A program made the position numbers and the translations under genes. DNA of 64,000 nucleotides from Anolis carolinensis (taxonomy: Eukaryota): the NCBI RefSeq assembly GCF_035594765.1, contig NC_085841.1:329725402-329789401 (forward strand). The letters are read 5' to 3'. The notes under the pieces are model-generated. The model was not told the DNA's origin, searched no databases, and saw nothing but the letters and a program-made list of their open reading frames with translations. Positions 1 through 64,000 of the stretch are shown one piece after another. The stretch's first letter is position 1. The number at the start of each line of letters is the position of its first letter.

Positions 1-1816
1 ACTATATTTTATAGGCATATATAATGTTAATGTCTATTTCCTACCAGAATGTCTGGAATAAAACAGTCCAGTAACAGAAGTACTTATCCTTTGTGTGGTT
101 TTTCATTAATTCATTTCTCATTTCTCTTAAGGACGCCAAATTAATATTTGTAGCCAAAAGAAGAAAGAATATAAAATATTTAATGCCAACATTTGAGCAA
201 TACTGTAAATTTTAGCATTATAAATAATGATGCTCCAGTATTGCCATGATTGTATTGACGAAGAAGTAAGTATCTCAGTATGACAATGCCAAGGGTCCAT
301 CTTTGGGCCACCCAAATTATTTAGGGCTCCTCAGCTCAAAATTTACATGAGTACATGGGTACAGACTAAGATCTACAATGACCTTTAATAATGAGCAAGG
401 TGGTATTAATTTAAGATGTTTAAACTCTTAGGCTCTCCATAACAGAATGCTTGTGCCCATTTTGTGACCTATGAAGATAACATGCTTCTGCAGAAGATGT
501 GAAGTTGTGATATTGTGTGTTGCAGCTCTGTAAATAGTGACTGTTAAATGCTCTGATGCAGGTAAGTATACAATTCCTGAATGCTGTTGAGACTGATTTA
601 ACAGCCTTACCAGCTAATAATAAACGGAACAAGGTTTTGAATGTGGTGCTGTTTTTATTTTATTGACTTTTTACTAATGGGTAAAGATTAGAACATACCT
701 GGAGAAGGACTATAACCAGTTGATAAAATCAATATGAAAATGGTAAGCGTACATCAGATTCCACTCTGGAATCTCCTACTAGGGTTGAGAAAGGCCTTTT
801 AGGAAGACATTGCCAATCCCAGTTCCAGGAGTTGGCAAAGTATGGCCTTAAGATATTTTGTAACTACATCTTCCAGCAGCCCAGGAATATCTGGAGAGAT
901 GCTTAGTATAGCACAAACCCTTGCTTTGTGCAGTTCTAAGTTAGATGGAGCACTGGTTGAACTGAGTATAAGCCAACATCCTATGTGTTCCTACATTCTT
1001 GATCTCTATTCCACCAGGGGATGTTTAAAAATGGCATCAATTATTTTGTAAGAAATCCGTGTTCACATACATGCATGTATCATACTCCGTGCCCACATAT
1101 GTGCATGCATAAAATTTCAACCCTGCCTGATTTTAAGTGTCTTATTTCATCACTAATCTAAACTAGGCTTCTAAGAATCAATTACATTTTACAGACTTGA
1201 CCTATCCAAGCCAATCTGTGTCAATGTCATGATTTACAAGAGACTAAAATCTAGTATTCGCAGTTTTTGTAACATACATTGTCACAAAGGAAAGAGTATA
1301 ATGAGTTATGTGTGCATAGTTTTGCTTTGCTTTTTAATTTTGTGGCTCCCAATTTAGTAAATTATCAAGGATTTTTTAATGAAAGCATTAAGCTATTTTT
1401 AAATAGCAGTAAGCTATTTTTCAATGCCTTCCTTTCACCAGCTGACCTTCATAATTACATGAGCTGATGATATTTGACGTCAGTATATTGTTTGAATAAT
1501 GTTTCTTTGTGGTGTTGGTAGTCTGTTTTGAGTAGCTGGATTAAAGAATAGTCATGATTGATTTACTAAGATTATTCCAGTCTAATAATAATAATTTTAT
1601 TTCTTACCCTCTTCTCCCCACGGCTTGAAGGGAGACAAAGTACTTAGGCAACTTAGGTGTCCATACAAGTCCAAAGACATTAGCTTTACACTGAACTTCA
1701 CTACAGACTGAAATCGGTGCTGTAAGATTTGGTTTGTGAGGCATTGTGTCCCCAGAGTTCCCGACAGGATGATTGAGGGATAGACTTGCTAAGTTTGTAT
1801 GCTTTGCCTGTTTTTC

Positions 1817-1822
1817 AATAAA
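1817..1822 (+). terminator. Candidate polyadenylation signal (AATAAA with downstream GT/T-rich tract), possibly the end of an upstream + strand gene (YLPM1 by human synteny)
   Basis: AATAAA at 1817-1822 is followed by ttgtgtgtttattatcttt, and 1-1800 is repeat-poor like a 3' UTR. No YLPM1 coding sequence was seen; the identity rests on synteny only. Confidence 0.3.
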
Positions 1823-2504
1823 ACTTTGTGCTCTTAACCACTTGTGTGTTTATTATCTTTGAATTGAAAAAGTGCCCATTACCCTTGGCAAGAGCTGTCC
1901 CCTGGCTATTGGAGGGGCTTGCTTGGCTTCCCTCTGATATCTTTCTACTGGTAGGCAAAGCCCCTTTTTACCCAGGAATTCAATTGTGAATTCCCTATTG
2001 CAGAAGGCCATTTAATTGGGATGTGCTTTATTTTTGCCATTATTTTTGTTTCATTGCCCTTTATTAAGGTTTAACTTACATTACAAGCTGCCTTGGCTCT
2101 ATGTGTTGTCAAAGGCTTTCATGGTCGGAATCATTTGGTTGCTGTTTGGCCGTGTTCCAGAAGCATTCTCTCCTGACATTGGTTCTCATACTGGCTAAAA
2201 AGTGGAATCATTCATTAATGGTCCTGCTTTTATAAGGAAGGAAACAGTAAATGCCATGCTACCCATTTGTTTGTAAGCCTTTCATGATTCTTTTGAATTA
2301 ATAGGTGAACAAGTTATTTCTGTTTTTGAGGGAAGTGATGGCAAAGGTCTTACATGTCATTATGAGCAGGCACACAAGTATGTTGGTAATAAGAGTGCAA
2401 GGCCCCAAATATGTACAATTTATATAGCACAGCTGCTGAATGGAGAAAAATGGTGGGAAATGGTTCATGCTAGGTTGTAGACTTTGTCAAAAGTATCTGT
2501 CTAA

Positions 2505-2706
2505 GACTCTGGGAGGACAGAGTGCAAGTCCCTGCTCAAACATGAAAACCCACTGGGTGACCTTGATTAAGTCACACTCTCTCAGCCTCAGAGGAAGCAA
2601 TGGCAACCCCCCCCCCCCCCCCGAACAAATCTTGCCAAGAAAACCCTGTGATAGGTCTGCCATAGGGTCACCATTACTCTGAAGTGTCTTGAGGGCATAC
2701 AACAAC
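2505..2706 (+). mobile_element. Old CORE/MIR-like squamate SINE remnant
   Basis: gggtgaccttg...aagtcacactctctcagcctcaga core and caacaac tail; related reverse copies at ~30525-30740 and ~62475-62825. Confidence 0.55.
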
Positions 2707-2878
2707 ATGATATTGCCTGGGAGTTGGCATTTCTAATGATTTGGGGAAATGTATGTCGACATATTTCTTATGATAAACAATCACTTGTCAAAAATCACCA
2801 CTGGCCGTTTGTAATACAGAAAGTTAATTAGGCATTGTGTGAAAAAGTGTTTGCTGTATAAGAAGATAATGAAGAATT

Positions 2879-3350
2879 GGGTTGCTGTGAGTTTTCTGGG
2901 CAGTATGGCCATGTTCTAGAAGCATTCTCTCCTGACGTTTCGCCCACAACTATGACAAGCATCACAGAGGTGAGGCATATTGGAAATTAGTCAATGGGGT
3001 TTATATATCTGGAATGTTCAGGTTGGGGAGGGGAGAACTCTTGTCTGTTGGAGGCAAGTGTGAATGTTGTAATTAATCACCTTGATTAACATTGAAAAGC
3101 CTTGCAGCTTCAAGGGGTGGCTGCTTCCTGCCTAGGAAAATCATTTGTTGGGAGGTGTTAGCTGGCCCCGATTTTTCCTGTCTGGAATTCCGTTTTCTGA
3201 GTGTTGCTCTTTATTTACTGTCCTAATTTTAGAGTTTTTTTTAAATACTGGTAGCCAGATTTTGTTCATTTTAATGGTTTCCTTTCTGTTGAAATTGTCC
3301 ACATTCTTGTGGATTTCAATGGCTTCTCTGTTTAGTCTGGCATGGTGGGT
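2879..3350 (-). mobile_element. Penelope-like retroelement 3' fragment (GIY-YIG endonuclease C-terminus plus terminal repeat)
   Basis: Minus ORF 3141-3383 reads HHARLNREAIEIHK..NFNRKE..MNKIWLPV, the typical Penelope GIY-YIG tail. The terminal motif ggttgctgtgagttttc..ggccatgttc.agaagcattctctcctgacgtttcg recurs across the window. Confidence 0.75.
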
Positions 3351-3418
3351 GTTAGGAGTTGTCCAGCATTTCTGTGTTCTCACCTCCCAACAAAGGATTC
3401 TCTCAGGAAATGAATATA

Positions 3419-4155
3419 CAGTAGAGTCTCACTTATCCAACATTCACTTATCCAGTGTTCTGGAGCCTCCGGTGGCCAAGGGGATAAAAGCCTTGTGACT
3501 TGAAGGTTGGGTTGCTGACCTGAAGGCTGCCAGGTTCGAATCCCACCCGGGGAGAGTGTGGATGAGCTCCCTCTATCAGCTCCAGCTCCATGTGGGGACA
3601 TGAGAGAAGCCTCCCACAAGGATGGTAAAAACATCCGGGCGTCCCCTGGGCAACGTCCTTGCAGACGGCCAATTCTCTCACTCCAGAAGCAACTCAGGTT
3701 GCTTCTGACACGGAAAAAAAAATCCAGTGTTCTGGGTTATCCAGCACAGTTTGCCTCCTGCCCTGATCCACAGCTGTTTCTCTAGGCAGCAAAGATTGGA
3801 CTTTTAATGAATTTAATTTCCAACAATGTTGTTACTGTAAGTTCATTTTACGCAATTCTATCTTTATTTGTAGTCAATTTTTTAGTAGCCAATGTTTTTT
3901 TAATCAATGTTTTCAATACATTGTGATGTTTTGGTGCTAAATTCATAAATGCAGTAATTATTACATAATGTTATCTTGTATTGAACTGCTTTTTCTGTCA
4001 ATTTTTTGTAAAACATGTTTTTGGTGCTTAATTTGAAAAATCGTAACGTAATTTGACATTTAATAGGCTTTTCCTTAGTCCCTCCTTATTATCCAACATT
4101 TCACTTATCCAACATTCTACCGGCCCATTTATGTTGGATACATGAGACTCTACTG
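3419..4155. mobile_element. Tc1/mariner-type non-autonomous DNA transposon (MITE), interrupted by a SINE
   Basis: TIRs CAGTAGAGTCTCA...TGAGACTCTACTG with TA on both sides; sister copies at 13850-14176 and 14547-14858. Confidence 0.8.
3464..3721 (+). mobile_element. tRNA-derived SINE (Anolis SINE2-like) with 14-bp target-site duplication
   Basis: B-box GGTTCGAATCCC, 3' end gacacgg + A-tail, TSD ATCCAGTGTTCTGG at 3450-3463 and 3722-3735; related copies at ~57547-57722 (-) and ~58489-58750 (+). Confidence 0.8.
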
Positions 4156-4364
4156 TATTTTGCTCCCTTTTTATAAATATGCAGTGCTTCCACTATCTGT
4201 GGATCAGAGAAATGCAAGGGTAAATTGTTGTTGTTTATTAGCTACCCACGTCTCCTCGGGGCTCAAGGTGAGCTCCCCACCCTCTACCCAACTGGGTAAA
4301 CTGCATTATTTGGCAGTGTAGACATAGATCCAACCCTGGAGGCAGGGCGAGGAAAGCTTTTCCT

Positions 4365-4560
4365 TCTCCCTGCCGCTAGGGGGCGCTGCTCCGCTCCTCT
4401 TCCCCCGCCCAGGAGGAGCGCGCAGCCGTGAAGAAAAGGCGGCAGCGGGGCGGGGTTTCGCGGGTGATATGCAAATGAGGTGCCACGGATAGGCATTATG
4501 GGAGAGCGCAAACCGGGGCGTCTCAGGGTTCAGGGATGGCAGAAAAGGGGAGTCTAGTCC
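4365..4560 (+). promoter_or_regulatory. Extra upstream copy of the U1 enhancer module (CTCF motif + GC box + octamer + SPH/Staf)
   Basis: CCGCTAGGGGGCGC 4373-4386, GGGGCGGGG ~4447-4455, ATGCAAAT 4469-4476, and aggcattatgggag (reverse CTCCCATAATGCCT, Staf/ZNF143-like); paralogous to 4660-4840. Confidence 0.7.
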
Positions 4561-4659
4561 CGCGGCTTAGGAGGTCTTGTAGTTTCCTTCCAGAAAAACA
4601 GAAAGGAGGCAATTGAGGGCGAGGGAAAGGCGATGGGCTCCGTGCGTAAACCTGTCTCC

Positions 4660-4956
4660 CTCTCTCTCTGCCGCCAGGGGGCGCTCCCTCCGCTTCTTTT
4701 TGTCTCCCTTTCCGAAGCTCAGCTCGGGAAGGGCGGGTGGGATGCAAATGAGGCCCCGCTGCAGGGCAGTGTGGGAGAGCGCAAACCCGGGCGTTTCGGG
4801 GTTTAGGAGCCGGATGAAGGGGGTCTTGCCCCACAGATTGGGGTTTACTTCGAGAAGGAAAGAAATGAGGTGTTGAAGGCAGGGACGAGACGATGCCCGC
4901 CGTACGTTAGAGTGTATGCGGCACGGGTGGGGTAGGCGGCAGGCGAGGCAGAAAGC
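4660..4956 (+). promoter_or_regulatory. Pol II snRNA promoter of U1 copy 1 (DSE + PSE)
   Basis: CTCF-like CCGCCAGGGGGCGC 4671-4684; GC box; octamer ATGCAAAT 4742-4749 (-215); SPH-like gcagggcagtgtgggag; PSE-like CCCGCCGTACGTTAGAGTG 4896-4914 (-61 to -43). Confidence 0.85.
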
Positions 4957-5120
4957 ATACTTACCTGGCAGGGGAGACACCTTGATCNNNNNNNNNNNNN
5001 NNNNNNNNNNNNNNNNNNNNNNNNNNNNNNNNNNNNNNNNNNNNNNNNNNNNNNNNNNNNNNNNNNNNNNNNNNNNNNNNNNNNNNNNNNNNNNNNNNNN
5101 NNNNNNNNNNNNNNNNNNNN
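4957..5120 (+). ncRNA. RNU1: U1 spliceosomal snRNA gene, copy 1 (most of the body masked by Ns 4988-5137)
   Basis: ATACTTACCTGGCAGGGGAGACACCTTGATC at 4957-4987 is the U1 5' end. A full snRNA promoter lies upstream, and a 3'-box tail (..AATAGA) at +182 fits a ~164-nt RNA. The end coordinate is inferred from canonical length. Confidence 0.92.
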
Positions 5121-5772
5121 NNNNNNNNNNNNNNNNNAATAGATTTGAGCGGCTCCTCGAGACTATTTGATTATTTTTTTGTCAGCTGTGAAGAGCAGAA
5201 CAAACAATTCTGCGTATGTATGCTTGCCCACAATGTCCTACCTCATGTACAGAGGAGGAGTTGCTTAAAGCTACGGACAATGTAGTTGCTGTTGCCTGCT
5301 TTTGGTCTGACATTATTTAGTTGTTTTGTGATTTCCTCTATTTTTTTCATCATTTTTAAAATGTATTTGTTATGCAATGCTTTTGACACGAAATAGATAA
5401 AAGCTTGATGTATTGGTTTTGTTGTCCTTTGGTGCTCCTTTTCTCCAATTTGTTGGATCCTGTAGAGGATTGACACTCTAAACGCTTTCACGCTGGCCCT
5501 TTACTATCTCTACTCACTGTTCTCTCCTTTTCTACAGAGTCCTTCTTGCTCCTCATAAGTATATAAATCAGTCATATTAGCACCTCAGGCCTCTGTGGCT
5601 TAATTCAGTGGTTCTCAACCTTCCTAATGCCCCCAACCCCTTAATATGCTTCCTCATGTTGTGGTGACCCCCAACCATAACATTAGAATCATAGAATCAT
5701 AGAATAGTAGAGTTGGAAGAGACCACATGGGCCATCTAGTCCAACCCCCTGCTAAGAAGCAGGAAATCGCAT

Positions 5773-8703
5773 TCAAAGCACCCCCGACAGATGGCCATCC
5801 AGCCTCTGCTTAAAAGCCTCCAAGGAAGGAGCCTCCACCACGGCCCCGGGGAGAGAGTTCCACTGTCGAACAGCTCTCACAGTGAGGAAGTTCTTCCTGA
5901 TGTTCAGGTGGAACCTCCTTTCCTGTAGTTTGAAGCCATTGTTCCGTGTCCTAGTCTGCAGGGCAGCAGAAAACAAGCTTGCTCCCTCTTCCCTATGACT
6001 TCCCTTCACATATTTGTACATGGCTATCATGTCTCCTCTCAGCCTTCTCTTCTGCAGGCTAAACATGCCCAGCTCTTTAAGCCGCTCCTCATAGGGCTTG
6101 TTCTCCAGACCCTTAATCATTTTAGTCGCCCTCCTCTGGACGCTTTCCAGCTTGTCAACATCTCCCTTCAACTGTGGTGCCCAAAATTGGACACAGTATT
6201 CCAGGTGTGGTCTGACCAAGGCAGAATAGAGGGGGAGCATAACTTCCCTGGATCTAGACGCTATTCCCCTATTGATGCAGGCCAGAATCCCATTGGCTTT
6301 TTTAGCAGCCGCATCACATTGTTGGCTCATGTTTAACTTGTTGTCCACGAGGACTCCAAGGTCTTTTTCGCACACACTGCTGTCAAGCCAGGCGTCCCCC
6401 ATTCTGTATCTTTGATTTCCATTTTTTCTGCCGAAGTGAAGTATCTTGCATTTGTCCCTGTTGAACTTCATTTTGTTAGTTTCGGCCCATCTCTCTAGTC
6501 TGTCAAGATCGTTTTGAATTCTGCTCCTGTCTTCTGGAGTGTTAGCTATCCCTCCCAGTTTTGTGTCGTCTGCAAACTTGATGATCGTGCCTTCTAACCC
6601 TTCGTCTAAGTCGTTAATAAAGATGTTGAACAGAACCGGGCCCAGGACGGAGCCCTGCGGCACTCCACTTGACACTTCTTTCCATGATGAAGACGACGCA
6701 TTGGTGAGCACCCTTTGGGTTCGTTCGCTTAGCCAATTACAGATCCACCTAACCGTAGTTTTGTCTAGCCCACATTTTACTAGTTTGTTTGCCAGAAGGT
6801 CGTGGGGGACTTTGTCGAAGGCCTTACTGAAATCCAGGTACGCTACATCCACAGCATTCCCTGTATCGACCCAACTCGTAACTCTATCGAAAAAAGAGAT
6901 CAGATTAGTCTGGCATGACTTGTTTTTGGTAAATCCGTGTTGACTATTAGCAATGACCGCATTTGTTTCTAAGTGTTCGCAGACCACTTCCTTAATGATC
7001 TTTTCCAGAATTTTGCCTGGTATTGATGTGAGGCTGACCGGACGGTAATTGTTTGGGTCGTTCTTTTTTCCCTTCTTGAAGATAGGGACCACATTCGCCC
7101 TCCTCCAATCTGCTGGGACTTCTCCCGTTCTCCAAGAACTCTCGAAGATAATTGCCAGTGGTTCTGAAATAACTTCCGCTAGTTCCTTCAGTACTCTTGG
7201 GTGTAGCTGATCTGGCCCTGGGGACTTGAATTCGTTTAGAGAGGCCAAGTGTTCCTGGACAACTTGTTTCCCTATTTGGGGTTGGATTTCCCCCAATCCT
7301 TCGTCCATTCCGTGTTGCTGAGGTTGAAGATGGCTTTCTTTTTCTGAGAAGACCGAGGCAAAGAAGACATTAAGTAGTTCTGCCTTTTCCCTGTCCCCTG
7401 TCGCCATCACCCCATCTTCTCCTTGCAATGGCCCTATCGCCTCCTTTTTCTTCCTTTTTCTACCAACGTAAGCAAAAAAGCCTTTTTTGTTGTTTTTTAT
7501 GTCCCTGGCAAGCCTGAGCTCATTTTGCGCTTTAGCCTTGCGAACCTTTTCCCTACAGGTGTTGGCTATACGTTTGAATTCTTCTTTGGTGATTTCTCCC
7601 CTTTTCCACTTCTTGTGCATGTCACTTTTGAGCTTTAGCTCAGTTAGAAGTTCTTTGGACATCCATTCTGGCTTCTTTGCACTTGTCTTATTTTTCTTCT
7701 TTGTTGGCACTGTTTGTATTTGCGCCTTGAGTATTTCACTTTTGAAAAACTCCCATCCATCCTTAACTCCCTTGTTTTTTAATATCAGCGTCCATGGAAT
7801 GCCGCTCAGTAATTCCTTCATTTTTTGGAAGTCAGCTCTCTTAAAGTCCAGAATGCGTGTTTGACTTGTCTTAGTTTCAGCATTCCTTTGTATTGCAAAC
7901 TGCAGGAGCACATGGTCACTTGCCCCTAAGGATCCAACCACTTCAACTGTATTGATCAGGTCTTCCACATTTGTTAAGATTAGATCAAGAGTTGCTGATC
8001 CCCTTGTTGCCTCTTCTACCTTCTGGACCATAAAATTATCTGCAAGGCAAGTGAGGAATTTGTTGGACTTTGTACTCTTGGCTGAGTTTGTTTTCCAGCA
8101 GATATCGGGATAATTGAAATCGCCCATGACTACTATATCTCTTCTTTGTGCCTGTTTGGTCAGCTGTTGACAGAAGGCTTCATCAAGTCCTTCATCCTGA
8201 CTCGGAGGTCTGTAGTAGACACCCACGACAAGATCTTTTTGAGTCCCGGTTCCCTTGATTCTTATCCAGATGCTTTCAAGCTGGTTTCCCGGATTACAGT
8301 CTTGCATTTCTTCTGCAACGTAACTGTTTTTGACATATAAAGCTACTCCCCCTCCTCTCCCCTTTGTTCTATTTCTGTGAAAGAGGTTATAGCCCTCAAT
8401 GGTTAAATTCCAGTGATGGGAGTCATCCCACCAGGTTTCAGTGATGCCTATGACATCGTATGTGTGGTGCTGTGCTAGGAGTTGGAGTTCGTCTTGCTTA
8501 TTTCCCATGCTCTGAGCATTAGTGTAAAGACATGTAAGCCCCTGTGACCTCCCCTTGAACTGTTTATTTGGGATTATTGTGCTCTCTGTACTTGGTCCTT
8601 GCTGTGTTTGTGCAGCCCTCCGTTTAGCCTTTCGGCGGTTCTTTGTGGTCGTGGGTAATATAGTGTTCGCCAGGCTGTTGTTCCCCTCCCCCAGTGGATC
8701 TAG
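5773..8703 (-). CDS. CR1 ORF2: apurinic endonuclease + reverse transcriptase (frame open upstream of the first ATG at 8508, up to the ORF1 stop)
   Basis: Motifs: [27 protein letters not shown] (APE); [15 protein letters not shown] (RT). No stops in 911 aa plus 64 further in-frame upstream codons. Confidence 0.95.
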
Positions 8704-9971
8704 TTTAAAGTGCGCCTGATGAGGTTTGTGAGTCTGTGTGCAAAAAGATGTTTTCCTACTTGTGTGAGATGCACCCCATCGCTTGCCAGTAGTCCATCCT
8801 CTTGGAAGAGTAGACCATGGTCAAGGAAGCCAAAATGCTCCTCTTGACACCATTTTCTGAGCCAGTTATTGACCTGTACTATTTTTTCGGCCCTTGTAGA
8901 GCCGTGTCCTACAACAGGGAGGAGGGATGAAAAGATCACATGTACATTATACAGTTTTAGCTTTGTTCCCAGAGCTCGAAAATCATTTGTGATCTTTTGA
9001 AAAGTATGCCTAGCGGTGTCATTGGTACCTACATGAATCAACATAAGGTGGGGAGGGTGATGGGGCTTTAGGAGCCTGCTGAGCCTCTGAGTGATATGGT
9101 GTATTTTTGCCCCCGGGAGGCAGCATGTTTCTCGAGCCATCCCATCCGGTCTGGAAATGATGGCTTCCGTTCCTCTAAGGAGGGAGTCACCTACTACCAA
9201 GACCTGTTTCCTTTGAGGATTGACAGGCTCCCTTTTGTGCAAGACAGTGTTTATGTCCCCTGAAGAGTGTTCCTGTTGAAGTGAATCATGTAGGTGTAAA
9301 GTGTTGTCCTCCTCCTCAACATCCCCAGTGCATTCATCAATGACAATCCATTGAGATACATCCGAGAGCCCATTACTCTCCCAAGGATGTTCCTGTTGCT
9401 CCTGGTCTATGATTGGGGATGGAGCATTTGCATGATTACATAAGTGTGACTGTGGTGATGCACTCTCCCCGTCAGGGGTATCCCCTGCGCATTGATCCAG
9501 GGTGGTCCACTGAGTGGTATCTAAGAAACTGTGGTCCTCCACAAGATGTGTTTCCTGATTGTATGTTAATGATGTAAGAATTTCAAATCTGTTGTGTAAA
9601 TGCAGCTGAGCAGAGGAGTTCTGCGGAGGCTGCCTGGTCCTGCGTCTCCTTCTATGGGTGACCTCCTTCCAAGCCTGAGGGTTGTCTACCTTTGAGTTGA
9701 TCTCCCCATAAGGTTCCTGATCATGGTCTTGGTGGTGTTGGTGTGATGCAGGCTGCTGATCTACAGCAACGTGTTGTGCAGTGTCCAAGAAGAGCTCGAG
9801 TGCCTGAATGTCCTTAAGGGTCTTAATACGGTGCTCGAGCTGTTGGATCCTCTGCTCCATCAGAGTCATCTGTTTGCATTTGGAGCAGATGTAGTTGTCT
9901 AGTTTTTGTGTGAAAAAGCGGAACATGCCACAGCTGGTGCATGTGATGGGAATGTTTTGCTTTTGTTGCAT
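8700..9971 (-). CDS. CR1 ORF1p: zinc-finger/coiled-coil + SGNH esterase domain, 423 aa
   Basis: CTSC..CSKC zinc knuckle, a heptad-like segment ([15 protein letters not shown]), and VVGDSLLRG / HVGTND / DGVHL SGNH motifs. Confidence 0.93.
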
Positions 9972-10154
9972 CTCTTGGTGAGCGTGGTGGCCAAGTGGGA
10001 TCTTTGTACAGTTAAGTAATATGCACGCACTTTATGCGCAAACTGCAACAAACCACCTCTTTGTGTATTTGTTTATGTTGCTTTGTTTCCTGTATGTACT
10101 GCAAAGGATAGTTAGTAAAGGTGCCTTTTTCGTGCGCGCCGTCAGGCGCGCGCG

Positions 10155-21100: not shown

Positions 21101-23674
21101 TCAAATACAAGGCAGAGCTACTATAGCTTCAATCCTTGACAGACTGAGATGCAAAAGGTACCATAAGTCTCAATGATGCAGAATCAAGGCACCTGCCCTC
21201 TCCATCATCCTGCTCTCTGTCCAGAAGGCAAAAGCCATGTTTTGAGTGAATAACAGCAAATGAAAGTTCAGGTTTTGAAAGTGAGAGAGGATAGATACCT
21301 TCATTCTGCTTTAAGGTGTTTTAAGGGACTTCATACTACTCCATAACCATGCTGTAAAGGATTGGGTTATAGGAGCCTCATCCCATATTACAGCTTAAAC
21401 CCCTAATTGCCAAACATACCTGCTGGACCCTTCTTTTGCTGTGCAAGGGTGCCATCAAAGAGGACTTTGGGGGCAGAGATCTACGGACCCATGCAGCAAA
21501 AGTGCCCATAAATGTAGCAGGCTGGTAATCCTCTCCAGGAGTAACACAATTTGTTGGTACCATTTGCAACCCTTTGCTTGAAAATCATTATTCTGTAAAG
21601 AACTGCACAGAAATCTGAGGAGGTTTGATCCTTCCTGTCATAGCTTTGCAAAAATTAGAGAAGTTGTCTTGGAAGAATTTGCCAATTTTGCATTGCTTTT
21701 AAAGGTTCCGTTGTTCTTTATAAGGTTTAGAAGACGTCACTGTTGGGCATCTTGTTCTCCCACATTCTGCATGTCACTGTGTTAAATCAGGATGACATGG
21801 ACTGATAGGTCTAAGTGCCTATGCAAAGAACTGTCTTCCTAGCTCTATTATTACACAGGTCTATGGGAGAAACTTTAATTTACAGTCATCCCTCCATGTT
21901 TGCAGTTTTGACTTTTGTGGATTTGATAAATTACGTATTTGATTTAAAATGTTCTGTAAATCTCTAGGTCCTCCTGTTTGACCCTATGGTCAACACACCT
22001 GTAGTATGAGAAGTCAGCAAAGTCAGCACAAAATAGCCATATATGCCAGAGGCTCCAAATCAAGAATGGGCTATTTCTGCTCCTCCAGATGTTGCTGGAC
22101 TAAACCCATCATTCCTCATCATGGATTAGGACCAGTAGTCATTACAATCCAAAAACCCCTGGAGAGTCACAAGTTTGTATTCTTGTGGTAGAAGAAGATA
22201 AAAGAAAGCCTTTAAAGGATATATGTATTGAGGGAAAGTACACCCCATCCATCAGAGCACACATTTCAGCAAATGCTGCCTTTGATGTTGGAAGAGAGGC
22301 CAAAGTTTCTATTTCCACAGGTTTGCAGGTTGTTGGATATTGTTGCTGTCTCATGACAGAGGACTTCAATTTGACTGGTTGCTGTGGCATATCTAAAGAC
22401 TCTGGGGAAGAGGCCATTCTCAGTGTGGGACTGAGCCAATGGCTATCTGGACCACATAGTAGCATCTTACCAATAAGGCCATCTTTTTGGACCTCAGGGG
22501 AGGTTAAGGGATAATTCCCACAGAGCACATGGCAGGGTTTTCTTCCAGGTTTTGAGTGAATGGAACAACTTGGAAGGACATGAGGTTTTTCTGTGAGTGT
22601 TGATATTGAGTCTTCATGGGAAAAGATCTTTGGAAGCCATTTCCTTGATGGATTTCCTCCAGAACCTATACATTCTCTTCCAGGAGAGGACACTGCTTCT
22701 GGGGAGCCAATGGGCAGCTGGGACTGGAGTCCTGGAGATTTAGACAAGACCCTTTTCAAGACGGAGTCCACAGCCTGTGTCACCCCTTGCATTAACTCCT
22801 GTTTCAAAGTATTTGAAAGAATGATTTCGTCTGACATTGGAATATGTGAATCCATAATTACAGCTTCTTTATCTGAAAATTCAGACCTTTTCAACACAGG
22901 GATATTGTTTCGGAAATAATCTCTTTGTTGGCCATTCATGACGGCACAATTACTATTGTCCCTACTTGGTCCAAATGTTTCCTTCAATTTGTTCATTGTC
23001 TCCATACTCTCTTGACTCAGGTTGGAAAAATGGAGTTCACAAGGCTGGAAGAACCTTTCTTGAAGTTGCTTCAGCTGATGTTCCAAAAGATTGAATTGAT
23101 TTTTCAGATGGAGATATTCCTCTGACTGGATGCTGTTCCTATCAGATCTTGCCAGCGAAGTTTGCTGCTGAGGAAGTTTCTGTTTTCTCTTGCTATCTTG
23201 ATAGCCCTTCTTTGTTTTATCAGCATGGTGCTGATCTTCCAAAGTACAAGGCCCCATTGTGTTTGGCATTGTGTTCATTCCCTGGATAATGTTTTCAACC
23301 CTGGCCCTCTTAGCTTGTAAAGGATCGTGATGGAACTGACTAGAGTCACTCAAGGCATAAGCAGGTAACTGAGCCAAAGAGGAGGGAGGTCCCTGAGAAG
23401 AGGTGTCATTCCTGCCACTTGGCAACGGTTGATCTTTTTTTGGTGAGGAATGGAGAAGACATTTTGGATCCAACTCACCGTGAGCTTCTGACTGGCTAAG
23501 GAGGTATGATATTATGGCTGCATAGTAAGACGCAGAAGGAAATAAATAGTCTCTTTCAACACAGTGTTCTCCATTCTGTCTGTCTGAGTATCCAGAACTG
23601 AGATTATAATTATATAGGCTGGAAAGAGGGTTTCCATTCATGTCTTTTTCTTCTTTGAGGTGACAAATTGGCAT
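18128..23674 (-). CDS. PROX2: Prospero homeobox protein 2
   Basis: Coding exons (minus): 23674 (or ATG at 23641)-22223, 21013-20906, 18731-18537, 18307-18128 (TAA). Motifs [52 protein letters not shown] and [16 protein letters not shown]. The [15 protein letters not shown] residues and the adjacent DLST point to PROX2 rather than PROX1. Candidate acceptor at 23791. Confidence 0.93.
19206..19603. mobile_element. Probable solo LTR (398 bp) inside an L2-type tail in a PROX2 intron
   Basis: TG...CA termini with a 5-bp direct repeat CACCT at 19201-19205 and 19604-19608; internal AGTAAA polyA-like signal at ~19495. Confidence 0.55.
21014..22222 (-). other. U12-type (minor spliceosome) AT-AC intron of PROX2
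   Basis: 5' SS ATATCCTTT (22222-22214), branch point TCCCTTGAC (21032-21024), and 3' end ..TTAC|; joins ..SIH|IQEAL.. in frame. Confidence 0.92.
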
Positions 23675-24745
23675 CCAACGAAACACAAAACAGCAGAGAT
23701 TATTGAGGTAGTAAGATTAGAATTTTGTCACAACCCACAATTTTGAGATCAGAAAGGTGGGAATATTTTACACTTCTGATAGGTCAGAACGCTAGAACAG
23801 CCAAAAAAAAACAACAACCAAACAACTGTTAAAGAATTATTCATAAATTAAACAAACACACACACATACACACACACACTGAAATTATTCTCATCTTGTT
23901 TCAAGAAAACCCACTTTTTTTGGCTCATAATCATTTACCTGGTGGAGGAAAAAGAAAAATCTGATATTTTTCAATTTTCCCCAAAGTCTTTCTTATACAA
24001 TGATAATTAATTGCTCAGATGGAGAGAAGAGTATCCCAAATGGATACTCTAAACTCAATGAATCCTGTTCATTGATTATTCTGACTAATGTCTGATGGGA
24101 GTTGTAGTCACAGAATCATAGAATCGAAGAGTTGGAAGAGACCTTGTGGGCCATCCATTCCACCCCCTGCCAAAAAACAGGAAAATCGCATTCAAAGCAC
24201 CCCCGACAGATGGCCAAATCCTCCAGAAGATATCACATTAGGAATAACTGTTTTCATTGGGTTACACATCAATAACTCCAAACTGTTCCTATCTGTTCTC
24301 AGGCTTAATACCGAACAAGACGTGACAGATCGCTCTACTATAATAAGGTGTAGTTTAAAATGCCTTAGGCATCTAACAAAGACTTCAATTGTATACTATG
24401 TTATAATAAGGTGTGGTTTAATATGCCTCAAGATGCTAGCAAAAAACTTGCTTTGTAAATTATGTCTCATATTTATTACAGGGTTACTGTTTTGGAGATA
24501 CTGCCTCAGGTACTAAAATTTTGGGAGGCAACCATTCAGTATATTTCTCCCTTTAATCCTCCCATCCCCACTAACATTCTCCAGTTTCTTCAACCTTTAT
24601 TCTAAAGATTTGTCCAACATAACCAAAGCACATCATTCTTTTCAAACTTGTCCTCTTTCCAAAATTAAAAGACCTAATGAAATTCTGAAATCTTGTTTTA
24701 GGGCATATAGTATCTCTTCTGTGCTAACAGGACCAGACTAACATT

Positions 24746-25080
24746 AAGGTAAAGGTAAAGGTTTCCCCTGATGTCAAGTCCAGTTGTGTCTGACTCTGGG
24801 GGTTGGTGCTCATCTCCATTTCTAAGCCGAAGAGTCAGCATTGTCCGTAGACACCTCCAAGGTCATGTGGCCGGCATGACAGCATAGAACGCCGTTACCT
24901 TCCCGCCGGAGCAGTACCTATTGATCTACTCACATTTGCATGTTTTCGAACTGCTAGGTTGGCAGAAGCTGGAGCTAACAGCAGGCACTCACTCCGCTCC
25001 CCAAATTTGAATCTAGGACCTTTCGGTCTGCAAGTTCAGCAGCTCAGCACTTTAACACACTGAATCACCAGAGGCTCCCA
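24746..25080 (-). mobile_element. Sauria SINE-like element
   Basis: (ACCTTT)n tail seen as aaggtaaaggtaaagg, plus a tRNA-like head; further copies at ~59868-60199, 61375-61590 and 62939-63271. Confidence 0.8.
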
Positions 25081-25798
25081 GAAGGTTTAGGAAAATTGAC
25101 CAAGGGACACATGTTGCTACCTTGCTGAATTTTGCACCTGAAGCAGCCGCTACACTTTTCCCAATCTCTGTCCCTGTATGTGTGTCAGAAAATGTCATTC
25201 ATGGTTTCGTCCCAAATTTAGGGCCAGTTTCTGCCTAATCCTATTTATATTTATGTATAGTTATAAAAAGTATATACAAAGTCTGTCTCCCCATGCATTT
25301 ATGTCATGATATCTGTCAGTCTTTCCCAATCTGATGCTGGACTACAACTCTCATCATCCTGACACAGATGCTTAAGGGCAATTTTTGCCTGGGAGGTTGG
25401 CTAGGGAAAGGTAGTTCAATATCTCTATGGGGCCCCGGGTTAAAGAAGACTCCTCCATGATACAAAATAGTAAGGCAGAATTCACATTGCCTAAGACAGG
25501 CAATAGCAAACCTCCTACAAACAAATACTGCTAAAACAACCTGCAATGGGGTATTGCTGGAATCATTATAATTTGGAATCAAGTTGAATTTGCACAACAC
25601 ACATTGCAGTTTGGATAGTCTGGTGCCATTTAGTTTTGATTTAGTGAGATACTTAGAATTCTCTACTGCTTTAGAGCTCTCTAGAAAAGAGTTCTAAGTG
25701 CTTAATGAAACTACAAATCCAAGGACACTATAGCATGGATCCAAGGAAACTAAAGTAGCATCCATGCACTATAATTGCATAGTAAAAACCTAAAAACA

Positions 25799-26018
25799 GT
25801 GAGTTGCTGCGAGTTTTCTGGACTGTATGGCCATGTTCCAGAAGCATTCTCTCCTGACGTCTTGCTCACATTTATGGCAGGCATCCTCACAACCTCTGAG
25901 GATGCCTGCCATAGATGTGGGTGAAACTTCAGGACAGAATGCTTCTGGAACATGGCCATACAGCCTGGAAAACTCACAGCAACCCAGTGATTCCAGCCAT
26001 GAAAGCCTTCGACAACAT
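25799..26018. mobile_element. Penelope terminal-repeat inverted pair with 11-bp TSD
   Basis: Fold-back arrangement of the Penelope terminal motif; TSD ACCTAAAAACA at 25788-25798 and 26019-26029. Confidence 0.75.
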
Positions 26019-28419
26019 ACCTAAAAACATTCTCTCATGGTATGCAAACAACTAGACATCCTTTCCAAAAACAGCCTCTCTCTAAAAATGCATCCCAAAT
26101 AATATCTACAGAATTTATTTGTATGATCTCTATGTGGTTCTCAAATCCTCCTACCAGATAGATGGTTCTTGGGTGCATCTACTTGGTATAATTAATGCAG
26201 TTTGATGTCACATTGATCGTTATGGCTGATTGCTATGGAATCCTGGGATGTGAAGTTTGATGAGGCACCAGCCCTCTTTGGCAAAGTAAAGCTACAACTC
26301 CCATGATCCCATAGCATTGAGCCGTGGCAGTTAAAGTGGCATCAAACCAAATTAATTCTACAGCATTGATGCACTCCTTGACTATCTTAACTGTCTCTTT
26401 ATCCTAAACTGCCTTGGATCCTGCATTAGGACAAAGGAAGGAAAATAAATAAAGTATCAAAATGTTAAAAAATATGTACTTTTATCTACATCAAAATTGT
26501 AATTACGAAGAAATTAAACAAGCAACATAAAACATTTAAAAAGGAAACCAAACTGAGTGTTTACTATCAGAGAGCTATTTTAAAAAGCAAGTGCATCTAC
26601 AAGCTTCCTAATTCATCTTCAGTGGTTCTCTGAATAGCCAAAATCTACCTGTGAGCAAGTGATCCATTACTGACCGTGAGGAGTCTTCTTTGCTGGTGCT
26701 GAAAGAGAGGTTGCTCACCTTGGTTGCAGAGTGAGCACTACTCTGTACTTTCAAAGCAAGTGGAGGTTTCTCTTGAATGAAGAAACTTCCACTGGATCAG
26801 GACTGCTGTCATTCAAGATCCCTTAAATCCCTGCATTGCTGCCTCAGAGAGGTGTGAGGGTGGCCCTGGGCAGCCAACCAGCTTGGGAAGGCAATGAATA
26901 TGCACACACAGAGATGCCGGGGTCAAGTTGCCTTTAATGAAATTCCCTTAGGGAACAAGTCCAAAAGGAACCATAGTTACAGCATTTGAAGGAGGAAACT
27001 ACTTGTTCATTTTATGCTTAGCAAATTTCACAGCTTTTCAAACAATATACAAAGATTTAGCAGAGGGAGATGTGGGATGAGTGTACATCCACTCCTTTTT
27101 CAAACCACTTTTAACTCTCTTTTGTGCCCAGACTTATCGAAGTCCATCCAAGAGTCTTCTGGGGGCCCACAGCCATATAACTCAGAATTTCAAGGCAGAA
27201 AATTCCACAATATCTGCTTTGAACTGGATTGAGTCCACAATGCCATATATTCCAGTTCAAAGCAGATACTGTGGGATTTCCTGACTTGATATTCTGGGTT
27301 ATATGGCTGTGTGGAAGGGCCCTAAATGTGAAAGAGGCAGTGCAAGTTCTTATCAGGATTGCGTTGGAGAAAAATAGATCAAAGTGCCTGGCTCTCTTGT
27401 CTTGAACAACATTTGAGCTTGTGACACAATGAAAAATCAAAATGTGTAGTCCACGCACTGCCTTGCCAGAGAAAGAAGATATGTGCCATATAGGTGAACA
27501 ATAAAGAAGTGGTTTATTCTTCTTAAACCCAGAACGACATATGTACAATGTGCTCAGTTGCACCAACTCACATATCTAAATATCTCCTTTTATGAGATAT
27601 TTAAAATAGTCTTTCCTTTGTCCAGGTGGATAAATTCCTTCCAGCAGCTCATAAAACTTTGTCTCTCTCCCTGCTTCTTTCTTCCAACTGCTTAGCTCAA
27701 GCCTGAACAAAATTGCAACAATATCAAAAATTCCCAGGCTTAACAGCTCTCCAGGCATGGTTCAACCAATCAACTTCATGCACCTTATTTTGCAGTTGAG
27801 ACACACACTAAACTGATTTCTTACATATCCTAAAAGAGCTAGGATTGGATCTCAAGGTAGCAACATACCCCATTTCTTTGATCCTAAAGCCTCTTCTACA
27901 CTGCCATATAAAATCCAGATTATCTGCTTGGAACTGGATTATATGGCAGTGTAGACCAGGCATGGGCAAACTCCAGCCCTCCAAGTGTTTTGGACTTCAA
28001 CTCCCACAATTCCTAACAGCCTACCAGCCCAAGTTTGCCTATGCCTGGTCTACACTTCCATATAATCCAGTTCCAAACAGATAATCCAGATTATTTGCTT
28101 TAATAACCCGGATTATATGGCAGTGCAGAAGGGGCTTGAGTAACTTTCCTTTAATATACTTAGGCCCCTTCTACACTGCCATATATAATCCGGATTATCT
28201 GCTTTGAACTGGATTATATGTCAGTGTAGACTCATATTATACAGTTCCAAGCAGATAATGTGGATTATTTGTTTTGATAACCCGGATTATTTGGCAGTGC
28301 AGAAGGGGCTTGAGTAACTTTCCTACAATATGGATTTTATGCGGATAATCTGGATTTTATGCGGCAGTGTAGATCCCGCCTGACTTTAACACCAATGAAC
28401 CCAAAGACGGGGTTTTACA

Positions 28420-28850
28420 TAAACTCGGAAGTTCCACGCAGACCACGCCTCTACCTAGTATAGGTCTCTGGCTCCTCAATGGCGGAGTCCCCCTCCCTCT
28501 TCCGCGCTTGGCCCGTCCCTCCGTCGTCCCCCTGCTGCCCGGAAGTGGTACGGCCCTCCCCGCCCTTCCCCTCCTCTCGGGCACACTTGGTTGCTCCCAG
28601 GCCGCATCCGGCCTCTGCCGGGCCTGGTTCCGGTGCACGCCCTGGGCCTCAAGCTGCTGCCGCCGCCGCGATGTTGTTCCTCTCTCTGGCTCGGGCTCGT
28701 TGCTTCAGCCGGCTGCTGGGCCGCTCGCTCTGCGCTCCGCGACAGGTACTTCCCGGGGGAGAAGGGAAGCAAAGCGAGGCGGCCAGACGGGCCCGGCCTG
28801 GAGACAGGCAGGCGCCAAGGGCAAGGCGGGGGCAAGCCAATTCGGGCGTT
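28420..28850 (+). promoter_or_regulatory. CpG-island promoter/first exon of DLST
   Basis: GC/CpG-rich; ETS/GABP motif CCGGAAGT 28539-28546; GC box; Kozak-like gccgccgcgATG at 28671. Confidence 0.8.
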
Positions 28851-31800
28851 TTCAGAGTTTCTGCCCTATAGAAAGCATGTGGTATACCAGCCTCATTCGC
28901 AGGCATGGGCAAACTTGGGTCATTCGTGATTCTTCCAGCAAACATAACCACTGAAGATGATTATGGTGTCTTTCCAATATTGTATGCCGCCTTTATTATA
29001 TTCCCTCCTTTGTTTATTATTAGATTTGTGTTCCACTGTGGCCCTTTTCTTCTCCACTTTTGTCCTCACAACTACGCTGTGAAAGTCAATCAGTTTGAGA
29101 AAGCGAGGCTAGATAATCCAGTTCACATAATCCAGTTCAAAGCAGATCGTCTGGATTCAGAAACTGGATTATAGGGCAGTGTAGATGTGCCCTGAGTGGC
29201 TGGCCCAAGGTCACTCAGTGAGTTTCGTGGTCCAGTCTGGTCTGGAATCAGGAGCTCTCAGCATTTCATTCAACACAAGACACCACCGCTTTGGTCTTGG
29301 ATCAGTGTGCAAAATGATCTTATCGTTTGGAGAGGCTCCAACATTCTTTGGCAAAGAAGGCTAAAGACATCCCATGATTCTATAGCATTGAACAATTACA
29401 GTTAATGTGGTGGCAAGCTGTATTAATTCTACAGTGTAGATCAGGTATGGGCAAACTTCGGCCCTCCAGGTGTTTTAGACTCTAGCTCCCACTGTTTATT
29501 TCATTTCTCACATTTGTATCACACCCTTCTCACCCTGGAAGGGGACTCAGGGCGGCCTTTCGATGCGAACACATAGAAAAGCAAAAGGTAAATAAATACA
29601 ATTATGAACCATACAGTTAACATTAATTATTTAAAAACATCAATTAAAACCACACAATCCAAATCCAAAGGCCTGTCCAATTTTCTATTCAATTAATTTG
29701 TTATTATTGCAGTGGTTCCACAGCCTTGTCTTTAAGTTTTTTCCTGAAGGACAGAAGGGAGGGGGCTGACCTGTTTTCATTGCGGAGGGAGTTCCACAGA
29801 CAAGGGGCCACCACTGAGAAGGTCCTGTTCCTTGTCCCCACCAACCGCGCTTGTGAAGGTGGGGGACTGAGAGTAGGGCCTCCCCTGATGAGCTTCACCT
29901 CCGATGTGGGTCATAGAGGGAGAGATGTTTGGGTTGGTAAGCTGGGCCAGAAATGTTTAGAGCTTTATAGGCTAAAGCCAGCACTTTGAATTGTGCTCGG
30001 TGGCACACTGGCAGCCAGGCTGTTAGGAATTGTGGGAGTTGGAGTCCAAAACAGTTGGGAGGACTGAAGTTTGCCCATGCCTGGTTTAGATGCAACTGAG
30101 TACTGGCTGCTAGTCTCAAAGGCACTACAGGATCCCTCTGTGTACTATGGCACTTCTTAAACTGTGGCTTCAGTAAAAAGTTTCTAAATGCCACCCGTTT
30201 ACACAAATCTGTTGGCAACAACATGCAGTGTTTACAGTGGACTCTGCAGAAGATTTCAGCTGTACCTCATAAAAAGGAAAATCTGCCTGTTTAGCCAGAC
30301 TTATAAATGCTGGATTATTATCAGTAAAAGTTATACCCAGGGTCACATAAACCTTTCCTGAGCAGAAAGAGGTCATGGAAGAATTTCCCGGGCAGAAAGG
30401 AGTCACAAATGGAAAAAGCTTAAGAAGCTCCACACCTTTGCTCTTGGTGTCAGTAAAGATAATTTCAAAATGGCAGATATTTCCCATTGGCATCATTCTC
30501 ATTTACTGCAATGTATGTGTTTGTGATATGCCTTGAAGGTGATTCTGGGTTATGTCCATCCTAATGAAACTCCATTACAGTGTTTTCTTGATAAGATTTG
30601 CTCAGAGGGAGATTGTCTTTGCCTTCCTGAGAGAGTGTGGCTTAGACAAGGTCACCCAAAGAGTTTCCATGGCTGAATAGGGATTCAAACTCTGGTCTCT
30701 CAGTGTCCTTGTCCAACACCCAAAACACAACACCACACTGGCTGTCAATATTGTGTACCATTAGAATTTTTCCTCCCCTTGTTTTCTAACTTTTAATTGA
30801 TATTGGAGGAATGGAAGGATTTGCTGTGATTTTTTTCCATTGTGGGCAGTGAATTATTAAAATATTTCTTGAGATGTGGTCAGACCGCTCTTAGCATTAT
30901 GAGTAATGCCCGAATAATTGAGACATTAAAGTATTTTGGCTTTCAAACGTTAACTAAAAGGCTGTTGAAAGAACTTGAACAAACCAGGGTGGAGTTTGGG
31001 GAACAGTTATGTTTACCATTTGTTCAATAACAAGTATGAAGGCATTTGCAAAGCCAAGTGTGCTGTTTTGGGGATTAGAGGAAACAACAGTAACATTGAT
31101 AATCTGAAAATGAAAAGCAACTGCAAGATGACTTTAATGGTGTGGATTGGATAAGGAAGAGGTGAATAAGAATGTATTCTACAGATAGAAGGAACAATTG
31201 AAAGGAAGTAGATGAGTGTAGAAGAATTTTCCCACAACCAGATCTTTGACCTTTGTTCAAAGTTGAGACTTGCTGTTCCACTGTATTAAATGGCACTTAG
31301 GCATTGCTTTGTTAAGAACCATAGAACTTCTTTTCTTTTGAATCCTTAACTTTCCAAAATAAAAATAAGAGGAGTGAAAACAAGCAAGGGGGGCACACCT
31401 GGGTGTGTATAGTCTTGGGCTGTGTGCACAGAATTGTGTATGATACAAACATTGTTGTATTGAGTTCAGTGGTGATCTGTAGCATGGAGTTAAGTTTTCT
31501 TGTTTTTCTTACAAACTGGTGGTATTGGGGATAATGTGATCTTAATCATTCATTTGGTGCCTTTCTGGGGAGTACAGTTCTGAGGATGTCTAAGAATTTG
31601 ATCATCATAAAATAGACTTACAGCATGGTTTCCATGAATTGTTTTTTTTTAATACTTGAGTCTGTTACTCCATGACAGCAGAATTTATATCTTTACAAGT
31701 GAGAACATCTCTTTCTTGTCAATGTCATACTTGCTTGTCTGTGTAAAAAAATCATATAAGAGATACCACAGTGGATCTCATTTTTGTTTGTTAGAAACTA

Positions 31801-34800
31801 ATAAAACTTCACTGCAGACCATATATCATGTAGCTTCAGTTCTATCAAAGAATTCTGGTAGTATATTCTGGAGCACCAAGTAGTATCCATAAATTATTTA
31901 TAGTATGCTGTGCTTTGTTTTAACTGATATGCTCTACATAATTAAAAATGTTTGGGCTTGTCATATCTCAAGCTAGTAGTCTGACCTTCAGTTTTGAAAA
32001 GTATTCTTGATTGTACACATTGTATATAGAGTACTGTGTACATAGAAAAGAGTAGAGGTCATTATTTTAAAGGGTCCTTGATCATAGTAAACTTTCCTGC
32101 CAGAACATTATGTTATCACGTGCAACAAGTTTTATAATAAATGTATGTTCTTATAGCAAAATATGGTAATCAACTTTTCAAAATTATTCAAGGCTGACCA
32201 TGATTCTGAACCATTTTTTCTCACTTCATTGTACAAATGTGTCATATATTTTTCAGAACATTTTCCTATTAAAATGCTTTTGCAAACTTAGCATTTTTTT
32301 TTGCTTTGACAGAATAGTGTAATCACACGCTATTATTGAATAGGATCCACTGTGACTTGCTGAGTACTATATTTGTTTGTCTAATGCAAAATATGAGATC
32401 TCATGAGTTTGCCCAGATTTTTATCTCTTGCAAAATATAGAGTATCATGAGATAAATCTGCCCTGAATAACTCTTGAGTGGTCTTTGCAATGGTGATTGT
32501 ATCATATTTTCCTTTGGCAGGGAAACTGTCCACAGGGAAAACGTTCACTCTCTGGTGAGTCTTATCTTGGGTTAATAGCTTGTATGTCTCATAATAAATA
32601 TAAAAAAGAAAAACCTGCACAAAACATATTTTAAAAGTACAACAAAAATCCATTGTCTTTTTTTTGAAAGCCAACTTTTAACACACAAAAACTTACACTG
32701 CAAAGCAAATTGCTTAAAGACATCTAATAGTTATATTTTGTAGTCCAATGAGCCCATTCACTTAGATTTGTTTGCAGAGTAGAATAGGGTTGACACTCGA
32801 ATTTCGTGGAGATTAGGAGCACAGGTTCCCCGCGAAAGTGGGAAAACCATGAATATCTTAAGCCTCCCAACAGACTCTGCTGCTGCAAACTTTTCAGTAT
32901 CATCAGGCTTCTCAAGGAGAAGGAAGACGAAGACAAGGACAGTGAAGGGGATTTTTGCTACAACCCTCTATCAGGACAGGTGGGATGACAGTTGAGGGCT
33001 GAGGGAAAGGGCAAATGAAAGTGGCTTTAGCAGCTTCTCTTATAGTGACTACTTCAGCAAGAATTATTAAGAAACTCCCAAGAGTGGCAGGCAGGCCTTG
33101 CTCTGAGCCAGACTCATGGTCCTTTTGAAGCCAGATTTTCCATGACCACTTTTTAAAGAACTGCCATGATAGCCTCTTCCTGCTAGGTTTGCACTCCTCA
33201 TTCTGCCCTCAGCTCCCCCGTCCTCTCATTCTCCTCCCTCTATTCACCCTGGAGCCTGAAAACTATGTCTTCCTTCCTGTTGCCACCCTGTTCCCACCTC
33301 CCACCTGAGTCAGTGAGCAAGCAAGGGAACACCTGTGCCCTCCCTCCTGCCACTTCCCCCATTCTCACCCCACTCACCTCTCCCACTTGAATGAGTGAGC
33401 AAGGGGATGTACTGTCTATCCTCCTTCCTCCCATCCCCCCTGAGTGAGTGTTGGGATGTGAACACAGCCAGGCCCAGCCAACCTGCCAATTTTATTTCCT
33501 CCCAGCAACACTAGCATTATCATAGTCCTTGTTAAAATTGGCACAGGGCAGTAGCAAATACAGTAATACATAAATAATCAAGTCAACAAAAGGTTAACAT
33601 CAGCATGGAGGGATGCCAGTAGTTGAAATAGATCATAATGCATGGAAAGCATAACGCATCAAAAGCATAACTGTTGGTTTTTAATCCCCTTTCCTGCTGA
33701 CATCTAATGCAAGTGTAATACTTCTAATAAGATATTTTCTTGAGTTAGATGAGGTTTAGATGAGGCTGAACAATTGGGAGCTTAATGCAGATAAGACAGA
33801 AGAACCTCTAATCAGGCAAAAAGCAGATCATAGAACAGGGATCTAATCAGCCTGTTCTGGTTGGGATTATACTTTGCTAAAAATTCAGGATTTCAGCTTG
33901 GTTAACTCTCTGGGCTCAGTCCTGAGTAGGATATTTCAGTTTCAGCAGGGGCTGAGAGTATATTTGTAGTTAAAACGAGGGCTCTAGCTAAACCTGTTCC
34001 TGATGATGTCTGATCTGGACATACAGGCACATGATTTTGTCATATCCTATTTAGTTTATTGTAATGCACTCTGTCTGTGGATTCCTTTGGAAAGTGTTTA
34101 GAAGCTTCAGCAGATCCAAGATGCCGTAATCAGACTTCTGACTAAGAAAACAAATTATTATGACAGCTTCATTGGTTACTAGTCTATTTCTGGGATCAAT
34201 TTGCAGTGCTAATTGTGACTTAGAGAGTCCTAGATGGCTGGGATTCATGCTTTCCTTATCTTCCTGTATGGCAGTGGTTCCCAGCCTGTGGTCCATGGAC
34301 CACCAGTAGTCTACAAGAACTAAAATATGTTTAAACCCAGTGATTATCAGAAAATGTTTTTTCAAGCCTTTTATAAACACATAAACATTCTTTCTTGTTC
34401 TATATGTTATTGTAATAAAATAACCAAATTTCTAATTAAAGCCATTTCTGCTTCAAAGGTGTCTCTCGATGCCAGGGGCTGGCTTATGCCAACAGTAGGA
34501 AGCATTTGTAAGTATGCCGCTTACAAAGTCAGCAAATGTAAGCTATCCCAGCTTATTACAGTTCGGAAAAGCTAGCACAGCATCAGTTTCTAATTATATT
34601 GTAGTCTCGGAGAGGAGGTTATGTAAATGGCTACTGTTTTTATTAAAACCTGCAGTCTGTTGGAAAGATTCTTCATTGCAGGGACATATATGGCTCTACT
34701 AAACCATATCTTGTGCACAGTCCATTCTCTGGAATGATACTGCAGTGCTATGACTGTCATACTTGAATTGTCTTTGCCTTTTGCATCTGACTATATAATG

Positions 34801-37800
34801 AAAGTATACCCAGTGACCGAGGTTTTCTGTGGCACTCTGCTTATATATTCGGGTGCTGTTCTTAAATGTGGGAATGTTAATATTTCCAATTGAGGTAAAT
34901 ATGGGTTTGACTTTGTGTTTGCTCTATTACATATAACATCCCTAAAATAAACTGAATAATATTGGGCCTATCAAGTGTTGGATTAAAGTTAGCACCAATT
35001 GTAGCCAGTCTAGCCAGTTGTGATGGATCATGAAAATTACAGTCCAGCAACACCTAGAGGGCTGTATAATGCCCATCTCTGCTCTAAAAGTTGTTTGTCA
35101 GCTACTTAGACACCTATCCAGGCTCATCCTACAGATATGCTTGTCTCTAAATTGTTGAATACATGAAATTAGACTGTTCTAGGTATTGTTATGAAATATT
35201 AAATCACATTCATCAGGATGTTTTAAAATATGGAATGAATTATATTGTGTAATGTCAGTGAGAATTCTAATATATTGAGAGTAAGGGTCACATTTAATTC
35301 TTAATGTACATTCTGTGCACTTTCTGACCCCAGTAAGAATTCCACCCCCTTCTAAATGTTGCTAACCTTCTGACACACCGAGCACTTCTTCTTTCCTGCA
35401 TCATGATGTATGGATTTTTTTTATCCCAATATATTACATTGGCTGTCAACAGAAATACCACAGCAGTAGAAGAGTATATTTGGAGGCATTTTGTTCCAGG
35501 TGATTTCTTTTTAAGTATACCTGGTAAGTGGCTGAAATAAAAGCAATTGCTTCCAATTGTTCAAGTGACAGTATCACAGAAAACATACATTATAGTTCTA
35601 GTTTTGCATCCTGGTTAAAAACAGTAACATAATTGCTTATGGGCATTCTAGCCAACCTGGTCAAGTGTAATATCTGTAATACCTAAATGGGAGGTGGGCA
35701 ATTTTGAAAAGGCCTGGTGGGCAATTTTCAGCACCATTTAGTCTTGGCAAATCTGAAAAATCAAACATTTTAGATGAAACTGACACAATATCCACTGCCA
35801 GGTTTGTTTTCTAAGTTGGGAAAGGCATCATTCAACTCTGAAAAACTATAATTCTTGGAAGCTTCTAGGGAGAGAAAATGGGCTTCAGGTAGAATATTTT
35901 TCAAGATGAGTAATCTCTGGAGTGGGCTGCAAGTTGCCAAAATGCACTTTGCTCTTCCCTTATTTTGATGCTCCCTCTGAGATATCAATTGATCTTATTC
36001 TTCTTCCATCTCCTTCAGGGTAAATAGCTCCCGTGTGTTCACTGTCCGTTATTTCAGAAGCACCGCAGCATGTCGTAAGTAACTCGGATGATTGTGACTG
36101 GTACTTGCAGATTTTCTACTTGCTGAAGTACATGTAGTCTTGCTCCTTAGATCACATTTACATTATCACTTTTATTTTTTGCTCTTATACACAGATGCAA
36201 AGTGATAGGAAAATGGATTTGGGCTTCTTATCACGGCGCTAATTGTGGTGTTCCACTGCAGATTGGGCTCTGACATGTTAAATCCCTTTGTAATATTTTT
36301 CCTGTGCCTCAGGTCAAGCGTTTTTATCTTATGTCAGCAGGCTAAATAGCATTCTCCAATTGAATACAAGATCAAAAGGAATGTTTCTTGTCCTAAGGAA
36401 GGACAATTACAATTTATGTTTCAATTATGTGAAAGATAACAGCTCTGTCTATACATCATGCCGAATTGGAACCATAGCTTATTATGATGTGAATAAGGAA
36501 TGGAATTACAGGCATTCCCAAAGTTACGAACAAGATAGGTTCTGTAAGTTTGTTCTTAAGATGAATTTGTATTTAAGTCAGAATGATACATTTTAAAGTG
36601 TAATTCCAGCCATATACATACACACACACATACGCACACACACACACATATATATACATGCACACACGTATACATACATGCTTTGGATAGCATAGGGAAG
36701 AGTTAACACCCCTGTTCAGGAAATTTTGCTGCACCTTCTGTCCCTGCGCTCATTGAATTTTGAAAAATGTGGCTTGTTGTAGAAACAAATATTGGTGATA
36801 AAGCTTCAGTGGAGACATGTTTTCCCCATGATAACTCTTTCAGGAGTGAATTTCCCTTCTTAAGGATAGATTTCTCTCACTTCCTGTTGTCTCACTCCTG
36901 TTCTTAACTATGACTCATTTGCAAGTCAAATGTTCATAACTCAGAAACTGCCTATATGTATTTATTTATTTACAGTATTTATATTCTGCCCTTCTCACCT
37001 CGAAGGGGAGTCAGGGCGGATCACAATGCACATATATGTAGCAAACATTTAATGCCATTAGACACACAACATATATATAGACAAACACATATAGACAGAC
37101 ACAGGCAATTTAATATTCCAGCTTCTGGCTTCATGAGGGTATGCTCAATTCCGGCCACAGGAGGAGCTACTGCTTCACCGTCCACTTGTGACACCAAGTC
37201 CTTGATGGAATACTTCCTCATACTTCCGCATGCCACTGGAGATTTTTATGGTATTGTAAATTAGTTAAATTAGCCTCCCCACATAAGCGGTACCTAAATT
37301 CCTACTTAACAGATGCAACTGTCTTCTGGCTGCATAGGTCAACAGCAAGCTGGACTGTTAATGATCAGGAGCTTGCTCTGATCCAGGCTTGCTTTGAACT
37401 CATGACCTCTCGGTCAGTAATGATTTATTGCAGCTGGCTACTAACCAGTTGCGCCATAGCCCGGTCCTTTAGTTTGCATTCCACCCAAATTAGGAGGAAC
37501 TTTGAGACGTTTCATTTGGCTGGACAAACACTGATTAACACTGACAGTGTTTACTTTCATTCAGACAAATTAGAAGCCATAATTACAGAATAATTTCTTT
37601 CATCATCTGATCTGAAGTCCCTGTCAAACAGTTTCATAGGGTGGGCCCTAAGTTCTAATATTATGGAAGAAGTTAAACATCTGAAGAAGTGACGGGTTTG
37701 AAGCTGAGCCTGGAAAACAGGTGGAACCATGCAGATGTAACAGAAGTGAATTCTGACCATTAGGAGCTATAAGGCAACAATTGACAAGTTATTTAAGGCA

Positions 37801-39581
37801 CTATTTGCTGTGATTACTTCCGTGACATATTTCCTTGACATGGAAATAGCTCTTTTCTGTAGATGTCCAAGGGTTTGAAATTGGAAAATATGACGCATTT
37901 TATTATGTCTTTATGCTCATATTTCTTTTACAGGGGAGGAAGTTGTTACAGTGAACACACCGGCGTTTGCAGAATCAGTCACAGAGGGAGATGTCAGGTG
38001 GGAGAAAGGTGAGTAGCTGCTCCTCCCCTTGATCTTTTCCCATATAATCTTCTCTTGATCTGCTATGAAAGTGGACTAAAAGTTGAATTGGATAAAGGGG
38101 CTCTGGATACTCATAGGTATCCAGAACCAAATTAGCCAAATTTTGTAAGTTGGTAAATGCTTTAAGTACATCACTTACTCTGAGGTGCACTTTTTCTTTA
38201 TATAAACATCTCTAAAAATGAGGTGTGTTCTTAAATGTGGGTGTTTTTTTTTTTACCTATAAATATTTTTTCTGTTTATGGTACTGAAATTAATGTGCAT
38301 CTTACAATCTTAGAATTAAAAATACAGTAGATGTAAAGAACTGAAATTATTGTGAAACATATATGATGCTAAAGAAAATATTAATAGAGCACTGCCCCTT
38401 ATTTCATTGTTGCTTTTGTTTAGCTGTGGGAGACACAGTAGCAGAAGATGAAGTGGTGTGTGAGATTGAAACAGACAAGGTAAATGTTTTGTTTTTCTTT
38501 TTAATTTAACATCATCGCCATTAAACACAATAAAAAAACTGACATAGGTATTTGTATGTGTAGACAGAGCTGGAAAATAGGACAGAAAGTCACAAAACAT
38601 AGACAAAAAGCAACCACTTGCAAAGTTGTTTAATATTCTAACAAGTCATGTTCATTCAAGCCAAAAGGCATGCCGTTTTCAAGTCCGTTTTGTCTGACCC
38701 CTCATTTTGTTTATCAGAAAGTTACCTGAAAGGGGAGGGGTGTTTTCTATTTCACTTGGCAGAGGTTCAGCCCAATGGCTACAAGGCTCAATCCTCAGCC
38801 ATTTCAGGCCTTTCTGTGTGAAATCTACATCAGTTGTAGACCCCATTTACAACTGCAGGCCTGTCAAGTTTCAAAACACTTCACCAATCTACTGATTTTT
38901 AAAAATTATTTTAAGTTTTTGCTATAACATTTTGGAATTGTAGTCGCTGGTTGTGTCCATTCTCAGCCAATCAGAGCATGGGCTTTTTATTGGCTGAGAG
39001 ACACAGAGAAAAAAAAACTTCAACTCCCATCATGCTCTGAGATGAACTTTCAATGGCCACCCTAGGCTAGTGCCACTGGGAAAAAAGCGGGTTCTTAGGT
39101 CTCCTCTGGAGGAGGAGGAGGAGGAGGAGGAAACTTTCCAAGAAAAAAAATGAAGCTTCTTCTGCTGGAGAGACAAAAAGACACCACAGGTATTTTGTGG
39201 ACGTAACTCTTTCAAAAAATATTGTCTCTCTGAATCCATTTCACTAGTCTTTTCATCTTTGTCTTCCCCTTTCTGTTTTCGGAAATTAGACAAAACGCCC
39301 CTCCGAAAACTACAAATCTTTTCATTAACAGTGATTTGGGCCCAACTCTAATTCTAACCTCTGCGTATGAAAATGTTTTCTCAGTTTTGATTGCTGGGAA
39401 CTAATATCTCCTCCATCATTCTTAGAGTGAGAGTGAAACAGTCTTATGCACAGTGAAGAAAACAAGGTTGATCAATCAGCATGTATACCATTGGCTTTTT
39501 CATTGACTATAAAGCAATGAATCATTATTTTGAAGAAAACAGTCTCCATTTTCTCCATGCAATAAAGCGTAGTAACTTGTT

Positions 39582-39663
<82 letters not shown>

Positions 39664-42600
39664 CTCTGCCTTTTTACATAATTTCTATTAGAGGGCCAGT
39701 TCCAGAAATGTATAATTATTTCCTCCTCAAATGGTGCCACTGTTTTCTTCCCACTATTGGCAGGCAACTCATTCTTCTTTTATCTGCAGACATCTGTGCA
39801 GGTTCCAGCTCCAGCAGCTGGTGTAATTGAAGCACTTCTTGTCCCTGATGGAGGGAAAGTCGAAGGAGGTACACCTTTGTTTAAACTCAGGAAAGGTGGA
39901 GGTAAGTCAGGACCATGTAACTAATTGATCATCTCTTTTCCATTTATTTGTTGAAACTACCAATAATTTTAAATTAGGAAAATTGATTTTGCAGCTTAAA
40001 AATCTGCATTGATGTACAGTTTATGTAATTCAGTACACATCTGGTTGATCTGCCTAATTGCATCAGTAAACTGACACATGGGCATCTTGTAAAATTGAAT
40101 GGATTGTGTAAGCTTGTTGCTTGTCGGAAGGTAGAAGAAAACACCTGATTATTTGAGAAAGCATGAAATGTGGCAGCAGGCATCTCAGAAGCAGTTGTTC
40201 TTTTTGAACAGAAATGAAGACTATAACAGCTGAGGCTTTACCTGCAGTTTCTCTAAGGTTGAAGGCTAGGTTACTCCAGAATGAGGAGAGAGACAAGGAA
40301 AAATGAAATCACACTTTTGTCTACTTGTATTAATGTACAAACATAGTTGTAAAGCATATTATTTAATTAGGAATTTGTACTAATGCTTTTAAAGGCAGTA
40401 GGCTTTCAAAAGTGGCTTACAGCTAGCATAAAACTTTAAAACGATGCAGTCAGTGAAATAAAGATAGCTGTTTAAAATAGGAACCTAGGAAAGCTAGATA
40501 GCAAAAGGCCTTCCAAAACAGAAAGGTCTTTGTAAAATTGAAGGGAGGAAGCTTGGCAAATATAAATGGGAAATGAGTGCTACATTTGTGGAGCCAATCA
40601 TTAAGAAAGTTGGTTAATGGCAGGTCTAATAGTATGGTCTCAGATGCCTTTTCAAAGTTTGGGGAGCAACATGAATTTATCTAAGTTTAGAGACAATCTG
40701 ATCCCAAACTGTATTACAATTTTTACGGTCAATGCTGGGATTTCAAATTGACCCCACAAACTTCACCCATGGAGCATTTGGACAGGTAGAGTATTTAAGG
40801 ATATATTTTATTAATGGGACTCACTCATGAGACTAAGCATTAATGGTAGTGGAACAAAGCACTTTTGCGTCATCCAGGGCCCACTTTTCTGCAAGATGCT
40901 GGAAAAGTATTAAGTGATTTGTGTGGGGAAATAAATCTGCATGCGTAACCGTCTTTCATCTTTCTCTTTTTTTAGCTGCACCTGCCAAGGCCAAACCAGC
41001 AGCAGCCCCTGCACCAGAGCCTGCTGCAGCACCTGCACCACCAATTGCCCCTGCAGCACCAATTCCCACCGCAATGCCTCCAGTGCCCCCTGTGTCAGCA
41101 GTCCCTGTTGATGCTAAACCAGGTGAGGCCAACAGTCTGTAGTCCTGTTGAACAAATCTGCTCCAATCTGTATAGCAGAGGATCAGTCAGAACTAAAGAT
41201 TTCATAATTCTCCATGGACACTAATTAAGTAATTCCTGTTTTGCTATTGTCTGTTCTTTAGGCGCCTTCTCCCAAATGAATGTTCTCTTTGCCAGTAACC
41301 CTATTTTCTCAATCTCTTGACATGATTCTTTCACTTCCTTTCAGTGTCTGCAGTAAAGCCAACTGCAGCTCCAGCAGCTGCTCCTGCGGAACCTGGGGTC
41401 AGCAAAGGTGCCAGGTTGGAACAAAGGGTAAATTTCTCAGGTTTCGCAATCTGGTGGGGAATGAGGTGCTGAATTGGTGAAATCGGATGAGATTGAGCAG
41501 AGAATAGTTCCCTTATGCAGAAGACACAGTAGGCGGTAGCTCAATTCAGAAGCGTTCTTGATTCAACAGCACTGTCTTTTCTACTTACTGTTCTGATCTG
41601 AGTGATGATCAGAACTGTACATCCTTATCTGTGCTAATAAGCTGGTTGCCTTGCTGCTTTTGTGAATTACTGCTTTTGAGTCCTTCCTGCTAGCTTTCTC
41701 TTAAACACAACTTCTAATGCAGTGGCTCTCAACCTGTGTGTCCCCAGGTGTTTTGGCCTACAACTCCCAGAAATCCCAGCCAGTTTACCAGCTGTTAGGA
41801 TTTCTGGGAGTTGAAGGCCAAAATATCTGGGGACCCACAGGTTGAGAACCCCTTCTAATGTGTGTTAGTTGAGACTGGAATGTCATCTTCACATGTTATT
41901 AATATTTCTCCAGTGGTTATTATAGCTGAGTTCTAAGTTTATTTCTCAAAAAAGAGGGTCAGTTTCATTATATAATTTGGTGTAGCAGTCTCTTCTGGCA
42001 TGTTAATCAGGAAGAGAAAGAAGGAAGGAAAACTGTGGCTTGCATAATTTTGAATGTGAGGTAATGGAAATGTTATTGCTTTTATTATTCCTTCAGGTGA
42101 AGATGAATCGGATGCGTCAGCGCATAGCCCAGCGCCTGAAAGAAGCTCAAAATACATGTGCCATGCTGACTACATTCAATGAAATTGATATGAGGTAAAA
42201 GAAAACCTTCAGTAAACCCACACCTTTCCCTGTTGAATTCTGTGGGAATGTTGATTTGCTGGTGTCATATTTGAGCTTGTTTGCTCAGCTCCTCAGAGTT
42301 TTATTAGTCATGTCCTGGGCTGATGGTTTTGATCAGCTTATTCGGAGTGTATTTTGCACAGTACTGAGAAAGGCTGGGTGGATTCTTGGGAAGCAAGATC
42401 CTCCCAATTTACAGAGGCATAAAATTTGACTCCCAACACATTTCCCTCACATCATTCCCATCCTGTGTTCGTAGTTCTGTTTAGCTGGTGAATGTTTAAG
42501 GGTGAAACTCTCCAAAGAAGGATTCAGTAATGCCACTTGCCATAAAGAATTTGTGGGACCTTCACTCAGTTATGGTATCTTACTTGTGGGGGACCAACAG

Positions 42601-45600
42601 TGTTCCAGCCAAATGCTTGATTGGCCTGAGTGCTAATGGATTTCTGGAGGGAAAAGCTTATATTTCAGTGCATTAAGGGTAATGGTGCCCAAATCAAATT
42701 GCCCCATGAAATTCTATCTGGCTTCTTAAGACAAAACATGTAAATATTTTGTGCTTGAAATAATAAGGTTGGCAAAACAATCATGATTGGAGAGGAAATG
42801 CTGCAACTTATCTCTTTTTAGAGACTAATGGAGGTGTCGCTTTACTCTGGCCCCGGGCTGTTGTTGCAGCCAGTAATCTGTTTTGAATTGATTGTCCCCA
42901 GCCTGAATGCCGTGCCGTCAACTTGCAAGAACCTGGGCAGGGCCTTTTGCCTTCCCTTTGGGAATCAGTGTCTGTTGGGAAGCTGGCTCATGATGGCTTC
43001 TTCCTCTCAAACCACTCCTTCAGTCTAGCAGGATGTGTGTCTTGGGAGGCAATAATGTCTTTGGACAGTAATCCTAGCTGCAAACAAGATTAGGCAAAGG
43101 AAAACACACAGTCTAAGCCCAAAGGGGCACTTTTACTTTCTAAAAACTGCCTTTGTAAAGCCATATTGTCTGAGAGGTAGAAGATAAATGTTAACAATGT
43201 AAATGTTTAGAACGATCAAGACAAAAGTTGCTCTGTTCGATTTGTACAGCAGGTTTGGGTTCTCTTAAGGGAAGAAGGAAATTGCTATTTTCTGTCCTCT
43301 AATTAAAGATGATTTCAGAAAACCATTTTTGTGGAGACCCTCAAAAGATGTAGCGCCAAACTCATATTCTCTATTTGTTTTTTAATGTGAGGCCAAAAAA
43401 ACCCCTGGACATTTACCTTTTTTAGATTTTATTAAATAAAACCATACGAGAACTCCTTCAGGATTAGATAAGCAGAGTAAGCAGAAGGTTCCTTCTTATT
43501 TCTCAGTACAATTTATTCTAAAGCTTCCTCTTTCTGCTTCAGGACATTAGTCTTTTCTTTGCAGTATAATGTACTCTGCCTTGGTGGCAACTCTCAAAAC
43601 CCTTGAACACAGAAATTTGCTGTTAGTACTTTAAATTGGGGCAACCTTCAGGCCTCTTTCTGAGATAGTCTGTATGAATTTGGAATGTGCTCATGCCTAG
43701 TTGTTTGAACTCATACAGGAGAAAACATTGAGTAATTGTGGATGTTTTAGACTAGCATGCAGAAATTTGTTTTGATAGGCATTCTGTGGCTGTAACTGGA
43801 TTGGCTGCTGATGAATTATCAAATTGGATGTTCTAAAAAAGTTACTACCGTTTTATCTTTCTAGTGTTATTTTAGTTTGAAAGTGTCTTAAAGGTTTTAA
43901 GAAATATTTCACTGTGACCTTTTTCAAAATTCCTTGCTTAGCAATAATACAGTTTTAAGAAGTTTGGAAGGAATACTGTACATTTCAGTATCTCTCAGTG
44001 CATCTCTTAATCTGGAAAACAGTCCAGTCAGCCTGGATTTTGAATCTGCAGTGTTGCTGAAGGTTTTTGCTTTGTTTCATGGTGTAAATGTCTAGTATAG
44101 CATTAAGCTTTTTTACAAGATATATTTGAGATGTAAAGCAAATATAGACCAGACAGAATATATTGTAGAATTGGTGCCTCTGTATACAGAGAAAATAAGA
44201 ACTTTTCTGACCTTGCTAATTGTTAAGATCTCTCTGATCATAAATATTCTTCTGGCATTTCCAGTAACATCCAGGAAATGAGAGCCCGACACAGGGACAG
44301 TTTCCTAAAGAAGCACAATATGAAACTTGGATTTATGTCTGCCTTTGTGAAAGCTTCAGCCTTTGCCCTGCAAGAGCAACCCGTTGTAAATGCAGGTAAG
44401 GACAGCGGGCCTATATTCGTGAGATAAAGATGGCCTGAAAGTTTACAGGAAAAGGCCTGAATGGGAGCTACAATTTCTCAGGCCTTTGTCCAGTTGTACC
44501 ATTGGACTAGCAGTTGAGATTTTCAGATATAGTGTATCACTGGGTTTTTTTTACCACAAACAATATTACTTTGTTGCATTAAGTATTTGTTTAACCACAG
44601 CAGTTTTGCACATTTGCTTGAGTAAAGGTATAATTGATCACAATTGTACTAGCGGGCATTTTCACACTGCTAAACTGGAGTTAGGCTTTGGACTTCATGA
44701 TGAAATCATTGAGAATATCTACAGTGATACTGATTATGTGAAGTGCTTTTGTACAAATAACAATTACTATATTTGAAAATCCCTTTCCTGGCAAAAGTCA
44801 CATGATGATGATGATAGGCTTGAAGTTTAGGGCATCTGTACCATATCCAGTTATCTAATTCATATATTTAGGGCACACTTCATCATATTCATGGTAGGCC
44901 ATTCTCCCAGAAGTCCAAGTGTACACAGTTTAAAACAAATGAAGAATTACACACCAGGAAGCATGATCTAGCTTCAGAACCACTTCCATGTCAACACATT
45001 TCTGGATTTAGTTGTTGTTTTCTTTAAAGAAGGGGAATATAAACTAAAGTAGACTTTGTCTGATTTAGTTTCATTAGGAAGCTGTGCTATGGCCTGTGGC
45101 AGATCCAAAGTGGGGCCAAAATTGCCCTCTGGAGTTAATTAAGTTCCCCATCCCTGACATGAAAGCTTAACTGTAGCCTAAGAACATCTTGATCCATTTT
45201 GTTGCCACCATATAGCCGTAGGTGTCCAAAATTACTAGCTTGGTTTCCTTTTTCTCCCCTCTACCTTTTCCGCACTTCCCTGTACATTTAAGAAGACTCT
45301 CCTTGTCTTGGTCTTTTTTTTTGATTGAGGATGAGGCATAAATGCCCATCACAACATCTGGTCCGGTCAGGCCTCCGGTATTAATCTGAAGAGATGTGGA
45401 TAGGGCTCAGTTCTTATGTCCTTTGGGCCACACTGATTGGAGCCTTGCCTCCTCATGTTGCATTATGTAACAGCCTGCTTTTCTTTTTTGTCCTAGTGAT
45501 TGATGATACAACCAAAGAGATTGTATACAGGGAATATGTGGATATCAGTGTTGCAGTTGCAACTCCAAGGGTATGTATCTTGCCTTACTCTACTTTCCCC

Positions 45601-48453
45601 TCTTGACTTCAAGAGACAGGATACTTCCAGAAAACCTGTAGGCTCCTTTTTTCTAAAATTATACAATCCTTTTATGTTTCAGTAATTGATGGTTCTAATT
45701 ATCTGGTGCATGCACTACAGGAAAATATTACTAGCAATGTATTTTAGTTCCATCTTCCAGTGATTTTTTTTTGTAGACATCATTCTGTCTAAAGATGTTT
45801 TTCCCCCATCCCATCTCCCTGTAATGTTGTATAGTATTATGGAGGTTCTGTCTGATCCCATGATATTTCTTCCCTATAGGGTCTCGTAGTCCCTGTCATC
45901 AGAAATGTAGACACAATGAATTTTGCTGATATTGAAAGAGCAATCAATGAACTGGGAGAAAAGGTAATGGATGATGAGTACAAGGCCATCCCAAAGGGGT
46001 GAAAATGGGAGAGAGAGCTACTTGTGGCACTTGAAAAACAAAAACAGGATAGCATGATAAAGATTCTGGTTCAGCAATTTGGCTAAAAAAATATCTTAAG
46101 CATTCTGCATAGTCTAATTTCATAAGGCTCAAAGCTTGGAAAATGACTTTTGTGGGCTACAGCTCCCAGAAATATAAATTCTCCAAGCTCTAGATTGAAC
46201 AAAAGATTCCCACTAGGCTAGAGCAAGGATCCATCTAGTCCAGTACAGGCAGTCCTCAAGTGACAAACAAGATAGGTTCTGTAGGTTGGTTCTTAAATTG
46301 AATTTTTATGTCAGTTGGAACAGGTGTATTTTTAAGTGTAACTCCAGCCAAACTTTGGATAGTAAAGGGAGAGGTTAACATCCCTGTGATATTTGTTTTG
46401 CTGTCCGTGCCCCTGTTCAGAAGAATTCACATCACTTTCTGTCCCTGTGATAATTGGATTTTGAGAATTTTGGCTTGTTGTGGAAACAAAGATTGGTGAT
46501 AAAAGTTCCAGCTGAGACATCCTTTCCCATGATAATTCTTTCAGGAGTGAGTTGCCCTTCCAGGGAGTAGATTTCTCTCATTTCCTGTTGTCTCACCCCT
46601 GTTGTTAACTATGAGTCATTTGCAAATCGGATGTTTGTAACTCAGGGACTGCCTGTATTCTGCTTCGAATATTAGAAAGGCACCTCTAGGAAACTTACAA
46701 AAAGAGTACTCATCTAGAGCTGTGATGTTGTCTAACCCAAGACTGAATCATCTGAGATGCAGTATGTTCAAAATTGGGGATTCAATTGTCTGTCATGGTT
46801 ATCAGCTCTTGATAAAAAGCTTGTGAAGATTATCTTTTAAAAAGTAATCTAAGCTAGTGGTCCTATTGTGTTGGGCAAAGAAGTGTTGTTAATAATTATA
46901 ACGATTTATCTGTAAAAATATACTAGAATTCACATTTCTCGGCATTAGAGGCCAGACTTCTCAAGGTGTCTTCATCCTAGAAGGTTGTTTTGATATGCTG
47001 AAATAGTGGCCTATATCCAGTGTAGCATTAGCATGATAGAATGTATTTCCCTTCATGGATCTAAAGAAAGAAAGAAAGAAGAGCTCACAACCTGCTGGAT
47101 TCAACTGTTTCTTTACCAGGAGCGCAACAGTCAAGAGGTAGCAGTGCTCTAGTGGGGAGAAGTATTTGAACTGTTCACATAATCTTAGTGTTAAAAGTTT
47201 AAAAGTAGCAGTGAGTTCCTCTTACTTGGAATAGATAAGAAGCAGTTAGGCAAACCCCTACTTATCTTGATTTCTCTTTTTGGATTCCTTTACAAAGCTT
47301 GCATGTTGCAACCAGAGCAAATGTGTCATGTCCGGGGTTTCACTCTCATTTTAGGCCCGCAAGAACGAGCTTGCCATTGAAGACATGGATGGTGGTACAT
47401 TCACTATCAGCAATGGTGGTGTATTCGGATCACTTTTTGGAACGCCCATTATCAACCCACCTCAGTCTGCTATTCTGGGGATGCACGGCATCTTTGACAG
47501 GCCTGTTGCTATTGGAGGCAAGGTATGTACTATGTGGAAGGTTCAAATGCACTTCACGTAGTCAGTCATTAAAATACATGGTTCACCAACTTTGCATGGT
47601 TTGCATGGCTGCTCAATTGGGATGATTCTTAAATTGCCTGACTCAGTGGACAAATTCCGGTCCGTACTGGAAATGCTCATGGCATTTCTCATATGATCAT
47701 AGCAATATTTCAAGGGCCTTTAATGTAGTGAAGTGTAAGAACTTTGACTAGTTTCAGTGCCTCCTAAGTACAGTAGAAAAGGCTCACTAATTGAGAATTT
47801 TGGTGTATGGTTTTTGGGAAACAATTCTGAGTGCTGATCAGCATTCATATGCTGGAAATGTATGAGAAGGAGTTGTGTGCAGTGAAATCCCAAATTGTTT
47901 GAAAGAAGTGTGCTTTACTGGGTTGCTGTGAGTTTTCTGGGCTGTATGGCCATGTTCCAGAAGCATTCTCTCCTGGAACATGGCCATACAGCCCAGAAAA
48001 CTCACAACAACCCGGTGATTCTGGCCGTGAAAGCTTTTGACAACACAAAGTGGGCTTTAGTTTAGAAATATGTGCATTTGGTTTTAGTGAAAAAGAGGGT
48101 CCTTTCTTGGCTATGCTAGTGTAATTGAACTGTGTGAAGTTTTTTTTTTATGTGAACTGGCCTGGCTCTTGAAGAGAAGAACTAGAGCAGGCATGGGGAA
48201 ACTGGCTCTCCAGGTGTTTTCGACTTCAACTCCCACAATTCCTAACAGCCTACCAGCCTGAACTAGAGTTACCATCAAAAATAATGATTAATTTAACAAG
48301 GACATCTTTCTTCTTTAGGTTGAGGTGCGACCAATGATGTTTGTGGCCCTGACATATGACCACCGTTTGATTGATGGCAGAGAGGCAGTGACTTTCCTGC
48401 GTAAGATCAAGGCCGTGGTGGAAGACCCTCGTGTGCTGTTGCTTGACCTGTAA
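28671..48453 (+). CDS. DLST: Dihydrolipoamide S-succinyltransferase (E2 of 2-oxoglutarate dehydrogenase), mitochondrial, 458 aa, 15 exons
   Basis: Exons: 28671-28745, 32521-32554, 34459-34507, 36019-36074, 37934-38008, 38424-38479, 39790-39901, 40976-41122, 41345-41427, 42097-42194, 44265-44395, 45497-45570, 45880-45963, 47355-47522, 48319-48453. All GT-AG and in frame (1377 nt). Contains the lipoyl motif EIETDKTSV, an Ala/Pro linker and the catalytic DHRLIDG. Confidence 0.97.
29495..30016 (-). mobile_element. L2-type LINE 3' fragment lying between two halves of a hAT MITE
   Basis: Minus-strand peptide remnants [20 protein letters not shown] and [14 protein letters not shown]; MITE halves at ~29442-29491 and ~30017-30083. 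Confidence 0.7.
36509..36952. mobile_element. Tc1/mariner (Tigger-like) MITE
   Basis: TA-CAGGCA...TGCCT(G/A)-TA termini; related copies at ~46246-46655 and ~52770-53160. Confidence 0.6.
36957..37467 (-). mobile_element. tRNA-derived SINE with L2-like 3' end and (TAAA)n tail
   Basis: Minus-strand head ggaccgggctatggcgcaactgg (A box) and gagttcaaagc (B box); tail taaataaataaata. Confidence 0.6.
39585..39661. repeat. Compound (TA)n(GA)n microsatellite
   Basis: Directly visible. Confidence 0.95.
41720..41850. mobile_element. Short palindromic hAT (SPIN-TIR-like) MITE
   Basis: cagtggctctcaacctg...caggttgagaacc; related copies at ~59318-59450 and ~61812-61934. Confidence 0.6.
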
Positions 48454-49569
48454 ATGGGCAGCAGCTTACCTCCCCCTCCCACCCCAGCCAGCCGAGGAAG
48501 GAGACCGCACCAGCAGACAGAAGAGGGCTGCCAGGGATCAGCAGGGCTTCATTCTGGCATCCTCCTCCTCATTGTGCAGGAGGTGCTTTGAACTGAACCC
48601 TCAGGATCGTGTGCCACCCACTTTCCCTGTCTCTTCCAAAGATAGATCATTTTCTTCCCTAAGGCAGTTTTCATGACTAGTTCAGATGTAAGCTACTATT
48701 TCTCCCTCTGACTTCAGATCGATTTAGCCTCACCTCACTCCTAAGATCTCATGGGAATAGCTAGATTAGTCCGCATTTTAGCTAGATTTTCACTCCCAAG
48801 CTGGTCTTGCACAGAATTTCAGCTTTAATTCACTGTCAGCCATGCAGACTGCTAGGGAGAGAAAAGGTTGCTGCTGGGTCTCTGCTCCATTTGAAGGCTT
48901 TCACTCTCTTTCTCTTGCAAGTGAAGCTGGCCTGGGAACCTGTAAAATGACTCTGTTGCAGTGCCTGGTCTTCTACACCTCCAGTGATGGAGAGGAGATC
49001 TTTTTCTCTAGCCACCTTGTGGTTTCTCGACCTTAGCAAGAGCGAGGCGCTTCTTGGGGTTCCTGCCTCCCTTGTCATTTCCTACACCCCATGATTGCCG
49101 AGAGGCAGTGTTAAAGACTGTTTTCACAGATTTTCCTCCAACCTATTCCTGTTGAGAACAAGAAAATGGCCGTGACAAATCCAGATGCTCTTCCTTTTTG
49201 TTCTAACCTGATAGGGCAGAATCAGTGTCCCTGTCAGGGTCAGTTCAAATGGACTGGTTGCCAGGGATTAGTGAGAGGAAACAATCCTCTACAGCTGTCC
49301 TGCATTCCATCTGATCCTCAGAAGATGACTTCATCAATTTCTTGTCTGCAGTGGTTTGGTCTGATAATGTGGTAATGTAAGTTGGGACTCATGTGTCACA
49401 CGTGGCATGTATCTCAACCCAAGGCTGCTGGTTCATGGGACATACCCTTAGTATAATAGACACACATGTATTATTGAGTGAGAGGGTTGCTAGTGCCTGC
49501 AAGGTTTATTACTCTTGTCGCCGCACAGAACTTGTAATTAAAGTATTTAACAAAAGAGATTTTAAACAA

Positions 49570-49740
49570 AATAAAACAAGGAAATTACATGTGTGCATGT
49601 GAATGAGACAATTGGGTGTATGTGTCAGAGGGAAAGTAGAATTTAAACTCCAAAACATGTCTGAATTGCTAATAAGCATACATTGAATAATATGGGCAGA
49701 TTTTATCCTGACCATTTCTACTCTCAGCAGAGGAAATAAA
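49570..49740 (+). terminator. Candidate DLST polyadenylation signals
   Basis: AATAAA at ~49570 and ~49735, 1.1-1.3 kb after the stop codon. Confidence 0.45.
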
Positions 49741-52271
49741 CTCTTGATACCTCAAGTCTAGATATTTGAATTTCCAATGTGTCATGTGAGCTACCTCATT
49801 CTAGTTCAAGTGTAAGGTGAAATCATTGGTGCCTTGTCAACATGTCCTACCCTATGCCTTCCCAACCAATATCAGATTTAGCAGCAAAACATTGTTTGTT
49901 TTCATCCAAATCAGGAAAATTGTTTTTTTTTTCTCAAACCCAGTTTGGATTACATTGCAATTCTGGTTTGCACATAACCTGTAATTTGTCTTGCTAAATG
50001 TGATAACAAACCATGATGATGTCAGTTTCTAAATCAGAACTTTTATGGGAAAGTTTAGGGTGTGCAACTGCAGTAGGATGCGGAGAGCATTTTTTCAGGT
50101 GCTTGAAGACACCTGTTAGTTTTTAGATTTGTACATCTTTTTAATTATAAGTACTACAGTAATATTTGTAGTTACTTTAGTCATATGCAGAGTGGAAAGA
50201 ACAGGATTTGACTTCTGCAGCTGTGTCAGAAACTTTTCTTTCCCTTCTCCAGAGTTGCTCTTCAGTGTTACTGGGCAAGAAGTGTGCTGTATACTCACCC
50301 CCTTTCCAGCCCTCTCCTTTTGCTCATGCTGATTCTAATTCTAGCAAAACTTCTTTGTTTCAGTAATTTTGGTGGTCATTTTTCCTATGAGGGTGCAGAA
50401 CTGTGCCTATGCACTGAATTTTACCCCTTCCCCAATTTAAAATCTGTTTGCATCTGGTTAAAATGTCACTTTTCTTTGAAGGGTCATAGTAAGGTGACAG
50501 ATGACATAACAGGCCTTTTTTGGGGGGTGACGGTTTATTTACTTACTCTCCCCATGGTTTGTTACAAGTAGATTGTCTGCCATCCTATTCAGTTCATAAG
50601 CCAGATATATGATCTCATAACTTTTTGGGATTTATGGTTGCAGGAGTTAATGAACATATAAGACCTCAAAGCCCTACTTCTTAAGTCAGTATCTCAACCA
50701 AGGGAGTTTGAAGGCACTGCAGATCAGGGTATTGGGAAATAATGACAGCAGGGCTCTCTTGATCACAAAGTGTGTGATGGGAGAAGCAGCTGCAGCAGGA
50801 CCTTTCAGTCAGAATCCTAGAGGTGGAAGAGACCATAAGAGCCATCCACTCCAACAGTCTGCCATGCAGGAATATAGAATCAAAACACCCCCGACAAATG
50901 GCCGTCTGACCCAGCCTCTACTTAAAAGCCTCCAGAGAAGGAGACTCCATCACACTCCCAGGCAGCATATCCCACCGCTGAACAACTCTGTCAGGAAGTT
51001 CTTCCTAATGATTAGGTTGTTTCTTTTTTCCTGCAGTTTGAATCCACTGCTCCATATCTTAAGTTTCCACAACAAACCTGCCCCTTCCCCAATTTGACAT
51101 CTTTTCAAATATTTAGAAATGGCAATCGTGTCCCTCTTAGCATGCTTGTCTGAGTCTGCTGGTTGAATGCAGCAATTCTCAATCAGCAGAGCCACAAAAG
51201 AGTGAGGTTCCTGAGGGGTGGCATCTATAGAAGTAGCAACAATGATGCTCCATTATAATACAGGTTTCTTAGCCACTATTTTTTTGTGGAAATGCTTTGC
51301 TTTAACTTGGAGCTTATCTTTTCTACTATTACATAGTAGAATTGCTGTTGTAATACACTCTTATGGTATAAAGATGGATGGCACAATTCAAAAATGGTAG
51401 GCTTGAAAGATAGGCTTCCTACATTTCTCCATTGTAAGACTGAGAATGTTGTGATGAGGAGATCCGCTAAGACGAAGCTAATTAACTCCGCAGAACTTTT
51501 TCAGATTGTGTTTGAGGGAAGATGGCAACACATGAAGTATAGTCCATATTTCTGTGTTCTCTTGACATGGGCTAGGCATTAAAACATGCTATGGGGTGCT
51601 CAGTGCGCATCTTTACACGTCCTTGCCTTTCTGAGTATCTTTGCCCCTAATTTGGAAGCTTTCTCCACTAGCCAAAGGGTTGCTCTTGGAAGTACTTATT
51701 TTTTATAGCACCAGAATTTAACCAGAAGTGAATATTAAGGGAACTTGGTTCATTGAGCAACATAGAACATTGATGAGTTATTTAGGACAGGCTGGGATCT
51801 AGTTATACAATGTTCCCTCACTACTTCTCAGTTCACTTTTCGCTCCCTCGCTGTTCCATGGGTTTTTTTCTGATCAGGGGCATCTGCCAGTCTCCCTTTT
51901 GCGCATGTGCCCTCCTTCTCATCAGCGTACAGCTGGGCCATTCTGGATGCCAATGCACCGGTGAGGAGGACACCAAGAAGAGGCGCAGGAAGAAGGCTTG
52001 CAAAGGGGAGAAAGGCTACTACTCCCCTAATATAATGTGTAAGTATTAAATATGTAAATATTAAATCTATAATATAATGTGTAAATATTAAAATTAATAT
52101 AGTGTCCCTACTTCGTGGATTTTCACTTATTGCGGGTTTTCCTGGAACGTAACCCCCGCAATAAGTGAAGGAACACTACTTACTGTGAAAAACCACATTG
52201 CGAAAAGCAAAAAGCCTTGGTTGCAGCGGTCTCCAAAAAGCCACACAAGTGTTTGGTTGTGCTGTGAGTCT

Positions 52272-52277
52272 TTTATT
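52272..52277 (-). terminator. Candidate RPS6KL1 polyadenylation signal
   Basis: Minus-strand AATAAA with GT-rich cttgtgtgg downstream, ~1.2 kb after the stop. Confidence 0.5.
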
Positions 52278-53509
52278 GGTTTTCAAAATGTTCACAGGCA
52301 AGAAAGTGGAAGATCCATAGAACGGGGTCATAGGAAGTGCTTTTGGATCTCTTTCCCTGTAATAGTGAACTTTTTGCAGAAGAAGCCAGTTTCAGAAGCC
52401 CTGCATGCAAGCTGTGAAATGTGTAGCTAGCTAGCTACCAAAGAATGTCACCTAGCGGTAGTTTAGCAGAAATGCACCAATAAACTGGGATGAGTCAAGC
52501 TGGAATAGCAGCAAGATGTTTCTAGATGAAAAAGTAAGTCAGGTAAGATGTAGCAGGGCACCTACAGGGCAAGGAAGGACAAGAGGTATAATTTGAAAAG
52601 GTGAAATAAGGAATGACAGGGAAGCCAACAGCCATACAGGGCGGGAGAGTGATCTCTTTGGGTCATATATATGTATGGGGGAGGCGAGGGCATACCATCT
52701 GGTAGCTGTTGGGCAACACCCAACTTCCTTTGGGAGCACCAGATTTGGGGCAGGGGAATTCTAATAAAGACAGCCCCAGAGTCACAAACATCCAACTTAC
52801 AAATGATACAGTACGAGGAAATAGAAATCTGTCCCTAAGAAGGGAAATTCACTCCTAAGAGTTATTGTGGGGAAAAGGTGTCTCCACTGAAGCTTTATCG
52901 CCAATCCTTGTTTCCATAATAAGCCACATTTTTTTCAGAATCCAATTATTGCAGGGACAGAAATTGAGGTGAAATCTAAACGGGCACAGACAGCCAAACA
53001 AACCCCAAGGGGAGTTAACCCTTTCCTATGCAATCCAAGGCTAATACATATTTTTGGCTGGAGTTACATTTTAAAAATATACCTGTTCCAGCTGACATAC
53101 ACATTCAACTTAAGAACAAACCTACATAACCTATCTCGTCCATAATTTGGGGACTGCCTGTACATGGTTTTGCACGTAGCATTTACAGAATATTGGGACA
53201 AATATTCTTCAAAGACATATGCAGGGGCATAAACATTCTTACTAAGCCTGGCTTGGTCCCCTGCAGCTGACAGAGGCATAAAGGTAGGAAATAGAATAGA
53301 AGCAGCAGAATGATGAAAACAAGTCTGGACTCAGCATTGGATTTCCCCCTGAGAAGTGCTTGTGGAAGGCTATGGGAGGAGGTGCTTCTGGAAGGCTATG
53401 GAATCATTGCTCGTAAGGGACACAACCCAGCACACAAAACTACCCGGTGTTCTATCCCACAGCTTCAATTTTCATACCCACATCCCCCCCAAAGTCCATT
53501 GTTTGTTTC

Positions 53510-56500
53510 TTAGTATCCAACAAGCTTGTTCCATTGGATGGTGCTGAAGAATGGGTGTGATTTGATTGTGCTCACTCCATCTTCTCCAGAGCCCAAACGT
53601 TGTTTGGGATCATATCTCAGCAGCTGAAAATAAAACATCAGACGGAGAGTAGATCAGACTTCCATTAGATCCCAAGCAGCTTGTTTCTTATAGCTTATTT
53701 GCCACCCCTTGTGCCAGCAAGGCAGCAACCTCACCTCTGAAAGCAGGGAGGAGGCAGCCTTGCTGAGATTTTCTGGAAGGTGGAGCTGCGTGTGAGGATG
53801 AATCCCTGAGGGGTGATTCTGGGATAAAGACTGTAAGAGAGGAAATTAGCTTTTTAGGAAAAAGTCTGGCCTGTGGCAAAAAAATGCTGAGTATAGTAGT
53901 CTGATAGCAACTCAAGTTCACAATGATGACTTCATTTCCAATAGACAAGGAGGGCTTGGCTAATATGTATTTTATCAAAATTAATACTGGACAACAAATA
54001 GTTGAAATAGAGCACAAGGACTATCCAGTCCAGCACCTACCATGCAGGAACACACAAAGCACCCCTCACAGATGGCCCTCCAGCCTCTGCTTAAAACCCC
54101 CCAGAGGAGATTCGACTGCACTCCAAGGCAGCATATTCCACTGACAAACAGCTGTTACTATCAGGAATTTCTTCCTAATGTTTAAATGGAATATTTTCCT
54201 GCAATTTGAATCAATTGCTCTATTTCCTAGTTTCCAGAGTAGCAAAAAAAATCTCACCCCCTCCTCAATGTGGCATCATCTCAAATATTTAAACATGGCT
54301 ATCATAGTGTTATTGTGTGTTTTCCGGGCTGTATGGCCATATTCCAGAAGCATTCTCTCTTGACGTTTCGCCCACATCTAAGGCAGGCATCCTCAGAGGT
54401 TGTGAGATATATATACCTCACAACACAATATACCTCACCACCTCTGAGGATGCCTGACATAGATGTGGGTGAAACGTCAGGAGAGAATGCTTCTGGAACA
54501 TGGCCATACATCCCGGAAAACACACAACAACCCTGTGGTGATTCCGGCCATGAAAGCCTTCGACAACACATGGCTATCATGTTCCCTCTCAGCCTTTTCT
54601 CCAAGCTAAACTTACCCAGTTCATCAATAGGTCTTTGTGCCTTGAACCAGCTTTTCTGGATTGCCCTTCAAGATGCAGCACAAACATGAGATTACTTACC
54701 ACTCCACTCAGTAACTCATAGAGAAGTGCCCCGAAGCTCCACCAGTCACAGGCTTCTGTTAGATCAGATATTCCGCCCACTTCTGCAGAGAAAAAGAACA
54801 GGTTAAAAAGCACTTATGAAAAACAATCCCAGGAGTCAAATCCCTTTGTACAGCTTAGGCAAACACTTTCAACAGAATGCATTCACAGCAAGAGAGTGAT
54901 CTCCATCTTCCTTTCAGGGTGGGGATGGGGGATTCAGGAAGAAGTGTGGGTAGGAGGATAAGCACATTCACGGCTACTAACTGCAGAAGGTAAAAGAAGA
55001 ACAGATGATCTCTTTCTTACCTGGAGCACAGTATAAATCTTCCAGTGCCTGACTGCAACACTGTGGCTCTACCTCACTCCACTGGCCAAAATATGTCAGA
55101 TGGATGTGACCTATAAATCCCCAGAACATTAAGAGTGATTATGTAAAGCTATACATAGTAATAATACAACTGCTTTTAACCTCCCCAAATAAAAGCTTTT
55201 AAACCTTGGTCTGCAAACAGCGCTGCTGTCACCATAGAAAGAAAATGACATCAGTAGAATTAATCTGAAGGTTATGGAAGTATCAATGCTTTAAAACCCA
55301 ACAAATTTCAAACTGCCACCCTTCTGTTTGGTGCCTGTTCTATTAAATGATGAAAGAGGACATCTACTCATGAAACAGGCTATAGGACTTGGGAAAAGCA
55401 AGGGCCCTGTAACATTAAATTTTAATTAGTATGGCACTGTCCTATGAAATCCTGCTTTTGGCAGTTTAGGAAGGGGTGTTTAGATTTCTCAGAGCTCAAA
55501 TTCCTCACCAAATGCAAATCTTAGGATTCTGTCGACTGGTGCTGTAGCAGTTACAATGGAATCATAGTGCTATAAGTATATAATGTGAAAGGGCCCCAAA
55601 CAAATGCAAGAGGCATGGTCCAAGTGACTTTAGAAATATTTAGAAACTGTCAAGCTGAACAAACTATACATATAGTTTGGAATAATTTTATTTCTCTTCT
55701 TCCTTGAACCCCAAAAACAAGCCTACTTCTACAACTCTTCTAAATCATGGACAAAATGTGCCCTCCATATACTTATCAAGAAACTCTTACCAGCATCATC
55801 TAGAAGCAGGTTTCGTGGGTTGAGGTCCTGGCATAGGATCCCCTGTTGATGGAGACCCTCCAGAGCCAAAAGCAGTTCTGCTGCCCAAATTTGTACCTGA
55901 TTCTCATAAACATCCCAGGCCCTGGTGCCATGATTTTCAAAAGGCTGATGTGCAGTTGGCCCATATTGCTCAGGTGACATTTGGTTTTTGTGCAGTTTGC
56001 TATCAGGAGCAGTCTTTTCTTGCAGAGCATGTCTTTCTTCTCTCCTGTGTGGTCTCTCCCACTGACTCTTCTGGCTGCAGTGGTTCTGGAGAGGAGACCC
56101 AGGACACGTTTGGTTTTGCCGTGGGAGAGATGCTGGGTGACGCGAAAGCCGACAGAGTCTGCGACGCTGAGTGTCCGTCTTTGGTGTGCTGCACCCTCTC
56201 GCTGCTTTGGAGATGGGCTGGCTAGATCTCTCACCTGGATGTGTTGCTGGTTCCTGATGAGGACTGTCTTTCTCATTTATGCCGTTGATACCATTGATTG
56301 CAACAAGTGAGTTACATGACCGAAAATTTAGACCCTGGTTGGCCGAGCGGCTACGTCCCCGAGGTGCTGATTTGAAGTTAGATTCTGTCGCAGCAGGCAA
56401 AGTGTGTGTTGTGCTTGATTCCTTCCCCCCATGAATTCCCTGCCCCCTGAATTCAGTTGTTGCTGTGGTGTGAGTGTGGCTGGGTGACTCCTTCCGAGAT

Positions 56501-59500
56501 GACAAACCATCAACACTTCTCAACTGACCGTGATTAGAGCAAGCAGGGATCTGGCCAGCATTGTTCCTGGTGTGGACACTGCAGTTCTGCTGAGACCTAG
56601 TCTTGGCTTCCTGAGAGCTTCCTATGAGCTGATCCTCTCTGGTGTGCTCTGTAGCCAAGCTGAGTTTTGAACTCCCCAATGGACAGGAGCAGTCGGAAGC
56701 ATCATAATGCTGGGAACGAGGCTGCGAACGAAGATGGGACCAGAGGGTTCCTCCTGCAAGGGATGAACAAGGAAGGAGAACAAAAATGGCTATATGAATA
56801 ATTTCAGCTGCAGGTCTCCAAAGATACCCAGGCATCTTTGTCACTACAAGAAGCATCAGACATCAGTGGAGGCAAACCTCCACTCAATAAATATTGCAAA
56901 GACAATGCTGCCTCTGTATTTCCATAAGACAGAGTCAATTTGAAGACACATAATGGAAGCATGGTAGAACAGCCGCAGAGGAAGGCAAAAAAGCAAAGCC
57001 CTTTTGAACTAATATTGCCAAGAAAATCCAATGGTAGTGTCATCTTGGGATAATCATAAACCAGAAATTAATAGAAGATACAAAATAACCACAGCAAGGG
57101 ATGGGGGCATTGGTGGTGAGTGGAGGCTTTTTACTACAGAATCCCACTCTTCTCTGACCCTGACAAAAGAAGAAAAGATACTCAAATCTTAGAGGTGTTA
57201 GAGTGATTTCCTCTCCCATTAATAATGTCAAAGAGAGGGGAAATGTTCTAAATGTTAAACTGAAAACTTTTATTCTTGACCCATCCCCTTCTGCTTAGTC
57301 TGTTGAGAGCTGGCACAGCTTAAGAAGCACCAGCTTGTCTACCATGATTCCTGTTTGTTGTTGTTGTTTATTCGTTCATTTGCTTCCATCTCTTCGTGAC
57401 CTCATGGACCAGCCCACGCCAGAGCTTCCTGTTGGCTGTCGCCACCCCCAGCTCCTTCAAGGTCAAGCCATGATTCCTCCCTACCCTCAAAGGATTGCTG
57501 AATAAGATTAACCTATTATATTCATTGGAAGCATTTACCCATTACTTTCTTTCCCCGTGTCAGAAACAAATTGCAGTCGCTTCTGGTGTGAGAGAATTGG
57601 TAGTCTGCAAGGACATTGCCCAGGGGATGCCCAAATGTGTCACCATCCTGTAGGAAGTTTCTCTCATGTCCCCGCATGGGAAGCTGGGGCTGACAGACGG
57701 GAGCTCAGATTCGAACTGCCAACCCTAACTTCAGTAGGTTATCTGCATCCCAGACACAAGTAACCCTATTCAGGCACAAGTCTGTTTTCACACCTTCTTC
57801 TCTTATCTCTTGTTTGCTCTCATGACCAATCTGAATTGGCTGCCGTAATTTGTTTTCCATGGTCTTTCCAGACCCATCATCACTTATAATTTTTCTCCAA
57901 CATACAAAACAATATTAGATAGCTCTGAGCAGTACTGGATTGAGGACAAATGAGACCTTTAAATTTAGAATTGCACCACATAAGCAAAATCCATTGTAAA
58001 AATAATTGGGCAGGAAGATGGGGCCCGCTGGCCAATGGGACCCTGTGCTTCAGCACACCAAAGCACAATGGTAAATCCGGCACTGGCGCTGAGCCTCACG
58101 GGCTTTCTGTAGAAAAGAGCTATATACTCACTCAGTGGTACCACTCACCTTTGACATGCTCCAAATGAAGGAAGATGGAGTCCTCGCTTGCAGAATAGCG
58201 CAACAATTCAACCATGAAGGGCACTCCATGTGGAATTATTGTTTGTCTTCTACGGGTCTCCATGTGGGATTTGGGGAGGCTCTAAAAGCAAACAAAGATT
58301 TAAAGTAATTAAAAACTATGTTTACTGATGCATACAATTTTAAAAATATTAAAACAACAGAGAGGGAGAAACTACATGAAATTACAACCATACCAGACTA
58401 ACACAGTAACCTAAATGAATACATACACAGACCAACAACAAGGAGAATCATATGCAAGTTCCAACTTTCTACTAACATGAGTAATATGAGTCGTGGTGGC
58501 GCAATGGGTTAAGCCGTTGAGTCGTCTGAACTGCTGACCTGAAGGTTGGGTTGCTGACCTGAAGGTTACCAGTTCGAATACACAAGATGGGGTAAGCTCC
58601 CGTCTGTCAGCTCTAACTTTCAGGGACATGAGAGAAGCCTCCCAGCTAACACATCTCAGCGTCCCCTGGGCAACGTCTCTGTAGTCGGACAATTCTCTCA
58701 CACCAGAAGCAACTTGCAGCATGTTTCCAGGTCATTTTTGACACAATAAAAAACCCCAAAAACTATCAAACCTTACTTTCTATACATTACCTGTTAATTA
58801 AGCTACATATTTTTAGTACTATTGTTCTTCAAATCCAACAATTGATACCTATCGCTGCCACTTTCAAAATCTTCTGATTTATCATAATATATAATGGTCT
58901 ATCTTAATATATAATAAATTGTATTTCTAGTTAAATTATCAAATGTTATTAATATAAAATTCACACATTCTTTAAAGTACCCATAAGGTTCTGACCTTAC
59001 AATCATTATTGTAATGATTAATCATTCTAATCTTCAGCATCTCTTATTATCAAATTACTATCACTTTACATGTTAAAACATTTATATGAGAAATTAAAAA
59101 TGGCTAATTAATTATTGTGACAGTAATATCATGCCATAATCATCCTGGTTCTGTTTCCTGACATCTGCAAGCTACCATTATATAGGATGCATAGGAAAAT
59201 TTCGGCCCTCCAGGTGTTTCGGACTTCAACTCTCACAATTCCTAACAGCCGGTAGGCCAAACACTTGGAGGGCCAAAGTTTGCCTATGCCTGGTATATAC
59301 ATTGGTTTAATACCATAATCCAGCAGTTCCCAACTTTGGTCCTCAATGAGTTTCAACTCCCAAAAGCTCTGGCTGTTTGTTAATTTGGCTGGGATTTATG
59401 GGAGTTGAAGTCCCAAACATCTGGAGGACCCAAGGTTGGGAACCATTGCCATAATCCACCCACTTCAAATTAAACTTTTAACACAAGCGTAGACAAAGAT

Positions 59501-62325
59501 TTGATTGGCTTCCTGGGCACAACTGGACTGGAAAAGTCTCACGAATAGTCTTATCAGGGCAAGAGCCAGGCTATCAGTAAGCAGACTGACAGGGCCATCT
59601 CATAACAGCAAGGACCATCATCCCCATCGCCTCTCTTGCTTGTGCAACTCCTCCTCACTTTCTGTCAAACCAACTGACACTTCAATGTCTGACATGGGTA
59701 ACTGTGCAAAGAATGGGAGCCAATTTTTCTCCTGCTTCCATCCCCATCAGGCTAAACCACTACATTTCTACCAGACTGGAAGTGATACGATTATGAGTGG
59801 TGAGAAGAAAGCAACCCAATCCATTCTGGGATTATTTGCAGTATTTTGGAGCATTTGAGGTCAAATAAGGTAAAAATAAAGATTTTCCCTTAAAATTAAG
59901 TCTTGTCGTGTCTGACTATGGGGGTTGGTGCTCATCATCATTTCTAAGCCGAAGAGCCAGTGTTGCCCATAGACATCACCAAGATCATGTGGCTAGCATG
60001 ACTGCATGGAGCGTCGTTACCTTCCCACCAGAGCGGTACCTATTGATCTACTCACATTTGCATGTTTTCAAACTGTTAGGTTGGCAGAAGCTGGGGCTAA
60101 CAGTGGGAGTTCACTTTGCTCCCCGGATTCGAACCACCAACCTTTTGGTCAGGAAGTTCAGCAACTCAGCAGTTTAACCTGCTGCGCCACTGGGGGGTCT
60201 ACTATAATAATGCCCACATTTAAAAAAAATAGAAGGGGGTTAGAAAAGGGATACTTTCTTCATGCCTGTATAAAGAAGCACAGTCTGCATATTTTTACAT
60301 AAAGCCAGCAGGACTAAACTTTTTTTTTCTATTGTTTGGAAGAACAGGAAGATGGGGTGAGGAGGAGAAAGGAAACAAACAGATGTGAAGCTTCAGAAAG
60401 GCAGGACAGGGGATAATGTTGCTTTTCAAGGGACAGAAAAGCTTGTGTTGTTGCTGGCTGTGCTTGTCCTGCAATAGGACACAATGGAGCTCCTACTGCA
60501 CATGCCATATAAAAATCCCCCCACAGGCTTTCCAATAGATTCTCTGGAGCAGTAAGAGATTAAGAAAATTTATTTATTCGATTAAGCTTTTCATTTAGAT
60601 GCAGGCTTTTGTCCCTTCAAGAAAAATGTCTTCAAAAACATTTCCATAGATCCAGCTTACTGGCTCTATAGAACAATCAGAATTTAGCAGAACTCCTCTT
60701 ATGTTAAAAGAAAAGTCTGATTTAACTTCTTCCTGCTATTCCCTGAGTTTTTGAAAAGCTATCTGGTGGGTTGCAAATATTCCAGAAAAACATGAGAGAT
60801 TAACATAGGTGGCTTTGTGGGGAGACGGGAATCTGTGAAGACCACCAGTGAACATCATTTAAGGAATTTGTTATCACAAGGTATAGAGATGTTTCTTCAG
60901 CCCAGGTGGCTTTAAAAGAAAATTATGGAAACGTATGGTACTTTATGGCAAAAGGGAGTATGAATGGCATTATATGGCTCTGACGACCAGCTGCTGGAGT
61001 TCGTGTAAAGTAGTCCAACACTTGGTTCTGTGCTAACATCAAATGACCAACACAAAGGAAGGCAAGGGAAGGCACATACCTTCAGTATAAAGGTTCCTCC
61101 TGTGGCTGGGTCCTGCACAATTTGCACCTACAGGGAATACAAAAGATCAGCAAAGTTTGCAGACCTCTTTTTCGGCAACTGCTCCTTCAATTCTCCAAAC
61201 AGCTAGAAGGCAGAATCTGGGAACCACCATCCAGATTTCTAGTTTGGAATAATATGCCCCTAACTTGTGACATCAGAAATGCAAAGGCAAAAGACCAAGG
61301 ATAGCACTTTGACCGCAGAATACATACTCTATGTCTGCGTGACCAATCTCGGTCATAAATTTTAGAAATCTGGTAGGTAAAGGTTAAGGTTTTCCAATGA
61401 CATTAAGTCTAGTCATATATGACTCTGGGGGTTGGTGTTCATTTCCATTTCCAAGCCGAAGAGCCAGCGTTATCTGCAGACACCTCCATGTGGCCAGCAT
61501 GACTGTATGGAGCACCGTTACCTTCCCGCCAGAGCAGTACCTATTGATCTACTCACATTTGCATGTTTTCGAACTGCTAGGTTGGCAGAAGTAGAAATTT
61601 GGTAAGAACTTTTTATTTGCCAAGTCCAGATCATGAGCACAACGGCAGATTTAACCATGTAACTAACATTTTAGCCTCACCATTTCCACACCTACCATTT
61701 GCATATGGAAAGCAAGCCACTATTCAATTCAATGGGAACCTTTTGCAGTGCAAATTGTAAGTGTGGGAAGTGAACCAAAGTGGGACCCCAGCAGGAAGCA
61801 CAGTATTTAAAGCAGTAGATCTCAACCTGTGGGTCCCCAGGTGTTTTGGCCTACAACTCCCAGAAATCCCAGCCAGTTAGGATTTCTGGGAGTTGAAGGG
61901 TGAAACACCTGGGACCCACCATTTGAGAACCACTGATTTAAACCCTCTTATTTTACCCTTACCAGTTTAGGTTCTTAATCTATATTGGGTTCCTGGGAAT
62001 AATTAAAAGCACCAATGCAGCTGCATGTCCCATATTAAAAGTACAGATTGGACCCAAAGTTTCATCAGACTCATTAAATTATATTGAGGACCTGGCCTAG
62101 AAAGTGGATACCAAATAAATAGTATAGTTTATTAGGGTTCCAATGACTTTTCATTGTTATTGCCAAATCTATATAACATGGCTACTTTTCTGCCCCCAAA
62201 CAAGAAATATCCGGTGCAAACAATTAAGTTACCTTATCAATGATTCCCACAACTTTGCAGCGTCTCAGGTTCTCAATTGGTGTGCTAAGTGTCCTGATTG
62301 GACGGAAGCGAAGGCTGCTGTAACC
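53510..62325 (-). CDS. RPS6KL1: Ribosomal protein S6 kinase-like 1 (pseudokinase), last 8 coding exons; 5' (MIT-domain) exons not found in the window
   Basis: Exons (minus): 62325-62233, 61127-61080, 58281-58149, 56753-55791, 55110-55021, 54782-54700, 53830-53735, 53623-53510 (TAA). Peptides [70 protein letters not shown] and KSHPFF. Confidence 0.93.
54306..54567. mobile_element. Penelope terminal-repeat inverted pair with two hammerhead motifs and a 13-bp TSD
   Basis: TSD ACATGGCTATCAT at 54293-54305 and 54568-54580; inverted arms; similar fold-back at ~47918-48046. Confidence 0.8.
54441..54481 (+). ncRNA. Minimal type I hammerhead ribozyme motif (Penelope-associated)
   Basis: CCT-CTGAGGA-(stem II tgcctgacatagatgtgggt)-GAAAC-GTC-AGG; mirror copy on the minus strand at 54399-54359. 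Confidence 0.65.
57355..57470 (-). mobile_element. RTE/BovB-like LINE 3' end fragment
   Basis: (CAA)n tail on the minus strand and gtgacctcatggacc..cacgccag 3' motif. Confidence 0.55.
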
Positions 62326-64000
62326 CTGCCAATCAATAAGAATTAATCCATAAGAATTAAGAAATATCTTCATTTGAGACATGACAACAATGTCATATCA
62401 TGAAAGAAAGGAGCCAGAGACAAAATTCAATGTCTATTTACCTGGTCTCCAGAAGTCAATGGGATCTTTGCTGTCGTGTGCCTTCAAGCAGATTCTGCCT
62501 TATGGTGACTTCAGCCAACTTCGGCCCTCCAGGTGTGTTGGACTTCAACTCTCACAATCTCTAATAGCCTATTGACTGTTAGGAATTGTGGGAGTTGAAG
62601 TCCCAAACACCTGGAGGGGTGAAGTTTGCTCATGCTTGCACTAAGGTGAACCTAACACTGGGTTTTCTTTGCAAAATTTGTTAAGAGAGGAGTTGCCTTT
62701 GATTTCCTCTTAGGCTGAGGAAGCATGACTTGTCCAAGTTCACCCTGTGGGTTTCCATGGCCAAGCAGGGATTTGAACTCTTGTCGCCCAGTGTCCTAGT
62801 CCAGCACCCAAATCACTACACCATGATAACCTGTTCCTAGATCTAACTTCAACCCTACCTTTGCTATGGCACTATTTACCTAGATGCACATTTCATTTTC
62901 CTGCTCCATTCTGTCATCTCAGTGATGTATTTATGCCTAAAGGTAAAGGTAAAGGTTTTCCCCTGACGTTAAGTCCAGTCGTGACCAACTCTGGGGGTTG
63001 GTGCTCATCTCCATTTCCAAGCCAAAGAGCCAGCGTTGTCCATAGACACCTCCAAGGTCATGTAGCTGGCATGACTGCATAGAGCACCGTTACCTTCCCT
63101 CCGGATCAGTACCTATTGATCTACTCACATTGGCATGTTTTCGAACTGCTAGGTTGGCAGGAGCTGGGGCTAACAGCGGGTGCTCATTCCGCTCCCGGGA
63201 TTTGAACCTGGCACCTTTTGGTCCGCAAGTTCAGCAGCTCAGCGCTTTAACGCACTGTGCCACCAGGGGCTTAATAACATTGAAATCCACATCTTTCACC
63301 CAAAAAAGTTAGAGCCATGTCATTCCAGAAGTTTGATGGGACTTTTAATTATGTATCTCATGCAAGTCTGGATTGAGGTAGTTGCAGCCCTGGAACAGTT
63401 CTCAAAATACCTTCCTTTCTGGATCACATATGCAAGCTATTTTACCAGCATTAGACCAGAAATGAGATAGTAGCCTAAACATCAATACAAAAAAAAATCT
63501 TCATTTGAAAATGCACTTCTCTACAAATAAAGACACAGCAGAGAACTTCCTTTGTAATGTTCAAGTTAGTTCTCTGTTCTCATTTATGCAAAACTGAACT
63601 CAATCCAAGTACAGAATAGGGAACTAAAGACCTTAATCAGTATTTACCATTAGTCCCAATTACAGAAGACTTACTGAGTCAATGCAACCTACATATGTTT
63701 TGATTTACCAAGCTCCCATTAATTTTGGAGAGTCTAGTTCTATTGAGGATTAGCCTAATGCAATAAATTGAGGTGAGTAGGGAGCAACATAGTTTCCTGA
63801 GGCAATAGATTTCGGTGTCTGAAGGGGTGAGAATTCTCAGCTATTAACTTTGTTATTTTTACTATAAGTAATGTGGGGTTATGAAATATTCTGTCTCAAT
63901 GGCGAAAATAACCTCACTAGCCTTGGGCACAAGACAATGTGATGGGTGGAAGAAAGAAAGCATCTTATCCTGCTCTGCCTCCGACAGCAAAATGTCATAG

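Follow-up and report, generated by a model that had tools for sequence, protein, structure and literature searches.

A conserved slippery heptamer at the ORF1-ORF2 junction of CR1 LINEs points to production of the reverse transcriptase by -1 frameshifting

A CR1 retrotransposon within the window (the whole 64,000-nucleotide stretch of Anolis carolinensis DNA analyzed here) probably makes its reverse transcriptase by -1 ribosomal frameshifting at the heptamer U_UUA_AAC, yielding a 1399-aa ORF1-ORF2 fusion. ORF1 ends on a conserved slippery heptamer, and ORF2 lacks a start codon before its first enzyme motif; a -1 slip is therefore likely. Ribosomes would translate ORF1 up to the in-phase U_UUA_AAC and the stop codon, where most would terminate and release ORF1p, and a minority would slip back by one nucleotide and continue into the open ORF2 frame to produce the 1399-residue fusion. 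Such a fusion would set the ratio of ORF1p to ORF2p, as for Gag and Gag-Pol. On mammalian ribosomes, U_UUA_AAC is listed with the heptamers that shift most readily (PMC5009743, excerpt). No earlier report of -1 frameshifting in CR1 was found in the literature searched, the founding CR1 papers lying outside its scope.

Architecture of the element

The element comprises the following features, in coordinates of the window.

5685..12793, minus strand: full-length CR1 LINE with ORF1 and ORF2 both intact, from a young multi-copy family
10155..12793, minus strand: 5' array of 9.9 identical 267-bp monomers, putative promoter units
8700..9971, minus strand: 423-aa ORF1, read from its first ATG; an SGNH/GDSL esterase domain forms the C-terminal part, and the last codons are Thr-Leu-Asn-stop
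8703..8709, minus strand: T_TTA_AAC, the slippery heptamer, read as X_XXY_YYZ in the ORF1 frame
8700..8702, minus strand: stop codon of ORF1, immediately after the heptamer; TAG in this CR1 (TAA or TGA in relatives)
8683..8692, minus strand: candidate stimulator, a G-rich tract 10 nt past the heptamer that the ORF2 frame reads as Gly-Glu-Gly
8533..8703, minus strand: 57-codon linker to the APE domain in the -1 frame, without stop or Met
8518..8520, minus strand: Asn codon in CLYTNA, the first APE motif, 5' of the first ATG
5773..8703, minus strand: ORF2 frame, 976 codons when read from the shift point, encoding the APE endonuclease and the reverse transcriptase
5685..5772, minus strand: short 3' UTR with the terminal CR1 octamer repeat (ATTCTATG)n, a repeat as in PMC2612034 (excerpt)

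With an ORF2 encoding APE and RT, an esterase-type ORF1, and the 3' octamer repeat (ATTCTRTG)n, the element shows three characters of the CR1 clade; among named homologues, those nearest to it are proteins from reptiles, birds, and frogs. Domain layout and octamer tail are common to it and to bird and reptile CR1 clade LINEs with an esterase ORF1; this is the ORF1 type known from vertebrate CR1 and L2 (PMC13343379, excerpt). The ORF1 esterase matches Pfam PF13472 (E 9e-11), and the ORF1 profile matches PDB 4c1b, “ORF1-encoded protein” (E 3.5e-32), with no match in genome contigs or viral contigs. ORF2 carries PF03372, PF14529, and PF00078 and matches L1 ORF2p structures (E 1e-42); its profile found no match in viral contigs. 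A first look at the genome gave 1068 candidate copies of the junction, and the 40 that were scored are 99 to 100% identical. Monomer arrays of differing length are found in other CR1 copies. One genomic copy with an 892-aa open frame (L154) was considered as a natural fusion and rejected, its junction being intact and the added length lying upstream.

The junction and its reading frames

The minus strand reads ACT TTA AAC TAG at the end of ORF1, with the heptamer at 8709-8703 and the stop at 8702-8700, just as an earlier note on this DNA had described. ORF2 does lie in the -1 frame, open from 8820 down to its stop at 5775-5773, and the Met-free start that the note had pointed out is confirmed: the first Met, at 8508, comes 65 codons past 8703 and four codons after the conserved endonuclease Asn of CLYTNAQS. 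By ungapped extension of the alignment, this ATG corresponds to approximately residue 20 of L1 ORF2p.

In-phase heptamers of the form XXX-YYY-Z (Y = A/T, Z not G) occur at 0 of the 420 other ORF1 codon positions and at 9 of 973 in ORF2; because they are so rare elsewhere in both frames, and because the site is conserved, the junction heptamer is not a matter of chance. Of the 14 junctions with a findable APE motif (L192 left out of the linker counts), 11 have ORF2 in the -1 frame, their linkers totalling 604 codons with 0 stops, and three are out of phase. The 11 in-phase linkers span 33 to 90 codons each, five of them without Met. The ORF1 stop itself is variable, being TAG, TAA, or TGA across relatives and TAA in 7 of 44 copies of the element's own family. 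The canonical tandem-slip rule for X_XXY_YYZ sites sets the residues of a trans-frame peptide and reads Thr-Leu-Asn here, followed by Leu (CTA, 8703-8701), Asp, and Pro, so the trans-frame peptides proposed in the earlier note are not expected.

Conservation of the slippery site

Judged from codon usage across divergent loci, the slippery site is under constraint at the nucleotide level. The codon test covered the window CR1 and 19 divergent loci found via protein (20 in total), the latter mostly bird-like and from few sources, with turtle and frog DNA not included; L125 was dropped (ORF1 end not recognizable), and the junction of L102 was set by eye. The terminal Leu of ORF1 is encoded by TTA in 20/20 loci, compared with 20/247 at 15 other Leu columns, and the preceding base is T in all 20, even though its codon specifies any of six residues (A, T, S, C, V, I). 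Mapped on the tree, third-base changes number 0 at the terminal Leu codon and the codon before it, against an average of 5.9 over 166 other columns, none of which has fewer than 1. The ORF1-terminal Asn is AAC in all 15 loci that encode Asn there, and its wobble base, with three changes on the tree, is not exceptional. The complete heptamer is present in 15 of the 20 loci; the five without it look decayed, and three of these have close relatives that keep an intact site.

At the protein level, Leu-Asn-stop closes ORF1 in 53 of 55 homologues ending in register (named sources being frogs, turtles, lizards, a snake, an alligator, and birds) and in 49 of 58 ORF1 cluster representatives. For an older family in the same genome, the codon-degenerate pattern gave 39 matches versus 1 for the control, with TTTAAAC in 28. 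A Glu-Leu-Asn end, incompatible with U_UUA_AAC, is seen in 3 of 97 proteins. The residue before Leu-Asn requires a codon unable to end in T in 3/97, and because other positions are equally low, this amino acid test is uninformative. Searching the element's own genome with ORF1 proteins of turtles and birds, to reach other families, led back to the same young family at the loci inspected. The comparison of CR1 junctions suggested in the earlier note thus comes out positive, with heptamer and phase kept and synonymous bases fixed across divergent CR1 families. Together, these argue for the fusion of about 1400 aa that the note had inferred (423 + 976 = 1399 aa).

More distant esterase-ORF1 elements carry a second heptamer, T_TTT_TTA, at the end of ORF1 in six loci from two lineages, phased with ORF2 in four of the six, and 26 of 27 protein relatives of this clade end in Phe-Leu-X-stop. 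T_TTT_TTA is again a legal heptamer in the same place, so it is the slippery pattern that is kept, and not one sequence.

Other routes to ORF2

The best-surviving alternative, which we regard as unlikely, is that ribosomes, having terminated at the ORF1 stop, begin again close by in the -1 frame, either AUG independently as proposed for L1 or by a SART1-like stop-start, to give a separate ORF2p. Non-AUG reinitiation is tolerated in caliciviruses, and reinitiation has been proposed for L1 and SART1 (PMC5972666, excerpt). An NTG in the ORF2 frame lies 2 nt past the stop in 11/20 loci (ATG in 6/20), and L111 has a TAATG overlap at the junction. However, the codon at this position is CCA in the family of the window CR1, and other families have TCG, GAC, or GCC; the same junction codon in 24 proteins specifies Ser, Leu, Ala, Asn, or Val and never Met; and the nearest in-frame ATG of the window CR1 is more than 10 codons from the stop. 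A start codon near the ORF1 stop is, by this comparison, not conserved. The motif UGGGA, expected 40 to 90 nt 5' of the stop in termination-reinitiation of the calicivirus (TURBS) kind, occurs between -100 and -30 in 10/24 loci, eight of them carrying it 76 nt 5' of the stop, within Asp/Asn-Gly codons; in the window CR1 it is missing from that interval. Reinitiation also leaves unexplained the fixation of TTA, the invariant wobble T, and the switch to T_TTT_TTA. It could nevertheless operate beside frameshifting in some bird-like families.

We consider it improbable that ORF2 has an internal start, at a linker CUG or at ATG 8508, reached through leaky scanning or with the help of a G-rich element acting like an IRES, with the heptamer kept for another purpose such as protein binding. 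The context of ATG 8508 is strong (A at -3, G at +4), database ORF2 annotations begin there (P0081, 514 members), and the linker holds a CTG in good context. Yet a start at 8508 loses the first APE motif, which in relatives matches the beginning of the PF03372 profile; both linker CTGs are altered in the closest older relative (L168); and the -1 frame is open through the linker all the way to the heptamer.

Joining of ORF2 at the RNA level, through splicing (with TAG as the 3' acceptor, for instance), editing, or transcriptional slippage, appears more improbable still. The CTAG is acceptor-like and gene predictors place exon joins near the junction (P0066, P0079), but the acceptor AG is missing in the 7/44 TAA copies and in a TGA family, contigs from three of four runs (RNA by guess only) span the junction without joint or indel, and the site has no long homopolymer. 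Finally, protein constraint or chance, with Leu-Asn capping an esterase helix, is scarcely credible: Leu173 is invariant and Asn174 nearly so, but selection on the protein could neither restrict six Leu codons to TTA nor hold the wobble base of a variable residue at T, and proteins of the distant clade have Phe-Leu-X in place of Leu-Asn.

A candidate stimulator downstream

For frameshifting at the heptamer, the earlier note had proposed a bulged stem or a G-rich element as stimulator; the folding prediction does not give this stem, and what is conserved is a G-run 10 nt downstream. The 60 nt after the stop of the window CR1 fold more weakly than shuffled sequences (-7.5 kcal/mol, z +1.59; 192 of 200 shuffles did as well), and the stem-loop 5 to 9 nt downstream that is canonical for -1 frameshift sites is not predicted there. 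Across 21 amniote-type loci, no shared downstream stem was found and no locus falls below z -2, nor are the best duplex positions for a long-range pairing partner of the G-tract common to them. In the distant clade, hairpins are predicted approximately 10 nt past the heptamer in L186 and L190 (z -1.9 and -1.8). G is present at offsets +10 to +14 in 14 to 18 of 19 loci, wobble positions included (background, 0.30), and the G4Hunter score is at or above the 97th percentile in 13/13 loci scored.

The ribosome is probably paused by the adjacent stop and the conserved G-tract 10 nt downstream, protein bound or as a G-quadruplex, rather than by a classical pseudoknot. In PRRSV nsp2, a short unstructured motif lies approximately 10 nt downstream. 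Frameshifting there is stimulated by proteins in trans (PMC5009743, excerpt), and the likeness to CR1 is one of analogy only. The PRRSV motif binds poly(C)-binding protein, whereas the CR1 tract is G-rich and has no known binder. The tract is of separate interest because no natural G-quadruplex frameshift stimulators were known as of a 2016 review (PMC5009743, excerpt). It is conceivable, though we would sooner doubt than assert it, that CR1 LINEs with an esterase ORF1, in hosts ranging from amniotes and frogs to distant eukaryotes, obtain their reverse transcriptase through -1 frameshifting in the form of a Gag-Pol-like ORF1-ORF2 fusion. In this reading the stimulator of the amniote branch would be of a novel kind: the stop and an unstructured G-tract 10 nt downstream, binding protein (possibly ORF1p) or folding as a natural G-quadruplex, would replace the hairpin of distant members.

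Comparison with known systems

The proposed arrangement recalls retroviral gag-pol, with an abundant upstream protein and a rare enzyme fusion. In Rous sarcoma virus, the stop directly follows the heptamer, resembling the CR1 junction. The CR1 heptamer U_UUA_AAC is identical to that of coronavirus IBV ORF1a/1b (PMC5009743, excerpt), and the U_UUU_UUA of the distant clade to that of HIV-1 (PMC4373837, excerpt). Unlike these viral systems, CR1 is a non-LTR element without a protease domain among its Pfam hits, and no pseudoknot or stem was found at 5 to 9 nt (pseudoknots being outside the folding), the G-tract lying at 10 nt.

Closer at hand, the Dictyostelium APE-type non-LTR elements TRE5-A and TRE3-A both require a -1 frameshift for ORF2 translation, according to a review (PMC5911963, excerpt), and differ from CR1 in host and ORF1 type. 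Mammalian L1 and silkworm SART1 are, like CR1, bicistronic APE-RT LINEs with low ORF2 output and homologous ORF2p. L1 reinitiates AUG independently after a 63-nt spacer and SART1 relies on a UAAUG stop-start, both giving a separate ORF2p, whereas in CR1 the frames overlap at the slippery site. The excerpts of four CR1 papers (PMC13343379, PMC2734521, PMC2612034, and PMC4255032) hold no description of the mode of ORF2 translation.

Implications

ORF2 translation in APE-type LINEs has been termed an open question (PMC3894237), and CR1-group elements are the dominant retrotransposons in most vertebrates (PMC13343379, excerpt). If -1 frameshifting is indeed the route, database ORF2 models that begin at the internal Met miss the first endonuclease strand, and CR1 could be open to host frameshift inhibitors. 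ORF2p would then never be free but tethered to ORF1p via a variable linker, which would bear on particle assembly and cis-preference.

An intact CR1 element and its ORF1/ORF2 junction

The CR1 element on the minus strand of the window encodes an ORF1 of 423 aa with an SGNH esterase domain (PF13472), which a profile comparison matches to 4c1b, a solved structure of a LINE ORF1 esterase, and an ORF2 with endonuclease (APE) and reverse transcriptase domains. At the 3' terminus lies the CR1 octamer repeat, as in the excerpted text of PMC2612034.

Features of the element (window coordinates)
10155-12793, minus strand: 5' array of 9.9 identical 267-bp monomers (repeat analysis)
8709-8703, minus strand: slippery heptamer T_TTA_AAC, the ORF1 terminus reading ACT TTA AAC TAG
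8702-8700, minus strand: ORF1 stop TAG (sequence)
8820 to 5773, minus strand: open ORF2 frame, one base back relative to ORF1 (frame translation)

The earlier note had placed the heptamer directly before the ORF1 stop, with ORF2 in the -1 frame and its first ATG beyond a conserved APE Asn, and we observe exactly this arrangement. Counted from the shift point the ORF2 frame spans 976 codons. The first of these to encode Met is codon 66 (8508), four codons past the Asn of the first APE motif, CLYTNAQS. An ORF1-ORF2 fusion would total 1399 aa. Elsewhere, in-phase slippery heptamers occur at none of the 420 other ORF1 codons and at 9 of 973 ORF2 codons. The database ORF2 models P0081 (window 8508 onward), P0118, P0160, and P0162 begin at a Met beyond the first APE motif and therefore lack the N-terminal strand and the Asn.

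The monomer number of the 5' array varies in other copies from less than one to about ten. The array resembles the promoter monomers of rodent L1, and a literature search found no paper on such an array in anole CR1.

The element belongs to a young family with 1068 first-look candidates in the genome, and the named proteins closest to it come from Anolis carolinensis (99%). The heptamer is unchanged in all 30 of the best copies among these candidates, which excludes an error in the window copy and demonstrates no more than that. A protein search (58/60 loci anchored) yielded 44 distinct copies, with TTTAAAC in 42 and TTTAAAT in 2; 35 of the copies end ORF1 with TAG and 7 with TAA, and 2 no longer have the stop. 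The common TAA of the seven copies (L042, L045, L052, L053, L056, L057, and L059) suggests a propagated subfamily. Another family copy, L038, carries an in-frame deletion inside the linker.

Conservation across divergent CR1 elements

Two esterase motifs distant from the junction were used to scan metagenome contigs; of the 63 loci obtained, 22 aligned to the ORF1 end. We left out two loci stopping short and L125, whose ORF1 end is not recognisable, while L102 was positioned by eye. The resulting 19 loci plus the window (n=20) mostly share 40-76% DNA identity, with three pairs at 80-89%. The terminal Leu codon is TTA in 20/20 loci, versus 20/247 at 15 other Leu columns. The preceding base is likewise T in 20/20, even though its codon specifies A, T, S, C, V, or I, and this wobble column ranks first among 56 four-fold columns. 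On a tree made without the junction sequence, these two wobble bases show 0 changes; 166 other columns average 5.9, none of them having fewer than 1. The Asn codon is AAC in all 15 loci keeping Asn, its wobble base changing an unremarkable 3 times. In the same genome, a codon-degenerate pattern returned 39 matches versus 1 with a reversed control, identifying an older family with TTTAAAC in 28 of the 39 and a stop that is mostly TGA; the matches, largely one family, count as one more lineage. The conservation of TTTAAAC on which the earlier reading depended is thus borne out.

At the protein level, 58 of 80 ORF1 homologues extend to the C-terminus. The ends of 55 are in register, and 53 of these (two from the element's own family) finish with Leu-Asn; among the sources named are frogs, turtles, lizards, a snake, an alligator, and birds. 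In a partly overlapping set of cluster representatives (the 58 of the best 150 that reach the profile end), 49 terminate in Leu-Asn, 7 extend further, and 2 end differently. Three ORF1 proteins (P0004, P0006, and P0236) terminate in Glu-Leu-Asn, which, should they retain the site, implies a predicted G or A ahead of TTA AAC. A further ORF1 protein, P0036, is labelled Klebsiella pneumoniae and looks like contamination.

Of 54 junctions, 14 have a located APE motif no more than 200 codons away. Linkers are in the -1 frame in 11 of the 14, with 0 stops over 604 codons; their other two frames hold 52 (including ORF1 stops) and 64. The three out-of-phase linkers all belong to decayed copies. In addition, 24 predicted proteins, most of them from a single stork species and the rest from other birds and a wall lizard, read the ORF2 frame through the junction as Phe-Lys-Leu, followed in most by Gly-Glu-Gly five residues later, with 33-97 codons to the APE motif.

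Reinitiation and splicing

The main rival to frameshifting is production of ORF2 by reinitiation, which we regard as improbable. The ORF2 codon 2 nt past the stop is ATG in 6/20 loci and NTG in 11/20, which counts against frameshifting; however, it is CCA in the window, the 24 predicted proteins have Ser, Leu, Ala, Asn, or Val there, and UGGGA was not found upstream of the ORF1 stop in the window. Met is absent from 5 of the 11 in-phase linkers. Splicing of ORF2 into frame is unlikely, since the acceptor AG is missing from the TAA and TGA families and contigs of 3/4 runs, RNA by guess only, show no joint where they span the junction.

A distant clade with another heptamer

Searching with an ORF2 profile recovered 17 LINE contigs in prokaryotic assemblies, 15 with upstream DNA to inspect. 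These eukaryotic contigs (L185-L201) lie in prokaryotic genome bins and look like contamination. In 6 of the 15, from two lineages, T_TTT_TTA closes an esterase-like ORF1, with the stop one codon beyond in 5/6. From this heptamer the ORF2 frame is open for 42-90 codons in 4/6, the other two being decayed. Both frames are open in L190, ORF2 over 1003 codons, and relatives of its ORF1 end Phe-Leu-X-stop in 26/27 cases, the remaining one having Phe-Phe-X. Three of the 15, with a different ORF1, show an in-frame stop and no slippery site; the remaining six are too short, decayed, or mis-anchored. It follows from T_TTT_TTA that the conserved feature is the X_XXY_YYZ pattern and its phase, and nothing else argues as strongly for frameshifting rather than a binding site.

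In two LINE contigs with a non-esterase ORF1 (L193:1523-1528 and L188:1230-1235), ORF1 and ORF2 share one frame with a single TGA between them. The next codon is CTA in L193 and CAA in L188, which are readthrough-type contexts, so stop readthrough may be how other LINE lineages join their two ORFs.

Candidate stimulator, predicted product, and relation to known systems

The bulged stem proposed downstream of the heptamer finds no support: in the window the 60 nt 3' of the ORF1 stop fold worse than shuffles (z +1.59), and no shared stem or long-range partner was found across 21 loci. Instead, we observe a conserved G-run at +10 to +14 and +17 to +20, ORF2-frame wobble positions included, with G in 16/19 loci at +10 and 18/19 at +13 (background, 0.30). 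The distant L186 and L190 have a predicted hairpin at about the G-tract distance (z -1.9 and -1.8). The bird-like loci L091, L100, and L112 carry a 6-7 bp hairpin about 25-50 nt past the stop, followed by more G-runs, which could form a duplex-quadruplex, though not significantly against shuffles. The ribosome pause would be supplied by the adjacent stop and the G-tract, the least certain step proposed here.

At such heptamers, -1 frameshifting follows the tandem-slip rule, by which the main product would read Thr-Leu-Asn, then Leu-Asp-Pro, rather than the trans-frame Leu-Lys or Phe-Lys peptides suggested earlier.

A literature search found no paper on frameshifting in CR1; the founding CR1 papers and Repbase, outside its scope, may contain an earlier proposal. 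Look-ups by the sequence and by its location yielded nothing. The available part of PMC5009743, in which CR1 is mentioned zero times, counts U_UUA_AAC as one of the shiftiest sites and characterises the initiation of L1 ORF2 as AUG-independent. TRE5-A and TRE3-A "require a -1 frameshift" (PMC5911963, excerpt), and the excerpted PMC3894237 calls ORF2 initiation an open question without offering frameshifting. Further comparison drew on excerpts of PMC5972666, PMC13343379, PMC2734521, PMC4255032, PMC2612034, PMC11835228, and PMC7175516.

The site would work like a viral frameshift but is not classed as a canonical cassette, because a structured stimulator was tested for and not found. On the comparative evidence, the ORF1 end very probably carries a real, conserved recoding signal, with -1 frameshifting as its most likely mode of action.
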